A stretch of 64,000 nt of DNA from Minisyncoccota bacterium. GTDB lineage: Bacteria; Patescibacteriota; Minisyncoccia; Phycocordibacterales; JACRKE01. A program made the translations under genes and the position numbers. Positions within the stretch are counted from its first letter, which is position 1; each line of letters opens with the position of its first letter. This document shows positions 1-64,000 of the stretch, one piece after another. The stretch spans positions 179,979 through 243,978 of the forward strand of contig JBAZWG010000001.1 of the NCBI GenBank assembly GCA_041660505.1, in the 5' to 3' direction. The notes below the pieces were generated by a model. That model saw nothing but the letters and a program-made list of their open reading frames with translations, had not been told where the DNA came from and did no database searches.

Positions 1-87
1 AGTATAACCGTTCCCTTTTACTTCGTATCCGCAATGCTCGCAAATAAAGTCTTCTTTGTTTTTTATGAATGTCATAGCGTCATGATT

Positions 88-903
88 TTATTTGAGTTCT
101 ACTTTTTCTGCAAGAATTTTCTTACCGAAGAATCTACTGCCGAGTCTTGTGAATTTTTCAGTCAGATCGGTTGAGTAGAATTTACATCCTCCATCTCTAG
201 CCAGCTTGCTCTCAATTTCCGGATGCTGTGCAAAGTACTCTTTGAGTTTCTTTGGTATAATACTCGCCTCAGATATAATTTGCACTTTTCTGCCCATGAT
301 ATTTTTAATCTGCTTCTCTAATATACCATAATGCGTACAGCCGAGTATTAGCGTATCTATATTTTTCGTTTTAAGGGGATTGAGATATTTTTCCAGAATC
401 TGCTTTGTAAAAATTGCGCGATCCTCTCCGGACTCGACGATTGGCACCAGAAGCGGACAGGCCTGTTGAAAAACTTTTACTTCTTTATCAAGTTTAGTAA
501 GTTCGCGCACAAATGCGCCCGATTTAACAGTCCCCTCTGTGGCGATAACGCCTATTCTTTTATTTCTTGTTTGTTGCATCGCTTCTTCTGCTGCCGGGAT
601 GAGCACGCCCAGCACTCGTTTGCTCGGATACTTCTCTGGCAGATATTCTTGCTGTATCTTACGCAGAGCATCACTGGATGCCGTATTGCAGGCAAGAATA
701 ATAAGCTCGCAATTGTTTAATAAAAGAAAATCAACCGCTTGTCGCGTGAATTCATAAACAACATCCGTAGAACGGGTGCCATAAGGCGTCCGCGCCGTAT
801 CGCCGAGATATATATAATTATACTCGGGCAGAGCTTTAACAATCCCCCGTAATATATTGATCCCACCGAAGCCGGAATCAAACACGCCTATATTCTTTTT
901 CAT
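88..903 (-). CDS. murI: glutamate racemase
   Basis: ORF 88..1029 trimmed to the internal Met (MKKNIGVFDSGFGG...). Racemase motifs DSGxGG, ACNTAS and GCTHY are present. The longer N-terminal extension reads through tRNA genes, so the start is set at 903. Confidence 0.85.
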   Translation of the reverse strand: MKKNIGVFDSGFGGINILRGIVKALPEYNYIYLGDTARTPYGTRSTDVVYEFTRQAVDFLLLNNCELIILACNTASSDALRKIQQEYLPEKYPSKRVLGVLIPAAEEAMQQTRNKRIGVIATEGTVKSGAFVRELTKLDKEVKVFQQACPLLVPIVESGEDRAIFTKQILEKYLNPLKTKNIDTLILGCTHYGILEKQIKNIMGRKVQIISEASIIPKKLKEYFAQHPEIESKLARDGGCKFYSTDLTEKFTRLGSRFFGKKILAEKVELK

Positions 904-904
904 A

Positions 905-990
905 TGGTGCGAGCGGCGGGAATCGGACCCGCGCCCGATGCTTGTCGCCTCTCTGGCGACCCGCCGTTGAGGCGGGGGAAGCTCGACGGC
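905..990 (-). tRNA. tRNA-like 3' fragment, Leu(CAA)-like, possibly truncated or aberrant
   Basis: Minus-sense sequence ends ...GCGGGTCCGATTCCCGC-CGCTCGC-A-CCA (T-arm, acceptor 3' strand, discriminator, encoded CCA). A 5-bp anticodon-like stem CCCGC/GCGGG with loop CUCAACG (U33, CAA) and a GUCGCC-AGAGA-GGCGAC variable-arm-like hairpin are present. No complementary 5' acceptor strand (GCGAGCG) or D-arm could be found before tRNA-Gly begins at 998. Confidence 0.35.
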
Positions 991-997
991 TTCACTG

Positions 998-1068
998 TGC
1001 GGGCACCGGGAATCGAACCCGGGTCTCAACCTTGGGAAGGTCGCATTCTACCACTAAACCATGCCCGC
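998..1068 (-). tRNA. tRNA-Gly (anticodon CCC)
   Basis: Reverse complement GCGGGCA-UG-GUUUAGUGGUAGAAU-G-CGACC-UUCCCAA-GGUUG-AGAC-CCGGGUUCGAUUCCCGG-UGCCCGC-A folds as a canonical cloverleaf. The anticodon loop is UUCCCAA. CCA is not encoded. Confidence 0.9.
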
Positions 1069-1072
1069 ATAT

Positions 1073-1330
1073 TTATTTTTCAACACTAAACTTCAACCGA
1101 CTCTTTATTGCCTCTCTGCCAAAACCCGTCTTATAAAACTTCTCCGCGGCAAGTGCGTCGCGTTTGTCTAAATAAGCTTCATAATATACCAGTTTGAACG
1201 GCTTGTTAATTGAGGAGTATCGACCGCCAAACCCTGCGTTGTGTCTTTTGACTCTTTCTTTCAAATCACTGGTGCTGCCAATATATCTGCTATTGTTCTT
1301 CAGACTTTTTAGGAAATAGACGTAGTACAT
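1073..1330 (-). CDS. GIY-YIG nuclease family protein (UPF0213-like)
   Basis: Internal Met MYYVYFLKS...YIGSTSDLKERVKRH matches the GIY-YIG motifs. An 85-aa length is typical. The upstream in-frame extension is GC-rich and repeat-like. Confidence 0.75.
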   Translation of the reverse strand: MYYVYFLKSLKNNSRYIGSTSDLKERVKRHNAGFGGRYSSINKPFKLVYYEAYLDKRDALAAEKFYKTGFGREAIKSRLKFSVEK

Positions 1331-1391
1331 TATTTTGTTCTGCCACCCGCCTCTTCGGCGGGCCGCCGGGGAGGCGGCTAAACTACGCTCG

Positions 1392-1772
1392 CTAGAATCC
1401 AAAAAAACTCGTTACATTCTGCCAGAAAGAAGACTTTTGCTCAAGTTTTTCTGGCGTCGCTGTTGCCGCTGTTTTTACAATGACTACCGCCTCTTCGCCG
1501 GGCTTAACGACAGAAAACTTGCGGCGAAGTTCAAGGTCGACACCTTCGCTCGTGCTCAAACGTGCCACGTCGGCCGAGAGAGACTTCTCGCGTGCGAGAA
1601 TATCATTATACTCCTGTCGCGCCTGCGCCTCATTGGAGGCGGTGTAGCGCTCTTTACCATATAATTGGATATCAGACTTGAGAATAAGTAAGTTAAGCAC
1701 GACAAGCGCCCCGATTGTCACCTTAGAATATAGAATCCTTTTAATCTGTCGTTTGGCTTGAAAGTCCCGCAT
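1392..1772 (-). CDS. septum formation initiator (FtsB/DivIC-like) protein
   Basis: 126 aa with a single N-terminal TM helix (ILYSKVTIGALVVLNLLIL) followed by a heptad/coiled-coil region, the typical FtsB architecture. Confidence 0.5.
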   Translation of the reverse strand: MRDFQAKRQIKRILYSKVTIGALVVLNLLILKSDIQLYGKERYTASNEAQARQEYNDILAREKSLSADVARLSTSEGVDLELRRKFSVVKPGEEAVVIVKTAATATPEKLEQKSSFWQNVTSFFGF

Positions 1773-1999
1773 AAGAACAGTATACTATATATATGTTCCT
1801 AAAGACAAAACGACACAAAAAAATTTTCAGCGTATTCGTCGCGATAATCTGTATTCTTACCGTCTTCAGTATGGTCGCTTTGTATTCTCTCCCGTTTTTG
1901 CGCTAGGTGTGGTACAGAAAAGTCCTTGAGGAAATGGTCTGGCCGAGTGAAGCGAGGAGATCCGAGGACCTTTCCGAGAGGAGCTTTTCTGTACCACAT

Positions 2000-3847
2000 C
2001 TACTTCATCACCTTCAAGAAGACGTCGTGCGGGATGTTTACCACTCCCATCGCTTTCATCTTCTTCTTGCCTTTCTTCTGCTTTTCGCGGAGTTTCATTT
2101 TGCGCGTGATGTCGCCGCCGTACAGGTAGTCTGTGACATCCTTCTTCATACCCGACAAATGGCGTGACGACAAGATGCGCCCGCCGGCCTTGGCCTGGAT
2201 CTTGAAGTCGAACATCTGTCGTGGGATGACATTCTTAATCTTCTCAACAATCTCTTCGGCCTCCTTTTGCAGACGTGCCCGAGAGACAATACGTGAGAAC
2301 GCGGGCACAACTTCATCGGCAATAAGCACCTCAACCTTGATAACGTCAGCCTCGCGCATATCGGCGAAGGTATAAGCTATGGACGCATAACCGGAAGTGA
2401 CGCTTTTAATCTCGTCGAAGAAGTTGCGCATTAGCTCGCGCAAAGGTATCTGAATAGATAATGCCGTACGATGATCGCCGAATATTTCTGTATTCACAAC
2501 CGTCGCCTCATGTTCATGGAAGAGCTGGACGAGCGAGCCCATATATTCCGGCGGGGTTATAATCTGCGCATCCACCCAGCGCTCATACACCTTCTCAATC
2601 TGCGACTCTTCGGGGAAGGCCGTTGCGGAATAGACCTTTTCTCTTGTTCCGTTAGTTCGCTGGATTTCGTAACTAATAGTCGGTGAAGTGATTATGAGTT
2701 CCAGATTAAATTCACGTCTTAATCTTTCTGAAATAATTTCGAGATGCAACATGCCGAGAAATCCGCAACGAAATCCCCTGCCGACAGCCCCTGCCGCTTC
2801 TTCTTCGAAGGAGAGTGCGGAGTCTTGCAAGCGCAATCGCTCAAGCGCTTGGCGGAGCGTCATGAAGTCGTCTTGATTCTCCGGATAGACCGATGCCCAG
2901 ACTACAGGCCGCGGCTCGCTATAGCCCGGCAGGGGCGCAAGTGGTCGTGAGGCTGTGGTAATAGTATCGCCGACGCGCGCGGCGCCGGTCTTCTTGATGC
3001 CGGTCACCAAATATCCGATCTCACCGGGCGATAGCATTTCGCACGGTTTCTTTTGCGGAGAAAAGATCCCGAGCTCCAGCACGGTAAATTGGTCTTTACC
3101 GGCAATGAATGCAAGCGCGTCCTTTTTGTGGATCATGCCGTCTATGACACGAACGTACACTATGAGTCCGGCATGAATATCGTATTCGAAGTCGAAGACT
3201 AGCGAACGGCTGGAATTGAGCGGGAAAGGTCTCTCCTCAGCTTCAGGCAGAGGTGGGTCCTTGCCCACGTCCGACTGCGGAGCAGGAACACGCTCAATAA
3301 CCGCGTCCAAAATTTCTAAAACGCCGGCGCCGGTCTTGCCAGAAGCGGCCAAAATATCTTTCTCTTCGCAATGCAAAAGTTCGATAATCTCCGCCTTTAC
3401 TTCCTCAACTTGCGCAACAGCAAGATCTATCTTGTTAATAACAGGAATTATCTTTACCCCCAATGCCTGCGCGGTGCGAAGTGTCGTTAAGGTCTGGGCC
3501 TGCACACCTTGCGTCGCATCTACAAGGAGTATCGCGCCTTCAACGGCCTGCAGTGCTCGCGAAACCTCGTAAGAGAAGTCGATATGCCCGGGCGTGTCAA
3601 TGAGGTTGAGTTCATAGGAGTTAGAAGTTGGGAGATCTCCTAACTTCTGTTTGTACTGCATCCGCACCGGTTGCATCTTGATGGTAATCCCCCGTTCCCT
3701 TTCCAGATCCATCATATCGAGTACCTGCTCTTTCATCTTGCGCTTCTCGATGGTCCCTGTGAGCTCCAACATGCGGTCCGCCAAGGTTGACTTACCGTGG
3801 TCAATGTGAGCGATTATTGAGAAGTTGCGTATATGCGCAGTATCCAT
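2000..3847 (-). CDS. lepA: elongation factor 4 (LepA)
   Basis: 615 aa. N-terminal GTPase motifs AHIDHGKST, DTPGH and NKID are present, and the C-terminal LepA-specific domain spans the full length. Confidence 0.95.
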   Translation of the reverse strand: MDTAHIRNFSIIAHIDHGKSTLADRMLELTGTIEKRKMKEQVLDMMDLERERGITIKMQPVRMQYKQKLGDLPTSNSYELNLIDTPGHIDFSYEVSRALQAVEGAILLVDATQGVQAQTLTTLRTAQALGVKIIPVINKIDLAVAQVEEVKAEIIELLHCEEKDILAASGKTGAGVLEILDAVIERVPAPQSDVGKDPPLPEAEERPFPLNSSRSLVFDFEYDIHAGLIVYVRVIDGMIHKKDALAFIAGKDQFTVLELGIFSPQKKPCEMLSPGEIGYLVTGIKKTGAARVGDTITTASRPLAPLPGYSEPRPVVWASVYPENQDDFMTLRQALERLRLQDSALSFEEEAAGAVGRGFRCGFLGMLHLEIISERLRREFNLELIITSPTISYEIQRTNGTREKVYSATAFPEESQIEKVYERWVDAQIITPPEYMGSLVQLFHEHEATVVNTEIFGDHRTALSIQIPLRELMRNFFDEIKSVTSGYASIAYTFADMREADVIKVEVLIADEVVPAFSRIVSRARLQKEAEEIVEKIKNVIPRQMFDFKIQAKAGGRILSSRHLSGMKKDVTDYLYGGDITRKMKLREKQKKGKKKMKAMGVVNIPHDVFLKVMK

Positions 3848-3886
3848 CGCACCAGAATACTCTAAATAAGGCCAAAATACAATTTC

Positions 3887-3905
3887 TAGAAGGCCTCGCC
3901 TTCTA
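3887..3905. repeat. 19-nt hairpin TAGAAGGC-CTC-GCCTTCTA (REP-like), copy 1
   Basis: Perfect 8-bp stem with a 3-nt loop. Identical copies occur at 4560-4578 and 5693-5711. This copy overlaps the stop codon of the Y1 transposase. Confidence 0.8.
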
Positions 3906-4529
3906 TTTATGGTCTATGGTTATGTGGTTTATCGCCGAAAAGTCGTGCTGGCCTGTGATCCACCTGCGATAATCTTTTGGAAGTTCAGTAAAATCATTAA
4001 GAGCTTCTGCCGTAAGGATTTTATCGTACTTTTTCTGATTGCAAAAATCGTGATAGCTTGACCATCGGTACTCGCTCAAATGTTCAATCTCTCGAGGGTT
4101 TAGGTGAATATAGTCGATTACTCCGAGCAAGTATTCTTCGTCGTCAACTAACTTACTTTTAAACGGTCCTTGGAAAAGCGCTCCGCTCCTATCATTCTTT
4201 TCATTAAAGTACATTGTATACGCCGTACCCAACCTTTGCATAAATCTGCTGATTCCCCCTTCTCGACATTCATGCAGAAGCAAATGGAAATGATTGGGCA
4301 TCAAACAGAATGCGACAACGTCTGCAAGTCGCTCCTTTTTCTCATCTTCTTCTGCCCTTTGAGAAAGGACTTCGAATGTATTGGGACTTTGAACTTCTGT
4401 GTCGTTTAAAACTTGGAGATACAAGAGAAATCTTTTGTAGTCTTTATCCTCCTCAAAAATAACACGCTTATCAACGCCGCGATTGTATACATGATGAAAT
4501 GAATCCTCTTCAATTGGTGCGCGATCCAT
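3903..4529 (-). CDS. IS200/IS605-family Y1 HUH transposase, REP-associated (RAYT/COG1943-like)
   Basis: Motifs HVYNRGVDKRVIF, HUH-like MPNHFHLLL, FNEKNDRSGALFQGPF and C-terminal YIHLNP...EYRWSSY match the COG1943/RAYT family as recalled. The gene is flanked by identical hairpins. Confidence 0.75.
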   Translation of the reverse strand: MDRAPIEEDSFHHVYNRGVDKRVIFEEDKDYKRFLLYLQVLNDTEVQSPNTFEVLSQRAEEDEKKERLADVVAFCLMPNHFHLLLHECREGGISRFMQRLGTAYTMYFNEKNDRSGALFQGPFKSKLVDDEEYLLGVIDYIHLNPREIEHLSEYRWSSYHDFCNQKKYDKILTAEALNDFTELPKDYRRWITGQHDFSAINHITIDHK

Positions 4530-4559
4530 ATCGCAATTATCTCACAGTTTCCCATTTTT

Positions 4560-4578
4560 TAGAAGGCCTCGCCTTCTA
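4560..4578. repeat. REP-like hairpin copy 2
   Basis: TAGAAGGCCTCGCCTTCTA, identical to copy 1. Confidence 0.8.
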
Positions 4579-4689
4579 TGAATTGATCGCTCATTGGTTC
4601 AATATGCCCTTTATTGTCTTGACATATATAGTCTTATATGCTACAATATACGGAGTAGTGTCTCAAGCCTGTTTGGGCTATCAGGGCTG

Positions 4690-4780
4690 AGAATCAATAA
4701 TTACTGTCCTTTGCCCCTTCCTTTGGGAAGTAAGCGGACAGTCCCTCCTTGACCGATTAATCACCGACAAGGAGGACAGT
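4690..4780 (+). promoter_or_regulatory. structured 5' leader with anti-SD/SD pairing
   Basis: GGACAGUCCCUCCUUG ... CAAGGAGGACAGU, where CCUCCUU is complementary to the SD AAGGAGG placed 6 nt before the ATG at 4781. Additional hairpins CUUCCUUUGGGAAG and ACUGUCC/GGACAGU are present. Confidence 0.4.
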
Positions 4781-5032
4781 ATGTTTCAGAAGTGCAGGCT
4801 CTGTAAAAAGGTATATTGGACCGAGTTCCAGTTCGGCGAGCTTGACTTCGAGGGTCGAGAGTTTAACAGGTGTTACGACTGCTTGCTGCAGTTAAGCAAC
4901 AATCCTGATTGGGCTCATCAGATGTCACTCGAATCAACTCCTCCGGCTGAATTCCTTCCATGCGGTCGCTGTGGCCAACTTGACGACTGGTGCCAGTGCG
5001 ACTATACCGACGACACTGAAGCAGACAGCTAA
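4781..5032 (+). CDS. small Cys-rich protein (putative zinc-ribbon), hypothetical
   Basis: 83 aa with CxxC...CxxC and CGRC...CQC motifs. A strong SD AAGGAGG precedes the ATG and an intrinsic terminator follows. Confidence 0.5.
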   Translation: MFQKCRLCKKVYWTEFQFGELDFEGREFNRCYDCLLQLSNNPDWAHQMSLESTPPAEFLPCGRCGQLDDWCQCDYTDDTEADS

Positions 5033-5050
5033 TCTGCTCGTACAGGAACC

Positions 5051-5099
5051 CCTTTGGTTAAAACCAATGCGTCAAGGGTTCCTTTTTATTTGTCCGGAT
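5051..5099 (+). terminator. rho-independent terminator
   Basis: AGGAACCCUUUGG...CAAGGGUUCCU hairpin followed by UUUUUAUUU. Confidence 0.6.
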
Positions 5100-5158
5100 A
5101 ACAGACTAATCGCACATTCCCCTTTTTAAAAGGTTTAACCTTCTTTCTATGGTCGCTT

Positions 5159-5656
5159 TTATCTATTGATAATAGTGACTATTTCGCTCGCTGTTTCTTC
5201 CGGAGTTTGATCCGTGCTGTCGATTTTATGATTGTTGGGGAAATGAGATTCAGTTCTATACTTCTCGTTATTCTCGATGGCTGTTTTGTAATCTCTAAAG
5301 CCACTATCTCTGGTTTCTGTTAAAACTCTTTGCTTGAGAATTTCATCATCTCTCAGATAGAGAGTAAAAACTATGGTTTTATACCTTTTCAGTTGCTCTA
5401 AAAGTTTTTCCGATACTCCCCCGCCTATAATTACATTATAGTAGTCGTGTTTTGCATAGTTTTTTAACAAGAGAACTAGATTTTCAACAGTCAACTCTTC
5501 TTCTGCCTCAGAAACATTGGTCCAATCACGATTTAAGTGAAATCCTCGTATCCAATCAAAATCAATATTAACCGAGTTAAGTTTTTCTTTCAGTAGTCTG
5601 GTGAGTGTAGTTTTTCCTGTGCCCTGGGCACCACGAATGAAGATAAAGTTGTACAT
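5159..5656 (-). CDS. P-loop NTPase / kinase-like protein (AAA_33-like)
   Basis: Walker A FIRGAQGTGKTT sits at the N-terminus. The 165-aa size and fold are like small nucleotide/antibiotic kinases. Function is not assignable. Confidence 0.55.
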   Translation of the reverse strand: MYNFIFIRGAQGTGKTTLTRLLKEKLNSVNIDFDWIRGFHLNRDWTNVSEAEEELTVENLVLLLKNYAKHDYYNVIIGGGVSEKLLEQLKRYKTIVFTLYLRDDEILKQRVLTETRDSGFRDYKTAIENNEKYRTESHFPNNHKIDSTDQTPEETASEIVTIINR

Positions 5657-5692
5657 ACTATTTCAGATGACGAGTGTCAGTCGGTGCCACTT

Positions 5693-5711
5693 CTAGAAGG
5701 CCTCGCCTTCT
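5693..5711. repeat. REP-like hairpin copy 3
   Basis: TAGAAGGCCTCGCCTTCTA, identical to copy 1. Confidence 0.8.
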
Positions 5712-5713
5712 AA

Positions 5714-8281
5714 TTATTGTGCGACGGGGGGAGATTTGCGTTTTTCTGGCGCTGGGGCTGGGGCGTTCGTTAGCGCATCACGACCGGCTTCGAGGTTGCC
5801 GAGAATGCGCTTCACGTCGGCATTGTCCGGGTTGGACTCTGCGATCTCCTTGAACTGCTGAATAGCGTCATTGGTCTTGCCGGTCTTGGCCAAGCTTAGG
5901 CCCAAGAAATACTTAGCATTTGAATAGCTCGGGTTAATCTGGACAGCGGCACCGAGCACGCTTATGGCACCGGCATAATCATGCTTCATGTACTTCAAGA
6001 ATCCGAGCTGGAATAGTGCGCCGATATCCTGCGGAGCAAGCTCTGCGGCTTGTTGCGCATTCTTAATAGCGGCATCGAGATTCCCGGCATCAGCCTCTAT
6101 CTGTGAGAGCAAGAAGATGGCGGCGGCGTAGTTACTCTTCTCTGCCAGCGCCTTACTGATCATCTCGCGCGCCTTGGTTTTGTCGCCCTTCGCCACTTCG
6201 AGTCTGGCCATCGTCAAGTAGATCTGGGGATTGTGAGGATTAAGCGCAAGCGCGGCTTTATATTCTGCCACTGCGCGATCATAAGCGGCCGGTAGTATAG
6301 GTACCAATGATTCGTACACGCGGCCGAACGAAAGATGATTCTGGTAATTGGCGCCGTCGGCCTTCACTGCGTTAGAACCGCTCTCAATTGCCTTTGCGAG
6401 CACAGCTTGGAACTGTTTTTGCAATTCTTCTTTCGGAACGTCGGATGTGTTCATGAGCTTGCTCATCTCCAGGACATGCAGATCGGTAAGTGAACGATAG
6501 AAGACATCGGAACCATCAAGGCTGACTGCTGTTTCTAAGTATTTAGACGTTGCCACCAAGTCGCCGCTCGTGTTGCTGACAATAAGAGCGGATTGGAAAT
6601 TGGCGAGCGCTATGTATTTCTTGACCGAGAAGAATAGGAATGATACCGAGACAAGCATCAGTACAACAATGCTTAATACTCCGACGAAGCTGAAGCGCGG
6701 GCTGTTGAAGAAAGACAGTGTGAATTCACCGCTGAATTTAGTAGTGACCAGACTGCTCACAAATATACCTGTAGCGGCGAAGGCTAGCGCGAGGACTACC
6801 GTGTCAGGCACATAGACCACCGCCATTATCCACAGGAAAAGTGACGATAAGAATGATACCGAGAGCACGCCGTGCGTCAGATGATCGCCGGAAAGTTTAA
6901 AGAGTGCCTTGATACCGAAGTAAAGGTAGGACACCAAGAGGAAGAGCCAGGCAATCAATCCGAGGATTCCTGTCGTAGCGACGAAGGTCGGTATATATCC
7001 GACGCCGGCGTTGAAGTCGGTGCTCCAGAATACCGTATCGTTAACACCAGCCGGCTTATAAGTAAGCCAGTCATTAGAGAAGGTATTCGGACCGCTACCC
7101 GTCAAGGCGTGTTTGCTTAAGACCTTACCGACAACCTCAAATGTCGAGCCCCAAGCCGGACGAACCTCGAGCGAACTTATCTGATTGGCACCGAGATAAC
7201 TACCTATCTGTGTATACAAGAAGAAGCAAAGTATCGAGATTAGCAACACATAAAGGGCCGGTGATGAAATAATCCCCAGCTTCTTGGAATAATAAAGAAC
7301 CGCGAAGCCCAGAACAACGATTATCAGCGTGACGAGGTAGGGCGAGTAGTTATGGGCAATAAGCCACGGCATGCCGAAGGCACTAAAAAGCAAGAATACG
7401 ATGAAACTTATAAGCACGGCCGGAGCCGGCTTGGCACCAAACATCTTCTGCATAGAAAGCCGATAGACAAGAAGAACTAGCGCAATAACGCCGAGCACTG
7501 CCCAAGCAACGTTGAAGTTTACGAGAAACATAAGAAGCAGTCCGACCGCCCCTCCTATATATAGGAGTCTGGGAGCATGAGACTCGATGAGTTCCAAAAG
7601 AGACATGCACACAACAACGCCTAGAGCGAAAAATGTGCCGAGGTTGTTCCACTTGCCGAGCAAGTTGTCGGTAACATTCGGCAAAAGGCCGAAGACGGTC
7701 GTCCCATGCCCGAACATCGGAACAACTCCCTGAAATGTCGGAAAAAGTCTTAGGAGTTCGAGAACCGCCAAAATCATAAAGGAGAGCATGAATACTTTCA
7801 CTGCTGTCGCCAAACGTTTCCTTGATTGGAAATAGATTGCGGAAAGAAGTAGCAAGGCAACGAAGACGAACAATGCGGCAACAGTGTTGGTCTCTGTCCC
7901 TATCCCCCAGAATGTAACATTGAACATGCCGGAGGCTATCGATGATATGAGCGCGGTCAATGCAACAAGCCCGCCACCAAGCAGTATTGGGCTCTTTGGC
8001 ACCGAAAGGATACCGTCCTCTAGGCGCGCGCCGAGCCAAAAAAGAAACGCCAAGCTGACACCGATAACAAGCGTTGCCTTCTTGGCGAGATCAAGCGGGA
8101 CAGAAGCAAAAGGAAGAATTATGAAAGGCAGGAGGAAAATAACGGCAATGAGCAACCAACCGGCAATATTATCAAAAAGCGGAGCGTAACTGGGGCGCTT
8201 TTTCTTCGCCGAGCTTTCGTTACCACCAAGTTCGTCATTAAGGGAGGAGAGCATCTCTTTAGCCAAGAGTTCGTCATTCAT
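5714..8281 (-). CDS. O-antigen ligase (Wzy_C)-like polytopic membrane protein with C-terminal TPR repeats
   Basis: 855 aa with more than 10 predicted TM helices. The C-terminal third carries repeated TPR-like units (AxxYxxALxLNP...). Confidence 0.7.
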   Translation of the reverse strand: MNDELLAKEMLSSLNDELGGNESSAKKKRPSYAPLFDNIAGWLLIAVIFLLPFIILPFASVPLDLAKKATLVIGVSLAFLFWLGARLEDGILSVPKSPILLGGGLVALTALISSIASGMFNVTFWGIGTETNTVAALFVFVALLLLSAIYFQSRKRLATAVKVFMLSFMILAVLELLRLFPTFQGVVPMFGHGTTVFGLLPNVTDNLLGKWNNLGTFFALGVVVCMSLLELIESHAPRLLYIGGAVGLLLMFLVNFNVAWAVLGVIALVLLVYRLSMQKMFGAKPAPAVLISFIVFLLFSAFGMPWLIAHNYSPYLVTLIIVVLGFAVLYYSKKLGIISSPALYVLLISILCFFLYTQIGSYLGANQISSLEVRPAWGSTFEVVGKVLSKHALTGSGPNTFSNDWLTYKPAGVNDTVFWSTDFNAGVGYIPTFVATTGILGLIAWLFLLVSYLYFGIKALFKLSGDHLTHGVLSVSFLSSLFLWIMAVVYVPDTVVLALAFAATGIFVSSLVTTKFSGEFTLSFFNSPRFSFVGVLSIVVLMLVSVSFLFFSVKKYIALANFQSALIVSNTSGDLVATSKYLETAVSLDGSDVFYRSLTDLHVLEMSKLMNTSDVPKEELQKQFQAVLAKAIESGSNAVKADGANYQNHLSFGRVYESLVPILPAAYDRAVAEYKAALALNPHNPQIYLTMARLEVAKGDKTKAREMISKALAEKSNYAAAIFLLSQIEADAGNLDAAIKNAQQAAELAPQDIGALFQLGFLKYMKHDYAGAISVLGAAVQINPSYSNAKYFLGLSLAKTGKTNDAIQQFKEIAESNPDNADVKRILGNLEAGRDALTNAPAPAPEKRKSPPVAQ

Positions 8282-8409
8282 AAAACAGTTTTTAGTTATT
8301 AGTTTTCCCGCCTGCCATCGTCTGGAGCTCAGGCTTTTGGCGGGCAGGTAGTTTGTAGAAATACAGTATACGTCAGTTACTTACAAAAATACAATAAACT
8401 TTGTGGAAA

Positions 8410-8785
8410 ACAAAAGACCCCTTGCGGGGCCCCTTGGCATGCGATAAGCCGAATTCTGTTTGGATATTCATTTATCTAGGCTCTATATTACTATAGGGCT
8501 CAAGCGGCACTCTGGCCGGAACTTTAACTCCGATGTTAAGGTCTCTCCTCCTCATGGGAGGTGAGACCTTTAGCTGTCAACATCGGATGTTAAAGTTCCG
8601 GCCAGCACGGCCTTGCACTCACGTAGGAATTTTGCCGTTTCAGCCGGACTTAACCGGGTCGTTTCTGTTCTCATCCCTATGATTACTCACGACGGGCGTT
8701 ACCCGCTACGCGTACCCACTAAAGGGTTAAGTGTTCGGACTTTCCTCATCCCGCCGAGGCGGGACGCGAATATCTCGCATACTTG
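8410..8785 (-). ncRNA. rnpB: RNase P RNA, bacterial type A
   Basis: Minus strand contains the P4 5' strand GAGGAAAGUCCGAACAC. It also carries GGUAACGCC, ACAGAAAC, and a 3' region CCUAGAUAAAUGAAUAUCCAAACAGAAUUCGGCUUAUCGC, which matches E. coli M1 CCUAGAUGAAUGACUGUCCACGACAGAACCCGGCUUAUCGG as recalled. P1 pairing is UAUGCGA/UCGCAUG. A terminator CCCCGCAAGGGG + UUUUGUUUU follows. Confidence 0.85.
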
Positions 8786-8821
8786 ACGCAGTATACTATA
8801 GATTGTGAGGTAATACCAGCC

Positions 8822-11170
8822 TTACTTCATTGCCACGGGTGCTAGGTCTATCTCGCAGACGCCGGCCACACAGGCGAGCTCGGCTTTGGATGTCGTATAG
8901 TCGTCGTATTCATACAAGACTATCTTCGAGAAGTCTATCGGTGGGAATTTCTTGGCCAGTTCTTCGTACCGCTCTTTCGTAATCTCTTCATACGGCGCGA
9001 GCTGATAAACGTGATTATTGCGCGGGAGGAATGAGAGACCGCCGATTATATCCCAATTCTCATAAACCCAAGAGCCAACTTTGAACCATTCATCGTCAGA
9101 AACAGACACGGTACAGGATGGGTTGTGCTCGGTGTAATTAAGCTTAATCATCTTCCAATACTCAAGCAGGTCGAGAGCAGAAACTTCGTTCTTTGTCACT
9201 GACCCTTCCGGCGCTTTGACGGGGAATTCGACCACGAACGTGGTCGCGGTCGCCGCATTCTGGCCCACCTCCGGATGATACGGCACGCCCAAATCGCGCA
9301 TCATATGGAAGACGGGGCTGAATGATTCCACGCGGACGCGGCGGATGTAGTAAGGCGCGTGGCGCGGGTGCATGCCGGACGATGAGTCCAAGAATTGCGA
9401 GGTGTTACCGGACGGCTTGATACAAGTTATGGCAGTCGACTCATTAATACCGAAGCGTTTGGCGTATTTTTTATTCGTCTCGATGGCAGCTTCGCGCATT
9501 TTGCGCAACACCTTGGGATTCTTAAGTGCCGGACAATCGTACATGCCGGTGATGCCGACGCCAAGAAGCGCTTCTTCTTCGCAATTCTTCTTCCATTCCG
9601 GTGAGAGATATTTGAAGTCGGTAAGCATCGCCTGATAGGTGCCCAGAATAGTGGCGATCTTAGTTTTCTGTATCAAAGTCCTTTCTGTATCCTCCGGTCG
9701 AGCTGTCACTTGGGTGAGGTTACAGAACTGCTTCGACTTGAGCACAATCTCTCCGCACGGATTCATGCCGGCATAGCGATAATCTTTCTCAAACTTCTTC
9801 CATCTTCTATCCGGAAGCTGTTTCTTGAGCGAGCCTCGGTTATAAATACCGCGTTCGCCGGAGCCTGCCTTGACGAGATTAATCCACTCATCCATAAGCT
9901 CTTCCATCCCCGGCTTGTTAATATACGCCACCGAGTTATTGGCCATACTGCGCTGAGGCTCGGTAATATAAAATTGACCGTTCTTGGCTTCGCGCATTTC
10001 GAGATCATCGAGATCGGAGAGTGAGATAAGTGCCGCCCGGCGCGAACCGCCGATAACGACGCTCGTGCCAATCTTGCAGACAATATCATGAATATCAATC
10101 GGGGCCATATGCCTCCCCTGCTTTCGCAATATTTTACCCTTGACGAACTCGAGGAGCTCGCGCAATGGTTCCGGACCGGAAGCGCGGCTACCCATGGTGA
10201 CAAGCCTGGCGCCCTGCGGACGAACCTTGGAGAAGTCGAACTTTACATCTTTGCCTGATGCCCAAACGTTGCAACCATGGACGAGCGCGTCGGCCCAACC
10301 CTCTTTAGAATCTCCGACCACGTGCGTCGGCAACATCTCCCCTGTCTGGGGCTCAATAATCGGGAACTGTTCGGCGGTCTGACGTTCAACAGAGAAGCCG
10401 AGGCCGGACCCGCACATCAATATATAGATAATCTCGCCGAAGTCTTGCCACTTCGTCGGTGCGATATAAGAGCAGTTGTAGGCGCAGATGTTGGTATAAC
10501 GGCAAGCAGGACCGGCGCTGAATTGTAAGCGGGCGGAGCCGAGCACATCCAGCCTTAACATAGACTCGCCTATTTCTTTATATTCCGCCTCGGTCAATTT
10601 ATTCTTGACCTTCTCTTTCATAAAGCTCATATAGCGCTCAACAGTCTCAACCCAAGCCTCACGGCGGCCCTTCTCGGGAATCCATTTGGAATAAGCGGTG
10701 TAATACACGTATTCTTGCAGGGGATTTTTGAAGTATTTTTTACTCTCGGCTACAAGCTTCCGAACCTCTTCCGGGACGGTACGTTGGGCTATTCTCTGTT
10801 TGGCATGACGTTCGCGGAATAAAATGTAAGACTTGGCGGTAACAACGAAGTCCATTAACATCAGTTCTTTCTCCACGATATCTTGCACGCCTTCGACTGA
10901 CGGCACATAGCCTTTATCTTTCTCCACGATACCCATAAGCTCGCGGACGACGCCGGCGCACACCATCTTGGCCGCCTCCGGACTGCCCTCTTTGGTATCA
11001 TTGAAGGCTCTTTGGATGGCATTGGTTATGAACTGCGGGTCGAACGGTACTATCCGGCCGTCGCGCTTCCTTATCAACTTCGGCAACTTCATACCCTTGA
11101 AACCGCCTGCGTTTTTAGCTTTCTTGTCCTGACTCTCTTTCTTCGCTTTCGCGATAGGTTTTTTGGGCAT
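8822..11170 (-). CDS. nrdJ: ribonucleotide reductase, class II (adenosylcobalamin-dependent) with N-terminal ATP-cone
   Basis: 782 aa. An ATP-cone (KRDGRIVPFDPQFITNAIQRAF) and the active-site motif NPCGEI are present. There is no adjacent nrdB-like gene, and a C-terminal Cys pair is present. Confidence 0.8.
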   Translation of the reverse strand: MPKKPIAKAKKESQDKKAKNAGGFKGMKLPKLIRKRDGRIVPFDPQFITNAIQRAFNDTKEGSPEAAKMVCAGVVRELMGIVEKDKGYVPSVEGVQDIVEKELMLMDFVVTAKSYILFRERHAKQRIAQRTVPEEVRKLVAESKKYFKNPLQEYVYYTAYSKWIPEKGRREAWVETVERYMSFMKEKVKNKLTEAEYKEIGESMLRLDVLGSARLQFSAGPACRYTNICAYNCSYIAPTKWQDFGEIIYILMCGSGLGFSVERQTAEQFPIIEPQTGEMLPTHVVGDSKEGWADALVHGCNVWASGKDVKFDFSKVRPQGARLVTMGSRASGPEPLRELLEFVKGKILRKQGRHMAPIDIHDIVCKIGTSVVIGGSRRAALISLSDLDDLEMREAKNGQFYITEPQRSMANNSVAYINKPGMEELMDEWINLVKAGSGERGIYNRGSLKKQLPDRRWKKFEKDYRYAGMNPCGEIVLKSKQFCNLTQVTARPEDTERTLIQKTKIATILGTYQAMLTDFKYLSPEWKKNCEEEALLGVGITGMYDCPALKNPKVLRKMREAAIETNKKYAKRFGINESTAITCIKPSGNTSQFLDSSSGMHPRHAPYYIRRVRVESFSPVFHMMRDLGVPYHPEVGQNAATATTFVVEFPVKAPEGSVTKNEVSALDLLEYWKMIKLNYTEHNPSCTVSVSDDEWFKVGSWVYENWDIIGGLSFLPRNNHVYQLAPYEEITKERYEELAKKFPPIDFSKIVLYEYDDYTTSKAELACVAGVCEIDLAPVAMK

Positions 11171-11220
11171 AAAATTTATAAAAATTTAGTAAAGGAGACT
11201 TCATTGTACTTACGTGCGCA

Positions 11221-11253
11221 ACAAAAAACAGTGGAAAACTTTTTTCCCACTGC
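11221..11253 (-). terminator. rho-independent terminator downstream of the PAP2 gene, within the nrdJ 5' region
   Basis: Minus sense CAGUGGGAAAAAAGUUUUCCACUG followed by UUUUUUGUU. It is flanked by GTGCGCAA direct repeats at 11216 and 11276. Confidence 0.5.
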
Positions 11254-11289
11254 ATCAGAAAACGTTCGCAAAAAGTGCGCAAGGAATTT

Positions 11290-11838
11290 TCAGAATTGCG
11301 CCTGCCGCGAAGCCTTTTCCCACCACTTGACAGTAATGTAAAGTACTGTGCTCGCTATAATTATACTCGCGAACACGTCGGTCAGATAATGTTCGCCAAG
11401 ATATAACCTGCTTATCGGTATCAAGATAATAAAAAGCATACTGATAATGCGCACAACTCCCCGCCAAGCGCTGTTCTGAACGAACTTAGTTGCATACCAA
11501 ATCAAGAATCCAAAGAAAAATACCGCGAACGCCGCGTGACCGGAAGGGAAAGATGGGTCGGTCTCAAGTACCACCGCGAGTAACTGCCTAGGGCGATTCA
11601 TGAGATACTTAAGTGTGAACACAATAATCTCATTAGCCACGAGCCCCCAAACGAAATACTTGATAAGCACCTTTTGTTTACGCCATACAAGATAAAGGCA
11701 GAATAAAACAGCGAGCAAGACTACCGCCCTACTACTGCCAAAGAAAGTAACGAATTTGAATACAGAAACACCCGCATCAGAACGCAAGGCATAAAACCAG
11801 AGAGAAACCTGTTGATCTATAGAATACATTAGAGCCAC
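11290..11838 (-). CDS. PAP2-family phosphatase (undecaprenyl-diphosphatase-like)
   Basis: Multi-TM protein with the PAP2 signature ...SFPSGHA... and a KxxxxxxRP-like motif (NRPRQ). Confidence 0.7.
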   Translation of the reverse strand: MALMYSIDQQVSLWFYALRSDAGVSVFKFVTFFGSSRAVVLLAVLFCLYLVWRKQKVLIKYFVWGLVANEIIVFTLKYLMNRPRQLLAVVLETDPSFPSGHAAFAVFFFGFLIWYATKFVQNSAWRGVVRIISMLFIILIPISRLYLGEHYLTDVFASIIIASTVLYITVKWWEKASRQAQF

Positions 11839-12350
11839 AGTTTTGCCAGCCTTGGTTGTATGTAGCGATCCAAACCGATGTGGCCGACGATGCGCCAGGC
11901 TAGGATTAGGAAGATACCGAGTAAGAGTAATTCCGGATTGGTGCTGACCGTACCGGCGAAGAGATAGTTTGCATTCATGAATACTCCGAAGAACGCGGCT
12001 ACGCTAGTGAATACGCCGAGGATAAGGGCGATGCCGACGAGGAGCTCGCCGTAAGCCACGAGGTACGACCAAAACTCCGGATATGGAATGACTAACGTGT
12101 TCAGAAACCATGCGTACCAGTTCGGGACATCAGGATGCAAGCCCGCCGTCTTCGTAAGTGAGACTGTTGAAAATTTGACGATGACCGTGCCCGCCCCGCT
12201 CCCAACCCACATATCACTAATAACTTTCTCCCATCCTGCGGTTATCCATGCGTATCCGACGTAAAGCCGGACGATGAGCCAGATCCAGCTACTCTGTGTG
12301 TTATGAAAGAACCATGATGCAATCGACATATCCTTCGCGATATATGACAT
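11829..12350 (-). CDS. DoxX-family membrane protein
   Basis: 173 aa with 4 TM helices and a DoxX-like RLYVGYAWITAGWEKV motif. It overlaps the downstream PAP2 gene by 10 nt. Confidence 0.55.
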   Translation of the reverse strand: MSYIAKDMSIASWFFHNTQSSWIWLIVRLYVGYAWITAGWEKVISDMWVGSGAGTVIVKFSTVSLTKTAGLHPDVPNWYAWFLNTLVIPYPEFWSYLVAYGELLVGIALILGVFTSVAAFFGVFMNANYLFAGTVSTNPELLLLGIFLILAWRIVGHIGLDRYIQPRLAKLWL

Positions 12351-12489
12351 AAACTAGTTTTCCTGCCCGACATTGCCTGCGGCTTCAGTCGCTGGCAGGC
12401 GGGTAGTTATTATATATAATCATAATAGTATACACCAAACACCCCTCATCTTTCCAGACAAGAGGTGTTTTGTTATGCACTGTGGAATC

Positions 12490-13098
12490 CTATTGATTCG
12501 TCACGAGCGTCTTGTGGGTCGTCCACATAATATTGCCAGAACCGTCAACCGACTCGCGAACGTAGTAGTACGCGGTGTTGGGCTGAAGTCCGGTAAGCGT
12601 GATACTGCTACCGAGATTGTAGCTATTCGTACCTACGCTGGATGCACTAGCATAGAGGAACGGCCAACCGGTACCGAACATGACACGGCTCTTGGCCGGC
12701 TCGTTCGTAGTCCACGATAATGTCGCCGAATTATTGCTCTTACTCACGTTTGTGCTACCCATGAGCGGCGCATTAGAATCAAAGGAGGAGTTGCCGTTAC
12801 CAAGACCATTATTGCTGTTGATTGACGCGCGCGTAATCGGACCGACAGTGCCCGTTTGCGAGATACCGTTCGCGGCTTGGTAGCGCACAACCGCAGCTCT
12901 GGTCAATGAACCGAACGTTCCCGTAATCAAACCTTCGGGATAGATTGAGCTGTCACTGGCTAGGAAGGTCTGCAACTCTATAACTTCGGAACCGGTGGAA
13001 CCAACCGAGAGATTCTGCGTAAGCGTTGACGCACTGGCCGTACCGGCAAAGAGGCCGAATATTGCGAGTGCCGCGATGAATGTTTTATTATATGTCAT
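12490..13098 (-). CDS. secreted protein with peptidoglycan-binding-like and Fn3-like domains
   Basis: Signal peptide MTYNKTFIAALAIFGLFAGTASAS. A PG_binding_1-like segment (GSTGSEVIELQTFL...VVRYQAANGISQTGTVG) and a C-terminal beta-rich Fn3-like region are present. Confidence 0.5.
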   Translation of the reverse strand: MTYNKTFIAALAIFGLFAGTASASTLTQNLSVGSTGSEVIELQTFLASDSSIYPEGLITGTFGSLTRAAVVRYQAANGISQTGTVGPITRASINSNNGLGNGNSSFDSNAPLMGSTNVSKSNNSATLSWTTNEPAKSRVMFGTGWPFLYASASSVGTNSYNLGSSITLTGLQPNTAYYYVRESVDGSGNIMWTTHKTLVTNQ

Positions 13099-13187
13099 AA
13101 ATTTTATTTAAGTTAATAACACTTTGTGCGACCTTTATTGCCTTGCCTTATTGTAAGTGATGCCGATCGAAGACCTATTCTATTACG

Positions 13188-13739
13188 TCATCTATTCACC
13201 GCCTTAAGCTCGTTGACCTCGTTTTCCAGTTTGATTATGTATTTTTCCAACTTATGAACTCTTTCGTTAAGCTTCAACTCCAGCTGCTTGGCATGGCCGG
13301 CCAGAGTCTCCGCAACCACCATCATGTCGGTAATATCTTCCATCGCCAGTAAGATTATCGGCGGTAATTGTTCGGAAACGTTATCTTCTTTGAAGTGGAT
13401 CTGTCTGGCGTTCAAGATCATGACCTTGCGCCCGATGAAGGGAAATTCGTGCGTCACTTCGAAGCCCTTAAAGAAAGTGTTCTTCGGCAAAATATCTTCG
13501 AGCAACTTGCGCAGAGCCGGGATATCCCACTGGTGATTCCCGAGCTCATATATCACCTGGCCTTCGGTATCCTTATGCTCGACCTGGAAGGTTCGGTAGA
13601 ACGGCTCGTTGGCAACCATTACGCGCAAATCTTTATCGAGTATCAAAACCGGTTCACGGACCACATCCACGACTGTCTTGATATACGTCCAGCTCTTTTC
13701 CCACAGATGCTCGACGAATTCTTTGTCATTTGTTTTCAT
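13188..13739 (-). CDS. PAS domain protein with C-terminal coiled coil
   Basis: PAS-like core (LILDKDLRVMVANEPFYRTF...GRKVMILNARQI) followed by a heptad region. Confidence 0.6.
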   Translation of the reverse strand: MKTNDKEFVEHLWEKSWTYIKTVVDVVREPVLILDKDLRVMVANEPFYRTFQVEHKDTEGQVIYELGNHQWDIPALRKLLEDILPKNTFFKGFEVTHEFPFIGRKVMILNARQIHFKEDNVSEQLPPIILLAMEDITDMMVVAETLAGHAKQLELKLNERVHKLEKYIIKLENEVNELKAVNR

Positions 13740-13827
13740 ACAGATATTGCCGTTATCGGTGATACATTATTACAAGTCGAGTAGCTATTCCTGTGATGCG
13801 GTGCTACACTTGAGTAACAATAGACGT

Positions 13828-13841
13828 GTAATATTACACTT
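13828..13841. promoter_or_regulatory. perfect 14-bp palindrome GTGTAATATTACAC in a divergent intergenic region
   Basis: Lies between the divergent PAS-protein and ECF-sigma genes. Candidate operator. Confidence 0.3.
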
Positions 13842-13861
13842 ACGCGTTCGTCTTCAATAAT

Positions 13862-14386
13862 ATGAATGCCAAGCAAGAAACAGCTAGCAATAGCACTCTG
13901 ACGTCGGCCCACCACGATTTCGAAAAAGGGCTTAATTCCTATGCCTTTTTTAAGGTTAGCGACCATGCGACCGGCGAGGATCTAGTGCAAGATACATTCC
14001 TAAAAACCTGGCGCTATCTGGTCAAGGGAGGCAAGATAGAAGTAATGAAAGCCTTTCTCTATCATGTTCTAAATAACCTTATCGTTGATCAATATCGCAA
14101 ACGCAAAACTGCGTCGTTGGACGTGTTGCTCGAAAAAGGTTTCGAGCCTGTCGCGACCGCAAGCACGAGCGAATCTTCTCGTCTTTTGAATATCCTTGAC
14201 GGTCGAGCGGCAATGCTCCTTATCGCTCGCCTGCCCGAAGCTTACCGAAAAGTCATGCGCATGAAGTATGTCCAAGATCTTTCGCTTAAAGAAATGTCGC
14301 GCATCACCGGTCAGACAAAAAACGCGTTGGCCGTACAACTGCACCGCGGTCTGGCCAAACTCAAAATTTTGTACCGCCACAAATGA
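13862..14386 (+). CDS. RNA polymerase sigma factor, ECF (sigma-70 family)
   Basis: Region 2 (DLVQDTFLKTWRYL...FLYHVLNNLIVDQYRKR) and region 4 HTH (LPEAYRKVMRMKYVQDLSLKEMSRITGQTKNALAVQLHRGLAKL) are present. Confidence 0.75.
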   Translation: MNAKQETASNSTLTSAHHDFEKGLNSYAFFKVSDHATGEDLVQDTFLKTWRYLVKGGKIEVMKAFLYHVLNNLIVDQYRKRKTASLDVLLEKGFEPVATASTSESSRLLNILDGRAAMLLIARLPEAYRKVMRMKYVQDLSLKEMSRITGQTKNALAVQLHRGLAKLKILYRHK

Positions 14387-14413
14387 GCTTTCGGCGACCC
14401 AAGTTTCAATCTG

Positions 14414-14500
14414 CGGATCGGGTGGGATTCGAACCCACGAGACTATTGCTAGTCTGGCAGTTTAGTAAACTGCTGCCTTCAACCACTCGGCCACCGATCC
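14414..14500 (-). tRNA. type-II (long variable arm) tRNA, Ser-like, nominal anticodon ACU
   Basis: Reverse complement GGAUCGG-UG-GCCGAGUGGUUGAAGGC-A-GCAGU-UUACUAA-ACUGC-CAGACUAGCAAUAGUCUCG-GUGGGUUCGAAUCCCAC-CCGAUCC-G. The acceptor pairs fully. The D-arm is Ser-like. The anticodon loop UUACUAA gives ACU in place of the usual GCU. Confidence 0.7.
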
Positions 14501-14573
14501 TTGCGAATTACCAGACTATCACATTTACCGGCTAGAAAAAAGGTGGAAATAATGCTAGATTTATCAAGTATTT

Positions 14574-14662
14574 GGAGCCGTGGTGGAGTGGTCTAACATA
14601 CCTCTTTGCTAAAGAGGCGGCCGGGTAAAACTGGCCCGCGAGTTCGAATCTCGCCGGCTCCG
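14574..14662 (+). tRNA. tRNA-Ser (anticodon GCU)
   Basis: GGAGCCG-UG-GUGGAGUGGUCUAACAU-A-CCUCU-UUGCUAA-AGAGG-CGGCCGGGUAAAACUGGCCCG-CGAGUUCGAAUCUCG-CCGGCUCC-G. Type II with a long variable arm. Confidence 0.9.
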
Positions 14663-14698
14663 TTTGTAAAATTTTATTAATCTTTATATAATACGTTC

Positions 14699-15187
14699 AT
14701 GCAATCAGCACCATTGCCGGAAAACGAGGAAGAGCGATTAAAGAAGGTTATTGAGCTCGGCATATTAGATACCGAACCGGAGGAGAGGTTCGACGCTATT
14801 ACACGCGACGCGATCAAGGCGTTCGACGTTCCTATTTCGACTATCACTATAATGGATTCGAATCGCGAGTGGTATAAATCCTGCCAAGGAGTGGATGTAA
14901 AGGAGATGCCGCGAGAAGTCTCATTCTGCGCTCATGCCATGCTGGCGAAGGACACCTTCATTGTCGAAGACACTCTGCTCGATGACCGCTTCAAGGATAA
15001 TCCGATGGTGACAGGCAAACCGTACATCCGCTTCTATGCCGGTGTCGCTCTAAAGAAAGACGGCCTGACCGTCGGCGTCTTCTGTATCAAAGATACTAAA
15101 CCAAGAAAGCTGACTGTAGAAGATGTCGCTAGGCTTATTGTCTTTGCCGAACGTGCCGAAGCCGAGTTGAATAAGAAAAATGCCTAA
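14699..15187 (+). CDS. GAF domain protein
   Basis: GAF-like core (...FDVPISTITIMDSNREWYKSCQGV...SFCAHAML...YIRFYAGVALK...). Confidence 0.6.
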   Translation: MQSAPLPENEEERLKKVIELGILDTEPEERFDAITRDAIKAFDVPISTITIMDSNREWYKSCQGVDVKEMPREVSFCAHAMLAKDTFIVEDTLLDDRFKDNPMVTGKPYIRFYAGVALKKDGLTVGVFCIKDTKPRKLTVEDVARLIVFAERAEAELNKKNA

Positions 15188-15593
15188 AACACTTCTTAAC
15201 CCTCCCGGGTTCCCGGGTGCTACCAGCGCTTTCTCTCACGGCGTCAAGATAGACTTGAACGACGCGGAGATAATATTCGTCACCGGTCAGGTGGCGATAG
15301 ACGAGCAAGGCAATGTGCTCTTTGCCGACAGTATCGCGAAGCAAACAGAATTTGTTTTCGAGAATATAAAGAAAATTCTGGCCGAAGGCGGAGCCTTGCT
15401 TGATGATATAGTGAAAGTGACTATTTACTTAACCCATCTGCACGCCGCAACATTCGCCGAGGTTGCCGCCGTGCGTAATAGATATCTCGCTAATGCAAAA
15501 GCCGCGAGCACTCTTGTAGGAGTGGCAAAGCTGGCCAAAGACGCCTGCCACGTCGAGATTGACGCAATAGCGGTGAAGAAAAAGATTATCTAG
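15180..15593 (+). CDS. RidA/YjgF/TdcF family reactive-intermediate deaminase
   Basis: 137 aa with family motifs IIFVTGQVAID and VKVTIYLT...AAVRNRY. It overlaps the upstream GAF gene by 8 nt. Confidence 0.8.
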   Translation: MPKTLLNPPGFPGATSAFSHGVKIDLNDAEIIFVTGQVAIDEQGNVLFADSIAKQTEFVFENIKKILAEGGALLDDIVKVTIYLTHLHAATFAEVAAVRNRYLANAKAASTLVGVAKLAKDACHVEIDAIAVKKKII

Positions 15594-18500
15594 TTGCCGA
15601 ACACTGTTACGAGCATAGCGCGCGTCGCAGGACCGACGACTCCGTATCCGATCGCTCCCCTTTTCGCGATACCATACTTCTCTTGGAATTTCTGGACAGC
15701 TTGAAGTGTCAGATTGCCGAAGTAGCCGGTGACTTGTCCATTCTTATATATAGACTTATCTTGAGCCAATAGTCTCTGGAGCAGAGTAACACTGCTACCT
15801 CTAGAACCAATGACCAACACAGAGTTGATGCTTGAAGCGCCCTTAATAGTTGCGGGTACTCGAACTTGTGTTTGTGCTCTTTTAGAAATTACGGGGTGGA
15901 GAAAAATGAAACTGTCTGCCGGCGTAACTGTGGGTACTACTTTCTCCATCACCTTAGGCTTAGCATCACTAAACAATCCCATCACCCAGCCGTAGATAGG
16001 GCCGTTGTTGCTAGCGAGACGGACCACCTCAGGCACGGCTGTTAATGTGCCGAAGGTCGTGAAGTGGTAAGTTAAGACTTTCGTCTGCAGGCCATTACTG
16101 ATACCGCATTCGCCGAACGGTGTCGGATCTGTCGGAGAGGAATATGTACCGGCGCAAGTTGAGAGCGTCTGCCAAGTGTCTGAGCCGGCCATCTTGAATA
16201 CCATTGTCTTAACAGTGTCGAATGTGAGAGTAACTGCTTTGTCAAATATGAGAGTAACATCGGCTGAACCGATCTGTATAGCATCGCCGACCAAAAAACC
16301 GGATGGCGAAGTGCCAGCACTACTACCCGTAATGGGCGGGGTTATTTTGCCGTCCCAGTCGGTGGGGCCCATTATGGACGTGGCATCAGGGATAGACAAA
16401 CTTGTGCCGGAGACTGCCGAACCGGTAATGACTACTGGAGAGCCAGTCGTACCGGAATTAAGAGTGAAGCCGGTGCCGACTGTGACAGTCTTATCCGCAA
16501 TCGTTTGGGGTTGAGTCAAGTCGACAGAGACAAGCGAACCGCTCGTGAATGCGCCAAGCGGCAAGATTGAACCATTAAGAGTTAAGTTGCCACCAGAGAT
16601 TGATGACAGACTAGTGGACGCAGACAACGGGGAGGATTCGGAAAGGACCAGTGTTGTAATAGAACTCGGCATGGTGACACCGCCAGAAGAAGTTCCTTCG
16701 AACACGACCGGTTCACTGCCACCGGTTACGGTGGTACCGCTCGTCGTCAGGGATTTGAAGTTTCTTGTGGCAGAAGTGTTAACGTTACCGGCAAGGTCGT
16801 TGCAGGTGACAGTCAAAGTATGAGCTGTGCCTGTTATGCCGGTAATTGCGCTAGCAGTATGAGTGGTTCCTCCGGTCGTGGCGAAGGCAACCGAGTCCGC
16901 GCCATCGTATGAATATGTGCAGGTTGCCGCTTCATTGGTTGTGACTTGCGGGGTAGTTGAAGTGGCAATCATAGAACCTTCTGTCGGAGTCGTGATGCTG
17001 ATCGTAGGAGTAGACTTATCGAAGGTGACGCCAGAGCCGGAAGTGATAGCCGTCACCGCAGAAGCGGCGTTGCCAACGATATCTGTCGGAGTGATACTAA
17101 ACTGTATCACCTGTTGGGTGTCGCCGGATATCATCGTGGTCGAGGCCGTCCATGACGTACCGGAGCCTGTAATATTCGCACTGCGGCTGGCAATAAGAAC
17201 AGTAGGAGTTGTAATGCTTTCGTTGGCAGTAAATGTTAAGGTGACGATATCGTTCGTTGTGGCTCTGGAGGCGGTCGTATTGTTGTTCGAGGCGATCGTG
17301 ACAGGAGAAAGCGTCGGGGCAGATTTATCGAAGGTTACATTGGAACCGGAAGTGACAGCGAGCGCGGTCGTGCCGACATTCCCCGCCAAGTCAACCGGTG
17401 TAATGGCAAAGCTAATGGCGCTTTCGGTATCGCCGGTCTCCATCGTCTGCGTGGCGCTCCAGGATGAATTCGAACCTGATACACTGGCCGCTCTGCCAGC
17501 GATGGTTACCGTTGGCGTCTTGATATTCTCATCTGTTGTAAATATGAGCGTCACAATATTGGCCACCTTCGCAAGTGTGTTGGTCGTGTTGTTGGAAGAT
17601 ATCGTGACGGTTGACACTGCCGGTGGGGTTTTGTCGAAGCGAACATTAGAGCCCGACGTGATGGCGGTGACGGCGATGCCGGAGTTGCCTGCCATATCAA
17701 TAGGTGTTGCCGAGAACGTAACTGTGCCGTTCGTGTCCCCCGTCTCCATCGTGGTCGAGGCTGTCCACGACGTGCCAGAGCCAAGGACAGTTGCAGGGCG
17801 ACCGAAGATTGTGACAGTCGGCGTGGCGATGGCTTCAGAACTTGTGAACGTAAGGGTCACAATATCAGCGACTTTTGCGAGCGTGTTAGTAGTATTGTTA
17901 GAAGATATAGTAACAGGCGAGAGGGTCGGTACGGTTTTGTCAAATACGACATTCAGACCTGTTGTGATGGCGGTAACAGCCGAGCCTTCGTTCCCCGCCG
18001 CATCTGTCGGCGTGATGGAAAATGCCACGGCCGTTTCGCTATCGCCGGACTGCATCGTCGTCGAGGCCGTCCACGTCGTACCCGAACCGAGTACAGTTGC
18101 GCTCCTGCCGGCAATGGTTACCACCGGCGTTCGCAAACTCTCGTCTGCCGTGAATGCGAGGGTAACGACATTATCTGTTTTCGCCAGAGTCGTCGATGAA
18201 TTGGATGATGAGATAGTAACAGTTGGCACGGTTGGAACTGTTTTATCAAAAGTGACAGCCGAGCCGTTGGACGTTGCCGTGACGGGCGTGGCCTCATTCC
18301 CTAACGTATCCGTGGCTGTCACCGAGAAGGTAACCACTGCTTCAGTATCTCCTGCTTGCATCGTGGTCGAGGCTTGCCATGTCGTGCCGGAGCCGGTGAT
18401 GTTCGCACCTCTACCATCGATGGTTACAACGGGAGTTTGAATGGATTTATTTGCTGTGAACGAGAGTGTAACGATGTCGTCTGTCTTTGCGCGCGTAGTG

Positions 18501-20617
18501 CTTGAGTTATTAGACGTAATTGTTATTGGCGCGAGCACTGGCGCGGACTTGTCCATCGTAACGCTTGATGAATTGGTTGTGCTTGTGACAGCAGAAGCAA
18601 CATTGCCAGCCGTATCTGTCGCGGTGATGCTGAACGGTATTGCAATTTCCGGATCGTCAGCCGTCATTGTGGTCGAGGCCGTCCAAGACGTGCCGGAGCC
18701 GGTGATGTTCGCACCTCTGCCGGCGATAGTAACAGTAGGGGAAACTATCGCTTCGTTCGCGACGATTGTAAGCGTAACAATACTGCCGATGCCGGCCTTA
18801 GTGGTATCAGAATTGTTTGAAGCTATCGTAACTGTGTCGAGCGTGGGGGGATTGAAGTCGGCATCGGCAGTGGCAGCAGCTGCACCAGTAGAACCATTGT
18901 GACTGCCACCGCTAGTACCGCTACCGCCTGCGGCCGCGACACTCCCGCTCCACGAACCACCACTTGAATAATGAACTGCAACTATTCCTCCCCCGCCACC
19001 ACCGCTAACATTATTAGTCGTGCCCGCACCGCCGGTCGCCGTTATACTGCCAGAACCTGCGAGAGTATTTGTGTATATATAGACACCACCGCCAGCACCA
19101 CCTCCGCCAGTTTGTGAAAATTGGCCACTTGTACCATCAGAACCATTTGCGACTATAGTGCCGTTAAGTGTAAAACTGCCTGTTGCCAAAATTGAAAGAT
19201 GGCCACCGCCCGCGCCACCGCTTGCGTATCCGCCGACTTCACTTCCCGCACCTCCGGAGCCCATGTCTGTAGGGTGAGTCGCGGTATCGTAAGCGACACC
19301 TCCGCCGGCCCCATTGCCACCGTCTCCCCCTCTGCCGCCATGGCCACCTCCGTCACCTTGGACAGTCACTCCCACTCCTCCTCCGCCGGGTCCGTTGCCT
19401 ATTTGCGTGGGACTCCCTCCGGTATACCCCTTACCTGAGATGCTAATGGATCCGCCAGAATCAATTGTAACGTCTGTAATTGTCCAATCTATGTAATTTG
19501 TTTTGGCTGTGGTATTCGTCTTGTGAGTCATTAGACCGCTCGATTTTATCGTGAGAGCATCAAGGGTAATAGTGTTATCAGCGAAGCCAGTACCAACATT
19601 AGAAGATACTCCGTTGTTAGCAACAAAAATTTCACCATATGTCTCTGCGGCTGATTTTGTAAAAATAGTTCCGGCTCCGGCATCCTGACCTCCGCTGTAA
19701 TGAGTACCGCCGTATGCTTTAACGTAAGTGTCAAAGTTGGACGACGTAAACATGTTGTTCGTGGTGTAACGAATTGCAATTCTGCCACCCCCACCACCAC
19801 CGCTAGAGTTGTTCGAGCTACCCACACCTCCGTTTGCGGTGATAGTCCCCGCACCGTTCAGAGTCCCTGTGTTTATTAAAATACTTCCGCCCGCGCCACC
19901 ACCACCGGTTTGAGAAAACTGACCACCTACCGCATTGGAACCATTCGCCGAAATCGTTCCGCCGATTGTTGCCGTACCCGAAATTGTAAGGCTAATAAGA
20001 CCACCTCCTGTGCCACCGCTTGCATAACCTCCAACACCACTTCCGGAACCGCCCGATCCCATATCTGTCGGTGTAGAGGCAGAATCATAGACCGTACCTC
20101 CGGCACCACCATCTCCCTTACCGCCAAATCCTCCATGGCCACCACCGTTGCCCTGGATGTCTGCGCCTCCTACGCCGCCGCCGGGGCCGGAACCGGAAGT
20201 CAAGCCGCCACCGCCCGCATAACCCAAACCGGCCGCAGTGAGAGTGCCGTTGATGGTCGTGCTCGCGGCGGTAATATTTACACTGCCGTAACTAGCGCCG
20301 TCATACGCTTTGACAGAAACCGTGCCGGAAGGAATTGAGAACCCTGCTATCCCGCAGTGAGCGCCGGCGATAGCGATTCCCGCCGTGCCGTCCAAGTCCC
20401 ACGTGTCGCCATTGGTTGGTGTCCAGTCCTGGTCTACGCCATCTACGGCGTGATCATTCGCACATGTGTCGGCCTTACTTATAAAAGGGGTTAGTGCGAA
20501 TTTATGGATAGCGACGGCAACAACAGCCACCGCCAAGACGTGGACAAAAATATGGAATGCCGGACACCTTTCCGCATCAATAAAGTGGCGCGACAGCGTT
20601 GTTGGATATTTCGCCAT
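15590..20617 (-). CDS. giant cell-surface protein: N-terminal TM anchor, Gly-rich beta-helix-like region, ~9 tandem ~95-aa Ig-like repeats, C-terminal peptidoglycan-binding-like domain
   Basis: 1675 aa. The repeated unit is TVTISSNNSxTTLAKxxxIVTLxFTxxExIxTPxVTIAGRxAxxxGSGTxWxASTTM..GD....FSITPxDxAGNxG. Repeat units of about 285 bp are visible in the DNA at 16860-18900. GG[AS]G-rich stretches are present. The C-terminus has LLQRLLAQDKSIYKNGQVTGYFGNLTLQAVQKFQEKYGI. Confidence 0.7.
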   Translation of the reverse strand: MAKYPTTLSRHFIDAERCPAFHIFVHVLAVAVVAVAIHKFALTPFISKADTCANDHAVDGVDQDWTPTNGDTWDLDGTAGIAIAGAHCGIAGFSIPSGTVSVKAYDGASYGSVNITAASTTINGTLTAAGLGYAGGGGLTSGSGPGGGVGGADIQGNGGGHGGFGGKGDGGAGGTVYDSASTPTDMGSGGSGSGVGGYASGGTGGGLISLTISGTATIGGTISANGSNAVGGQFSQTGGGGAGGSILINTGTLNGAGTITANGGVGSSNNSSGGGGGGRIAIRYTTNNMFTSSNFDTYVKAYGGTHYSGGQDAGAGTIFTKSAAETYGEIFVANNGVSSNVGTGFADNTITLDALTIKSSGLMTHKTNTTAKTNYIDWTITDVTIDSGGSISISGKGYTGGSPTQIGNGPGGGGVGVTVQGDGGGHGGRGGDGGNGAGGGVAYDTATHPTDMGSGGAGSEVGGYASGGAGGGHLSILATGSFTLNGTIVANGSDGTSGQFSQTGGGGAGGGVYIYTNTLAGSGSITATGGAGTTNNVSGGGGGGIVAVHYSSGGSWSGSVAAAGGSGTSGGSHNGSTGAAAATADADFNPPTLDTVTIASNNSDTTKAGIGSIVTLTIVANEAIVSPTVTIAGRGANITGSGTSWTASTTMTADDPEIAIPFSITATDTAGNVASAVTSTTNSSSVTMDKSAPVLAPITITSNNSSTTRAKTDDIVTLSFTANKSIQTPVVTIDGRGANITGSGTTWQASTTMQAGDTEAVVTFSVTATDTLGNEATPVTATSNGSAVTFDKTVPTVPTVTISSSNSSTTLAKTDNVVTLAFTADESLRTPVVTIAGRSATVLGSGTTWTASTTMQSGDSETAVAFSITPTDAAGNEGSAVTAITTGLNVVFDKTVPTLSPVTISSNNTTNTLAKVADIVTLTFTSSEAIATPTVTIFGRPATVLGSGTSWTASTTMETGDTNGTVTFSATPIDMAGNSGIAVTAITSGSNVRFDKTPPAVSTVTISSNNTTNTLAKVANIVTLIFTTDENIKTPTVTIAGRAASVSGSNSSWSATQTMETGDTESAISFAITPVDLAGNVGTTALAVTSGSNVTFDKSAPTLSPVTIASNNNTTASRATTNDIVTLTFTANESITTPTVLIASRSANITGSGTSWTASTTMISGDTQQVIQFSITPTDIVGNAASAVTAITSGSGVTFDKSTPTISITTPTEGSMIATSTTPQVTTNEAATCTYSYDGADSVAFATTGGTTHTASAITGITGTAHTLTVTCNDLAGNVNTSATRNFKSLTTSGTTVTGGSEPVVFEGTSSGGVTMPSSITTLVLSESSPLSASTSLSSISGGNLTLNGSILPLGAFTSGSLVSVDLTQPQTIADKTVTVGTGFTLNSGTTGSPVVITGSAVSGTSLSIPDATSIMGPTDWDGKITPPITGSSAGTSPSGFLVGDAIQIGSADVTLIFDKAVTLTFDTVKTMVFKMAGSDTWQTLSTCAGTYSSPTDPTPFGECGISNGLQTKVLTYHFTTFGTLTAVPEVVRLASNNGPIYGWVMGLFSDAKPKVMEKVVPTVTPADSFIFLHPVISKRAQTQVRVPATIKGASSINSVLVIGSRGSSVTLLQRLLAQDKSIYKNGQVTGYFGNLTLQAVQKFQEKYGIAKRGAIGYGVVGPATRAMLVTVFGN

Positions 20618-20691
20618 ATATTATAAATTATAATGTTTTTCTCTGCGAAAACAAAATAATTTATACACAGAAAACAAAAGTTTTTTTATAT

Positions 20692-21171
20692 TTAAGCGTC
20701 TTGCGATTGATCGAAGGCTATCGAGTCCAGATTAGGCTTTTCATTCTGCTTCCTTTCTTCCACTTCTTTTATAAATTCCTGTTTGTCTTGGTCGAACTTG
20801 CTTTCCACCTCTTCATATTCAATCGCACTAAGCACCGCTTTGATATCGTGGGCTCCGAGTATCGAGCTCTCATATTTGCTTGCACCGGAGATGTCTCGCC
20901 TGATCTTCTTTTGCTTTTCCGCTGGTAGTTCAAAAAAGGCGATGATTAGGCGCAAGTCGTCAAGCTGTGCGCTTTTGTTCGGGTCGCCGTCCGGCAGGTT
21001 AATAATTCTTTCCGCTCGCCTAAGTACGGCGTTGCTACCGGTGGCACGCGCATGATTTATGATTTCATTAACCCTTATCTCCGCCGCCCTGCCGGCCAAG
21101 ATCTCGTTTATCTCCAAAATTTCGTCGGTAATATCCTCCCCTCCCGCCGTGTTAAATGGTTCTTTATTCAT
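20692..21171 (-). CDS. hypothetical protein
   Basis: ORF 20692..21252 trimmed to the internal Met MNKEPF. No recognisable domain. Confidence 0.4.
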   Translation of the reverse strand: MNKEPFNTAGGEDITDEILEINEILAGRAAEIRVNEIINHARATGSNAVLRRAERIINLPDGDPNKSAQLDDLRLIIAFFELPAEKQKKIRRDISGASKYESSILGAHDIKAVLSAIEYEEVESKFDQDKQEFIKEVEERKQNEKPNLDSIAFDQSQDA

Positions 21172-21313
21172 AGAATATGATATTAGCAAATATTCCGTAT
21201 TCGTCAAAATAAATCTGCCGAGGTTCGACCTCGGCAATACGGATAAAAACACAGAAGCCCGGGCGGAATGAAGATTTTAACCTCCTTCTCCGCCTCGGGC
21301 TTCGTAAAGAACA

Positions 21314-21329
21314 TTTTTGAAAACTACGA
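21314..21329. repeat. inverted repeat, left arm TTTTTGAAAACTACGA
   Basis: Pairs with TCGTAGTTTCAAAAA at 22249-22263. Both arms are followed by TCTACCG, at 21334-21340 and 22264-22270. Confidence 0.6.
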
Positions 21330-21360
21330 CACGTCTACCGGACGTGCACGGGCGCTTAAA

Positions 21361-22185
21361 TTACTTCGAGCGCTTTTTTCTTCCCCCTTTGGAGCGGACT
21401 GACTCGCTCTCGAGCCTCTCGACTCGAGAGCGAGTCTCCTCCGCATCCGCCCAGAGCTTCAGGCCGGCTCCGGCCTCGCCCGCAAAATGCGGGTCGAGGC
21501 GTAGGCCGGACGAGGTGCCGATGTAGATGTTGACCATCGGCGCCTCGCGAAGCGAGGCAGTCGTCACCGGCTTGGTAGCCGGCGCCGCCGTGGTGGTGGG
21601 GACAGGTGTTGAGGTCGCCTGCGGAGCCGGTTGGCTCCCGCAAGTTTGAGCGGTCGCCGAGTTGTTGCCTCCGTTAACCACGATGCTCGGCTGGGTGGCA
21701 GGAGCGGGCGTAGGGTGACCAACGAGGACCGGAGTCCCCGTCAAAATACCCGAGGCCCAGTTCGACCACTCTTTGAGTGTGTCGAGGCGGCCGAGGAGTT
21801 CTGTCTTCTCCTCCTTCACCGCCGCTGTCTCAGCTTGGGTCCATTCCAGCTCCTCGCGGAGCTTGGCGAGCTCGCCTTCCTTGACCGTTAGCACCTGCTC
21901 GCGGTCGATAAGAAGCCGTTGTTGTTCGCTAAGCTTCTTCTCCAGCGACACGATGGCCCGGCCGAAATCAAATTGAACGCGACCAAGCTCCGTCTTGAGC
22001 TCGGCGACCTGCCCGCGAATGCGAGCGGTCTGCGGGCCAGTCGCCGCACCCTGCTCGCGCACAATGCGCGCCAGGGTATCGACGGCCACGTTATTGGTGT
22101 CGAACTCGTTCGGCGTTATTGCCAGAACGAGACACCAGAGACCAACGACAACCAGACCCCAGAAACCAAGCATTTGCTGTCGCAT
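21361..22185 (-). CDS. membrane-anchored coiled-coil protein with Pro/Thr-rich linker, hypothetical (GC-rich gene)
   Basis: 274 aa with an N-terminal TM helix (FWGLVVVGLWCLVLAI), heptad repeats and a PTPAPATQPS...TTTAAPATKP linker. Local GC is about 62% against about 48% in the flanks. Confidence 0.45.
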   Translation of the reverse strand: MRQQMLGFWGLVVVGLWCLVLAITPNEFDTNNVAVDTLARIVREQGAATGPQTARIRGQVAELKTELGRVQFDFGRAIVSLEKKLSEQQRLLIDREQVLTVKEGELAKLREELEWTQAETAAVKEEKTELLGRLDTLKEWSNWASGILTGTPVLVGHPTPAPATQPSIVVNGGNNSATAQTCGSQPAPQATSTPVPTTTAAPATKPVTTASLREAPMVNIYIGTSSGLRLDPHFAGEAGAGLKLWADAEETRSRVERLESESVRSKGGRKKRSK

Positions 22186-22248
22186 ATCCTAGCCCCCTCC
22201 CGGAGGCCGTATAACATTGTGAACCGTGGCGGACGCCACGGTTCGTTT

Positions 22249-22263
22249 TCGTAGTTTCAAAAA
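22249..22263. repeat. inverted repeat, right arm TCGTAGTTTCAAAAA
   Basis: Reverse complement of the left arm. A hairpin ACCGTGGCGGACGCCACGGU + UCGUUUUCG sits just inside at 22223-22250. Confidence 0.6.
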
Positions 22264-22275
22264 TCTACCGTCAGT

Positions 22276-22304
22276 ATACTAACATATTATTGACATTTGT
22301 GTCA
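22276..22304 (-). promoter_or_regulatory. sigma70-like promoter for the GC-rich gene
   Basis: Minus strand TTGACA-N17-TAGTAT, located just outside the right inverted repeat. The -35 lies within the palindrome TTGACATTTGTGTCAA. Confidence 0.4.
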
Positions 22305-22401
22305 AGAGTGTTTCTTTATTGTATTTTAGGACTTTTTGTCCTTGGCCGGCCTGCATCACTTGTGCAGGCCGGCTTGGACACTTCGTGCCGTCCACCAGAA
22401 C

Positions 22402-22722
22402 TCACTTCACGCCGGCCGGCGAGTAGAGAGTCCAGTGGAATATGATCCGGAGGCGCCAGAAGAAGCGCTCCATCGAGGCGACTCTCTCGATCTTCTCGAA
22501 TTGAGTCTCCACAACAAGGTGGTCGTCCCCCTTGTTGTTGAACTCCCTCTTGATTTTGTCCTTGATTCCTACGATGAAGGCCTTCTCCTCGTGCTCAATA
22601 CAGTAAGCCGTGTTATTCGACTTACCCGTCTTGATGCCTTCCTCGATCCGCCGCTTCAGGACGGACTTGATGTCATCAACAATATCTTGATAAACGAAGT
22701 CGGGCATTCCCTCTCCTCTCAC
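22402..22722 (-). CDS. hypothetical small protein
   Basis: 106-aa ORF with a possible start at MPDFVY. No recognisable motif. The 3' end overlaps a 12-bp-stem hairpin GGCCGGCCTGCA...TGCAGGCCGGC at 22345-22376. Confidence 0.3.
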   Translation of the reverse strand: MRGEGMPDFVYQDIVDDIKSVLKRRIEEGIKTGKSNNTAYCIEHEEKAFIVGIKDKIKREFNNKGDDHLVVETQFEKIERVASMERFFWRLRIIFHWTLYSPAGVK

Positions 22723-22813
22723 CTATCGCACGGCACGTGCGAAACTTGCTTTATCCTACAGATTTCCGTCAATAACGCAAACAGCGGAGGTTCAACCTCC
22801 GCTGTTCTGTTGT

Positions 22814-22857
22814 CACCGAGGAGAGACCTCCGCTTTTCCGGAGGACTCACCTCGCCG
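22814..22857. repeat. ~45-nt GC-rich palindromic element (CCGAGGAGAGACCTCCG-loop-CGGAGGACTCACCTCGG family), copy 1
   Basis: Imperfect hairpin immediately 3' of groEL. Related copies are at 47953-48000, 48014-48062 and 62533-62579. Confidence 0.7.
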
Positions 22858-22907
22858 TCTTTAATTTTATTATTCCTAACTCCTATCTCCCATCTCCTAA
22901 CTCCTCT

Positions 22908-24590
<1,683 letters not shown>

Positions 24591-24607
24591 TTATTAGTTT
24601 GTAGTTT

Positions 24608-24922
24608 TTAGTTTTCAAAAACTAATGAAATACTAGACTCGGAGAGAACTAAGTACTCCTTTCCCCCGATTTTAAATTCTTCGGATCCGTATTTTGCAAA
24701 CATCACCTTCTCGCCAACCTTTACGTTCATTGGTAGGATTTTGCCATTCTCATCGCGTTTGCCCGGGCCAATGGCCACGATAACGCCCTGCTCGGCACGT
24801 TCTTTTTCTGCCGTCTCCGGTATAAAAATCCCGCTCTTCGTAAGAGCGCCTCGCTCATGTTCTGCTAGAGGCTCTACGATAACGCGATCAGCCAAAGGTC
24901 GCACGCTTAGTTTTTTTGCCAT
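24608..24922 (-). CDS. groES: co-chaperonin GroES
   Basis: Internal Met MAKKLSVRPLADRVIVEP... with the mobile loop and a roughly 100-aa length. The 32-aa N-terminal extension in the ORF track is probably spurious. Confidence 0.9.
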   Translation of the reverse strand: MAKKLSVRPLADRVIVEPLAEHERGALTKSGIFIPETAEKERAEQGVIVAIGPGKRDENGKILPMNVKVGEKVMFAKYGSEEFKIGGKEYLVLSESSISLVFEN

Positions 24923-25065
24923 ACTGTTTTTGTTAGTTAAGAACTTTTGCGTTTGATTGCCGAGTCGGCGTCGGAGCCCGCCGGTAGGCGGGTAAAGACG
25001 CGAGGCAAGCAAATGCATAAGTTCTTTGTTTTAATAAAAAAGTTTACCCTATGTAGAGTAAACAT

Positions 25066-25095
25066 CTCATTATATGCAGAAAGTAACCCGGAGTC
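25066..25095 (-). promoter_or_regulatory. groESL sigma70 promoter (TTGACT-N17-TATAAT) with overlapping palindrome
   Basis: Minus sense TTGACTCCGGGTTACTTTCTGCATATAAT. The -35 is embedded in the palindrome AGTCAAAATTTGACT. No CIRCE (TTAGCACTC-N9-GAGTGCTAA) is present. Confidence 0.5.
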
Positions 25096-25181
25096 AAATT
25101 TTGACTATTGACAAATAAATCGAGATTGTGAAAAATAGAGATTGTTGTTTGAACCCTGACCGGAAGAAAGGAGAGGTCTTG

Positions 25182-25304
25182 ATGAAGGGCGTCAGTAAGG
25201 AATATCTGGAATCGCAGAGCCGGGCGTGGTCTGAAGCAGAAGAGACCAAACCCGAAGAACCCACGCCTCCGCCACAGAAGCCCCCGCCCGCCCCGGAGAA
25301 ATGA
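25182..25304 (+). CDS. hypothetical 40-aa Pro/Glu-rich peptide
   Basis: RBS AGGAGAGG precedes the ATG by 6 nt. ORF MKGVSKEYLESQSRAWSEAEETKPEEPTPPPQKPPPAPEK is followed by hairpin GACCAGCACAAAGGUUUGUGCUGGUC + GUUUG. It falls below the ORF-track cutoff. Confidence 0.3.
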   Translation: MKGVSKEYLESQSRAWSEAEETKPEEPTPPPQKPPPAPEK

Positions 25305-25441
25305 GGCGGCGAGCCCGGTCGAACGACCAGCACAAAGGTTTGTGCTGGTCGTTTGCATTTGACAAATAAGTGTCTTTTAGCTACATTTATATGCATGAAT
25401 ATCACACGCGGGATCATTATTATTAACCTCATTATTCCTCA

Positions 25442-25570
25442 CAGAGGGGCTTAATTCTCGCATATACCAAAACTAAGCCCCTCTTGCGAAAACGAGAGGG
25501 GCTTTTTTCGTGAAAATTGTTGAAGGGTCGGCAAAGTGCGTTTGATAAGATGCATTTTGCCAACCCCTTA
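25442..25570 (+). promoter_or_regulatory. attenuator-like leader with mutually exclusive hairpins
   Basis: Hairpin A is AGAGGGGCUUA...UAAGCCCCUCU (25442-25484). Hairpin B is GCCCCUCU-ugcgaaaacg-AGAGGGGC + UUUUUUCG (25475-25508) and shares GCCCCUCU with A. A third hairpin GGGUCGGCAAA...UUUGCCAACCC follows. All lie upstream of ORF 25648. Confidence 0.4.
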
Positions 25571-25647
25571 ACGAGTAGAGAGTAGGGGGTTGTGTACTGG
25601 ACATTTACAGTTTTTCGACGCCGCGCATTGCGCGGAGGAGTAACGAG

Positions 25648-25870
25648 TATGAAGACGAAGAAGACGAGGGTTCTTGTCATCCTGCCGGCCGGGGCAAATG
25701 TCGCCGAGCTTGAGGACTTTTTGTCCTCCCTCGGCGGAATCGTGGCCGCAAAAGAGGAAGACGAGTCGAAGAAGAAGTTCTCCGCCGAGGTTTTCTGGAG
25801 CGGGGAGGCCACGCGACATCACCGCAAAGAGGAAGATGTGCAGGCGGTCGGACACGTCGGCGGGCTCTGA
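25648..25870 (+). CDS. hypothetical small protein
   Basis: ORF 25592..25870 with probable start MKTKKTRVLVILPAG, preceded by GGAGG. A perfect 15-bp-stem terminator hairpin follows. Confidence 0.4.
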
Positions 25871-25900
25871 ACCCGAAGAAAACTGTAGACAGGCTGGCAT

Positions 25901-25935
25901 CGAATCAATTTCGATGCCAGCCTGTTCTCGTTCGA
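25901..25935 (+). terminator. terminator hairpin
   Basis: CAGGCUGGCAUCGAA-UCAAU-UUCGAUGCCAGCCUG followed by UUCUCGUU. Confidence 0.5.
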
Positions 25936-25970
25936 GATGACACTTTCTGGACTTTTTCGGTCAGTATGTT

Positions 25971-26219
25971 ATGATACTACCCATCATGCAGTTACTTCAG
26001 ACAGCATTGCCTTGGATACAAGTAGTCCTCGCTATTGTGCTTACCGGCCTCATCATGCTCCAGCAAGGTGAAGGGTCACTCGGCGCCGCATTTGGTGGCG
26101 ACAGTACCGCCGGCGGCTTCCGCACCAAACGTGGAGCGGAGAAGGTCATCTTCAATATTACTCTTGTGGTCAGTATCTTGTTCGTTGTCGCAGCCATCGT
26201 TACCCTTCTCATTAAGTAA
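25971..26219 (+). CDS. secG: preprotein translocase subunit SecG
   Basis: 82 aa with two TM helices and the SecG motif LQQGEGSLGAAFGG...RGAEK. Confidence 0.8.
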   Translation: MILPIMQLLQTALPWIQVVLAIVLTGLIMLQQGEGSLGAAFGGDSTAGGFRTKRGAEKVIFNITLVVSILFVVAAIVTLLIK

Positions 26220-26312
26220 ATTACAAAGCAGAATTGGAGAATTTAGGAATTTGAGAATTAGGGAATATTCTTAAATTCTAAAATTCTTTAATTCATAAAT
26301 TCTGTCAGAATT

Positions 26313-28121
26313 TTGATCAATTTTCATTTTTTGGAGTCTTTATCGCGCAAGTACGACGAGTTCGGAAAGGCGCTTGCTCCCAAGTCAAAAGCGGGTAAAA
26401 AAATATACGACTTCTTCGGCTATTTCTCTTTGAAAGAAAGATTGGCTTTTTATGTTCTGCTTTTAATTTTCCTCATGAGCTTCGGACTTTTGGTAAAAAA
26501 GCTTAATGATATGATTACGGTTGAGGTGCCTCTCTTCGGCGGAACACTGCGCGAGGGTATCGTGGGCATTCCGCGTTTTAGTAATCCCGTTCTGGCCTCG
26601 AGCGACGTGGATAAGGATGTGGCGAGCCTTATTTATTCCGGCCTTATGCGCGTCGGGTCAGAAGGCAAACTAATCCCCGATCTGGCAGAAAATTATTCCG
26701 TATCTCCAGACGGTCTTACATATACTTTCGTTCTTAAGAAGAATCTTGTATTCCATGACGGGAGCAAGCTCTCGAGTGCCGACGTCGCCTATACTATCAA
26801 TCAAGTTAAGAATCCGATTTTCAAAAGTCCTCGCGGAGCGGCTTGGAGCGGAATCAATATAGAAACTCCCGACGACCTAACTGTTGTGTTCCATCTCAAA
26901 TCTCCTTACGCACTCTTCCTCGAAAGTACGACGTTGGGAATACTCCCGAAAAGTTTATGGAAGAAGACGAATGACGAGACATTCCCCTATAACGAGCTTA
27001 ATCTAGCGGGCGTCGGTTCCGGACCATACAAAGTGGTGAATGTTGCAAAAAATAAAGACAGCGTACCAACAGTATTGACACTCACTGCGTTTAACTCTTT
27101 CACGCTTGCCAAGCCTTATATCAAGAACATCAAACTGTACTTCTACGCGAATGAAGAGGCACGGTCTGCCGCTTATGGAGCCGGTTATATAGACACACTC
27201 TCCGGCATCACAGCGGAGGATGTGGGGGCACTTAACACGGGCAAAGGTCACATAGTCTCATTCTATCTCCCAAGAATCTTCGCCGTGTTCTTCAATCAAA
27301 ACCAAGAATCTGCCTTCACTTACCGTGAGGTTCGCGCAGCACTCGACGCTTCGCTCGATAAAGAAGCCATTACTCGTACCGTGCTTCATGATTATGGCAA
27401 CGCGATAAACGGCACGATTCCGCCGGGTTCGTTCGGCTACGCGAGCAGTACCAATCCTATAAAAGATCAGCCGGCACGCATCGCAAGCGCCCAAGCCCTA
27501 CTGCAACAGAACGGTTGGAATAAAGTTGGCGGAGTTTACCAAAAGAAGTTTACCGGCGACCCTAAGAAAAAGAGTAGTTCGACGGTCGTCTCTCTCGCCT
27601 TCTCTATTTCTACGGCAGACACGCCGGAACTCAAGCGGACAGCAGAACTGATTCGAGACACGTGGAACAGCCTTGGCGCAAAAGTCGAGCTCAAGGTATA
27701 TGAGATCGGCGACTTGAATCAAAACGTCATTCGTCCTCGCAATTTCGATGCGTTATTCTTCGGCGAGATTGTCGGCCGCAACCCCGACCCATTCTTCTAC
27801 TGGCATTCGTCGGAACGCGCCGACCCGGGACTCAATATCGCCATGTACGCAAACCCAGCCGTTGATAAGCTTGTAGACAGCATTCGTGCCAGCGCATCCG
27901 ACAGCGACCGACTAGACAAGCTCCGCAAACTGGACACAGCAATAAAGCGCGACCAGCCGGCTTCATTCATATATGCGCCACAATACATTTATCTTATTAA
28001 TAATCGGGTGCGAGGAGTGACGCCGATGTCTCTCACGACACCCAATGAAAGATTCTCTAATATCTACACCTGGTACATCGATACCGAAAGAGTGTGGAAG
28101 ATTTTTACTAAACAGAATTAA
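26313..28121 (+). CDS. ABC transporter substrate-binding protein, family 5 (peptide/nickel)
   Basis: SBP_bac_5-like sequence throughout. The N-terminal TM anchor is reached from a TTG start. The true start is uncertain (an internal ATG at MSFGLL is possible). Confidence 0.7.
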   Translation: MINFHFLESLSRKYDEFGKALAPKSKAGKKIYDFFGYFSLKERLAFYVLLLIFLMSFGLLVKKLNDMITVEVPLFGGTLREGIVGIPRFSNPVLASSDVDKDVASLIYSGLMRVGSEGKLIPDLAENYSVSPDGLTYTFVLKKNLVFHDGSKLSSADVAYTINQVKNPIFKSPRGAAWSGINIETPDDLTVVFHLKSPYALFLESTTLGILPKSLWKKTNDETFPYNELNLAGVGSGPYKVVNVAKNKDSVPTVLTLTAFNSFTLAKPYIKNIKLYFYANEEARSAAYGAGYIDTLSGITAEDVGALNTGKGHIVSFYLPRIFAVFFNQNQESAFTYREVRAALDASLDKEAITRTVLHDYGNAINGTIPPGSFGYASSTNPIKDQPARIASAQALLQQNGWNKVGGVYQKKFTGDPKKKSSSTVVSLAFSISTADTPELKRTAELIRDTWNSLGAKVELKVYEIGDLNQNVIRPRNFDALFFGEIVGRNPDPFFYWHSSERADPGLNIAMYANPAVDKLVDSIRASASDSDRLDKLRKLDTAIKRDQPASFIYAPQYIYLINNRVRGVTPMSLTTPNERFSNIYTWYIDTERVWKIFTKQN

Positions 28122-28192
28122 AGAATTTCAGAATTTAGGAATTTAATTCATTCTTACATTCTCATATTCTTTAATTCATAAATTCCGTTAAC

Positions 28193-30133
28193 ATGGAACC
28201 ACAGCAACCAAAAAAATTCGTGCCCCAAGCGGCACGCGCGTTCGTTTCTGATGCACCTGCCCGCCATACCTTCGGCAAGTCGATGGCAGGCGGGCCAGCG
28301 CCACGGCGCGCGCCGATGCGTAAACAAACGTCCGTACGTCCGCGCCGAGAGCGTGGTCCGCAACACCGCTCACAACCGGCAAGCAGTCGACCGCACCATG
28401 AACGACATGACCAGGGTGAAGAAGAAAAGAAAAAGAAGGTGATCATTCCGCCGCTCGCGACGGACAGTATCCGCATCATTCCCTTGGGAGGCGTAGAGGG
28501 TGTCGGCATGAACATGACCGTCGTCGAATTTAATGGCGACATCTTCATTGTGGACGCTGGCTTCATGTTCCCAGGCGAGGACTCCCCCGGCGTCGACTAC
28601 ATCATCCCCGATGTCACCTATCTCGAAGAACGCAAGGATAAGATTCGTGGCATCTTCATCACCCACGGCCACTTGGACCACATCGGCAGTCTCCCTTACA
28701 TCATGCAAAAGTTGGGCAACCCGCCGGTCTACACGCGCCTCTTCGGCGCTATGATGATTAAGAAGCGCCAGGCCGAATTCCCCCAGATCCCGATGCCGGA
28801 CCTGCGCATCGTCGAGACCAACAGTCGCGTCAAGGCCGGCAATACTTACGTAAGGTTCTCTAACGTCACCCATACGATTCCGGATTCGATGTGCATAATT
28901 ATAGAGAGTCCTTGGGGCAATCTGCTCTTCATGGGCGATCTCAAGGTAGACCACATCGACCAAGTACCGCTGCCATCGGAGGTCAAGCTCTACACCGAGC
29001 TCGGCAAAGAGAATAATCTCTTCATGGCCGGCGACTCGACCAATACCCACAAGCCCGGCTGGTCCGACTCCGAGACGACAGTGCGCGAGAACTTGCGCGA
29101 GATCGTCCGTACCGCCAAGGGCCGCCTCATCATGGGTACCTTCGCGTCACTAGTCGACCGCGTTATTTACGTCATCACCGAGGCGGAGAAGATGGGCAAG
29201 AAGGTGATTATCGATGGCCGCGGCATGCGTGAATCAATTGAGATCGCTACCGAGCTTGGCCGAGTCAAGATGCAACCGGGCACAATAATCCCCGTAGAGG
29301 AAGTCGACAACTATCCGCCCGATCGCATCCTCATCATGGCGACCGGCGCGCAGGCGGATGAATATTCATCTCTCCAACGCATGTCGATCAAGACGCACAA
29401 ATATCTCAAGCTCCACAAAGGCGACACCATCGTGCTGTCGTCATCCGTAATTCCTGGCAACGAGAAGGGTGTGGAAATCTTGAAGGACAACCTCTCCCGC
29501 CAAGGTGCCAAGATAATCCATTATCGTCTCAAAGACGTGCACTCTTCCGGCCACGCCTACGGCGACGAGGCGACGTGGTTATACAAAATGGTCAAACCCA
29601 AATTCTTTATGCCGGTGCACGGTGGCCACTACATGCTCCGCATGCACGAGGAGGTGGCCATCGGCGCGGGCATCAAGCCCGAGAACATCGCCGTGCCGGA
29701 CAACGGTTCGATTGTCGAAATAACGGGTGGTGGTAAGAAGATTCATATATTAAAAGAAAAAGCACCGATAGACATGGTCATGGTGGACGCCATGGGCGAT
29801 GGCGCCGGCGTGCACGAGCTGGTCATCCGTGACCGCAAGGTCTTGGCCGAGGACGGCATGTTCGTCATCATCGCAACAATCGACGTCAAGACCGGCAAGC
29901 TCCGCCAATCCCCCGACATCATCTCGCGCGGCTTCGTCTATCTTAAAGAATCGCGCGAATTGTTAAAAGAAGTCCGCGGCCTCATTAAGAAGACAATAGA
30001 AAGTGTGACGGTAGATATGCACCCAATAAATATAGACTACGTGAAAAATCTGGTCAGAGAAAAAACCGGCCGCTTCCTCCTCCAAAAAACCCGCAAGCGC
30101 CCGATAATCCTGCCGGTCTTAATCGAGGTGTAA
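28193..30133 (+). CDS. rnj: ribonuclease J
   Basis: Metallo-beta-lactamase motif HGHLDHIG plus beta-CASP and RMMBL regions. There is an approximately 90-aa Arg/His-rich low-complexity N-terminal extension. Confidence 0.9.
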   Translation: MEPQQPKKFVPQAARAFVSDAPARHTFGKSMAGGPAPRRAPMRKQTSVRPRRERGPQHRSQPASSRPHHERHDQGEEEKKKKVIIPPLATDSIRIIPLGGVEGVGMNMTVVEFNGDIFIVDAGFMFPGEDSPGVDYIIPDVTYLEERKDKIRGIFITHGHLDHIGSLPYIMQKLGNPPVYTRLFGAMMIKKRQAEFPQIPMPDLRIVETNSRVKAGNTYVRFSNVTHTIPDSMCIIIESPWGNLLFMGDLKVDHIDQVPLPSEVKLYTELGKENNLFMAGDSTNTHKPGWSDSETTVRENLREIVRTAKGRLIMGTFASLVDRVIYVITEAEKMGKKVIIDGRGMRESIEIATELGRVKMQPGTIIPVEEVDNYPPDRILIMATGAQADEYSSLQRMSIKTHKYLKLHKGDTIVLSSSVIPGNEKGVEILKDNLSRQGAKIIHYRLKDVHSSGHAYGDEATWLYKMVKPKFFMPVHGGHYMLRMHEEVAIGAGIKPENIAVPDNGSIVEITGGGKKIHILKEKAPIDMVMVDAMGDGAGVHELVIRDRKVLAEDGMFVIIATIDVKTGKLRQSPDIISRGFVYLKESRELLKEVRGLIKKTIESVTVDMHPINIDYVKNLVREKTGRFLLQKTRKRPIILPVLIEV

Positions 30134-30196
30134 CTTGGAAGCTAAGCTTCCAAGCGGGGTCCGACGCTTGGCATCTGGGAGCCCGACGCCGAGCGT

Positions 30197-31159
30197 CTAA
30201 AGCATTTCCTGTAACTTCTGTGTATTTCCGTGCTTTAGCAACCCGAGATAGGATTGCAGGGTAGCTGGATTGTGTAGCTTTTTCTGCAAGTTTCTAAACA
30301 TCCGTTTCTTCGTCGTCGTGCGCAGTACCCGGTGATCGGGAAAATGCACCCATCCCAGGAAGTCGACGCCAGAAGCAAGTGTAGCGATAGAAACCTTGTT
30401 CGGATGCAATGAAAGCTTGAGCATTATATTCAGAAAATCAGAAATTTGGGGAATGAGTTGTTCGAGTAATGTTTTGTCATCAGAAAGAAAGACAAAATCA
30501 TCTGCATAACGAATGTAATGCTTTACTTTTAGTTTGTGTTTCACATACTGATCGAACTCGTCCATGTAAATATTCACTAAAAGTTGCGAGGTCAGATTAC
30601 CGAGCGGCAGACCGGTTTGAAAACTTGAAATTACTTTCTCAAGCAACCACTGGACGTTCTCGTCAGAAATATATTCTGCAAGAATGCTAAAAATAATCTG
30701 GTGGTTGATGTTCGCAAAGAACTTGCGTATGTCGCATTTGAGTACCCAGCAGGTACGGGTATTATTCTTGGACATCCGATGTCCAAATTCTTCAAATCGC
30801 TTGAGTGCCTTGTGAGTTCCCTTTCGTAACCGACAAGAGTATGAGTCAGATATAAAAGTCCCGTCGAAGAAGGGATAGAGTTTGCGGTAGAGCGCGTGAT
30901 GTAATAACCTGTCGCGCACCGACGCCTTATGAATATCGCGAGGCTTGGGGTCATTAATTTTGAAGTGCTCATAGTGGCCGTGCATATAGGTAAAACTTTT
31001 CAATTCTCGATGAAGAGTCAAGATATTGTGCAGTAAATGTAACTGAAAAACTTGCACGTCGGCTTTCGTCTTTTTATCTCGAACAAAGTTTTGCCACGCA
31101 AATAACAAATTCTTTACGGAAATGATCTCTTCATAGCTAGTTGTAAACTTTTTTCTCAT
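30197..31159 (-). CDS. DGR reverse transcriptase
   Basis: RT motifs in order: RPRDIHKASVRDRLLHHAL, CDIRKFFANINH, GLPLGNLTSQLLVNIYM (the DGR-type [LI]GxxxSQ signature replacing QGxxxSP) and YIRYADDFVFL. 320 aa, with no maturase or endonuclease domains. Confidence 0.85.
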   Translation of the reverse strand: MRKKFTTSYEEIISVKNLLFAWQNFVRDKKTKADVQVFQLHLLHNILTLHRELKSFTYMHGHYEHFKINDPKPRDIHKASVRDRLLHHALYRKLYPFFDGTFISDSYSCRLRKGTHKALKRFEEFGHRMSKNNTRTCWVLKCDIRKFFANINHQIIFSILAEYISDENVQWLLEKVISSFQTGLPLGNLTSQLLVNIYMDEFDQYVKHKLKVKHYIRYADDFVFLSDDKTLLEQLIPQISDFLNIMLKLSLHPNKVSIATLASGVDFLGWVHFPDHRVLRTTTKKRMFRNLQKKLHNPATLQSYLGLLKHGNTQKLQEML

Positions 31160-31202
31160 ATGGTAGCTTTTTTAATTATGCAAAATCAAAACCTTAAAAG
31201 TA

Positions 31203-31213
31203 CCCCCCCCCCC
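31203..31213. repeat. homopolymeric C11 tract (G11 on the RT strand)
   Basis: taCCCCCCCCCCCgcaac, 44-54 nt upstream of the RT ATG, in the divergent RT/avd intergenic region. Confidence 0.9.
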
Positions 31214-31281
31214 GCAACACCCTGCCGCTTATTACGAAAGTAAAAGCAGTCTATATTTTGTGGCTTCCGGTTCATAAGAAT

Positions 31282-31584
31282 ATGCCAAGGCTCGAACGAT
31301 TTGGCCTTGGCGCGACCATCGAGAAAACTTTTCTTGATCTGCTCAATACGCTTCGCAAAGCTGCCTACGCAGACACGACTCATAAGTTACCGTTGCTTGA
31401 AGAAGCGATTGACGCGGTAGACTGCTTACGTTTCTTTTTACAGCTCGCATGGGAAACCAAGACTATCTCGCACAAACATCTTGCAATCATCGGCGAAGGC
31501 ATCGAGGAAGTTGGGCGCATGATCGGCGGATGGCGAAAAGGCCTGCTTACGAAAACCTCCACAACGCGTGCGGAGGAAAGATAA
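31282..31584 (+). CDS. avd: DGR accessory variability determinant (Avd)-like four-helix-bundle protein
   Basis: ORF 31258..31584 with likely start MPRLERFGLG. Motifs LRFFLQLAW and EEVGRMIGGWRKG resemble bAvd (LRFWLRFLA / AEVGRILGSW) as recalled. The gene is on the opposite strand from the RT and TR. Confidence 0.6.
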   Translation: MPRLERFGLGATIEKTFLDLLNTLRKAAYADTTHKLPLLEEAIDAVDCLRFFLQLAWETKTISHKHLAIIGEGIEEVGRMIGGWRKGLLTKTSTTRAEER

Positions 31585-31588
31585 GGGT

Positions 31589-31693
31589 AGCGGGAGACGA
31601 CCTGATTGCCGTCGTTCCACCTGTTCGGGTTCTCGACCGAGTTCGCGTTGACGTTCCAGCCGTTGCCGGAGTTCCAGTTCGCGTTCACGACCC
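31589..31693 (-). repeat. DGR1 template repeat (TR)
   Basis: 105-nt match to 32058-32162. All 17 mismatches are T on the plus strand here (A on minus). TT doublets correspond to AAC (Asn) codons in minus sense. Confidence 0.8.
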
Positions 31694-32055
31694 AGAGAAA
31701 CAAGCGCCACGCACCGTGCAGACTGCCATCCGTGCCACTGTTCTTTGAGTTCTTTTGGAATACTCGCCGAGCTGTATCGTGTCTGGGACATTCAAAGTCC
31801 GCCAGCAATCTGCACCGATCCTCACTCTTTTTTAGAGCTTGCTGTATCCACACTTGGTGCAGGCGTACCCGCACTAATTCTCGAATACAGGGATGCGAGG
31901 CCCTCTGCACAAGCCGTAGCCGGTGCAATGGAGTGGCCTTAACTTGAGAAGCTAGCATATGTAGATAAAAAACAAAACCCCCCGATACCTGCCGCCAAAG
32001 CGACAAAGTGTCAGAGGGCTTAAGAAGAAAGAATAAGTGACCGAGGTAAACAGGA

Positions 32056-32787
32056 TCAGCGGGAGACGACCTGAAGGCCGACGCTCCACCTGAGCGGGCC
32101 CTCGACCGAGCGCGCGAGGACGTACCAGCCGTTGCCGGAGTCCCAGCCCGCGCTCACGAACCAGAGAACGCCATTTTCGTCCTCGACATACGCGATGTTC
32201 GCGTAGCCGTTGACGAGGAGCGGGCCAGTCTCTCCGCGGGGCTGCTGCAACAGCATACCCCAGAAGTGGGCTAGCTTGATGACCCGGCGAGCTTCATCGA
32301 GCTCGCTCATGATTTCGGGATCGAGTGAGGAACGGAGGAGGGTGTGGCAGCGCAGCTCGGCCTTCTCGACGTCGGTCTCGATCTTGTTCGAGAAGTTCGC
32401 CTTGAAGTTGTCGCCCAGGTAGTAGATCTGGACGGCGGCCTTCGCGGAGGTGTCGAGCTTGAAGTGCTTCTTCACTTCGAACTTGTCGTAGGACGGCACG
32501 ATGGTCGTGCCTTCGACGAGCTTGAGCCGCGGCTGCGCGGGCGGTGCGGATGGCGAGACAACCTCGGGCTTGACGACGAGCGTCTTGCCCGAGTTGATGG
32601 CTGCACACGCGTCCGCCATCTGTTCCCGCACGGACTTCTTGTCCTTGTGCGCGAGCGCCGCCTGTTGCTCAGGCGTAAGCTTGCCGAGGAGTTCGGCGGC
32701 GAGGAGGAGTCGCGCATTTGCGATCTTCCCCGCGAGGTCGTAGGACGCTCCGCGTCCTCGGGTGTCGGGCAATCCCTTTCTGGGCAT
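32056..32787 (-). CDS. DGR1 target protein (C-type-lectin-like C-terminus carrying VR)
   Basis: Start set at MPRKGLPD, with SD GGAAGGAGGTG 5 nt upstream. The C-terminus ...WFVSAGWDSGNGWYVLARSVEGPLRWSVGLQVVSR is encoded by the VR and ends at the stop. No signal peptide. Confidence 0.7.
   Translation of the reverse strand: MPRKGLPDTRGRGASYDLAGKIANARLLLAAELLGKLTPEQQAALAHKDKKSVREQMADACAAINSGKTLVVKPEVVSPSAPPAQPRLKLVEGTTIVPSYDKFEVKKHFKLDTSAKAAVQIYYLGDNFKANFSNKIETDVEKAELRCHTLLRSSLDPEIMSELDEARRVIKLAHFWGMLLQQPRGETGPLLVNGYANIAYVEDENGVLWFVSAGWDSGNGWYVLARSVEGPLRWSVGLQVVSR
32058..32162 (-). repeat. DGR1 variable repeat (VR)
   Basis: Homologous to TR1, with A/G/C at the 17 positions where TR1 has T (plus strand). 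It abuts the target stop codon. Confidence 0.8.
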
Positions 32788-32981
32788 TGGACACCTCCTT
32801 CCCACACAGCGGTGGGGTACACGGTAAATGATAGTCTTGCAACCGAGCAAGTATCATTAACCGCGATCACTTATCGGTTTTCAATATAGCGAAGCTGCCG
32901 TATAATTTAGCATACTCTTTCGATATATGTCAATAGCAGTTATCCAGAACTAATTTTGTCACCGCGCGATATAATAGAGAT

Positions 32982-34157
32982 ATGACCAAAGCTGTTTCGG
33001 GCAAGCTTCTGCAATTTGTTTATGCGAGTAATTTTTTCTATGGCCTTCATTTCGCGCTCGTTGTCTATGTGCTCTCCACCTACATTGCAAGCTATATCGG
33101 CGAGACTTATGTGGGACTGGTTTATGCGAGCATCGCGCTTATCTCGATATTCTTCTCGCTTAATTTCTTCCGTCTAATCAATTGGTTGGGGCATCGCAAG
33201 CTCACTCTTATACTTTTTGCTGTTACAATACTTTCGTCGCTTGCACTTGCGTTCTCGTCAGATGCCGTTACAGCCATAATCTTCGTTGTTATCTATTCTG
33301 TCGCGGAATTCCTGCTTCTTATCGCCTTCGATCTTGCTGTCGAGAAGTTGTCGAATGACGCAACCACCGGCAATATCCGCGGAGTTTACTTGACCATGTA
33401 CAACCTGGCCTTCGTCGCCGGCCCGCTTATCACAGGCAGTATTATCGGCAATGATAGCTACCCTCTCATGTTCGTCACGGCCGCGTTAATTTTATTACCG
33501 TCCCTTGCTATCTGCATCTTCGGCCTTAAAGGCCTCCCGGAGATAAAGCCTCGCGACCACCATCTGCGCGATGGCTTACGCGTACTGAACAGGAATGTTA
33601 ACATTCGCAAGATATTCATTTCGACATTTGTACTCGAATTTTTCTATACCTGGATGACAATCTACACGCCGCTCTATTTGCATCAATACGCAGGATTTGC
33701 CTGGAGCGATATCGGCTTTATCTTTATGATTATGCTCCTGCCTTTTGTGTTCTTTGAGCTACCTCTTGGTGTCATCGCCGACAGATATTTGGGCGAGCAA
33801 GAGATACTCACCGCCGGGTTCATAATCGCCGCAGTATCCACGGCCGGGCTCTACTTCCTCGGATACACAAGCATCGTCCCGTGGGCGGCGCTCTTATTCC
33901 TCACCCGCACCGGTGCCTCGGCGATAGAGATAATGAACGAGACTTATTTCTTCAAACAGATTGGCCCGCGCGACGCTGGTGTCATCGCTTTCTTCCGCAA
34001 CGCCCGCCAGTTTAATTATATTGTCGCACCAATCGTCGCGATTATTTTGCTTCAGATTATGCCGATGCAAGGACTATTTCTGGCGCTTGGTATCGTAATG
34101 CTCGTAGGCGCATATAACGCCTCTTCGCTTCAGGATACCGAACCGTCAAGAGCTTAG
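32982..34157 (+). CDS. MFS transporter
   Basis: 391 aa with 12 predicted TM helices in the MFS arrangement. Confidence 0.8.
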   Translation: MTKAVSGKLLQFVYASNFFYGLHFALVVYVLSTYIASYIGETYVGLVYASIALISIFFSLNFFRLINWLGHRKLTLILFAVTILSSLALAFSSDAVTAIIFVVIYSVAEFLLLIAFDLAVEKLSNDATTGNIRGVYLTMYNLAFVAGPLITGSIIGNDSYPLMFVTAALILLPSLAICIFGLKGLPEIKPRDHHLRDGLRVLNRNVNIRKIFISTFVLEFFYTWMTIYTPLYLHQYAGFAWSDIGFIFMIMLLPFVFFELPLGVIADRYLGEQEILTAGFIIAAVSTAGLYFLGYTSIVPWAALLFLTRTGASAIEIMNETYFFKQIGPRDAGVIAFFRNARQFNYIVAPIVAIILLQIMPMQGLFLALGIVMLVGAYNASSLQDTEPSRA

Positions 34158-34172
34158 TCTTTATTTCTTCGT

Positions 34173-34649
34173 CTATTCTATTACCTTTTCTTCGAAATAA
34201 GAGACTACGCCCAATATTATAATAGCGAGGACAGCAGAAAATGTGGCGAGAATATAATATCCGAGCCCGCAGGCCATTCCGACACCGGCAGTTGCCCAGA
34301 GCCCGGCCGCGGTGGTAAGACCGTTCATGTGTTCGTGTTTCAAGAAAATGAGACCGGTACCAATGAAGCCAATACCGGAGATGACGGTGGCCAGAACATT
34401 CGCAAGAGCAATGGATGAAACGGGTATCGATGTTAAAGCAACCTGTTCGCCGATGATTGCAAAGAGAGCCGCCGCAAGTGCGATAAGTGAAAAAGTGCGC
34501 ATCCCGGCCGTCTTGTGCGCCAAAGACCGTTCCGTACCGATAAGTAAACCGAGTAATGCCGCAACAACAAGTCTAATAAAAAGCTCGTAGGTTCCGGCGT
34601 CAATGAGAAATTCTTGTATCATGGCTATAGTATATCGCGAAGACGGCAA
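34173..34649 (-). CDS. MgtC/SapB family membrane protein
   Basis: 158 aa. The MgtC N-domain signature LLGLLIGTERSLAHKTAGMRTFSLIALAAALF is present. Confidence 0.75.
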   Translation of the reverse strand: MPSSRYTIAMIQEFLIDAGTYELFIRLVVAALLGLLIGTERSLAHKTAGMRTFSLIALAAALFAIIGEQVALTSIPVSSIALANVLATVISGIGFIGTGLIFLKHEHMNGLTTAAGLWATAGVGMACGLGYYILATFSAVLAIIILGVVSYFEEKVIE

Positions 34650-37555
34650 TATTCACACTGTTTATCCCCACATCTTTTCTGCCAGAACGACAGGTTTAGT
34701 ATCTCGTTGGCGACCCGCGCAACTTCTTCTTCTAATTTCGATACTTCTTCTTTAGTTATCGTGAAGACTTCTTTTTTGTATTTGCCGATATTCTTGCCTG
34801 CCTGCCGGCGAGGCAGGTCCGGGATAATAAAGTCTATCATGCCGGTCTGCATATTATATTTCTCCTCTTCGTATCTGTCTAACAGAAGTTTATAAAACAC
34901 CAACTGGCGGTGATAATCCCCTTCGGAATTCTTAGTTTTACCCAAGATTTCATTTCGGGATTTAATCTTGCCGGTTTTATAGTCCACTACGTTTACGGCT
35001 CCGTCTGTTATTTCGAGTTTATCGAGTTTGCCAGTCAGTCTTAATTCGCCATCTCCGACCGGAAACATAACGTCTATAGGAAATTCATTTTTTATATCTC
35101 TAGCCCAAGAGTTTTTGTACGCGTCATAATAACCGGATATGGCATCTTTGCCATTTTTCTTTATCTCTGTTAATTCTTTATCGGTGAAATATTCTTTCTC
35201 AAGTTCCCTGTCCAGAGTCTCCAGCAATTCTTTCTTACCCATGTCTTCTTGAACACGATACTTATCGAAGAATTTCTTAAGTGTTGCGTGCACCGCGTTG
35301 CCGAACATGAGCGAGCTGTTCTGCGGCTCGGGAATGCGCAAGAGATTGCGATAGAAATATTTCCACGGACAAGACAGGTAATTATTAAGGCCAGTAACCG
35401 CAAGACCTCTCTCTGATAGCGTCTCGCGCACAAAATCCTGGATATCTTTTCTCGTTTGCGACGTTACAGTCGGCACCAGTATCTGCGCCACTCGTCCCAC
35501 AAGACCGCCTTGTGTAATAGCACACAAGGCGGTCTTGTGTAATAACTTCTCTGGCAGGTCCGCGATAAATCTGCTAGGCAGGAGTGTCGCTCCGTCTTCG
35601 CGCGAAGTTGCGTAGCTTATAGTGAGCTCTTTTTTCGCCCGCGTCATTGCGACGAAAAACAGTTTGCGCTCGTCCGCCTCCTCTTCTTCTTTGGTCGAGG
35701 CAACAATCCCCGGGATTTTGAATACCGTTCGGCTCGCTCGCCCGCCCCAGTTGCCTTCTACGACGCCCGTTATATACACGTGTTCATATTCAAGACCCTT
35801 TGCTTTATGAGCGGTCATTACGAGGACGCGTCCGGCTCGTCTCGTGCCTACGCGACTTTCGAGGACGTTATACTCATCAAGCAAGGATAACACTTTCGCG
35901 ATGTCTTTGATCCGAGCCGAACGGTGAGTTTTAGTATAATCTTCCAGATACGTCAATAAGCGCGCGAGCTTATCCAGCTCTGTGTCTGCATCCGAGTGGG
36001 CAATAAATTGGTTTAACAAGCCTGACTCGCGCAGAATATTAGAGATGAGTTCTGCCGGTGATACGTTCGCGCCAACCTTGGCCCACGAAAGGATAAGTTG
36101 GCGCGCGCGTTCTATCTCGCCTCCCGCACGGACGCGCCATGCCGATATTTTTTTTCTCCGCGCCTCTCGCGCGAGCTCGTATATCTCGAGCTCGTTTATA
36201 TTAAAGCAATCAAGATGCAGAGCCGAGATAAGCGCGAAGTCTTCACCAACTTGCGCCGCCGCATTGAACAAAATCAGCAGTTTCTCTATCAGCGGATCGT
36301 CAAGAATATCTTCCTTTGTTTCTACGGACAAAGCGACGCCGCTCCTTGCAAGCGCCGCCGCATATTGCCCGAGCTCTTTATTGGTGCGGGTAAAGATTGC
36401 GATTTCTTCGGGATTTACGCCTGATTTTATCTTTTTAGAAATTTCTTGTGCAATACAATCTGCTTCGTCCGGCACACTCGCACATTCGTATACCTTTATA
36501 AAAGACTCTTTACGCTTTGCCTTAGCAACAAGATCGGCTCCGGCAATATCCAAAATATTCTGCGTCGAGCGATAATTTTCGGTCAGTGTTATTATCTTCG
36601 CGTCTGGATATTGTTTCTTAAAATTAGTAAAGTTTTCGTGCGAGGCGCCTTGGAATCTGTATATTGCCTGCTTCTCATCGCCGACAATGAATATATTGGG
36701 AGAATCATGAAAGTCTGCGAGCAAATCAAGCACTCTGTTCTGCGCGCCGTTGCCATCCTGATACTCATCGGCAAGCAGATATTGGTACTCCTCTTGCAGA
36801 ATAAGCTTCAAATTTTTATTTGTCTCGAGCGCCGTCACAAGCGCGAGTATCATATCCTCGTAGTCATAGAATAAACTATCGGCGAGTGCTTCTTCATATT
36901 TTTTATAGAGCAAGGCGAGTTCGCGATTCTTAATTATCGCTTCCTCGCGCTTTTGATATTCACCTTTTACTTTGCCTTTATGCGGGCCTTTAATATGTCT
37001 GTAGTCATCTGCCTTTCTGATTACCTGTTCTTCTTTTTTTAAACGAGCGAGAAGTTCACGCGGACTTATGATCTCACGTTTGAGTAAAGAAATTGCCGAA
37101 AGCGTTTTTTGCAGATAGTGGTATGGCGCTCTGTGCGAAGCAAGATGTTCAAGATCGGCAATATCAAAGACTTTTTGCATCAGCAAAATGCGGTCGAGTT
37201 CTGAACATGGCCGCGAGCCCGCCAAGTCGGGGAAATGCTCCGAAAAGCGATTAATCACTTCATTCGCGAACCCGTGGAAGGTAAAAATGGGCACGCGGTA
37301 TGCCGTAACGCCGATTATGGAGACCAGACGCTCGCGCATCGCGGTAACACCGGCATCGGTAAAGGTGAGCGCCAAAATCTGCTCCGGCGCCGTGTCGGTC
37401 TTCTTTAGGATATTCGCAATGCGAAGAGTCAGTATTTGGGTCTTGCCGGTACCGGGGCCGGCCACAACCATCACCGGACCTTCTATATTATCTACAGCAC
37501 TTCTCTGTGCTTTATTCAGTTTTTTGTATATTTCGGTGAAGATTTTAGATGCCAA
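34625..37555 (-). CDS. UvrD/PcrA-type helicase fused to a C-terminal PD-(D/E)XK (RecB/Cas4-like) nuclease (AddA-like)
   Basis: Walker A AGPGTGKTQILT, UvrD motifs and a C-terminal DYKTGK...QLVFYKLLL nuclease core with Cys cluster CGDKQCEYC. A perfect 17-bp inverted repeat is embedded in-frame at 35508-35549. Confidence 0.7.
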   Translation of the reverse strand: MASKIFTEIYKKLNKAQRSAVDNIEGPVMVVAGPGTGKTQILTLRIANILKKTDTAPEQILALTFTDAGVTAMRERLVSIIGVTAYRVPIFTFHGFANEVINRFSEHFPDLAGSRPCSELDRILLMQKVFDIADLEHLASHRAPYHYLQKTLSAISLLKREIISPRELLARLKKEEQVIRKADDYRHIKGPHKGKVKGEYQKREEAIIKNRELALLYKKYEEALADSLFYDYEDMILALVTALETNKNLKLILQEEYQYLLADEYQDGNGAQNRVLDLLADFHDSPNIFIVGDEKQAIYRFQGASHENFTNFKKQYPDAKIITLTENYRSTQNILDIAGADLVAKAKRKESFIKVYECASVPDEADCIAQEISKKIKSGVNPEEIAIFTRTNKELGQYAAALARSGVALSVETKEDILDDPLIEKLLILFNAAAQVGEDFALISALHLDCFNINELEIYELAREARRKKISAWRVRAGGEIERARQLILSWAKVGANVSPAELISNILRESGLLNQFIAHSDADTELDKLARLLTYLEDYTKTHRSARIKDIAKVLSLLDEYNVLESRVGTRRAGRVLVMTAHKAKGLEYEHVYITGVVEGNWGGRASRTVFKIPGIVASTKEEEEADERKLFFVAMTRAKKELTISYATSREDGATLLPSRFIADLPEKLLHKTALCAITQGGLVGRVAQILVPTVTSQTRKDIQDFVRETLSERGLAVTGLNNYLSCPWKYFYRNLLRIPEPQNSSLMFGNAVHATLKKFFDKYRVQEDMGKKELLETLDRELEKEYFTDKELTEIKKNGKDAISGYYDAYKNSWARDIKNEFPIDVMFPVGDGELRLTGKLDKLEITDGAVNVVDYKTGKIKSRNEILGKTKNSEGDYHRQLVFYKLLLDRYEEEKYNMQTGMIDFIIPDLPRRQAGKNIGKYKKEVFTITKEEVSKLEEEVARVANEILNLSFWQKRCGDKQCEYCRLRDIL

Positions 37556-38345
37556 GCTTTTTCTTTAGTTCGATAATAGATTTCTCGCGAAGAGCGGCTT
37601 GATATTTAAGTTTCTTCTCGAGGTCTTTGAAGAGATCGTTCTCTTCGTCGATTGCCGCCGCAAGCTTCTCCTTCCACGAGAACCATTCTGAACGTTTGAG
37701 TGCCACAATCTTCTGCTTCGAGCGCTTGAGACTGCTCTCGATGTCAAGCAAGGTCTGTTCGAGATCCTCCATACTGCTGTCCACATCCAGCTCCTCTCCG
37801 TCATCCGATTCTTCGAGAAGCCGCAGTCCGATCAAGTCGCCCCTCGCGTAGGCGTCGTTCACTTTCTGCATCATCTGCTCGCGCTCTTTCTTCTCGCCAT
37901 CGTCTTGCACTAAGTCGGGGTGGAAGCGGAAGGCCAGTTTGCGCCAGAGCTTCTTGAGCTCGAGGCCGTTCGCGGGCGTCGCCGCACTGCGTCGCATCAT
38001 GCGATCGTACTCTTCGTGCATTCGGCTGTCTTCTTCGTCGCGTTTTGTTTGCTCGGCTTCAGCACGGCCGGCGAGGATTTTCTGTGCTTCTTTAAGCGTC
38101 ATATCTTTATCAAGCAAGTCGCCCAATTTGCGCAATGCGAATATCGACTCATCAAGCTCATCAATTTTCAGGTAGAGCACTCCTATCGTCGTGTCATAGA
38201 GATGCTTGATTTGCATCAGCTCGTTACGGAGCGTTTGCTCGTCTCCGGCCGTGTCGGCAAGGAGCTTCTTCTTGCGCATGATGACCGCACGAATGCGCTT
38301 TTTGACCAATGGTTCGTCTACAGAATTAGCCTTTTTCTTCGCCAT
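37545..38345 (-). CDS. J-domain (DnaJ-like) coiled-coil protein
   Basis: J-domain core LKKLWRKLAFRFHPDLV with the HPD motif, flanked by long Glu/Lys-rich coiled coils. Confidence 0.55.
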   Translation of the reverse strand: MAKKKANSVDEPLVKKRIRAVIMRKKKLLADTAGDEQTLRNELMQIKHLYDTTIGVLYLKIDELDESIFALRKLGDLLDKDMTLKEAQKILAGRAEAEQTKRDEEDSRMHEEYDRMMRRSAATPANGLELKKLWRKLAFRFHPDLVQDDGEKKEREQMMQKVNDAYARGDLIGLRLLEESDDGEELDVDSSMEDLEQTLLDIESSLKRSKQKIVALKRSEWFSWKEKLAAAIDEENDLFKDLEKKLKYQAALREKSIIELKKKLGI

Positions 38346-38394
38346 AATCTGTTAATTATAGCATATTTCCCCGCTTTCAGCTATACTAGAGTAT

Positions 38395-38847
38395 ATGTTA
38401 CATGATGATATAAAAGCGAGCATCAAAGACGCGATGCGAGCCAAGGATGAGGTTCGCCTACGGACCTTGCGCGGAATTCTGGCGGCATTTACCAATGAGC
38501 TGGTCGCGACCAAACGCACCCCGCAAGAGATGCTCCCGAACGAGGACGGCATAGCCGTTATCCGCCGGCTGGTCAAACAGCGCAAGGATTCGATAGACCA
38601 ATTCGAAAAAGGCGGCCGTCAAGATCTGGTGGAAGGCGAGAAAGCCGAGATGAGCATACTCGAAAAGTATCTGCCACAGCTGATGCCCAGAGCCGATATT
38701 CAGATCCTGGCCGAAGCCAAGAAAGCCGAGCTTAATATTTCCGACAAATCCAAAGCAGGTATCCTCACCGGCGCCCTGATGAAAGACTTGAAAGGCAAGG
38801 CCGACGGTGCAGATGTGAAGGCGGTCGTCGATTCGCTATTCGCTTAA
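38395..38847 (+). CDS. GatB/YqeY domain protein
   Basis: 150 aa with the GatB_Yqey pattern (DIKASIKDAMRAKD...LRGILAAF...ILEKYLP). Confidence 0.8.
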   Translation: MLHDDIKASIKDAMRAKDEVRLRTLRGILAAFTNELVATKRTPQEMLPNEDGIAVIRRLVKQRKDSIDQFEKGGRQDLVEGEKAEMSILEKYLPQLMPRADIQILAEAKKAELNISDKSKAGILTGALMKDLKGKADGADVKAVVDSLFA

Positions 38848-41444
38848 AGATTCTTCAAGAACTTCTCGACGTCTTTTTGCGCTTTTTTGTGCCACAAGAG
38901 GCGACCTTCTACACTCTCAATTGCTTGGGCGAATGGCCTCTCGGCGCCTTTTTGTTTGTTTTTGTTTTTATTCCAGAATAATTTAGCGGCTTTTACTTGT
39001 TCTTTGGTTTGGAAATGGCCGAAGAAGCCTAATGCCATAAAGTTAAACAAACTGCCGGTGTGCGAGAATCTATCATAAAGCAGTCCCCAATTCTTCTCTG
39101 TCCAGCGCCACAATACTTCACTCGCTTCAGGGTTCGCAATGACGCCCGCTTGCACCGTACGCGAATCTTGCGGGCGCACCATGTCAGACATAGAGAAATC
39201 AAGCGTGCGCAATGCCAACGCGGAGTCGCGGAAGAACCCAAGTGCGATAGCCAATCTCTGCTTCTCTTCTTGCATGCTTTCTTTATGCCATAAGGCGAGC
39301 ATCTGCTCGTACTCTTTCACATTGCCGTGCAAGGCGACGGTCTGATAGACGCCCGCACGCAGGTCGGGATATATTTCTGCGCCCGATGCCACATGCGCGT
39401 CGAAGAGCTTCTCTGCATGCTCGACAGTTGCCGTATGCCCATACCGGCCGAGTTGGCCAAAGGTAAGCGAGCGCAGGAGCGAGGTACTATGGCTGTCGTC
39501 TTTTTTGGGCTGGTAACCCAACGTGTCCATCACTGTAGCGAACAAATTTCTCGCGTAGGCACGCAACTTTTTTTGCAATGGATTGCCGTGCAACATAAGG
39601 TCTACCGCGCCGATGACACCGGCGATTTCCGACCAGACATTATAATTATCTTCATGCTCGTAGGCGGCAAGCAAATCAAGCACTGTATATGTCGATATCC
39701 GGCAGGCCCGAGTAGAGGCGAATGCATCGCTCAAGATACTCAAGCGGTCGATGGGCGAAAGCTCCTTGTTTCGAATAGGTTCATATAGTTTCGCAAGGAG
39801 TTCTTTGCTGTATGCGGTACGAAAGAACCCGGCCTGGCCGGCATTAACAAGTGTCCAGTCGGCTGATGCACCGACTAAGACTTGGGCTTGTTTCTTGGTC
39901 AATAAAGTTTTCTCGAGTTGCTTCTTCCCTGCCTGCTCGATAAGTACCGGAATCTGCCAGACTGCATTCTTCTTTGTTGCTGATTTTGGATTCGAGAAGA
40001 ACCTTTCTTGCGAAAGCACTATTTTATCAGACTTAAGAGAGGCAGAAACAATCGGGTAGCCTGGCTCGCCGATCCAATTCGTCATGAGTTTCGCCACATT
40101 GACACCCGATACTTTAGTGAGCGAATCCCACAAATCTTTCGTCACTGTATTTTTGTACGAATGTTTTTTGAGATAATGTTGCAGACCTTTTTGGAACGTC
40201 TTCGGCCCGAGGAAGGCGTGGAGCATATGAATCACCGAGGCGCCCTTGTGATAGCTCACCGCATCGAAAAGCGAAGAGATCTCCTTAGGATGATGTACCG
40301 GGACTTCAATCGGGTGAGTCGAGGCAAGTGCGTCCAAATGCAAAGCTTCCGCCTTGTCCATGGTGTGGAACTGTTCCCACATATTCCATTCTGGATGAAT
40401 ATGATTCATCGCGAGGAATTCAATCCACGAGGCGAAGCCTTCATTAAGCCAGAGCTGGGTCCACCACTCCATAGTAACAAGGTTGCCGAACCATTGGTGC
40501 GCCAGCTCGTGCGCAATTACGAGCGTAACTCTCTGCTTTGCCGCCGCAGATGAATGATCCGGATCGACGAGCAAGCCGGTCTCGCGATATGTTATAGCGC
40601 CCCAATTCTCCATAGCCCCGACGGGAAAGTCGGGCACAGCGATGAGGTCGAGTACCGGCAACGGGTATTTTATGCCAAAATAATCGGTGTAAAATTCTAA
40701 TATCTTGACTGTTGTGTCGAGCGCATACTCTGACTGATGCTTCTTGCCGGGTGTCGCAAAAATTCTTACACGCACCCCGCCCTTCGTCTTCGCTTCAACG
40801 TAATCAAAGTTACCGACAATAAAGGCGACGAGATAGGTCGACATCCTCGGCGTCGGCGCGAACTTGACGATTTCGTACAGCCCCTCCCCTGCCCCTCCCC
40901 GAAGGAGAGGGGTTTCTATTTCTCGGTCAATCTCGTAGGTATTCGAAATTGCAATCTGCCCCTTCGGCACCATCAAAGTAATATCGAAGATTGCCTTCTG
41001 CGAAGGCTCATCGAAGCATGGGAAGGCACGGCGAGCATCTACAGGCTCGAATTGAGTCGTAGCCAACGTGCGCTTCTCGCCCTCATGTTCGTAGGTACTG
41101 CGATAGAATCCGGCGAGCTTCTCTGTGATTTTACCATTGAAGGCGAGTTCGAGCTCGCACTTCCCTTGTACTGCTTTTGCAAACGTAAAGGTTGCTGTCT
41201 CTTCTGCCGGGTCGTACGACACAATACCTTCTTGTCTGCTCTTTTTTTGAGACAGAAAAACAGAGCTTATCGTCAGATCAGCAGAGTGCAAAGTTATAGC
41301 TTTTGTTGGTTTTGCAAGCGCAAGCTCGATAGTTTCTTCGCCCTTAAACGTCTTATGATTGTGGCTCGGGTGGATCATAAGACGGTAACGGCTTGGGCTT
41401 ACATTTGACGATAAACGTACTGATTTTGCTTTATTTTTTTGCAT
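38844..41444 (-). CDS. pepN: aminopeptidase N (M1 family)
   Basis: GAMEN motif (GAMENWG) and zinc site HELAHQWFGNLVTMEWWTQLWLNEGFA (HExxH-x18-E). Confidence 0.85.
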   Translation of the reverse strand: MQKNKAKSVRLSSNVSPSRYRLMIHPSHNHKTFKGEETIELALAKPTKAITLHSADLTISSVFLSQKKSRQEGIVSYDPAEETATFTFAKAVQGKCELELAFNGKITEKLAGFYRSTYEHEGEKRTLATTQFEPVDARRAFPCFDEPSQKAIFDITLMVPKGQIAISNTYEIDREIETPLLRGGAGEGLYEIVKFAPTPRMSTYLVAFIVGNFDYVEAKTKGGVRVRIFATPGKKHQSEYALDTTVKILEFYTDYFGIKYPLPVLDLIAVPDFPVGAMENWGAITYRETGLLVDPDHSSAAAKQRVTLVIAHELAHQWFGNLVTMEWWTQLWLNEGFASWIEFLAMNHIHPEWNMWEQFHTMDKAEALHLDALASTHPIEVPVHHPKEISSLFDAVSYHKGASVIHMLHAFLGPKTFQKGLQHYLKKHSYKNTVTKDLWDSLTKVSGVNVAKLMTNWIGEPGYPIVSASLKSDKIVLSQERFFSNPKSATKKNAVWQIPVLIEQAGKKQLEKTLLTKKQAQVLVGASADWTLVNAGQAGFFRTAYSKELLAKLYEPIRNKELSPIDRLSILSDAFASTRACRISTYTVLDLLAAYEHEDNYNVWSEIAGVIGAVDLMLHGNPLQKKLRAYARNLFATVMDTLGYQPKKDDSHSTSLLRSLTFGQLGRYGHTATVEHAEKLFDAHVASGAEIYPDLRAGVYQTVALHGNVKEYEQMLALWHKESMQEEKQRLAIALGFFRDSALALRTLDFSMSDMVRPQDSRTVQAGVIANPEASEVLWRWTEKNWGLLYDRFSHTGSLFNFMALGFFGHFQTKEQVKAAKLFWNKNKNKQKGAERPFAQAIESVEGRLLWHKKAQKDVEKFLKNL

Positions 41445-41452
41445 AGAAATTA

Positions 41453-42529
41453 CTATATCACAAGTTTATGTTGCCTCAAAACAGCTTCGACATCTTGAGA
41501 ACTTTCTGTTTGCATAAGCGCAATTTTTAGTTCTTTAGCGTGTATGTGCCCTGCCATGTACGAGCCGAAGTGTTTACGCATAACAGCAAATGGCTTTATG
41601 CCTTTATACAATTTTTCGAAGAGTCCGGCATGCTCAAGCATTACTTTCGCGCGTTCTTCATAAGGCAAATCCTCGCGCGAAACTTTCGGATTAAACAGCC
41701 ACGGATTACCGAATATGCCACGCCCGATCATTACGCCGTCTACGCAATATTTCTCGGCCATTGTTTTGGCCTCGTTCATGTTTCTTACATCACCGTTGCC
41801 GATGCATAAAATTCCGCCAGCTGGCGGATTTACCGCCGCATGAATTAATTTTGCCGCCTTGGCAATTTCATCCCAATGCGCCGGCACTTTCGACATCTCT
41901 TTCTTTGTCCGCCCGTGAATAGTGATTGCTGCCGGTTCTGACTTTATAATTTCACTTATCCATTTTTCTGTAATAATACTGTTATAACCTATGCGGGTCT
42001 TAACCGACACCGGTATCCGCCGGCTGGCGGACATCGCGCCCTCCTTCGCCGCTTCAATAACTTCACGCGCAAGTTCCGGGTTATTTATCAAATCCGCGCC
42101 GGCTTTCTGCTTATTCACAGACTTGTCCGGGCAACCCATATTGATGTCCACACCGTCGAAGCCAAGCTCACTCGCCAATTTTGCACAATAATAAAAGTTC
42201 TCCGGTTTCGAACCGAAAAACTGCGCCACTATCGGCCGCTCGCCTTCGCTGTATCGCAAATCCAAAAGTAATTTTTCTCTTGCCTTTTCATGTACAAGAC
42301 CGTCGCAGGATACTTGCTCGGTCCAAAATACAGTTTCGCCTTGAGGAAAAGGGTGTTTGGAAATGGTCTGGCCGAGGCGCAAGCCGAGGAGATCCGAGGA
42401 CCTTTCCAAAGACCTCTTTTCGAGAGGAAAACTATATTTTGCCACTATTTGCCGAAATGCCGCGTCGGTGACATCAGCCATTGGGGCCAATGCAAAGAAA
42501 GGTTTAGGTAATTTAGTCCAGAAAGACAT
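41453..42529 (-). CDS. dus: tRNA-dihydrouridine synthase
   Basis: N-terminal LAPMADVTDAAFRQI plus TIM-barrel motifs and a catalytic Cys region. The reading frame carries an approximately 34-aa insertion (SFPLEKRSLERSSDLLGLRLGQTISKHPFPQGET) encoded by a repeat element. Confidence 0.85.
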   Translation of the reverse strand: MSFWTKLPKPFFALAPMADVTDAAFRQIVAKYSFPLEKRSLERSSDLLGLRLGQTISKHPFPQGETVFWTEQVSCDGLVHEKAREKLLLDLRYSEGERPIVAQFFGSKPENFYYCAKLASELGFDGVDINMGCPDKSVNKQKAGADLINNPELAREVIEAAKEGAMSASRRIPVSVKTRIGYNSIITEKWISEIIKSEPAAITIHGRTKKEMSKVPAHWDEIAKAAKLIHAAVNPPAGGILCIGNGDVRNMNEAKTMAEKYCVDGVMIGRGIFGNPWLFNPKVSREDLPYEERAKVMLEHAGLFEKLYKGIKPFAVMRKHFGSYMAGHIHAKELKIALMQTESSQDVEAVLRQHKLVI

Positions 42530-42554
42530 AAGTTACCTATTATGCAATATTTTT

Positions 42555-42582
42555 AGCCTTTACGCTAGGTCGGTTGCGGTGA
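42555..42582. repeat. 28-bp direct repeat CCTTTACGCTAGGTCGGTTGCGGTGAGC, copy 1
   Basis: Identical to 44118-44145. Together they flank the SDR + wHTH-Cas2-like segment. Confidence 0.85.
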
Positions 42583-42611
42583 GCCAGTTTAAATTTTGGG
42601 CAGCGTATCTC

Positions 42612-43352
42612 TTACTGATATCCGCCATCTACCACGAGAGTTGCACCCGTGATGAAACTTGCGTCATCTGAGCAGAGGAATAGGGCCGCATTTGCTATCT
42701 CTTCCGGCCGACCCCATCTACCCAAGGCAATCTTCTCTGTTTCGCTTTTAACAAGCTCTTGTGGCAAGTCCTTGTTTATTTCTGTATCAACCCAGCCTGG
42801 AGCTATTGAGTTTACCCTGATTTGAGGGGCTAGAGCTTGAGACATGTTCTTCGTCAGACTAATGACTCCTGCTTTTGAGGTATCGTAGTCTGCCGAATCC
42901 GGACTTAATGAATCAATGCCGTTTGTTGAAGAAATATTAAGGATCGACGCACCAACCCTATTTTTCATATGTGGCACGGCATATTTAGCACAAAGAAAAG
43001 TTCCTATCAAATTGACGCGGAGGACTCGTTCCCATTGTTCAACAGTTTTTGTAAATATGGGAATATCCCAAACGATACCAGCATTATTAACCAAAATATC
43101 AATTGCCCCGAAGTGCTGTGTCGTTTCGCTAATCATTCTTTTCACATCGTCTTCGCTCGCCACGTCCGCCTGGATTGCAATAGCACCTACGCCCAAACCT
43201 CGTATCTCTGCCACCACTTCATCGGCAGCTGATTTGTTTTTTACATAGTTCACCACGATACTGGAACCTTCTTTGGCAAAAACTATAGCTGTTGCCTTGC
43301 CGATTCCTCTGCTTGAACCCGTAATAAGTGCTACTTTGTTTCTTAATTTCAT
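42612..43352 (-). CDS. SDR family oxidoreductase (FabG-like)
   Basis: TGSSRGIGKA Rossmann motif, NNAG and a catalytic YxxxK-type region. Confidence 0.8.
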   Translation of the reverse strand: MKLRNKVALITGSSRGIGKATAIVFAKEGSSIVVNYVKNKSAADEVVAEIRGLGVGAIAIQADVASEDDVKRMISETTQHFGAIDILVNNAGIVWDIPIFTKTVEQWERVLRVNLIGTFLCAKYAVPHMKNRVGASILNISSTNGIDSLSPDSADYDTSKAGVISLTKNMSQALAPQIRVNSIAPGWVDTEINKDLPQELVKSETEKIALGRWGRPEEIANAALFLCSDDASFITGATLVVDGGYQ

Positions 43353-43438
43353 CTAGGATATGTTAATTTCTTCCTTGCAAGTATAGCATCGATGTAAACA
43401 CTGTACCACAAACGAGCCAGAACATATCACTACATTTT

Positions 43439-43463
43439 TAGACGGCCGTCACGATTTGTAGTG
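43439..43463. promoter_or_regulatory. palindromic site TAGACGGCCGTC...TTGTAGTG upstream of the regulator gene
   Basis: GACGGCCGTC is self-complementary. A second copy (TTAGACGGCCGTT...TGTAGTA) lies at 44076-44100 after the gene. An extended -10 TGATATAAT sits 6 nt before the ATG, suggesting a leaderless start. Confidence 0.4.
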
Positions 43464-43493
43464 TTTTTACATCGAGTTTGATATAATTAATCT

Positions 43494-44054
43494 ATGGCGA
43501 TTAAATACACCTACAAGGGTGCTCCGGAAATTATTCTGACACTTCTCGACCAATCAAAAGACTGGGATACTCGAGAATTCCTGACCATGGCAGTCAATGA
43601 GCTACAGCCACTCATTGTTAGAAAAAAATACACCGCAAAACATTATGCCTCCCTTTCGGTAGAACGACTCTGCTCGCAGGGACTCGTCATCAAAACAGTC
43701 CGAGGCAAGAAGGAATTCTACATGATTACCAAAATGGGTGAACGTAAGCTCAGAGACACACAAAGAAAGAAGATAAAAATTACGAAGACAGTATGGGACG
43801 GTAAATGGCGAATGGTAATTTTTGATATCAAGGAGACAAAACGAAAAAAACGAAATCTTTTGCGCAGAGAGCTTAAGGCCCAGGGTTTCGAGAGACTTCA
43901 GCAAAGCGTCTGGATATATCCTTATGAATGTTACGACTACGTTGCACTGCTTAAAACATCGTTCGCGAGCAACGCAGAGATTCTGTATGCAATCGTCGAG
44001 AAGCTTGAGAATGACGAATGGCTACTTAAAAAGTTCGGGCTGAAAGGAAAATAA
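43494..44054 (+). CDS. wHTH (PadR-like) N-domain fused to a Cas2/VapD-like C-domain, hypothetical regulator
   Basis: N-terminal LSVERLCSQGLVIKTVRGKKEFYMITKMGERKL is wing-like. C-terminal KWRMVIFDIKETKRKKRNLLRRELKAQGFERLQQSVWIYP matches the Cas2 N-terminal pattern (xVLVxYDI...RRR..L...L...G.RVQ.SVF). No CRISPR array is nearby. Confidence 0.45.
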   Translation: MAIKYTYKGAPEIILTLLDQSKDWDTREFLTMAVNELQPLIVRKKYTAKHYASLSVERLCSQGLVIKTVRGKKEFYMITKMGERKLRDTQRKKIKITKTVWDGKWRMVIFDIKETKRKKRNLLRRELKAQGFERLQQSVWIYPYECYDYVALLKTSFASNAEILYAIVEKLENDEWLLKKFGLKGK

Positions 44055-44117
44055 AATACTACAAAATTAGACGGCCGTTCAAAAATGTAGTAAATCCGGG
44101 TTTCAAGAATTATGACC

Positions 44118-44145
44118 TTTACGCTAGGTCGGTTGCGGTGAGCTC
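44118..44145. repeat. 28-bp direct repeat, copy 2
   Basis: Encodes the last 8 codons and stop of the Clp-like gene (ELTATDLA*). Confidence 0.85.
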
Positions 44146-46503
44146 TATCTTTGACCCAGCAGGCAGTTCGCCGGCGATTATTTTGCGGGCAATCAGGCCC
44201 TCTACCTTATCTTGAATAGCGCGGTTCATCGGGCGGGCGCCAAACTTGGGGTCGTAGCCTATTAACACAACGCTATCCAATACAGCCTGATTAATAACGA
44301 AATCAATTCCCTTCTCGCGCAGGCGCGCCTGCAATTTCTTGAGGAGCATCTCGGCGATCTTAGTGATATTCTCCTTCGACAATGGTTCGAAGAATATCGT
44401 GCCGTCGAAGCGATTCATGAGTTCCGGCTTGAGCGTCCCGTTCGCGACAAGCGCGTTGGTCAGCTCCTCTTTATGCTCGGCCAAGTTGCCGCCGCTCTCG
44501 ACAATTTTGAAAATATCATCACTCCCGGCGTTTGAGGTGGCGATGAAAATAACATTGCGTGCGTTTACCTTCTCGCCGGAGGCATCGGCGAAGACGCCTT
44601 CATCCAGCACTTGCAGGAACAAGTCTTTTACATTATTCGACGCTTTCTCAAATTCATCCAGTAAAAGTACGCCGTATTTCTTGTCGCGAATCATAGATGA
44701 CATCACGCCCGGCTTGCCGAGGCTGAAGGAGCCGATCAGGCGGTCGATGGCGTCCGATTCTTTGTACTGATTCATGTCGAGACGCATCATACTCGACTCG
44801 TCGCCGAAGTAGGCGCCGGCCAAGGCTTTTGCCGTCTCGGTCTTACCCACGCCGGTCGGCCCCAAGAAGAGGAAGGTGCCGATGGGGCGATTTGGATTCT
44901 TGATACCGCTACGAACACGACGAAGTGCGTCAGCCACTGCCTTAATCGCTTGTTCTTGGCCGATTACGCGCTGATGTAAATATTCCTCGAGATGTTCCAG
45001 CTTGCTTTGTTCATCCATGCCAATCGCGCCGACAGGAATTTTTGTTTTTAATTTCACGAACTGGAGCACATCTTCTTTAGAGACGAAAAAATCATGGTCG
45101 CGTACGAGAGTTGATGATAAGTCCATGAGCAGGTCAACGGCCTTGTCCGGCATAATGCCGTCCGTAATATACTGCTCGGCACATTCCACGATAGACACGA
45201 GTGCCGGATATGTAAAAGTTAGCCCGCTCTTGTCTTCGATGTCGGCACCCATGCGCGCGATTAGTGCAACAACAGCATCGTGATTAGGTTCGTCGATACT
45301 TATCTTCTCGAACTTTGACATGAGCGATTGATTGGATTCAAAAAGCTTATGGAAATTCGCTGCGTCGGAGAGCGCGATAATCTGGATTGCAGAAGACGCA
45401 AGGACGGGAGCAAGCAAGGCTGTAACGTCTGAACCCAAAGCTTGCGCGGAACTATAAAAGGCGGCAAAGTCGTCGAAGATAAGTAGAATATTACCGGCGT
45501 GAATGGCTTCTTTGATTGTTAGCTGGAACTCCGTCTCGAAGACGTCTTTGGCTTTTGAGCCGGAGACAAGAGCGACACCATGGAAGCGAACGGTACGTTT
45601 ATGGGCGAGCTGAGCCGTTGTTTTACCGGTCAAAATCTTGTCGGCCAGACCATTTATAATATCCACGACCCCTGCCCCGGGATGGCCAACCAAGAATACA
45701 TTAGTCTCATCCGCGCGCGAGAGCGCCACCTCGATGCGGCTGATTTCAGCCTCGTGCATATCGCTCTTTACGCGGTCCATTATCCCCTTGCGCGTGCGGG
45801 TAATGTCCTCACTATAGCGATCGAGCCGAAAGGTGTCCCCATAGGCCCAATCTTTGCCGATACTTTTTATACTGCCGAGATTCTCTGCTGTCCACCAGCG
45901 CTCCTTCTGCCGGCGTACATTCTCTTGATCCATTACAAGGGCGACAGTGCCGGTAAACTCTTTCTCGCCTGCTGCAACATTAAATAACACGTCGCGCAAA
46001 GCCACTTCGGCCAAGAACAATTCGCGCGAGAATGTCTTAAATGAACAAAGTGCCTCGTCCGAAGGTGTAAATGGCGAGGCAGAAGCCAAGCGCGGTGCTT
46101 GTGCCAGCGAATTTATCGCCGCCGCCTCCATACCGAGACGGAGCAATACTTCGTAGCCCGCGCGAGATTCGACGTAAGCGCGGAGGTAATCGTTCTCATA
46201 TCTTCCTCGATTTGCGATAATGTAAGCCTCTATCCAGTAGGGCTCATGGTCGGAGTCGTAGGAACGCTCATATGCATCAAGCAAGATTAGGCAAATCCAC
46301 AGAACCAGCAAAAGCGCGAGGACTCCGAGGAGGCGCACAGCGATACTCGGCACAGAGATGAAATAGTGGGCATACGCCAAGAAAAGAATACCGACAATCA
46401 TGAAAATCTTGGTAGCAATAAGAAGAATTTTGCGCGACTTATTGGTCAAGATGCTGTCGAGACCAGCAAGCGATTTGGCGGTCATTAATGTGTATGCATT
46501 CAT
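44119..46503 (-). CDS. Clp/Hsp100-family AAA+ ATPase (two AAA modules) with N-terminal transmembrane segment
   Basis: Walker A motifs GHPGAGVVD... and GPTGVGKTETAKALA are present. An N-terminal region of about 110 aa carries 2-3 TM helices. Confidence 0.65.
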   Translation of the reverse strand: MNAYTLMTAKSLAGLDSILTNKSRKILLIATKIFMIVGILFLAYAHYFISVPSIAVRLLGVLALLLVLWICLILLDAYERSYDSDHEPYWIEAYIIANRGRYENDYLRAYVESRAGYEVLLRLGMEAAAINSLAQAPRLASASPFTPSDEALCSFKTFSRELFLAEVALRDVLFNVAAGEKEFTGTVALVMDQENVRRQKERWWTAENLGSIKSIGKDWAYGDTFRLDRYSEDITRTRKGIMDRVKSDMHEAEISRIEVALSRADETNVFLVGHPGAGVVDIINGLADKILTGKTTAQLAHKRTVRFHGVALVSGSKAKDVFETEFQLTIKEAIHAGNILLIFDDFAAFYSSAQALGSDVTALLAPVLASSAIQIIALSDAANFHKLFESNQSLMSKFEKISIDEPNHDAVVALIARMGADIEDKSGLTFTYPALVSIVECAEQYITDGIMPDKAVDLLMDLSSTLVRDHDFFVSKEDVLQFVKLKTKIPVGAIGMDEQSKLEHLEEYLHQRVIGQEQAIKAVADALRRVRSGIKNPNRPIGTFLFLGPTGVGKTETAKALAGAYFGDESSMMRLDMNQYKESDAIDRLIGSFSLGKPGVMSSMIRDKKYGVLLLDEFEKASNNVKDLFLQVLDEGVFADASGEKVNARNVIFIATSNAGSDDIFKIVESGGNLAEHKEELTNALVANGTLKPELMNRFDGTIFFEPLSKENITKIAEMLLKKLQARLREKGIDFVINQAVLDSVVLIGYDPKFGARPMNRAIQDKVEGLIARKIIAGELPAGSKIELTATDLA

Positions 46504-46512
46504 GATGTGTTC

Positions 46513-46917
46513 TTAGGCTATTGGCCTGAAGATAAACGTGAATCCGGCAAATACCAGAATAATCAAAAATATTGGCAAGAGCATCCAGAGCAATATCATT
46601 CCAACTCCGCCGACTATCACTAAAGCCGTTGCGACCAGACCGATGACGATAGTGACGGTTCTGATGAGCAGGCCGACGACCCGCATAATGCTGTTGAATA
46701 TCACGTGCTCCATGATAGCGCCCGGATTGATGGTGTGTGAGGCACCTTCGTTCATGCGTTTCCAAGGCGAAATGAGAGTGAGCAAAAGATTCGGTATCGA
46801 AAAATAATGAATCACAAAATACAAAATATGCCCCCAGTTTACGAGCAATTCTTTGAGCCCTTTGGTGTAATGCCAAATGAGATAATTGGGGAGAAGCAAG
46901 GCGATAGGCATGACCAT
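46513..46917 (-). CDS. hypothetical membrane protein
   Basis: 134 aa with 3-4 hydrophobic helices, immediately upstream of the Clp-like gene. Confidence 0.4.
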   Translation of the reverse strand: MVMPIALLLPNYLIWHYTKGLKELLVNWGHILYFVIHYFSIPNLLLTLISPWKRMNEGASHTINPGAIMEHVIFNSIMRVVGLLIRTVTIVIGLVATALVIVGGVGMILLWMLLPIFLIILVFAGFTFIFRPIA

Positions 46918-47070
46918 ATTATATCACTGCCGCCACGCAAACGCTGTGTATAAAATTAAGAGACCTCGGCCACAAAAAGGTATCTGAAATAAAACACAGC
47001 CGCTCACGAGGAACGGCTGGTTGAGGAAATTCCTCGAAGAACTAAAAATTGTCTTGGCCAAGTACTCGGA

Positions 47071-47763
47071 CTACGAACGCTTTTCGCGCTTTGCGAGCAC
47101 GTAGGCGTTATCGAAGTAACGCTGCTCGATGAAGTCATGAATGCTGACGCTTTCGAGACTTCTACCGGCGCGATTGGCAAACATAGGGAATCTACTCACC
47201 GTATCATTCATTCCTCGGTCGTTTACCCATGGAATGAACAGGTACCGTTTTTCGCAAAACCAGGGAAAGCTTGCAACGAAAAGGTAGGCCTCGCGCAAGC
47301 TGATGGGAGACAGATCGCTGTCTCCCCGCCCGGTGCGCTCCCTATCCTTCTTATACATCTGGTTGACGAGATCTCGTGGGGTCTCCGCGTGATAGCCTTC
47401 GTCGCCTAGCTCAATCGGCTCAAAGACGATTCTGTTGCCGGCGTTGACACCTTCCGAGACGCACGGCATTTCCCAGTTGAACCTCTCACTGAATCCATCC
47501 TCGATGTAGTTGAGGCGACAGGCGGCGAGCAGTTTCTGGGTGTGTGGTGTAGCCGAACCCACTTCAATCGGCAAACCGGTCTCTGCAAGAAAGCTACAGA
47601 GGTTGATCTTGCTGAGAAGCAAGTATTCGAGTGCTTCCTCGTTGTCGAGCAGTCGCTGTGCGAGCTCTCCGTCCAGTCTCCCATACAAATAGGAAAACCG
47701 AATCTGGAGAAACTCCGTTTGCCCTTGCGACACCGACTTACGCGGTATCCTTGGCTTAACCAT
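47071..47763 (-). CDS. hypothetical protein
   Basis: ORF 47071..47904 trimmed to MVKPRIP. No recognisable domain. Confidence 0.35.
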   Translation of the reverse strand: MVKPRIPRKSVSQGQTEFLQIRFSYLYGRLDGELAQRLLDNEEALEYLLLSKINLCSFLAETGLPIEVGSATPHTQKLLAACRLNYIEDGFSERFNWEMPCVSEGVNAGNRIVFEPIELGDEGYHAETPRDLVNQMYKKDRERTGRGDSDLSPISLREAYLFVASFPWFCEKRYLFIPWVNDRGMNDTVSRFPMFANRAGRSLESVSIHDFIEQRYFDNAYVLAKREKRS

Positions 47764-47952
47764 GACAAAACTCCTTTTCCAGCCAATGGGAATGATTCCC
47801 AAAAGCCCTAATTCCTCCGTGGGTGGAGACGTACTGTTCCATGTTCCCCCAGAGGCGAGTGACCGTATCAAGGTTGTTATAGCATACTGCCAACAAGAGA
47901 ACAACTCGACCCCAGTGGCTCATTTCCCACCATTTGACCCGAGGATGCTTGG

Positions 47953-48000
47953 TCGCCGAGGAGAGACCTCCGCTTTTACCGGAGGACTCACCTCGGCGAC
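47953..48000. repeat. GC-rich palindromic element, copy 2
   Basis: GTCGCCGAGGAGAGACCTCCGCTTTTACCGGAGGACTCACCTCGGCGAC. Confidence 0.7.
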
Positions 48001-48013
48001 AGAATATTAAGAC

Positions 48014-48062
48014 GGCAAGGTCTCTCCTCAAGGAGCGGAGCGGGAAGAGGTGAGTCCTTGCC
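48014..48062. repeat. GC-rich palindromic element, divergent copy 3
   Basis: GGCAAGGTCTCTCCTCAAGGAGCGGAGCGGGAAGAGGTGAGTCCTTGCC. Confidence 0.6.
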
Positions 48063-48066
48063 GCCC

Positions 48067-50427
48067 TTACAGGTCGTCTTCCGACAGATACGGGATCCCG
48101 CGCTCGTCAGCCTTGACTATGGCGCCGTTGGTTTCTATTATTTCGCCTCCTTGGAGGAGGACTTCGAGCGCTATCCCCTGGAACGGCTTAGTGAGGAGCG
48201 CCGGGTCATAAATGAAGTCGCCAAGGCTATAGGCGATGACGCCGTCTTTGTACCTTTCGATACTGCCGACCTCGTGCGGGCCGACGCCTATCACTATCTT
48301 CGCACCGGCATCAATGAGGCTCTTGGCAAATACGCTGGCACCAACTTCATCGATACTCTCGGCGCCTGCGTTCGCATTATAGATAACCGCGAGGAATTGT
48401 ACTTTTGCGGCCGAATTGCGAACAGTCTCGAGAAACGAAGAAATGTCCGCCGGATCGATTGAATTTATAACCGGAACATTCGAGGGTGACGAAAGCCAAG
48501 CCGGCGCGCCAATGGCGACATTCAAAAATCCGACGGTCATACCGCTTACGGTCTGTGTCCGCAAGACGCCGGCCTCGGTTGCGTCTCTGCCGATACCGAC
48601 CGGCGTTACTCCGGCGCTAGCCAGTGTCGTGACAGTATCGCCAATCGCCCCCCTGCCCCAATCACCCGCGTGGCTGGTTGCGAGCGATGCGACAGTAACG
48701 CCGGCATCGTGAAGCGTCTTGGCAAAACCGGATGGCGCTTTAAAAGACGGGTGACTCCCGAGATCATAGCCAACGTCAGAGACCGGACCGATTATCGAAG
48801 TTATTCCCACATTTGAGTCTTTTAGAAATCCGCTGTTCGCAAAATATTTCATGAAGTCAGTTGAACTCTTCGGCAATGTATTTTTCGGTAACGCTATCGT
48901 GCCGAGGAAGATCAGAGAGGCGCGATCCTTTGCATCTTCATTGGCGAAGAGTGATTCGGTCGGAATTTTAGCCACCGTGCGCAGAGTGACACCCTTGTCG
49001 TACACCAAGCTATCATAAAGCTGATTGAGAATTAGTTTATTATCGCGGTCGCGGTTGGCACTATTCAAAAGGACGATGCCGATGTTCTTCTTACTGAATT
49101 CTGCCAAGGGTAATGAAAATAACGAGACCGAGGTCAGCCCCGACTCATCGATATAGCCAGTCTTGCCGCCAATATATCTGTCATCTTTGGCCAGAACGAA
49201 TTTATTATGATTGGTCCAAACATGTCGCGCCGCACCTTCAGGACTCTTGAGCGTGTAGCTATAGGTCTTCGCAATGTTCAGTACATCGGGGCGGAATTTG
49301 TAGAGATATTGTGCAAGAGTGAAAAGATCTTTGGCCGAAGAGACGTTGTGAGACGATAGCCCCGATGGGTCGCCGAATGAAGTATGCGCAAGCTTGAGCG
49401 TCTTTGCCTTCTCATTCATCTTGGCGATGAACTGGTCGCGGCCAAACGACTCTGCAATGGCCTCGGCCATGTCGTTCGATGATTCCAAGAGAAGCGGGTA
49501 AAGCGCGTCGTTTACGCCCATACGTTCGCCGACAAATAGTTCTCCTTCGGTACCGAGCGTCGTTAGCGCGCGTTGGCTCACCTGCACCACGTTATCTTTA
49601 GAATAGTCTTCTGTCGCGACAAGTGTCGTGAATAATTTAGAAATTGACGCTATCGAACGTGTTTTGTCTTCATCGCGATTCATAATTACCTCGCCGGTAT
49701 CCAAGTCGGCGATGTAATAGGAGAGCGAGTTTAGGCGCAAGACCGACTTTGGAACGGCTGTGTAAGCCGGAATGAGCGCACCGATAGAAGCCAAGCGTTC
49801 GACGGAGACGAAGGTTGACTCCTTTTTTGTCTTTACTATCACCACGTCTCCGGTGCTCAAGAAGCGATATACGGCCGCAGCATCAGCCGATTTGAGATGT
49901 ATCGACCCGAACGTGTTTTTAGGGCTGTCACCAGGCTTTGTTTTGTATGGGTCACCATGGATGAAGGTGTTGCCGAATATCTGCACCGCATCGGGGAAAT
50001 TCATCTTGGCGAGCGGAGACGAATGAGAGATTTCTTTAACGAGCACCTTATATCGTCCGGCCGGAGTCTCCCATGGCGAGCCGATGGCGCCAGTAGAGAC
50101 AAGTGCGTAGGTGTCACTGATGAGGCCGCCCTCGTAAAGCGTAATATCATTCTTGTCGAGATCGATTATCGCGGCATGCCCCGTCTTCGGTGGCAAAGAA
50201 TCGCGATAAGTGAGTTTGCCAAGTCCGGCGAAGTTGGCAAGCTTGGCGCTGTTCGTCATGAGCAGATCCTTACCCGATATATCACTACCGCGAAACAATA
50301 ATCCAGAAAGGCCGAAGCCGATAGCGAGCGCCAATATAGCAACGATACTAGTTGTGAGCAGATGTTGTCGTTGCATTGGAGCCTGTCCCTTTAAATTTAT
50401 AAAATACTTTGTCGCCGAGCCGCACAT
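48067..50427 (-). CDS. multidomain cell-wall protein: YkuD/L,D-transpeptidase-like + S11 D-Ala-D-Ala carboxypeptidase + CapA-like metallophosphatase
   Basis: N-terminal TM anchor. The YkuD-like block contains FGSIHLKS with no Cys. An SxxK motif is present (SISKLF). The C-terminal CapA/PGA_cap-like region includes GDFIYDP. Confidence 0.55.
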   Translation of the reverse strand: MCGSATKYFINLKGQAPMQRQHLLTTSIVAILALAIGFGLSGLLFRGSDISGKDLLMTNSAKLANFAGLGKLTYRDSLPPKTGHAAIIDLDKNDITLYEGGLISDTYALVSTGAIGSPWETPAGRYKVLVKEISHSSPLAKMNFPDAVQIFGNTFIHGDPYKTKPGDSPKNTFGSIHLKSADAAAVYRFLSTGDVVIVKTKKESTFVSVERLASIGALIPAYTAVPKSVLRLNSLSYYIADLDTGEVIMNRDEDKTRSIASISKLFTTLVATEDYSKDNVVQVSQRALTTLGTEGELFVGERMGVNDALYPLLLESSNDMAEAIAESFGRDQFIAKMNEKAKTLKLAHTSFGDPSGLSSHNVSSAKDLFTLAQYLYKFRPDVLNIAKTYSYTLKSPEGAARHVWTNHNKFVLAKDDRYIGGKTGYIDESGLTSVSLFSLPLAEFSKKNIGIVLLNSANRDRDNKLILNQLYDSLVYDKGVTLRTVAKIPTESLFANEDAKDRASLIFLGTIALPKNTLPKSSTDFMKYFANSGFLKDSNVGITSIIGPVSDVGYDLGSHPSFKAPSGFAKTLHDAGVTVASLATSHAGDWGRGAIGDTVTTLASAGVTPVGIGRDATEAGVLRTQTVSGMTVGFLNVAIGAPAWLSSPSNVPVINSIDPADISSFLETVRNSAAKVQFLAVIYNANAGAESIDEVGASVFAKSLIDAGAKIVIGVGPHEVGSIERYKDGVIAYSLGDFIYDPALLTKPFQGIALEVLLQGGEIIETNGAIVKADERGIPYLSEDDL

Positions 50428-51214
50428 CTATATATTCAAGCGAATGAGGATGGCCTACGTATTCACCTGCAAATCGCGCGCTAGCTATTGTCGCCCGCAG
50501 ACTGTCGGCAACATCTTGCGCCGATTGATCCTTGGTGAACAATACGTACCAGCCGTTTTTTATAAACACACGGAACGAGCCCTCATCTGTTTCCTCGAAC
50601 GAACTTATGCTCAAATTCTGCGCGCTGAATAATTCAATTAATTTACGGAGTTTTTCCGGCACATCATCATTAAATACATTTGTCATCATAAGTGTTGACG
50701 ATGCCAGACGCGGCGAACGGAGCTCCGGATAAACAGGGGCCGAGAGAGCCGGCGCAGGCGCGAAAACGAGCGTGTTGCGATCGGCGTAATAGCAAATACC
50801 ATCCGGTCCGCAGACTATATAGACCGGCGTGCGCTCTGTGACCGAAATGCGCACCCCGTGTGGCGACTCGAGAGCAATAGTTGCTTTCTCGACCCAAGGC
50901 ACGGCTTTCATCAAGTCGGCAGTCATACTACCGGGCGAAGATATCATTGTATAACGAGGGAAAATAAGAAATGTGTTCTGTTTAAGTAATCCGGTGACAG
51001 TGCTCGACACTTCTGTCTCGCGCGATCCTACTACTCCTTGCACCGCCACTGTTTCGATACGTAATACCGGTAAGCGGAAGGCCAGTGCCAGTGCGAGCAA
51101 GTAAATAATAATATTAAGCAAAACCAGGCCGGCCGTGATACCGGAGCGCTTCAGCTTCTTCTGCCGCTGTTCTTTCTTGATCGCCGTAATGGCGCGCCCG
51201 CGGATAACAACCAT
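50348..51214 (-). CDS. ftsQ: cell division protein FtsQ/DivIB-like
   Basis: Basic N-terminus, one TM helix and POTRA-like and beta domains typical of FtsQ. Confidence 0.5.
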   Translation of the reverse strand: MVVIRGRAITAIKKEQRQKKLKRSGITAGLVLLNIIIYLLALALAFRLPVLRIETVAVQGVVGSRETEVSSTVTGLLKQNTFLIFPRYTMISSPGSMTADLMKAVPWVEKATIALESPHGVRISVTERTPVYIVCGPDGICYYADRNTLVFAPAPALSAPVYPELRSPRLASSTLMMTNVFNDDVPEKLRKLIELFSAQNLSISSFEETDEGSFRVFIKNGWYVLFTKDQSAQDVADSLRATIASARFAGEYVGHPHSLEYIDVRLGDKVFYKFKGTGSNATTTSAHN

Positions 51215-52473
51215 TACTTGATTGTATCAAATCCGGTGTACTTTCGTAAAACTTCCGGAATGTTGATACTGCCGTCGGCTTGCTGATAGTTCTCCACAAG
51301 CGAGACCAATATGCGCGGAGTCGGGATGGCCGTGCAGTTCAATGAATGCGCGTATTTAAGTTTGCCTTCTTGGTCGCGGTATTTGATATTCAACCGTCTG
51401 GTCTGGAAATCGTGGAAGTATGACGCGGAGCTTATCTCGCGATATTTCTGCTCCATCGGGACCCAGAGCTCGACGTCATATTTTTTAACTTGGCCGAGGC
51501 CGAGGTCACCACCACAGTTAACTACTGTGTGATACGGAATACCGAGAAGCTCGATAAACTCTTCCGTATTTCTGTTCAATTCTTCATGATACCTGACCGA
51601 CGCTTCATGATTCGCCTCACAGAGAATCACTTGCTCCCATTTATAAAATTCATGCACGCGAATGAGACCCTTCACGTCCTTACTATGACTCCCCGCTTCC
51701 CTACGAAAGCATGGCGAGAATGATATGCATTTCTTGGGTTTGGAAAGGTCGATGACTTCATTCATGAAATATCCCATCGTGCCCACCTCTGCCGTGCCGG
51801 CAAGGAAGTTGCCGTCCTGCGTCTTGTACAAATCCTCTTCTCCTTGCGGGAGAAATCCTGTACCGAGCAATGCTTCGCGCTTAACGAGTGACGGGATTAT
51901 CATCGGCGAGAAACCTTTTTCGCTGAAGAATTTAAGTGCCAACTGCCAGATTGCCAGCGACAGATTGACTCCGGCATTCTTGAGCACATACCCGCGGAAG
52001 CCCGCGATCTTCACCCCGCGGTCGATGTCGAGCATATCCAACTTCTCCATTATCTCGATGTGGCTTTTAGGCGTGAATTCGAATTTGGTCTTTTCTCCCC
52101 AGACCTTCGTCTCCACATTCTGCTCGTCGCTCTCGCCCTCCGGTACGGAGATATCCGGCACGTTCGGTACTTCTAGCATCAACGTGTGCCATTCTTTCAT
52201 TATTTCGCGCAACTCTTCTTCCTTTTTCTGAAGAGTTTCTTTGAGTACCTTCATTTCTGCAATAAGCCCTTCGCGGACTCCACCGTCAGTCGCCCCTGCC
52301 ACCAAGGTGGACGTGGCATTCTGCTTCTCGCGCATACCCTCGACTTCGCGGAGCAAAGCAAGCCGTTTATCGTCGGCAGTGATTAATTTCTCAAGATCCA
52401 ATTTGACGCGTTTCTTCCGCGCCGCCTCCTTTATCAAGTCCGCATTTTCGCGGATAAATTTAATGTCTAACAT
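51214..52473 (-). CDS. serS: serine--tRNA ligase
   Basis: N-terminal coiled-coil arm and class II motifs (FRRE, GYRG...E). 419 aa. Confidence 0.9.
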   Translation of the reverse strand: MLDIKFIRENADLIKEAARKKRVKLDLEKLITADDKRLALLREVEGMREKQNATSTLVAGATDGGVREGLIAEMKVLKETLQKKEEELREIMKEWHTLMLEVPNVPDISVPEGESDEQNVETKVWGEKTKFEFTPKSHIEIMEKLDMLDIDRGVKIAGFRGYVLKNAGVNLSLAIWQLALKFFSEKGFSPMIIPSLVKREALLGTGFLPQGEEDLYKTQDGNFLAGTAEVGTMGYFMNEVIDLSKPKKCISFSPCFRREAGSHSKDVKGLIRVHEFYKWEQVILCEANHEASVRYHEELNRNTEEFIELLGIPYHTVVNCGGDLGLGQVKKYDVELWVPMEQKYREISSASYFHDFQTRRLNIKYRDQEGKLKYAHSLNCTAIPTPRILVSLVENYQQADGSINIPEVLRKYTGFDTIK

Positions 52474-52565
52474 GACTAGTTTTTAGTTGGTAGTTTGTAG
52501 TTTTTAGGAAAGCGAATACAAGACACACTATACCAAAATATGCGCCCGATGTGTAGTGCATTTTG

Positions 52566-52602
52566 AGGTTCGACCTTTCAGATGTCCGATAAGGTCGAAC
52601 TT
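52566..52602. repeat. AGGTTCGACCTT-N13-AAGGTCGAACTT hairpin in the serS leader
   Basis: 12-bp stem with a 13-nt loop. It belongs to the AAGGTTNAACCTT hairpin family. Confidence 0.7.
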
Positions 52603-52645
52603 CTGTCGGTATAACTACACAAGGCAGTCTTGTGCCATAACGCCA

Positions 52646-52873
52646 TTAGGCCGGCACCAATTTTGATGTTGCAAACGGTACTTGAATATCGATATGCGAA
52701 AGGTCATTCAGCGACAGCTTTTTGCTTGCTTCCAAAATCTCAATGCCGAGCAGTGACTTGTCTTCACCAATGTCAAAAATCACACCGTCTGTTGGTTCTT
52801 CATTTTCCAAGAACTTCCCTTCTCGAAGTTTTATGTACAGCGCATCGGCTGTTGTGTCGTAGCTAATTTTCAT
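52646..52873 (-). CDS. DUF2283-family protein (putative antitoxin)
   Basis: 75 aa, MKISYDTTADALYIKL pattern. It overlaps the upstream DUF4258 gene by 11 nt. Confidence 0.55.
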   Translation of the reverse strand: MKISYDTTADALYIKLREGKFLENEEPTDGVIFDIGEDKSLLGIEILEASKKLSLNDLSHIDIQVPFATSKLVPA

Positions 52874-53093
52874 ATGTTTTGTGCCAAATGGTTGAGATGA
52901 TAATCGTATGCTTTCCCTCCGGTTTACAAACTATTTTTATTGTCCCTGCTTTTAACTTCTTAAAGATTACTTCTCGTTCATCGTGTCCTACTATTTTCTC
53001 ATCTGGGTGCTCTAGCCCTTCGTTCACCATTTTCTCGGTGATTGACCGTTCAGCCATTCGCTCTTTTGCGTGTTCCGTATAGATGACGGTCAT
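52863..53093 (-). CDS. DUF4258-family protein (putative toxin)
   Basis: 76 aa, MTVIYTEHAKERMAERSIT pattern. Confidence 0.55.
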   Translation of the reverse strand: MTVIYTEHAKERMAERSITEKMVNEGLEHPDEKIVGHDEREVIFKKLKAGTIKIVCKPEGKHTIIISTIWHKTYEN

Positions 53094-53143
53094 AGGGGTA
53101 TTCTATCACAAACTGGCCAAAATAGAAGCGGTGAGTGCGTTTT

Positions 53144-54139
53144 TTAGCCAATTGTTTTTTGTATGCCATGTCCATTGCAATGTTTGAGTAGCCCGACATA
53201 TGACTGTATTACATCAGGATTATATTCTTTTCCTACTATATTCCGAAACATTCGTTTTTTAGTCTTTGTTCGCAAAATGCGATGATTTGGAAACTGCACA
53301 TAACCGAGAAAATCAATTCCTTGCCGTAGTTTAGAAATCGAAACTTTTTTCGGATGAAGTGAGAGCTTTAGTTTTTCTTGCAAAAAAACGTTGACACGAG
53401 GCAATAAAGCCTCAAGCTCTGTATGACTTTGTGAAAGTATAACGAAATCATCGCAGTAACGAATGTAGTACTTTTGTTTAAGGATATGTTTTACGAACTG
53501 ATCCAGCTCATTCAGGTACACATTGGCAAACAGTTGGCTCGTCACATTGCCGAGCGGTATTGCCTTGCCTTGTATTTTTTCAAAACTGCCGATGATTTTT
53601 TTGATTAGCCACTTAGTATCTTCTCCGTGGATAACATGAGACAGTAGTCTAAGCAAAATTTCGTGATCGATAGTATCGAAAAACTTGCGAATATCGCATT
53701 TGAGCACATACGCGAGCTGATTATTATTCGCACTAACTCTTCGGCCGAACGCATGCAGTCGCTCGACTCCCGCATGCGTTCCCTTGCGAAACCGGCATGA
53801 GTAGGAGTCGAAGATAAAATGCTGATCGAATTGGTGATACAAGACTCGGAAAATTGCTTGGTGTAGTACGCGATCAAAGACCGTTGCTTTGTGGATGTGC
53901 CGGAGTTTCGGATCGCGGACGTAGAACGCTTCATACCGGCCGGTCTCGTATGTTTTGTTTTTTAGCTGTTCGTGGAGCAAAAACAGATTATCTTCGAGTC
54001 GGAATTCAAATTCCTGAACGTCTTGCTTTTTCGTCTTGCCTCGTTTAAACTCGCGCCATGCGGCAAATAGATTTTCGAGTGAAATAATCCGTTCAAATAC
54101 ATGATCGAAAATTCCACTAATAAGACCCCCCCCCGGCAC
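53144..54139 (-). CDS. DGR reverse transcriptase (paralog)
   Basis: Motifs CDIRKFFDTIDH, AIPLGNVTSQLFANVYL (the [LI]GxxxSQ signature) and YIRYCDDFVIL. The GTG start is immediately followed by an in-frame G9 tract encoding PGGG. Confidence 0.85.
   Translation of the reverse strand: MPGGGLISGIFDHVFERIISLENLFAAWREFKRGKTKKQDVQEFEFRLEDNLFLLHEQLKNKTYETGRYEAFYVRDPKLRHIHKATVFDRVLHQAIFRVLYHQFDQHFIFDSYSCRFRKGTHAGVERLHAFGRRVSANNNQLAYVLKCDIRKFFDTIDHEILLRLLSHVIHGEDTKWLIKKIIGSFEKIQGKAIPLGNVTSQLFANVYLNELDQFVKHILKQKYYIRYCDDFVILSQSHTELEALLPRVNVFLQEKLKLSLHPKKVSISKLRQGIDFLGYVQFPNHRILRTKTKKRMFRNIVGKEYNPDVIQSYVGLLKHCNGHGIQKTIG
54126..54134. repeat. homopolymeric C9 tract (G9 on the RT strand) at the RT2 5' end
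   Basis: agaCCCCCCCCCgg, located in codons 2-5 of the RT2 ORF as called and 70 nt from the avd2 ATG. Confidence 0.9.
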
Positions 54140-54206
54140 TCTCCAAATCCCCTTGGTTCATAAGATTCGTGAAGTATATCGGAGTTTATATATTGTCGGC
54201 AAGCGG

Positions 54207-54491
54207 ATGCCGAAGCGAGATAGGTTCGGAATATACCAACAGCTCGAGACGTTAGTCTTGCTCTGTCTGCGGATTGCTATTACGGCCGCCTTATCAAAAC
54301 CGGAACAAAAGCCTCCTTTCATAACACGCTTGCGTATTGAAATTGAAGTATGCAAACAGCTTATCCGCGTGGCACACGAATTGGGCAGTATTGAGCAGAA
54401 AGATTATTTGATGTTATCAGAATTCCTTATCGAATGTTCCAAGATGTCCTATAAGTGGCTTGAGTCTCTAACCAAAAAGGAGCCGCAGTAA
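54207..54491 (+). CDS. avd: Avd-like four-helix-bundle protein (paralog)
   Basis: ORF 54153..54491 (TTG) with likely start MPKRDRFGIY, paralleling avd1 MPRLERFGLG. It is divergent from RT2. Confidence 0.6.
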   Translation: MPKRDRFGIYQQLETLVLLCLRIAITAALSKPEQKPPFITRLRIEIEVCKQLIRVAHELGSIEQKDYLMLSEFLIECSKMSYKWLESLTKKEPQ

Positions 54492-54513
54492 TGCGACTCC
54501 GCTTGGCGAGACT

Positions 54514-54626
54514 ATCTCACGGGTACGCAGGTTCTCGTTCGCATTGTCCGTGTTGTACCAGTTGACGTTCAGCTTGTCGTAGTTCCAGTTCACGTTCGGG
54601 ACGTTGCCGTCGGAATTGCGCGAGCC
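54514..54626 (-). repeat. DGR2 template repeat (TR)
   Basis: 113-nt match to 54934-55046. All 19 mismatches are T (plus strand), so A on the minus strand. Confidence 0.8.
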
Positions 54627-54857
54627 ATGTGTTGCCTCATGCCATCCACTTCACTGGCGGTCTTTTGCAAAGTCGCCTGTTCCCGTTTCTCGCGGTACTG
54701 CGCCGAGGCAGCTCTGTTTGGAGGCAGACTGCAAAATTATTTTTGCAAGACATCCTCGCCAGCATGAGGCACGTAGTTTCGTATAGACTGTGGCAAACCG
54801 ATATCTCGTTTTTTATGCGAGACCGATTGTATGAGCCAGATTAGTAGTATAAAAGAA

Positions 54858-54890
54858 TCGAACCCCATTTGCCAGAGGCAAACAGGGTTC
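54858..54890. repeat. hairpin downstream of VR2
   Basis: CGAACCC-cauuugccagaggcaaaca-GGGUUCG, about 45 nt 3' of the target stop in minus sense. Confidence 0.5.
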
Positions 54891-54922
54891 GAAAAGTGTA
54901 CAAAATAAAAAGGAGGCAAGTG

Positions 54923-55642
54923 TTACGAAACGACCTCACGGGCACGCAGGTGCTCGTGCGCACCGTCCGCGTCGTACCAGTGGACGCTCAGCTTGCCGTA
55001 GTACCAGTACACGAGCGGGACGTAGCCGCCGGAATAGCGCGAGCCCGAGCACAGCGTGATGTTCACGCTGTCCAAATGCTTCCCCGTTTCGAGGAAGTAC
55101 TTGAGCTCCAGGTCAAGGCGCTCGGGCAAGCTGATGCCCTGTACCTTCTTGTCCTCGAGGTCGTTGGCGGAGCAGTTCTTCCACTCGGCGTCTGCCTCAA
55201 CGCCGTCCCGCACCCAGATGGCGTGGGGCTTTTCGGTGCCGAAACGGTCGTTCCGCGTCACCGACGCGTCGAGGTCGGCCGTGTAGCGCCAGCAGGTGAA
55301 CTGCTTGGCGCAGACGTCGAACCTCCGGTTGATGGTGACGCCCGGTGCCTCGATGATGAGGCGACCGAAGCCCGGACGCGTGACGGGGATGGCGAGCTCA
55401 CGCAGGTCGAGTTTGACCTTGTAGAGATCGCCCCAATAGGCAATCCACGGGGTGAGCAACTTCTTGCGTGCCCGCCCGCCGAGCGCGCGCGGCCCCGTGC
55501 CTGCGCGCTCGAGCTTGAACGGGTTCCGACGCTGGAGGAAGAGCTTGACCTCTTCCTCGCTCAAGGCACCCGCCTTGAGCTTCGCCGTGAAGTCGACCAA
55601 AAGGTCGAACTTCGTGTTGTTACCGGCCTGTCCGTCAGACAT
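54923..55642 (-). CDS. DGR2 target protein (C-type-lectin-like C-terminus carrying VR)
   Basis: SD AGGAGG precedes the ATG by 6 nt. The C-terminus ...SGSRYSGGYVPLVYWYYGKLSVHWYDADGAHEHLRAREVVS is encoded by the VR. Confidence 0.7.
   Translation of the reverse strand: MSDGQAGNNTKFDLLVDFTAKLKAGALSEEEVKLFLQRRNPFKLERAGTGPRALGGRARKKLLTPWIAYWGDLYKVKLDLRELAIPVTRPGFGRLIIEAPGVTINRRFDVCAKQFTCWRYTADLDASVTRNDRFGTEKPHAIWVRDGVEADAEWKNCSANDLEDKKVQGISLPERLDLELKYFLETGKHLDSVNITLCSGSRYSGGYVPLVYWYYGKLSVHWYDADGAHEHLRAREVVS
54934..55046 (-). repeat. DGR2 variable repeat (VR)
   Basis: A/G/C at the 19 positions where TR2 has T (plus strand). Confidence 0.8.
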
Positions 55643-55839
55643 AGCCAGCCTCCTTTATTTCAATGCCTTTGGCTTTCCGGCAAACTATTTGCCATAAAAC
55701 CGCAAGCGTTCAGCTGGTTTTATATTATACAATAATTTACAATCTGTCAAGATAGGTTTTTTCGCTTAGTACACAACTTGGCACGGCCGTAACAAGTTAT
55801 GTACTATTATTTTTATAGCACACAAGACTCCCCCGTGTG

Positions 55840-57924
55840 CTACTCCAATACCCGCAAGATGAAGGCATACTCGAAGGCCAGTTCACGTAGAGCGTTGTAA
55901 CGGCCTGATGGACCGCCGTGGCCGGCTCCTAGGTGAGTTTTTAACAAAATAACGTTGTCATCGGTTTTAAGGGCGCGGAGTTTGGCGACCCATTTGGCCG
56001 GCTCCCAATAAGCGACGCGGGCGTCGTTCATCCCGCCGAGGACGAGCATATGCGGGTAGGCCTTTGCCTCAAGATTGGTGTACGGCGCGTAAGATTTGAT
56101 GTAGTCAAAGTAGGCGCGCTCGTTCGGATTGCCCCATTCTTCATATTCACCTACAGTCAGAGGTAGGGATGAATCCATCATCGTGTTAAGACTGTCGACG
56201 AATGGCACATGTGCCACGACGGCACGGAAGAGCTCCGGTCGCAGATTGGCTACAGCGCCCATGAGCAAGCCCCCAGCACTACCGCCAGCCGCGATCAACT
56301 TTTCCGGTTTAGTGTATTTTCTTTTAATCAACTCTTCAGCAGAGGCGATAAAGTCGAGAAAAGTGTTTTTCTTTTTTAGAAATTTGCCTTCATGATACCA
56401 GCGCCGGCCAAGCTCACCTCCCCCGCGCGGGTTGGCGAAGGCCATAACATAACCGCGATCGGCAAGCGAGAGCCTCGTCGAAGAAAACCATAAATCGTAC
56501 GAAATTCCATAAGCACCGTAAGCCGTAAGCAGTGTCGGGCTAGCTCCATCTTTTTTTATGAGCGCGGTTTTATAAAAAATGGAGACAGGAACTTTTGTCC
56601 CATCGTGAGACGTCGCGTCGAAGCGTTCTACTGTATATAAAGATGAGTCATAACCGCCGACGACTTCCTCCTGCTTGCGTACGGTGCGTTCGTGAGTGCG
56701 CATATCATAATCATACACAGTTGACGGTGTGCGCAGTGACGAGTAGGTGAAGCGTAAAGTTTCCGAGTCATATTCCGGATTACTGCCGACACCAAAGGCA
56801 TAAGAAGCATCGTCGAAAGTAATGTCGCGCCAGCTCTTCTTCTCCAGATCATAGATCTTTAGGAATTGCAGGCCGTGTTTGCGTCCTTCGAGAACGATGA
56901 AATTTTTAAAGGCATCTACATCGTTAATCGTCACGTCGTCATTATGCGGGACGAATTCCACCCAAGAACTTTTCGGCGCGTCGAAGCTCTTCGCAAAAAG
57001 GACTTTAAAGTTTATTGCGTTCTCGTTGGTGATAATATACACACCCGCCTCATGATGCTCTACATCGTACTCTATATCCTGCGCGCGCGGTATAAATACA
57101 GAAAATTTCTCTTCCGGTTTATCTGCATCCATGTATTGCGTCTCGCTCGTTGTATAGCCGTCGGAATTAATAAAGAGATATTTCTCGCTCCGGCTCTTCG
57201 ACACATAGGTCACGAAGCGTGAATCTTCTTCTTTATATATAAGCGCACCAGCCTCATTCCCGAGTTTGCGCCGATGTATCTCCGCCGGGCGCTTGGTCTC
57301 ATCAAGTACGGAATAGAAATAAGTTGCGTTATCATTTGCCCATTCGAAGTTCGCAGCGACACCAGTTACGGTATCGGCAAACAGTTCGCCTGTCTCTAAA
57401 TTCTTGAAATATAAAGTGTAGATTTCGTCACCTGAAGTATTAACGGCGTAGGCCAGAATTTTATGATCCGGCGAGACTGATAATGTGCCGATAGAAAAGA
57501 ATTCGTGATCTTTCGCCAGTTCATTCTCATCCAAAAGAATTTGCTCTACTTCACTATCAATCGGTTTACGACAGTAGACGGGATACTGCTTGCCTTCTTC
57601 GGTGCGTAAGTAGTAATAAAAAATATCTATTCTTTCGGGCACCGACATGTCTGTTTCTTTAATCCGGCCGAGCATCTCTTTATATAATTTCGTCTGTAGC
57701 TCTTTGGTCTCTGCCATCACCGCATCGGCGTATGAATTTTCTGTCTTGATATATTTAAGCGTATCGGGGTCGTTAATATCCTTAAGCCAGTTATATTTGT
57801 CCTCATATTTTTCGCCATGATAGTCATGAGCAAAATCCAGCCGTTTGGCGACCGGTGGCGTAATCCCCTTTTTCACGTATTCCGAAGTGCTGAACATAGT
57901 TTTGTTATTATACCACAAAATCAC
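55840..57924 (-). CDS. S9-family serine peptidase (prolyl oligopeptidase / oligopeptidase B-like)
   Basis: Beta-propeller N-domain plus a catalytic domain with nucleophile motif GGSAGG and Asp/His downstream. The start may be at an internal Met (MFSTSEY). Confidence 0.8.
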   Translation of the reverse strand: MILWYNNKTMFSTSEYVKKGITPPVAKRLDFAHDYHGEKYEDKYNWLKDINDPDTLKYIKTENSYADAVMAETKELQTKLYKEMLGRIKETDMSVPERIDIFYYYLRTEEGKQYPVYCRKPIDSEVEQILLDENELAKDHEFFSIGTLSVSPDHKILAYAVNTSGDEIYTLYFKNLETGELFADTVTGVAANFEWANDNATYFYSVLDETKRPAEIHRRKLGNEAGALIYKEEDSRFVTYVSKSRSEKYLFINSDGYTTSETQYMDADKPEEKFSVFIPRAQDIEYDVEHHEAGVYIITNENAINFKVLFAKSFDAPKSSWVEFVPHNDDVTINDVDAFKNFIVLEGRKHGLQFLKIYDLEKKSWRDITFDDASYAFGVGSNPEYDSETLRFTYSSLRTPSTVYDYDMRTHERTVRKQEEVVGGYDSSLYTVERFDATSHDGTKVPVSIFYKTALIKKDGASPTLLTAYGAYGISYDLWFSSTRLSLADRGYVMAFANPRGGGELGRRWYHEGKFLKKKNTFLDFIASAEELIKRKYTKPEKLIAAGGSAGGLLMGAVANLRPELFRAVVAHVPFVDSLNTMMDSSLPLTVGEYEEWGNPNERAYFDYIKSYAPYTNLEAKAYPHMLVLGGMNDARVAYWEPAKWVAKLRALKTDDNVILLKTHLGAGHGGPSGRYNALRELAFEYAFILRVLE

Positions 57925-59152
57925 CTCCTTGATAAGCCCTCAAAAACTGTGATTTATGGTCTAAAAATGTGTCATTCAAAATAGACTGCCTGATATTTTT
58001 TACTAAGTTAACAAAGAAAAATAAATTATGAATAGAGGCTAGTGTGTACGCAATCAGTTCGTTGGCTCTGAATAGATGCGCAAGATAGGCGCTGGTATAA
58101 TGCTTGCAGGTGTAGCAGACGCAGTCTGGTTCTATCGGCGTTAAGTCTGTTCTATACTTTGCATTCAACACACTGATACGGCCTTGCTTGGTGTACAGCG
58201 CGCCATTGCGCGCTTCTCGCGTGGGGCTGACACAATCGAAAGTGTCGACGCCGTTTTCGACACCCAGGAATAAATCTTCTACTGCGCCTATGCCAAGCAA
58301 ATGTCGCGGTTTATCTTCGGGCAAGATTTTATTCACCCAGCTCACTGCCGTACCCATATCTGCTTTATCAAATGATCCACCGATGGCATAGCCGTCGAAA
58401 TTCATGGAACTAATTTTCTTTGCGCTTAACTCTCTTAAATCCTGATGCCTACCTCCCTGAACTATTCCAAATAAAGCCTGCGGATTTTCTAAGGTTAAAC
58501 CTTGGGCATCTAGAAGGTTTAACCTTCTATGCTCGGCAAGACTTCTTTCAGCCCAGCGATGCGTTCTTTCTAATGACTGTTTCTGATACTCATATGATTC
58601 GGTCGGTGAGGTGCATTCGTCGAAGGCGAGGATAATATCAGCGCCCAAGTCGTGCTGGATCTGCATCGACTTCTCTGGTGTGAAGAAATGTTTAGAGCCG
58701 TCTATATGCGAGCGGAACTCGACGCCGTCTTCGGTGATTTTTACGAGAGATTCTTTTGGTACCGATAAGGTTGAACCTTTTGGATGCTCAAGGTTCAACC
58801 TTCCTGGTTCAGAATTCAAAATTTTCCCAATCCCTTTGCCGAAGCTCGCACCTAGTGAGAACACTTGGAATCCGCCCGAGTCGGTAAAGGTCGGCCCCGG
58901 CCAATTCATGAATTTATGCAAGTCGCCGGCTTTTTTAACGAGCTCACTCCCCGGTTGTAGATATAAGTGATAGGTGTTGGCGAGCACAGCATCGGCTCCA
59001 AGCTCTTTTACTTGTTCTGGTAGCAACGCCTTAATCGTCGCTTTGGTGGCCGGCGCGATGTATGACGGCGTCAGGATGTCGCCATGCGAAGTAGAAATAA
59101 CTCCCGCTCGCGCGAGAGTATTCTTGAGTTTCTTTTCGATACGGAAGTTCAT
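57908..59152 (-). CDS. tgt: queuine tRNA-ribosyltransferase
   Basis: ORF trimmed to MNFRIEKK so that it does not overlap the gyrB stop. Tgt motifs and the zinc site CVCYTCKHY...H are present. Two in-frame 36-nt hairpin insertions lie within the CDS. Confidence 0.85.
   Translation of the reverse strand: MNFRIEKKLKNTLARAGVISTSHGDILTPSYIAPATKATIKALLPEQVKELGADAVLANTYHLYLQPGSELVKKAGDLHKFMNWPGPTFTDSGGFQVFSLGASFGKGIGKILNSEPGRLNLEHPKGSTLSVPKESLVKITEDGVEFRSHIDGSKHFFTPEKSMQIQHDLGADIILAFDECTSPTESYEYQKQSLERTHRWAERSLAEHRRLNLLDAQGLTLENPQALFGIVQGGRHQDLRELSAKKISSMNFDGYAIGGSFDKADMGTAVSWVNKILPEDKPRHLLGIGAVEDLFLGVENGVDTFDCVSPTREARNGALYTKQGRISVLNAKYRTDLTPIEPDCVCYTCKHYTSAYLAHLFRANELIAYTLASIHNLFFFVNLVKNIRQSILNDTFLDHKSQFLRAYQGGDFVV
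58490..58525. repeat. AAGGTTAAACCTT-N10-AAGGTTTAACCTT hairpin inside tgt
   Basis: Perfect 13-bp stem. It is in frame and encodes RRLNLLDAQGLT. Confidence 0.8.
58767..58802. repeat. AAGGTTGAACCTT-N10-AAGGTTCAACCTT hairpin inside tgt
   Basis: Perfect 13-bp stem. It is in frame and encodes GRLNLEHPKGST. Confidence 0.8.
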
Positions 59153-59153
59153 G

Positions 59154-61199
59154 CTAGACATCGAGATTGGCCATCTTGGCGTGAGTCTGGATAAATAATT
59201 TGCGCGGTGGCACCTCGGAACCCATAAGCATATCGAAGGTCTGGTCGGCCTCTTCGGCATTCTCAATAGTCACTTGCTTAAGTATGCGCTTGGCCGGATC
59301 CATCGTGGTCTCCCAGAGCTCTTCAGGATTCATCTCTCCAAGACCTTTGTATCTTTGCACGCGGACTTTCGGGCCTTTCTTTGTTTTTTCGGCCTCGGCT
59401 TCGTCTTCGTTCACGAGTTCCTCCCCTTCTTCTATCACCATCGCTTCGTTGCCGACGAACTTAGCTTTGTCTTCTTCTGTGTAAGCATAATTAATCTCCT
59501 TGCCTTTGGTGATTTTATAGAGTGGCGGCTGGGCGATGTAAATATATCCACCATCGATAAGCGGTTTAAAGTATCTGTAAAATAACGTGAGCAGAAGTGT
59601 GCGAATGTGCGCACCGTCAACATCGGCATCTGTTGCGATAATTACTTTATGGTAACGTAATTTTGAAATATCAAACGTCTCGGCAATGCCGGTCCCCATG
59701 GCGATTATTAGAGAACGTACCTCAACTGACGAAAGCATTTTGTCGAGTCGGGCGCGTTCTACATTTAATATTTTACCCTTCAAAGGCAAGACCGCCTGTG
59801 TCTTGCGATCGCGACCCATCTTGGATGAACCGCCTGCAGAATCTCCCTCTACGATAAACACCTCCGACTCCTCGGCACTGCGCGATTGACAGTCAGAAAG
59901 TTTGCCCGGCAAAGTCATGCCCTCCAAAGCGCCCTTGCGCAAGACACTATCCTTCGCCGCCTTGGCCGCCTTGCGAGCCTTCAAGGCCAGGATAGTTTTA
60001 TTCAACATCCCGCGAGCGTCATCTGGATTCTCCTCGAGGAACATCGCGAACGCCTCGCCGAAGACAGCCTCCACCGCCCCACGCGCTTCTACCGATCCAA
60101 GCTTAGCCTTAGTCTGGCCTTCGAATTGCGCGTCGTGAAGTTTAACGGACACAACGGCTGTGATACCCTCGCGCACATCATCGCCGGTCAGGTTATCTTC
60201 CGATTCTTTTAAGATGTTATTCTTGCGACCGTAATCGTTCAATACGCGGGTGAGCGCAGTGCGGAAGCCGGTCAAGTGTGTCCCACCTTCAGGCGTCGAG
60301 GTGCTGTTGGCATAAGTGAACTCGCGCGTCTTGATGTCGTCTATGTACTGTAAAGCACACTCGACTTGAATATCGTTAACCTCCTTCTCTATATAGAAGA
60401 CATTATTATGCACCGGCTTCTCGTGGAGATTGTAAAATTTTACCAAAGAGAGCAGACCGCCTTCGAAATAAAAAGTTTGCGAGGGTGCTTCGATATCGAG
60501 CTCTGTAAAGTATCCGACACCGTTCAAGTCCATTTTGCCTTCATATCCTCGTGCATCAATAACACGCACACGCAAGGCTTTGACGAGATATGCCTGTTGA
60601 CGAAAGTGACCGATGAGTTTGTTCCAATCAAAAATAGTTTCGGAGAATATCGCCGGATCAGGGTGGAAGGTGACGACCGTACCCTGGTGTTTGGTCTTTC
60701 CTGCCTTGCGCACGTTGTAGAGCTTCTTGCCTATTTTATATTCTTGCTCGTAAACCGTACCATCTTTATGGACCTCCACTTTCGTCCAAATAGAAAGTGC
60801 GTTCACAACAGATGCGCCTACGCCGTGCAAACCACCGGCAATCTTATAAGAGCCCTGATCAAATTTACCGCCGGCATGCAAGGTAGTCATGACCGTCTCA
60901 AGCGCCGAGACCTTGGTCTTTGAGTGTATATCAACCGGTATACCGCGGCCGTTGTCTGTTACTCTGATTTTTTCTCCCGGCAAAATGACCACCTCAATCT
61001 CATTGGCAAAGCCGCCCATCGCCTCATCGCGCGAGTTGTCGAAGATTTCTATGACGAGGTGATGCAAGCCCTCCGTACCGGTCGAGCCGATATACATGCC
61101 CGGTCGTTTCCGCACCGGCTCCAAACCCTCCAAAACAGTGATGTTCTCGGCGCTATATTCGTGACCGAAGCCTTTCTTTTTATCTTTATTTTCTGCCAT
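59154..61199 (-). CDS. gyrB: DNA gyrase subunit B
   Basis: GHKL ATPase motifs, TOPRIM (EGDSAGG) and the C-terminal GyrB tail. 681 aa. Confidence 0.95.
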   Translation of the reverse strand: MAENKDKKKGFGHEYSAENITVLEGLEPVRKRPGMYIGSTGTEGLHHLVIEIFDNSRDEAMGGFANEIEVVILPGEKIRVTDNGRGIPVDIHSKTKVSALETVMTTLHAGGKFDQGSYKIAGGLHGVGASVVNALSIWTKVEVHKDGTVYEQEYKIGKKLYNVRKAGKTKHQGTVVTFHPDPAIFSETIFDWNKLIGHFRQQAYLVKALRVRVIDARGYEGKMDLNGVGYFTELDIEAPSQTFYFEGGLLSLVKFYNLHEKPVHNNVFYIEKEVNDIQVECALQYIDDIKTREFTYANSTSTPEGGTHLTGFRTALTRVLNDYGRKNNILKESEDNLTGDDVREGITAVVSVKLHDAQFEGQTKAKLGSVEARGAVEAVFGEAFAMFLEENPDDARGMLNKTILALKARKAAKAAKDSVLRKGALEGMTLPGKLSDCQSRSAEESEVFIVEGDSAGGSSKMGRDRKTQAVLPLKGKILNVERARLDKMLSSVEVRSLIIAMGTGIAETFDISKLRYHKVIIATDADVDGAHIRTLLLTLFYRYFKPLIDGGYIYIAQPPLYKITKGKEINYAYTEEDKAKFVGNEAMVIEEGEELVNEDEAEAEKTKKGPKVRVQRYKGLGEMNPEELWETTMDPAKRILKQVTIENAEEADQTFDMLMGSEVPPRKLFIQTHAKMANLDV

Positions 61200-61257
61200 A
61201 ACGTTCAGTAATTATAGCATATTCTACCCTATTCTGCGAGTGTAAAACTATCGAATT

Positions 61258-62391
61258 TTACCGCACCTCGGCGCCGAACTGCTTCTTGGTCTCTGACTCA
61301 ACTTTGGCGTGGATAGTATCTACCTCTTTGCTCTCGAGTGTGCGCTCCATACTGCGATAGACGGTGCGGTAGGTATAGCTCATCTTGTCTGCTCCAAACT
61401 TTTCTTCATTCTCATATTTATCAAGAAGTGACACTTGCTCCACCAATTCCCCGCCGATATCGCGAATGAGATCGAAGTAATCGTTAGGCACAAATGTGGC
61501 AGGAACGACAAACGAAATATCGCGTGTGATAGGCGGATACTTACTCACCTCCACAAATTCTTGCCCAAGCTTTAGCTGCTTAGTTACCCGAGGATCATCG
61601 GACCAGAGTAAGCGGATGTCTGGCAATTTCATCGAAGCGATTGCCAAGCGTTCCATGCCGAAGCCGAAGGCCCAGCCGTGATAGCCGGTGAGCCCCATTT
61701 CGGCCAAGACGCTCTTGCGCACCATACCGCACCCGACCATCTCTATCCACTCGCCGTTGATGTTCGCCTCCATCTCGAAGCTGGGATCCGTGTATGGGAA
61801 GGTGTGATCATAGAATCTGAATTCTGTCTTCTCGCCGAAGATACTGCGAGCGATCTCGCTTAATGCGTCCTTCAAATCCTGCGGGGTTATCGTCTTCTTG
61901 TCATCAGGCGCAAGATAGAAGGCACCAATCTGGTGAAAGACGTTCATATGCTTGCGGTCTATTTCATCCTTGCGGTAAACCTTGCCGTGACAAACAGCAC
62001 CAAGCATCTCGCCTTTCGCGATGCGCGCCTTGATATCCGGATGATTAAGATAATAGTACCAGAATACGGTATCGTGCGTACGCAACACGTGGTCATCATC
62101 GACATAATAAGTATCAGACTTACTGCGCGCCGGATGCTCCGGCGGCATATTGAAGAGGTCAAAAAGAATGTGAGTCGAGACTATCTCGGGAATTTTTATA
62201 ATATCAAGACCGTTCAAGCTCTTGGTTTTGAGCGCACGCGTCACGATTTCATTAAGAGGACTCCCCAGCGTTCTAGATAAGTCAGGCATACTCAAAAAGC
62301 GCTCCATTCGCCGAGCCTCGGCGTCTGTACGCTTGCTCAACTCTTCTCGTAGTTTCTTCTCCTCGCTCAAATCTATGTTTATTTCTTGCAT
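61258..62391 (-). CDS. pheS: phenylalanine--tRNA ligase alpha subunit
   Basis: Class II motifs including FNMPPEHPAR and GFGMERLA. Confidence 0.9.
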   Translation of the reverse strand: MQEINIDLSEEKKLREELSKRTDAEARRMERFLSMPDLSRTLGSPLNEIVTRALKTKSLNGLDIIKIPEIVSTHILFDLFNMPPEHPARSKSDTYYVDDDHVLRTHDTVFWYYYLNHPDIKARIAKGEMLGAVCHGKVYRKDEIDRKHMNVFHQIGAFYLAPDDKKTITPQDLKDALSEIARSIFGEKTEFRFYDHTFPYTDPSFEMEANINGEWIEMVGCGMVRKSVLAEMGLTGYHGWAFGFGMERLAIASMKLPDIRLLWSDDPRVTKQLKLGQEFVEVSKYPPITRDISFVVPATFVPNDYFDLIRDIGGELVEQVSLLDKYENEEKFGADKMSYTYRTVYRSMERTLESKEVDTIHAKVESETKKQFGAEVR

Positions 62392-62409
62392 ATTACTTTA
62401 TCTTATTTT

Positions 62410-62484
62410 TGGAGCCGCCTCTCGGATTTGAACCGAGGACCCACGCTTTACAAAAGCGTTGCTCTACCACTGAGCTAAGGCGGC
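62410..62484 (-). tRNA. tRNA-Thr (anticodon UGU)
   Basis: Reverse complement GCCGCCU-UA-GCUCAGUGGUAGAGC-A-ACGCU-UUUGUAA-AGCGU-GGGUC-CUCGGUUCAAAUCCGAG-AGGCGGC-U-CCA. Confidence 0.9.
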
Positions 62485-62532
62485 GTAATTAGAAAATCCT
62501 AACATAATATTAGGATTTTCGGAAGCCTTTTT

Positions 62533-62579
62533 GTCGCCGAGGTGAGACCTCCGCCCTTGCTGGAGGACTCACCTCGGCG
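62533..62579. repeat. GC-rich palindromic element, copy 4
   Basis: GTCGCCGAGGTGAGACCTCCGCCCTTGCTGGAGGACTCACCTCGGCG. Confidence 0.7.
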
Positions 62580-62581
62580 TC

Positions 62582-62971
62582 TTATTCTTCGAGAGCATTC
62601 TCCTTCTGCGCGTAGGCAAGCATGAACGAAGCACCGCTTCTGTTCTCCGGCAATTCACCGCGCCCTTTTATGGCATTGGCGATTTTGGCGAAGCGTTTGG
62701 CTATTGCAGCGCTTGTCGTATAAGCCACAAGCATCACATCTTTATACGCTTGCTTGAGTGTTGGCTCTAGCTTGGTCTGCAACTGCGCGAAGAGCTTAAG
62801 ACCATGAACGTGTGCCGCCTTGGCGATAGGGCCGACGAGGTGAAGATCGTACGGCTCTTCTATTTTGCCGGTCTTAATGTGCCAGAGCTTGTTGCCGGTC
62901 ATCGCGACGAGTGCCAAAAACGACAGTAACGACGTAAAAATTAGTATTTGCATATGCCTACAGTATAGCAA
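62582..62971 (-). CDS. hypothetical secreted/membrane protein
   Basis: 129 aa with an N-terminal hydrophobic segment. No known domain. Confidence 0.35.
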   Translation of the reverse strand: MLYCRHMQILIFTSLLSFLALVAMTGNKLWHIKTGKIEEPYDLHLVGPIAKAAHVHGLKLFAQLQTKLEPTLKQAYKDVMLVAYTTSAAIAKRFAKIANAIKGRGELPENRSGASFMLAYAQKENALEE

Positions 62972-62975
62972 AAAA

Positions 62976-63569
62976 TTAAGCCTCGAGCACCTTCATTCGG
63001 GAGAACTTACCAACACGAATCTTCTCACCAAACTTCTGAGTCCCCTGCTCGATGAGCTGGGAGACCGTAATATCAGGGTTTTTTATGAATGGTTGGGCCA
63101 AGAGGGTACGCTCGGCGAAGTAGGCATTAAGCTTGCCTTCCATGATCTTAGACTTCATATCCGCTGGCTTGTCAAGCTTTTCTACCTCTTCTTTATAAAG
63201 TTCCTCGGCCTTTGCCTTCGCCTCTGCCGGAATAGAGTCGGAGTCAATATAAAGCGGATTACTTGCGGCGACGTGCATGGCTATGTCGTAGGCCAATGTC
63301 TTGAACTCGTCGTTCTTCGCGACGAAGTCGGTCTCGGTCTGGAGTTCTACCATAGCACCAACCTGCCCGCCGTGCAGATATGCCGCGATTGTGCCGGCAC
63401 CTAGGGTGCGGTCGGCTTTTTTAATGGCAATTTCCCCGCTTTTCTTTTTTAAAATCTCTATTGCCTTGTCAGAATCCCCGCCCGCTTCCTCAAGTGCCTT
63501 CTTACACTGCATGACTGAAATGCCTGTTGCATCACGCAAACTTTTGATTTGCTCTGGTGTGATATTCAT
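62976..63569 (-). CDS. tsf: elongation factor Ts
   Basis: N-terminal UBA-like ITPEQIKSLRDATGISVMQCKKAL plus the EF-Ts core. 197 aa. Confidence 0.9.
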   Translation of the reverse strand: MNITPEQIKSLRDATGISVMQCKKALEEAGGDSDKAIEILKKKSGEIAIKKADRTLGAGTIAAYLHGGQVGAMVELQTETDFVAKNDEFKTLAYDIAMHVAASNPLYIDSDSIPAEAKAKAEELYKEEVEKLDKPADMKSKIMEGKLNAYFAERTLLAQPFIKNPDITVSQLIEQGTQKFGEKIRVGKFSRMKVLEA

Positions 63570-63667
63570 AGTTTTAAATGTTAAGTTTTGAGTTTTAAAT
63601 TAATTTTTAAGATTTTCAATTTGTAAATTGAATTAAAACTTAAAAATCGAAACTTGAAACTTATCGC

Positions 63668-64000
63668 TTACTCTGCGCTTGCCAAAGTGGAGGTTGAAGG
63701 ATTTGCGAGCGTTGCTCCCGTGTGCGTAACGAGCGGCTTGGTGACGAGCTCCGGTGCCGATGCAAGACCATCCAGATATGCCGTGAGGATGCGCTTGGTG
63801 ATATATCCGATAGAAGCACGCGATGCGTCGTTAGCGGGGATAACATGGGTAACGCGAGAAATGTCGCAATCTGAACCAGCAAGGGCGATGACCGGTATAT
63901 GCATCTGTCGGGCTTCATCAACAGCAGTCACCTCTTCGCGCGGGTCGATAATATAGAGTCCAGCGGGCATGCCTTTCAAGTTAACGATGCCTGCGAAGAA
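63668..64000 (-). CDS. rpsB: 30S ribosomal protein S2 (3' part; continues beyond window)
   Basis: C-terminal S2 sequence GLYIIDPREE...IPVIALAGSDCD. The N-terminus lies past position 64000. Confidence 0.85.
   Translation of the reverse strand, partial: FFAGIVNLKGMPAGLYIIDPREEVTAVDEARQMHIPVIALAGSDCDISRVTHVIPANDASRASIGYITKRILTAYLDGLASAPELVTKPLVTHTGATLANPSTSTLASAE

Follow-up and report, generated by a model that had tools for sequence, protein, structure and literature searches.

The 64-kb window (the whole stretch of DNA analysed) holds a DGR, here called DGR2, which comprises a reverse transcriptase gene (RT2), an avd gene (avd2), a template repeat (TR2), a variable repeat (VR2) and a target gene, together with several predicted RNA and promoter elements. 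Their positions in the window are as follows.

53144..54139, minus strand: RT2 ORF as assembled, 331 codons from GTG 54139, with the G tract read as P-G-G-G
54126..54134: simple-sequence repeat of nine G as read on the RT strand, nine C on the plus strand
54153..54491, plus strand: avd2, 112 aa with TTG as start, encoded opposite to the strand of RT, TR and VR and located between TR and RT
54159..54161, minus strand: family-conserved RT start (ATG 54161), ATG AAC CAA ('MNQ'), the reverse complement of avd codons 1-3 (TTG GTT CAT)
54479..54500, minus strand: post-TR stem-loop GGAGUCGCA-UUAC-UGCGGCUCC, 9 pairs and a tetraloop, 10 nt past TR2 and followed by UUUUUGG
54511..54626, minus strand: TR2, invariant template repeat with 35 A and 11 AAY codons
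54642..54676, minus strand: putative TR RNA leader, an imperfect hairpin, then AGUG-N4-GGAUGG about 15-35 nt 5' of TR
54858..54892, minus strand: post-VR hairpin, 16 perfect pairs with the 3-nt loop UCU, then UUCUUUUAUA
54923..55642, minus strand: gene of the target (variable) protein, 239 aa, with helices at the N-terminus and a predicted C-terminal C-type-lectin/FGE-like domain
54930..55045, minus strand: VR2, variable repeat covering 38 target residues, with 19 A-site differences from TR2
55722..55750, minus strand: candidate promoter-like site TTGACA-17-TAATAT (10/12 in a consensus scan), about 80 nt 5' of the target start

The inverted avd gene, the post-TR stem-loop and the homopolymer that shifts the conserved RT start out of frame had been overlooked in the original prediction for this locus.

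Identity of DGR2 and its place among related loci

TR2 and VR2 are 116 nt long each and are separated by an offset of 419 nt. All 19 mismatches between them are located at TR adenines in the minus-strand reading (hypergeometric P=1.4e-12 with 35 A in TR2), and 18 of the 19 occupy codon positions 1-2. The product of VR2, GSRYSGGYVPLVYWYYGKLSVHWYDADGAHEHLRAREV, is the C-terminus of the ORF 54923-55642(-) and spans residues 201-238 of 239. The original prediction of a paralogous second DGR that has a TR/VR pair of its own, with A-specific mismatches and a VR encoding the end of the target, is therefore confirmed, and RT and Avd homology agree with it. Only the register has to be corrected, as the placement of VR2 at 54934-55046 was shifted by +1.

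RT2 contains the motifs IPLGNVTSQ and YCDD in intact form, as anticipated, and matches Pfam RVT_1 with an E of 3e-23. Its best solved relative is the Bordetella bRT (8ub7_A, E 2.7e-45), and group II/retron-type RTs score 1e-21. Judged by these similarities, RT2 appears to be a DGR-clade reverse transcriptase with an intact active site. The avd2 product reaches 38.8 bits against Pfam bAvd (E 1.4e-9; curated cutoff 40) and an E of 6.8e-10 against NCBIfam DivGenRetAVD, which is also under the curated cutoff. The starts of RT and avd genes are routinely miscalled in this clade: RT2 is given 331 aa by JGI and 278 aa by NCBI, and avd1 of the neighbouring DGR1 is annotated as a truncated protein of 100 aa.

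DGR1 (RT1 30197-31159, TR1 31589-31699, VR1 32058-32168) has a layout like that of DGR2 and lies approximately 23 kb away, in line with the predicted spacing of less than 25 kb. The proposed comparison of the two reverse transcriptases gave 54% identity, and the proposed search for further VRs matching TR1 or TR2 returned none within the 64-kb window. No Rfam family matched across the DGR2 region. DGR2 is chromosomal, is surrounded by housekeeping genes and is not carried by a phage. An NCBI MAG protein of 'Candidatus Paceibacterota' has the same sequence as its target protein, so the assumption of a CPR genome was correct.

With an A-confined TR/VR pair, a DGR-type RT with an intact active site, a VR at the 3' end of a gene for a predicted C-type-lectin fold and an Avd homolog, DGR2 possesses several of the features expected of a DGR; it lacks an IMH/IMH* arrangement and a GC-rich hairpin with GRNA loop near the VR as in BPP-1. 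This feature does not define DGR membership, since IMH/hairpin-type repeats occur in just 34% of DGRs according to the accessible text of Wu et al. 2018 (PMC5758913). DGR2 is thus a genuine second DGR of a Patescibacteria (CPR) genome and ordinary in its parts. Because its layout, inverted avd included, is common to 133 of 139 related Patescibacteria loci and apparently corresponds to the published 'B3' layout of CPR DGRs, it is a normal member of a known Patescibacteria DGR clade.

A-specific TR/VR pairs were found in 112 of the related loci. Between samples of two related natural populations, VR changes are confined to TR adenines: L126 and L133 share the same TR and differ at 21 VR positions, all of them at TR adenines, and the four VR haplotypes of L181-L190 differ from each other only at TR adenine positions.

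RNA elements, target protein and post-VR hairpin

The family consensus of the leader consists of RGUG and, a few nt further on, a G-rich GRNGG-type pentamer, most commonly GAUGG. The motif is kept across approximately 100 related loci, which suggests a functional role. A hairpin of at least 6 bp is located 3' of the TR in 100 of 105 related loci, and in 93 of these 100 it starts 0-17 nt from the TR end. In DGR2, this stem-loop overlaps the avd2 stop codon on the opposite strand, and since avd is inverted between TR and RT, any RNA reaching beyond the stem-loop would be antisense to avd. By analogy, the post-TR stem-loop fits the Avd-binding stem-loop that Handa et al. described just downstream of the TR.

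RNAalifold detected no consensus structure in 105 mini-RNAs. Cognate and non-cognate duplex energies did not differ significantly, neither between leader and spacer (p 0.09-0.12) nor between the TR 3' end and the spacer (p 0.10, 0.44 and 0.79), and no covariation was found for an upstream/downstream 'stop' duplex or for the TR-3'/spacer duplex. The same holds for the leader GGAUGG and a downstream CCANCC, which is the antisense of avd 'GGW' codons. Given these energies and the absent covariation, we regard the 6-bp pairing AGUCUC:GAGACU in DGR2 as a lead only.

Neither a signal peptide nor a Pfam domain was found in the target protein. Its AF2 model (pLDDT 90) matches FGE, TvpA, Mtd and TaqVP and predicts with high confidence a C-type-lectin/FGE-like fold for the C-terminus. 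The fold is shared with Mtd (1yu0), TvpA (2y3c), TaqVP (5vf4) and FGE-like domains, and the variable residues are C-terminal in both these proteins and the DGR2 target.

The hairpin predicted 3' of VR2 does exist: it folds with a z-score of -5.2, better than all of 200 shuffled sequences. It begins 37 nt, and not about 45 nt as proposed, past the last homologous base and 30 nt past the target stop codon. The homing-stimulating role ascribed to it is not supported, as experimentally defined homing hairpins have GC-rich stems of 7-10 bp and 4-nt GRNA loops at 4-34 bp from the VR (PMC3240598). With its 16-bp stem, UCU loop, distance of 37 nt from the VR and subsequent UUCUUUUAUA, the DGR2 hairpin looks like an intrinsic terminator and is most likely that of the target gene, although a dual role in termination and homing may exist. 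Terminator-like hairpins are present 3' of the VR in 56 of 67 relatives, at variable distances of approximately 24-81 nt in nearly all of them, with six called a few nt from the VR end, and their loops are not conserved. DGR2 has no long invariant IMH either, since A-substitutions extend to 3 nt from where the homology ends.

The simple repeat at the RT/avd junction

The G9 tract of DGR2 lies inside the 5' coding region of RT2, where the 5' ends of RT and avd overlap, 18 nt upstream of the avd2 start. Since the conserved ATG 54161 is located 27 nt upstream of the tract, the length of the tract sets the RT reading frame. At G9, translation from this ATG would run into a stop codon at 54119-54117 after 14 codons, and the sole in-frame start left is GTG 54139 beside the tract. 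With G8 or G11, the computed product begins with MNQGDLESAGGGLISG... and fits the N-terminus of the family. Read in this way, RT2 at G9 is probably OFF or weak; if RT synthesis is sustained from GTG 54139 at this length, DGR2 is not OFF. The 64-kb window contains just two G/C runs of at least 7 nt, one for each DGR, and neither the C11 of DGR1 (31203-31213) nor the G9 of DGR2 is in phase with the ATG closest upstream. The sole other assembly of the DGR2 locus, Logan contig L179 from SRR18595301, matches the window at 100% identity, and a metagenome scan with RT2 returned nothing above 62% identity.

A simple repeat at the RT/avd junction is present in approximately 70% of 154 relatives, mostly as G7-14, and a G run of at least 7 nt was counted at the junction of 105 of the 154. 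The related loci, 921 kb in total, have 103 G runs of at least 8 nt at this junction and five elsewhere, which is a roughly 20-fold concentration. In some relatives, (GA)n, (GT)n or (CT)n replaces the poly-G at the same position, which argues for selection on repetitiveness and not on a particular sequence. For the same reason, we rejected poly-proline in Avd or poly-glycine in RT as the main explanation at the protein level. A promoter-spacer model for all loci was also discarded: the base after the tract is a T in 45 of 62 loci, TAnnnT is present there in only 24 of 62, and the inferred spacers are scattered. For type 2 loci, of which DGR1 is one, it is retained as a possible mechanism.

Length polymorphism of the tract was observed directly in relatives. 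One contig with G10 (L180) differs from five contigs with G9 (L163-L165, L167, L168) by this single base over up to 4566 nt, and from a sixth G9 contig (L166) additionally by two substitutions and a 16-nt stretch that includes ten N. In the Rifle population, one VR haplotype occurs with G9, G10 and G12. Apart from the VR, practically nothing but tract length differs within two natural populations of relatives, and this length difference shifts the RT frame. The contigs L163-L190 come from populations at Rifle and Hainich. In all ten of the ten 90%-identity RT clusters examined, differing N-termini precede near-identical bodies; in at least seven of the ten, the same upstream DNA is read in other frames or with extra Gly, and the remainder are N-terminal truncations. 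Where the ATG is in frame, the relatives' RT begins with MNQ/MND...GGG. Among 52 type 1 loci, to which DGR2 belongs, the upstream ATG is in frame in nine, as would be predicted by a switch that is mostly OFF and also by a wrongly assigned start codon. Exact-protein look-ups of two RTs (P0141 and P0208) gave one tract length each; this outcome is biased by selection, as the tract forms part of the ORF that was called.

Short-read assemblies are prone to errors in homopolymers, and contig ends show a modest excess near the tract (8 of 71). We nevertheless rejected an assembly artefact, as the repeat is position-specific in more than 100 independent assemblies, the sequence continues on both flanks, and each length state is reproducible, recurring in several independent samples and pipelines.

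By analogy with Bordetella, a TR2-containing RNA with the conserved leader and the 3' stem-loop would be reverse-transcribed by RT2 together with Avd2, adenines would be miscopied, and the cDNA would replace VR2. In this way, up to 35 positions might be rewritten in the ligand-binding face of the target's C-terminal domain with its C-type-lectin fold. Slipped-strand events that alter the tract length would switch the synthesis of RT and, with it, mutagenesis between on and off, and the sequenced population would for the most part be OFF or weak. We lean towards the view that DGR2 is a chromosomal DGR of the Patescibacteria clade with an RT under the control of a hypermutable G tract; that expression is affected and that switching occurs at DGR2 itself is what we infer from the polymorphism of its relatives. 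The wider proposal appears to us evenly poised between right and wrong: a large Patescibacteria DGR clade would keep its mutagenic RT under heritable and reversible ON/OFF control by the RT/avd repeat, as a mostly-OFF bet-hedging strategy with two such switches in the genome of the window, and in some members the repeat may act on the RT promoter or on Avd.

It is possible, though rather unlikely in our estimation, that DGR2 is an ordinary, constitutively competent DGR, that RT2 starts at GTG 54139 or tolerates the tract as poly-Gly or as part of a 5' leader, and that the length differences are neutral or sequencing noise. The intact 331-codon ORF at G9, annotated as such by JGI, would fit this explanation, as would the equal tract lengths in three same-strain contig pairs and the nearly uniform phases of the upstream ATG across loci, which are expected if this ATG is irrelevant. 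However, the exclusive use of GGG/CCC codons and the replacement by dinucleotide repeats are hard to explain at the protein level, and the MNQ/MND...GGG peptide recurs where the ATG is in frame. The recurrence of frameshifting lengths on identical backgrounds in several independent samples and the concentration of G/C runs at this single position also speak against this explanation.

Another explanation places the control at the level of RNA or the ribosome, where polymerase slippage or ribosomal frameshifting would restore the frame in a few transcripts and result in a low constitutive RT level. Slippage on long homopolymers is an established phenomenon, and 32 of 41 alleles with an upstream ATG are out of frame, yet the RT bodies are intact and the VRs are diversifying in those populations. 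Since dinucleotide repeats at the same site are poor signals for frame-restoring slippage, and since the directly observed length polymorphism means that a switch at the DNA level would exist regardless of such a throttle, we consider this explanation improbable. Finally, the out-of-frame conserved start at G9 and the annotation of only a 278-aa RT by NCBI could indicate that DGR2 is decaying or silenced, with VR2 as a fossil of past mutagenesis. This is very improbable, because RT2, avd2 and TR2 carry no further lesion, with YCDD and LGNVTSQ intact, the out-of-frame state is common in relatives with demonstrably changing VRs, and the tract is kept across more than 100 loci.

In the searchable literature, including the accessible text of Wu et al. 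2018 as well as Roux et al. 2021, a repeat at the RT/avd junction is not mentioned, although an earlier description is possible. If the tract acts as a switch, it would explain why many DGRs in metagenomes look inactive and the ON/OFF state of hundreds of uncultured genomes could be read from their sequence. Mutability would then be programmed at a second level, with a mutator controlled by a switch that is itself mutable, and CPR bacteria, in which DGRs are enriched, would have a contingency-locus logic proposed for them for the first time. To our knowledge, DGRs are the only natural system of targeted protein hypermutation outside adaptive immunity, and we are aware of little on how their activity is regulated. 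If the tract is not a switch, DGR2 is one more CPR DGR of the catalogued type.

Comparison with known systems

The DGR of Bordetella phage BPP-1 (mtd-VR, avd, TR, brt), the experimental prototype, has the same A-specific flow from TR to VR as DGR2. RT2 is closest to bRT, an Avd homolog is present, the VR is situated at the 3' end of a gene for a C-type-lectin fold, which is predicted in the case of DGR2, and a stem-loop lies directly 3' of the TR. In contrast to BPP-1, the avd gene of DGR2 is inverted between TR and RT, A-mutated positions extend almost to the end of homology, and the post-VR hairpin is terminator-like, whereas BPP-1 has an 8-bp stem with a GRNA loop. Moreover, DGR2 is chromosomal and not part of a phage, and RT2 reads through a homopolymer.

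The DGRs of CPR bacteria were described as a 'CPR set' with architecture B3 by Wu et al. 2018 (PMC5758913), from whose accessible text we infer that B3 is the layout with inverted avd, and as DGR clade 2 by Roux et al. 2021 (PMC8144416). They come from the same host group as DGR2, and the order and orientation of avd and TR are unlike those of the core set. As in DGR2, the targets are without a recognisable domain or transmembrane segment and the location is cellular and not viral. No part of DGR2 differs from these DGRs, and it belongs to them.

Contingency loci with poly-G or poly-C tracts in 5' coding regions or promoters are present in Campylobacter, Neisseria, Haemophilus and the fim genes of Bordetella. 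The DGRs studied here resemble them in having homopolymers of 8-14 nt in the 5' coding region of the gene that would be controlled (type 1, as found at DGR2) or immediately upstream of a -10-like hexamer (type 2, DGR1). Furthermore, otherwise identical alleles of the relatives differ in tract length by non-multiples of 3, and other types of repeats occur at the same site. They differ from contingency loci in that the gated gene would be the RT of a mutagenesis system and not a surface or restriction-modification gene, in their CPR host, and in that the ON/OFF states are here proposed from sequence.

The DGR2 cassette, its proteins and its surroundings

A complete diversity-generating retroelement (DGR2) occupies positions 53144-55750, and all of its parts except avd lie on the minus strand.

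55750-55722, minus: promoter-like site
55642-54923, minus: target gene, 239 codons
55045-54930, minus: variable repeat VR2, the last 116 nt of the target gene before the stop codon
54892-54858, minus: post-VR hairpin, perfect 16-bp stem, U-rich tail
between the post-VR hairpin and TR2, minus: non-coding leader, about 230 nt
54626-54511, minus: template repeat TR2
54500-54479, minus: post-TR stem-loop, 9 bp, tetraloop
54153-54491, plus (opposite to the rest): Avd-family gene (avd2)
54134-54126, minus (RT strand): nine-G run, C9 at 54126-54134 in the plus-strand reading
54139-53144, minus: reverse transcriptase (RT2) open reading frame

All 19 mismatches between TR2 and VR2 are located at TR adenines (35 A in 116 nt; P = 1.4e-12), 18 of them at codon positions 1-2, and TR2 contains 11 AAY codons. 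Mismatches confined in this way are the diagnostic signature of a DGR and are not explained by chance. The original prediction of a second DGR with its own TR/VR pair was correct, although its VR coordinates were one base off, since the register between the repeats is 419 nt. At the sequence level, DGR2 possesses every hallmark of a DGR.

RT2 is an RVT_1 protein with the predicted YCDD and LGNVTSQ motifs. Its closest solved structure is chain A of 8ub7 (E 2.7e-45). Since chain B of this entry corresponds to the Avd of Bordetella phage (4dwl), chain A is bRT, the reverse transcriptase of the DGR of that phage. Matches to RTs of group II introns and of the retron type score 1e-21 or worse. The plus-strand frame is hit by Pfam bAvd at E 1.4e-9 and by NCBIfam DivGenRetAVD at E 6.8e-10, in each case slightly below the curated cutoff. 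The target protein has no match in Pfam or NCBIfam. Its 208 homologues are about 230-250 aa each and, where the source is named, all come from Patescibacteria or unclassified bacteria; one is identical, a MAG protein from 'Candidatus Paceibacterota' encoded on a contig of 719 kb. The family alignment is well conserved through ...TLCSGSR, and its variable part coincides exactly with the VR.

DGR2 has housekeeping genes as neighbours (serS, a peptidase of the prolyl-oligopeptidase family, tgt and gyrB) and is therefore chromosomal. Immediately downstream of RT2 there is a pair of small overlapping DUF4258 and DUF2283 frames (52646-53093, minus), reminiscent of a toxin-antitoxin pair and absent beside the other DGR of the window, DGR1. 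The target genes of the window (54923-55642 and 32056-32850) are much richer in GC than their RT and avd genes, at 64% compared with 41%; the family medians over 100 related loci are 52% and 35.5%, with a gap of more than 5 points in 93% of the loci. The excess does not reflect A-depletion of the coding strand. Elsewhere, the window holds a repeat family with a period of about 306 nt (17003-18754; 4-5 copies, 60-77% identity), probably a repetitive coding region, and three copies of a 50-nt element (22809-22858, 47949-47998, 62530-62579) with an internal palindrome GAGACCTCCG...CGGAGGACTC, one of which adjoins tRNA-Thr. There are also two divergent tRNA-Ser genes (14413-14500, minus; 14573-14663, plus), to one of which ARAGORN assigns the unusual anticodon ACT.

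Hairpins and the template RNA

The hairpin after VR2, originally predicted to stimulate homing, does exist (folding z -5.2), but the comparisons do not support the homing role. A terminator scan classes it with the intrinsic terminators, and terminator-like hairpins follow the VR in 56 of 67 relatives, compared with 12-15% of random windows. Among relatives, these hairpins share no loop sequence and start about 24-81 nt from the VR in nearly all cases, with six called within a few nt. Experimentally defined homing hairpins, in contrast to the 16-bp stem of DGR2, have stems of 7-10 bp, with GRNA tetraloops, 4-34 bp from the VR (PMC3240598). We therefore read the hairpin as the terminator, or a terminator-like element, of the target gene; a second role in homing is conceivable, though nothing in these comparisons favours it.

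The stem-loop behind the TR is the more specific of the two. In 100 of 105 non-redundant loci the TR is followed by a hairpin with 6 bp or more, which in 93 of the 100 starts 0-17 nt from the end of the TR/VR homology; 76 have 8-12 pairs and 76 have loops of 3-5 nt. Pairing is kept while the sequence varies among loci, and UUUUGUUU usually follows. Handa et al. described an 'Avd-binding stem-loop just downstream of TR' in 207 of 278 Avd-containing DGRs, CPR included, and the stem-loop of the DGR2 clade fits this element. The U tract behind it may end the TR RNA; alternatively, this RNA may run on into avd in antisense, which a spacer of the Bordetella kind would need. Neither a leader/spacer 'stop' duplex nor a TR-3'/spacer primer duplex gave a signal over non-cognate controls. 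Upstream of the TR, at 15-35 nt, about 100 loci including both DGRs of the window share a leader motif made up of RGUG and, a few nt further on, a G-rich pentamer of the GRNGG type, GAUGG being the commonest form; a small hairpin precedes the motif.

A variable repeat tract between RT and avd

Only two G/C homopolymers of at least 7 nt occur in the window, the C11 tract of DGR1 (31203-31213) and the nine-G run of DGR2, and each lies between an RT gene and its avd. A G run of at least 7 nt is present at this junction in 105 of 154 relatives (range 7-14, mode 9-10), and in 921 kb of loci 103 runs of at least 8 nt are at the junction versus 5 elsewhere. In several related loci without a homopolymer (L030, L044, L053, L076, L087, L102, L123), its place is taken by (GA)n, (GT)n or (CT)n. 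Since the position is conserved and the repeat types are interchangeable, these sequences point to selection for repetitiveness itself.

There are two arrangements among 106 tract-bearing loci. In type 1 (52 loci, including DGR2), the RT frame is open across the tract and no ATG follows it. The RTs of such relatives start with MNQ... or MND..., about nine codons ahead of the GGG(G) encoded by the tract, and the ATG AAY CAR that encodes this start, read in reverse complement, gives the opening codons of avd (TTG GTT CAT in DGR2). RT and avd thus start inside each other, which puts the tract within both the RT coding region and the avd 5' leader; the sequence places the tract of DGR2 in the RT 5' coding region accordingly. 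In type 2 (53 loci, including DGR1), the RT ATG lies about 13 nt or more past the tract.

In DGR1 (30197-32850), 44 nt separate the tract from the RT1 ATG (31159) downstream of it, with a -10-like TACTTT behind the tract. A canonical start codon in frame is lacking for the helix-1 region of avd1, NTLPLITKVKAVYILW; the ATG at 31178 would be in frame with 12 or 9 C but not with the C11 present, and both NCBI and JGI annotate a truncated Avd of 100 aa.

Tract length in relatives changes by frameshifting steps on otherwise identical DNA. The related contig L180 (G10) differs from five contigs of other runs (G9) by this single base over up to 4566 nt, while a sixth G9 contig, L166, has two further substitutions and a 16-nt stretch with ten N. 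G9 retains a start at the tract; G10 leads to a stop in that frame and brings another upstream ATG into frame. Ten contigs of a Rifle-aquifer population (L181-L190) have an identical TR and four VR haplotypes that differ from each other only at TR adenine positions, one of them also departing from the TR at one non-A site. The tract of these contigs is G9, G10, G12 or GGGGGTGGGGGG; one haplotype occurs with G9 and G10, another with G9, G10 and G12, and every length state was found in several samples and assemblers. Over 3.4 kb these contigs are identical except for the VR, the tract, a low-complexity ssb indel and, close behind this indel, a few point differences. All 10 of the 90%-identity RT clusters that we opened combine differing N-termini with near-identical bodies; in at least 7 the N-termini come from one and the same upstream DNA in different frames or carry an extra Gly, and the variants in the remainder are N-terminal truncations. 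In many cases, truncated calls that are out of frame outnumber the others (25 contigs versus 5 in the cluster of RT protein P0127).

In the JGI contig L187 the consensus reads N at exactly the variable (TR-adenine) VR sites, which indicates VR heterogeneity within its sample. Among upstream-truncated contigs, 8 of 71 end at most 60 nt from the tract position, a modest excess, and others end inside TR or VR, consistent with assembly breaks at variable repeats.

Slipped-strand changes in tract length would turn RT translation on or off, and mutagenesis would in turn be switched on or off. At G9, the frame of DGR2 reads ATG AAC CAA GGG GAT TTG GAG AGT GCC, the nine G and TCT TAT TAG, a stop, whereas G8 or G11 would give MNQGDLESAGGGLISGIFDHVFERIIS, in keeping with the family pattern. 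We infer from this reading frame that DGR2 is in an OFF or weak state. In type 2 elements such as DGR1, the tract may work through the RT promoter, where it precedes the -10-like TACTTT of DGR1 and, in 45 of 62 loci, a T; alternatively, it may act on Avd, as the missing in-frame start of avd1 would allow.

The sole in-frame RT2 start at G9 is a GTG directly adjoining the tract, and the annotations conflict (331 aa at JGI, 278 aa at NCBI). A tract without regulatory role, with RT2 simply starting at this GTG, is less likely, given the repeats kept at the junction across the family. Slippage at the RNA level, acting as a 'throttle', would use the same tract and appears improbable beside the length changes documented in the DNA of relatives. 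Decay of DGR2, whose upstream ATG runs into a stop but whose cassette is complete, is the least probable of these explanations.

DGR2 among the DGRs of Patescibacteria

DGR1 lies 23 kb from DGR2 in the same layout. The RTs share 54% identity and the Avd proteins 25%; the targets show no relationship outside the VR. From genome and metagenome collections we gathered 161 related loci (163 with both DGRs of the window), whose RTs are 47-62% identical to RT2 and whose titled records are nearly all from Patescibacteria. An inverted avd directly upstream of the RT gene is present in 133 of the 139 loci with enough upstream sequence. A TR/VR pair that is A-specific and lies on the same strand as the RT gene occurs in 112 loci. 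The usual order is VR, TR, RT gene, with about 400-500 nt from VR to TR and about 400 nt from the TR end to the RT gene. Two of these loci, L126 and L133, stem from one strain in different samples; they have the same TR, and their VRs show 21 differences, each at a TR adenine. The clade to which DGR2 belongs is active in nature.

Another relative, L002 (5001-8934), combines one RT and one inverted avd with two target genes and two TRs. A duplicated ligA 3' end (BRCT region) follows its first TR, as if a target-TR module had been inserted at the end of ligA.

Neither our full-text literature searches, which did not extend to the principal publication on CPR DGRs (Paul et al. 2017), nor Wu et al. 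2018 (PMC5758913) yielded a description of a repeat tract at the RT/avd junction. A repeat-gated RT, with polymorphism documented in relatives and a presumed regulatory effect, is apparently an undescribed variant feature of the whole family. DGR2 and its relatives match the CPR set of Wu et al., in which architecture B3, with another order and orientation of avd and TR, makes up 90% of CPR DGRs, and clade 2 of Roux et al. 2021 (PMC8144416), which is restricted to Patescibacteria and has targets without recognisable domains. This makes DGR2 a new, regular member of an already known and well-populated CPR clade.

Follow-up and report, generated by a model that had tools for sequence, protein, structure and literature searches.

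The 64-kb window that was analysed forms part of a 719-kb genome and contains tgt, the gene encoding queuine tRNA-ribosyltransferase, which is a conserved housekeeping gene that is not strictly essential in model bacteria. Comparison with the Pfam TGT family showed that the gene is intact and full length. The JGI gene call for its product (P0001, 414 aa) starts with the residues MNFRIEKK; this public Tgt start lies three residues after the MSSMNF-type start. The gene and the two elements that it contains are as follows.

57908 to 59152 (alternative end 59161), minus strand: tgt (queuine tRNA-ribosyltransferase), the host gene, Pfam TGT 3e-136
58491 to 58526, minus strand: REPIN-like doublet A in tgt, with arms at 58491-58503 (AAGGTTAAACCTT) and 58514-58526 (AAGGTTTAACCTT)
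58767 to 58802, minus strand: REPIN-like doublet B in tgt, with arms AAGGTTGAACCTT and AAGGTTCAACCTT and a 10-nt loop

Both elements form perfect 13-bp stems with 10-nt loops (58504-58513, GGGCATCTAG, in doublet A) and have complementary central bases. One of the arms of doublet A lengthens into a 19-nt palindrome, TAGAAGGTTTAACCTTCTA, at positions 58511-58529. The DNA folding energies were -10.9 kcal/mol for A (z = -5.5) and -12.6 kcal/mol for B (z = -4.6). The initial annotation had described two perfect in-frame hairpins of this stem and loop length inside tgt, which was confirmed; its coordinates for B (58767-58802) were correct, while those for A (58490-58525) were one base off.

Doublet A corresponds to approximately residues R213-T223 of Tgt, RLNLLDAQGLT, in the in-frame context (R)RLNLLDAQGLT(L), and doublet B to approximately R121-T131, RLNLEHPKGST, in the context (G)RLNLEHPKGST(L). 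The peptide stretches predicted at the inserts are RLNLEHPKGSTL and RLNLLDAQGLTL, and judging from the sequence the 12 extra Tgt residues are probably translated. Both tgt loops belong to surface or variable parts of the protein; site B falls within a low-confidence AlphaFold2 loop (Tgt residues 103-135, pLDDT < 50). No direct repeats were found beside the tgt elements, which are bordered by CCAGGA and ATCGGT at site B and by GAGCAT AG and AGAAAA at site A. A classical DDE-dependent MITE was considered and rejected, since there was no target-site duplication at either element. When Rfam 15 was searched at the gathering score, no match was obtained on the hairpins, either in the window or at 11 loci with similar hairpin loops; the only matches in the window were to RNase P RNA and four tRNAs.

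The 13-mer from which these hairpins are built, AAGGTTNAACCTT, has five exact matches in the window, at positions 5130, 58491, 58514, 58767 and 58790, compared to an expected 0.01; none of 100 dinucleotide shuffles reached five. Its frequency is far above the chance level that would have refuted the initial annotation. Four of the five copies make up the two tgt hairpins. The palindrome counts cover the 64-kb window and 16 kb besides, and in these 16 kb, which are assigned to the source genome, there was no exact copy of AAGGTTNAACCTT. Related palindromes were also in excess in the window. AGGTT.AACCT was the most over-represented odd palindrome (6 versus 0.06 expected), AAGG-N5-CCTT occurred nine times (1.0 expected), and there were 19 AGG-N5-CCT palindromes extended by one or more outer pairs (2.3 ± 1.2 expected). 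Furthermore, the window contains 20 perfect hairpins with stems of at least 10 bp, several with unique stems, compared to between 0 and 4 in the shuffled sequences.

Elsewhere in the window, palindromes of this type were located in a REP-rich neighbourhood around a transposase gene and upstream of serS.

3887 to 3905, minus strand: REP TAGAAGGCGAGGCCTTCTA (minus-strand reading), overlapping the stop codon of the RAYT gene
3903 to 4529, minus strand: RAYT-like Y1 (HUH) transposase gene, 208 aa, with an HFH motif and a YIHLNP tyrosine motif
4560 to 4578, minus strand: identical copy of REP TAGAAGGCGAGGCCTTCTA, 31 nt upstream of the RAYT start codon
5130 to 5142, no strand assigned: single REP AAGGTTTAACCTT, 17 nt beyond the stop of the kinase-like ORF, in the REP-rich RAYT neighbourhood
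5159 to 5656: kinase-like ORF
5694 to 5712, minus strand: third identical copy of REP TAGAAGGCGAGGCCTTCTA, between the start of the kinase-like ORF and the stop of a TPR-protein gene
52565 to 52603, no strand assigned: diverged REP doublet, GAGGTTCGACCTT and AAGGTCGAACTTC separated by 13 nt

The lone 13-mer at 5130-5142 had already been placed after a kinase gene, and that position was borne out. The hairpin in the serS leader, which the initial annotation gave as 52566-52602, is real; it is imperfect and extends over 52565-52603, with a perfect 10-bp core at 52568-52600, a 13-nt loop and a folding energy of -10.3 kcal/mol. This doublet lies 92-130 nt upstream of the serS start (52473) and approximately 540 nt downstream of the end of a diversity-generating retroelement (DGR) reverse-transcriptase gene (53144). 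A link to that retroelement was rejected and the hairpin was treated as a REP because it is 540 nt past the reverse-transcriptase stop and is not adjacent to the variable repeat. The third TAGAAGGCGAGGCCTTCTA copy is 1.1 kb away from the RAYT gene. The REP of tgt, TAGAAGGTTNAACCTTCTA, and the REP that flanks the RAYT gene of the window, TAGAAGGCGAGGCCTTCTA, have their outer 7+7 bases in common.

The product of the ORF at 3903-4529 matched Pfam Y1_Tnp with 31.7 bits (cutoff 23). Its best and only NCBIfam match was REP_Tyr_transpos (NF047646), at 46 bits and under the cutoff of 80; from its sequence, the protein is best described as a distant relative of the curated NCBIfam RAYT family. A search of the PDB with this single sequence gave no match; a profile of 14 RAYT-like proteins, all of which retain the HUH histidines and the tyrosine, matched 4ER8 (E. 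coli TnpA-REP) best, although weakly (E = 0.002). The source genome carries at least three RAYT-like genes, the one in the window and two paralogues on the same 719-kb contig. The three are diverged, with 56-66% identity, and are flanked by REPs TAGAAGGCGAGGCCTTCTA, TAGAGAGTTNAACTCTCTA and GTAAGGCGAAACCTTAC. These flanking palindromes are related, not identical, to the tgt REP, and none of the three paralogues found in the source genome was flanked by exactly AAGGTTNAACCTT.

The two tgt sites were then compared among orthologues. In a metagenome scan for tgt relatives, the source contig and its closest relatives were not among the matches listed, and the closest relatives were obtained by exact-protein look-ups. 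Hairpins occupied both tgt sites in L001, L002 and L004, with stems that were the same or different, and in L001 there was a nested insertion within a hairpin loop. Neither hairpin was present in L208 and L209, the Tgt proteins of which have 75-78% aligned identity to that of the window. Hairpin insertions are shared between relatives at 74-80% Tgt identity, with stems that have been turned over: at site A the central base pair changed from A/T to G/C, and at site B four stem pairs were swapped on both arms. The more divergent L127 tgt (63% identical) has a site-A hairpin with a 10-bp stem and a 10-nt loop, which contains CAAGGTCTTGCCTTG, matching the REP that flanks the L127 RAYT gene, CTAGGTCTTGCCTAG. 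The segments were absent from the Tgt of E. coli and Z. mobilis; conservation in distant Tgt, which would have refuted the initial annotation, was not observed.

Site-mapping based on MAFFT in 87 tgt genes revealed that perfect hairpins cluster at the two tgt loops, and in other lineages unrelated hairpin stems fill these same loops. Most of the 80 tgt genes from more distant Patescibacteria had no hairpin at sites A or B, or had hairpins elsewhere in the gene. The flanking loop sequence differs between tgt orthologues. The tgt insertions are not recent. The site-A element was identical at 34 of 36 positions between the window and L001, compared to 68% for the gene overall and 42% for tgt third codon positions; since this conservation is far above that of the third positions, passive tolerance of a selfish insert is not a sufficient explanation on its own. 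From the compared orthologues, neither a transposition event nor an empty site with clean, exact boundaries was reconstructed.

A scan of GTDB genomes for AGGTTNAACCT doublets returned 120 loci, and a Patescibacteria lineage was named in the titles of 80 of them. At these loci the doublet stems reach past the core, the spacers range from 8 to 38 nt, and the central bases were complementary in 106 of 142 doublets, compared to 25% by chance. Across the phylum the elements measure 30-60 nt, the tgt elements being 36 nt. At seven loci (L088, L024, L052, L023, L063, L078 and L096) the AGGTTNAACCT palindromes or doublets directly abut RAYT-like genes. RAYT genes that were found without the AGGTTNAACCT pattern (L157, L210, L211 and L127) are bracketed by palindromes too, and palindromes of the latter type recur nearby, for example within argS and even within a RAYT gene.

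Of the 106 hairpin-type doublets, 46 were in stop-free stretches of at least 200 aa, and all ten of the host ORFs that were tested were housekeeping genes. Hosts in other Patescibacteria include pheT, topA, polA, gatB, uvrC, argS and even RAYT genes. Across the phylum, insertions of this kind in housekeeping genes appear to be widely tolerated. The initial annotation had proposed miniature mobile palindromes that are tolerated by this genome inside essential genes; tolerance within genes was supported and mobility we also infer, but the phenomenon is phylum-wide and is not confined to the source genome.

Taken with the hairpin architecture, the in-frame position, the presence and absence in orthologues, the adjacency of RAYT genes and REPs and the spread across the phylum, all of which were observed, this family of sequences makes it probable that the tgt hairpins are miniature REPIN-type elements for which a RAYT-like Y1 transposase is the putative mover. 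Each element would be a doublet of a 13-19-nt palindromic REP in inverted orientation around a 10-nt spacer, so that a single strand could fold as one long hairpin. Such REPs would be the substrates of RAYT-like Y1/HUH tyrosine transposases, each gene lying between copies of a REP variant of its own. If E. coli TnpA-REP and IS200/IS605 TnpA are a guide, mobilisation would follow a single-strand mechanism: at the replication fork, the enzyme would bind the hairpin into which the single-stranded DNA folds, cut beside it through a 5'-phosphotyrosine link and rejoin the strand elsewhere without a target-site duplication. Intragenic copies would survive only if their length were a multiple of three, if they were free of stop codons and if they lay in a residue-tolerant loop. 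Both tgt copies have all three properties: they are 36 nt long, they are read as RLNL...G(L/S)T, and they are situated in two variable loops. In close relatives, the stems have been exchanged for other REP variants.

Several observations count against a REPIN-RAYT explanation: none of the three RAYT genes found is flanked by exactly AAGGTTNAACCTT, the NCBIfam score is below the cutoff, the PDB match is weak, the copy number of the 13-mer is low, the elements are small and intragenic, neither a transposition event nor a clean empty site was reconstructed, the loop sequence around the elements differs between orthologues, and site A is conserved. Four other explanations were weighed against it. 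Local template switching or fold-back replication errors in indel-tolerant loops could produce hairpins without a transposase, and hairpin-templated correction would keep their stems perfect. The excess of perfect hairpins in the window, several with unique stems, and the unrelated stems in the same tgt loops of different lineages are consistent with this process; quasi-palindrome correction also yields compensated changes, such as those seen in the tgt stems. However, it predicts stems derived from neighbouring sequence, not one 13-mer that recurs at four or five unrelated positions of the window, and it does not predict one core across the phylum. It also leaves unexplained the palindromes that bracket RAYT genes and the outer stem that is common to the tgt and RAYT-flanking palindromes of the window, and was judged to be unlikely. 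It is quite improbable, too, that the hairpins are structures of the tgt transcript or DNA (a pause, processing or stability element) in which pairing has been selected at fixed positions. Selection of this kind would account for the presence of hairpins at both sites in four related genomes, for the compensated stem changes at both sites, for the similarity of site A in the window and L001 relative to the third codon positions, and for the site-A hairpin of the distant L127. Yet the equally close L208 and L209 are hairpin-free at both sites, and most of the 80 distant Patescibacteria genes have no hairpin there or have it in another position. Furthermore, the same palindromes also lie between genes, within numerous unrelated ones and next to RAYT genes, and no Rfam family was matched.

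Each arm is itself palindromic and the arm centres are 23 bp apart, approximately two helical turns, as might be expected of double operators for a LysR/OxyR-type dimer-of-dimers protein that by chance lie inside tgt. The E. coli OxyR consensus in RegulonDB, GATAGGTTnAACCTATC-N5-GATAGGTTnAACCTATC, has the same core, AGGTTnAACCT (PMC3013702). The central base should be irrelevant to a protein that binds a double-stranded palindrome, but it is complementary in 106 of 142 doublets; this complementarity, together with the RAYT link, led to the rejection of an OxyR-like double operator, which is also at odds with spacers of 8 to 38 nt and with sites deep within unrelated coding regions and beside transposase genes. 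We regard it as very unlikely. Finally, TIGR RNAs have a length of 36 nt and Patescibacteria commonly carry TIGR-Tas systems (PMC12045711), so that both the length and the host phylum coincide with those of stray guide-RNA units from a TIGR-Tas or CRISPR-like system. Against this, the units in the window are single rather than in a tandem array, they lack box C/D motifs and the layout of edge repeat, spacer, loop repeat and spacer, and they are read as coding sequence within a conserved gene. The protein associated with them is a Y1 transposase and not a Nop-domain Tas, and there is no Tas gene in the window. The probability of a guide-RNA origin is accordingly negligible.

The REPIN-RAYT explanation can be extended to a phylum-wide miniature system in which hairpins of 30-60 nt are routinely placed in frame in housekeeping genes and are actively maintained, whether through conversion that depends on RAYT or through selection, instead of being just tolerated. 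This extension is tentative, and we consider it possible rather than likely. If the elements are maintained throughout the phylum, they would rank as a major origin, hitherto overlooked, of the lineage-specific loop insertions that typify proteins of this phylum, and a named enzyme family could be tested for the placing of palindromes into genes. The elements may explain part of the many lineage-specific insertions in the proteins of these ultra-small bacteria. They also bear on annotation, because such transposases are labelled just "transposase" and the hairpins carry no annotation.

The elements were compared with four known systems. The DNA uptake sequences of Neisseria and Pasteurellaceae are similarly over-represented short motifs whose intergenic copies are often inverted-pair terminators and which also occur within genes, in less constrained parts of proteins, but they are non-palindromic, are present at approximately one per kb and are not associated with a transposase gene. 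Members of the IS200/IS605 family share the Pfam Y1_Tnp domain, the HUH motif and catalytic tyrosine, a hairpin-bracketed gene and the lack of a target duplication. In contrast to their distinct left and right ends, the flanks of the window RAYT gene are identical palindromes; the palindromes are dispersed alone, far from transposase genes, and the three paralogues, unlike identical copies of one IS, are diverged (56-66%), each with its own palindrome.

Palindromic insertions that keep the reading frame are a classic puzzle, known mostly from Rickettsia, and REPINs are found mainly in Proteobacteria. To our knowledge, no transposase has been tied to the Rickettsia palindromic elements (RPEs), whereas here a candidate enzyme family adjoins the repeats. 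RPEs are palindromic repeats that lie in frame in unrelated conserved genes of reduced-genome Rickettsia (PMC10969869), and as in tgt they add a peptide segment in fold-compatible positions (PMC10969869). They differ in being approximately 100-150 bp in length and adding 30-50 residues, compared to 36 nt and 12 residues here; there is no sequence similarity, and the host belongs to the Patescibacteria and not to Rickettsia.

The likeness to REPIN-RAYT systems includes inverted short palindromes that are separated by a variable spacer and form one hairpin, several REP variants per genome, each apparently with its own palindrome-bracketed Y1/HUH transposase gene, many terminator-like intergenic copies with A and T runs, and no visible target-site duplication. 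Classical REPINs reach hundreds of copies, whereas the exact-motif copy number is low in the sequence available here. The Patescibacteria transposases, at approximately 210-240 aa, scored below the cutoff of the NCBIfam RAYT model, and the classical hosts are Pseudomonas, E. coli and other Proteobacteria. The doublets examined here match the published account of REPINs, in which orientation is marked by the central bases, spacer length varies and many copies are bordered by A/T runs (PMC3337134). Classical REPINs are approximately 100 bp long and almost exclusively extragenic (bioRxiv 10.1101/2021.07.10.451892); those described here are 36 nt in tgt and 30-60 nt across the phylum, and a large share of them are in frame within housekeeping genes. 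No paper in the literature that was searched tied RAYT or REPIN to Patescibacteria. What is new here is the occurrence of very short REPIN-RAYT-type elements in frame within genes. The tgt case joins both systems, by bringing together short in-frame REP doublets and RAYT-like genes as candidate mobilisers, and it becomes possible to test how a defined enzyme might give rise to peptide insertions in conserved proteins.

Five exact matches to the 13-mer AAGGTTNAACCTT were found in the window (at 5130, 58491, 58514, 58767 and 58790), compared with a mean of 0.01 in dinucleotide shuffles of the window, none of which contained five copies. AGGTT.AACCT was the top over-represented odd palindrome (6 copies, 0.06 expected). 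The four 13-mer copies near 58.5 kb formed two hairpins (sites A and B), listed here with the two other sites:

58491-58526, in minus-strand tgt: site A hairpin, perfect 13-bp stem and 10-nt loop
58767-58802, in minus-strand tgt: site B hairpin, perfect 13-bp stem and 10-nt loop
52565-52603: hairpin upstream of serS, imperfect stem
5130-5142: lone 13-mer, 17 nt beyond the stop codon of a kinase-like ORF

These results agreed with the initial annotation in that the 13-mer exceeded chance, the tgt hairpins were real and in frame, the site B coordinates were right and a single 13-mer followed the kinase gene; site A had been placed one base low (58490-58525), and the serS-leader hairpin was real but imperfect, at 52565-52603 rather than 52566-52602. 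Folded as single-stranded DNA, site A gave -10.9 kcal/mol (z -5.5) and site B -12.6 kcal/mol (z -4.6). The in-frame readings, RLNLLDAQGLT for site A and RLNLEHPKGST for site B, would form part of the protein if translated.

The host gene gave a full-length match to Pfam TGT (E = 3e-136), and its nearest proteins were from Patescibacteria (Paceibacteria/Parcubacteria). Compared with the solved Escherichia coli and Zymomonas mobilis enzymes, the window Tgt had two additional stretches of residues: site B after FQVFSLG, and site A between the RWAERS helix and ALFGIVQGG. In an AlphaFold2 model, the site B residues 103-135 had pLDDT values below 50, while site A lengthened a helix and then entered a moderately confident loop. 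The gene looks functional, since DSGGFQ, DEC, the TFDC aspartate and the CxCxxC...H zinc site all align across orthologues.

The DNA of six close tgt orthologues was compared with the window (L numbers denote loci outside the window). In L208 and L209, whose aligned Tgt residues were 75% and 78% identical to those of the window, there was no hairpin at site A or site B, and the site B segment was 27 and 17 residues long, respectively, compared with 35 in the window. In L001, L002 and L004 (74-80% aligned identity) both sites held perfect hairpins, although these were not identical in every case. L002 and L004 carried GAGGCGAGACCTT-N10-AAGGTCTCGCCTC at site B; the loop was recognisably that of the window, but both arms showed exchanges at four stem pairs. 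The site B stem of L001 was an unrelated one of 19 bp. At site A, L004 had ACTTGGCGCTC-G-GAGCGCCAAGT, L002 retained the first palindrome with a different second one, and L001 had AAGGTTGAACCTT...AAGGTTCAACCTT, in which the central base pair differed from the window on both arms and a 33-nt insert was nested within the loop. The proposed 12-residue insertions were not conserved in distant Tgt, the E. coli and Z. mobilis enzymes lacking the segments, and the hairpins are not a conserved feature of Tgt. Among 87 Patescibacteria tgt genes, perfect hairpins (stem of at least 9 bp) were concentrated at sites A and B and at the gene termini, with stems that were unrelated between lineages. The two loops are therefore permissive places in which hairpins have been accommodated repeatedly.

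Tolerance is not the whole explanation. The site A element (window 58491-58526, L001 2081-2149) was identical at 34 of 36 positions, the two differences compensating each other, whereas identity across the whole tgt genes was only 68%, falling to 42% when third codon positions alone were counted. Conservation so far above that of the host gene is not explained by mere tolerance; the element must be maintained either by selection or through conversion by other copies or correction templated on the hairpin.

Every arm of the tgt hairpins was itself a palindrome, one site A arm reaching TAGAAGGTT-N-AACCTTCTA. REPINs are described as pairs of palindromes (REPs) in inverted orientation, the central base marking orientation (PMC3337134), and the tgt layout was exactly as described. 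A GTDB scan of one genome per species with AGGTTNAACCT-N(8-38)-AGGTTNAACCT returned at least 120 loci; among the matches listed, 80 of 120 titles named a Patescibacteria lineage. The central bases were complementary in 106 of the 142 pairs in these loci, and the pairs are therefore hairpins and not direct repeats. Stems ran past the core with genome-specific flanks, and many intergenic doublets were flanked by an A run and a T run. Doublets of AAGGTTNAACCTT in eight loci from different Patescibacteria classes (L018, L033, L036, L038, L075, L116, L054 and L057) had a similar loop, G(G/A)ATC(T/G)G(A/G)A(A/G)AA; several were near tRNA genes, at distances of up to a few hundred bases, and no Rfam family matched them.

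Intragenic copies appear to be common in the phylum. Of the 106 hairpin-type doublets in the listed loci, 46 lay in stop-free stretches of at least 200 aa and 50 in stretches of less than 100 aa. All ten host ORFs that were scanned were conserved genes (pheT four times, topA, polA, gatB, uvrC, a Mur ligase and UDP-GlcNAc 2-epimerase). In three of the four pheT genes (L028, L079 and L124) the doublet lay at about the same place, residues about 82-98, just ahead of the B3_4 domain, which suggests that pheT, too, has a permissive hot spot, comparable to those of tgt.

In L127 a Y1_Tnp gene adjoins tgt. When its product was compared with six-frame ORFs of the collected loci, 14 further matches were obtained, including one in the window:

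3903-4529: RAYT-like gene (REP-associated tyrosine transposase)

All 14 aligned proteins (13 matches and the L127 query) passed Pfam Y1_Tnp; in each of four proteins scanned with NCBIfam, the sole match was the REP-associated tyrosine transposase model, below cutoff. The HUH histidines and the YIHxNP tyrosine were invariant among the aligned proteins, and the best solved structure for their profile was E. coli TnpA-REP (4ER8). In seven loci (L088, L024, L052, L023, L063, L078 and L096) AGGTTNAACCT palindromes or doublets lay immediately next to the RAYT-like gene, in most cases on both flanks. The L157 and L127 genes, found without the DNA pattern, were also bracketed by palindromes: that of L157 by ACTTGGAAGC-TTC-GCTTCCAAGT, with two copies within its own coding sequence, and that of L127 by CTAGGTCTTGCCTAG, tgt site A of the same genome holding CAAGGTCTTGCCTTG. 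REP palindromes or doublets were in frame inside RAYT-like genes in L157 (314-352 and 622-650, of the type bracketing the gene) and L107 (569-602).

The window RAYT-like gene had identical copies of TAGAAGGCGAGGCCTTCTA on both flanks and a third copy 1.1 kb away; compared with the tgt palindrome, the outer seven bases on each side were identical and only the central five differed. The 719,008-bp source contig, on which the identical Tgt protein is encoded, carried genes for at least two further paralogues that were 66% and 56% identical to the window RAYT-like protein; their flanks were taken from contigs of another assembly encoding identical proteins. One was flanked by TAGAGAGTT-C/G-AACTCTCTA and the other by GTAAGGCGAAACCTTAC / GTAAGGTTTCGCCTTAC, with four more copies within 7 kb, an 18-bp-stem doublet in argS among them. 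The three paralogues were each other's closest relatives. None was flanked by the exact tgt motif, in which the outer stem is that of the first REP and the GTT-N-AAC centre that of the second. An 83-aa cysteine-rich ORF with four CxxC-like pairs and no Pfam match (4781-5032, plus strand) lay between two RAYT-flank palindrome copies; the RAYT gene itself is on the other strand.

The tgt hairpins are best read as REPINs in miniature that RAYT-like Y1 transposases have spread. These enzymes would act on folded single-stranded DNA, and selection would retain only copies that are a multiple of three nucleotides long, lack stop codons and lie in tolerant loops. The initial annotation had proposed miniature mobile palindromes inside genes; the repeat family, its layout, the in-frame location, the patchy occurrence among orthologues and the proximity of RAYT genes are shown here, and mobility is inferred. 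Two findings contradict a tgt-specific structural RNA: close orthologues have no hairpins, and the same palindromes are scattered over other places. Local inverted duplication alone explains neither the recurrence of one core across the phylum nor the RAYT adjacency, and paired operator sites for a DNA-binding protein leave the complementary central bases unexplained. TIGR-Tas units were excluded by layout.

Other repeats and elements were present in the window:

22818-22853, 47952-48000, 62535-62579 (also 48013-48063): GAGG(A/T)GAGACCTC doublets, a second REP-like family, pairing with GAGGACTCACCTC at 23-24 nt centre to centre; one is directly upstream of the tRNA gene 62413-62484
21216-21236, 22780-22806: single extended palindromes, GAGGTTC(A/G)ACCTC core
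35498-35539: perfect 42-nt hairpin CACAAGACCGCCTTGTGT..., 18-bp stem and 6-nt loop
43428-43463, 44057-44092, 55767-55806: three related palindromes, TACTACA...ACGGCCGT...TGTAGTA, in short intergenic spacers
26229-26304, 28115-28177, 63570-63661: AT-rich palindromic stretches of GAATT/AGAATTT-like units beside gene ends
53144-55642: complete diversity-generating retroelement (DGR)
53144-54139, minus: DGR reverse transcriptase
54153-54491, plus: DGR bAvd-like gene
54507-54626: DGR template repeat
54926-55045: DGR variable repeat, 3' end of target gene
54923-55642, minus: DGR target gene

The 35498-35539 hairpin was in frame in the helicase-nuclease linker of a UvrD/PD-(D/E)XK gene, and two more copies of its stem family occurred in L210, a sequence attributed to the source genome (6979-7028 and 8422-8466). 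The TACTACA palindromes may act as terminators or may represent another family of repeats. In the DGR, 19 of 20 repeat mismatches were at template adenines; the cassette is an insertion here, since the S9 peptidase and serS genes are adjacent in the relative L004, and the REP hairpin upstream of serS sits at its edge.

REPIN-RAYT systems (PMC3337134; bioRxiv 10.1101/2021.07.10.451892) and in-frame Rickettsia palindromic elements (PMC10969869) are already known. The literature search returned no paper tying RAYT or REPIN to Patescibacteria, and the RAYT-like homologues are annotated only as 'transposase'. What is new here is that the elements are very short, often intragenic and in frame, and belong to a phylum without described REPIN-RAYT systems.
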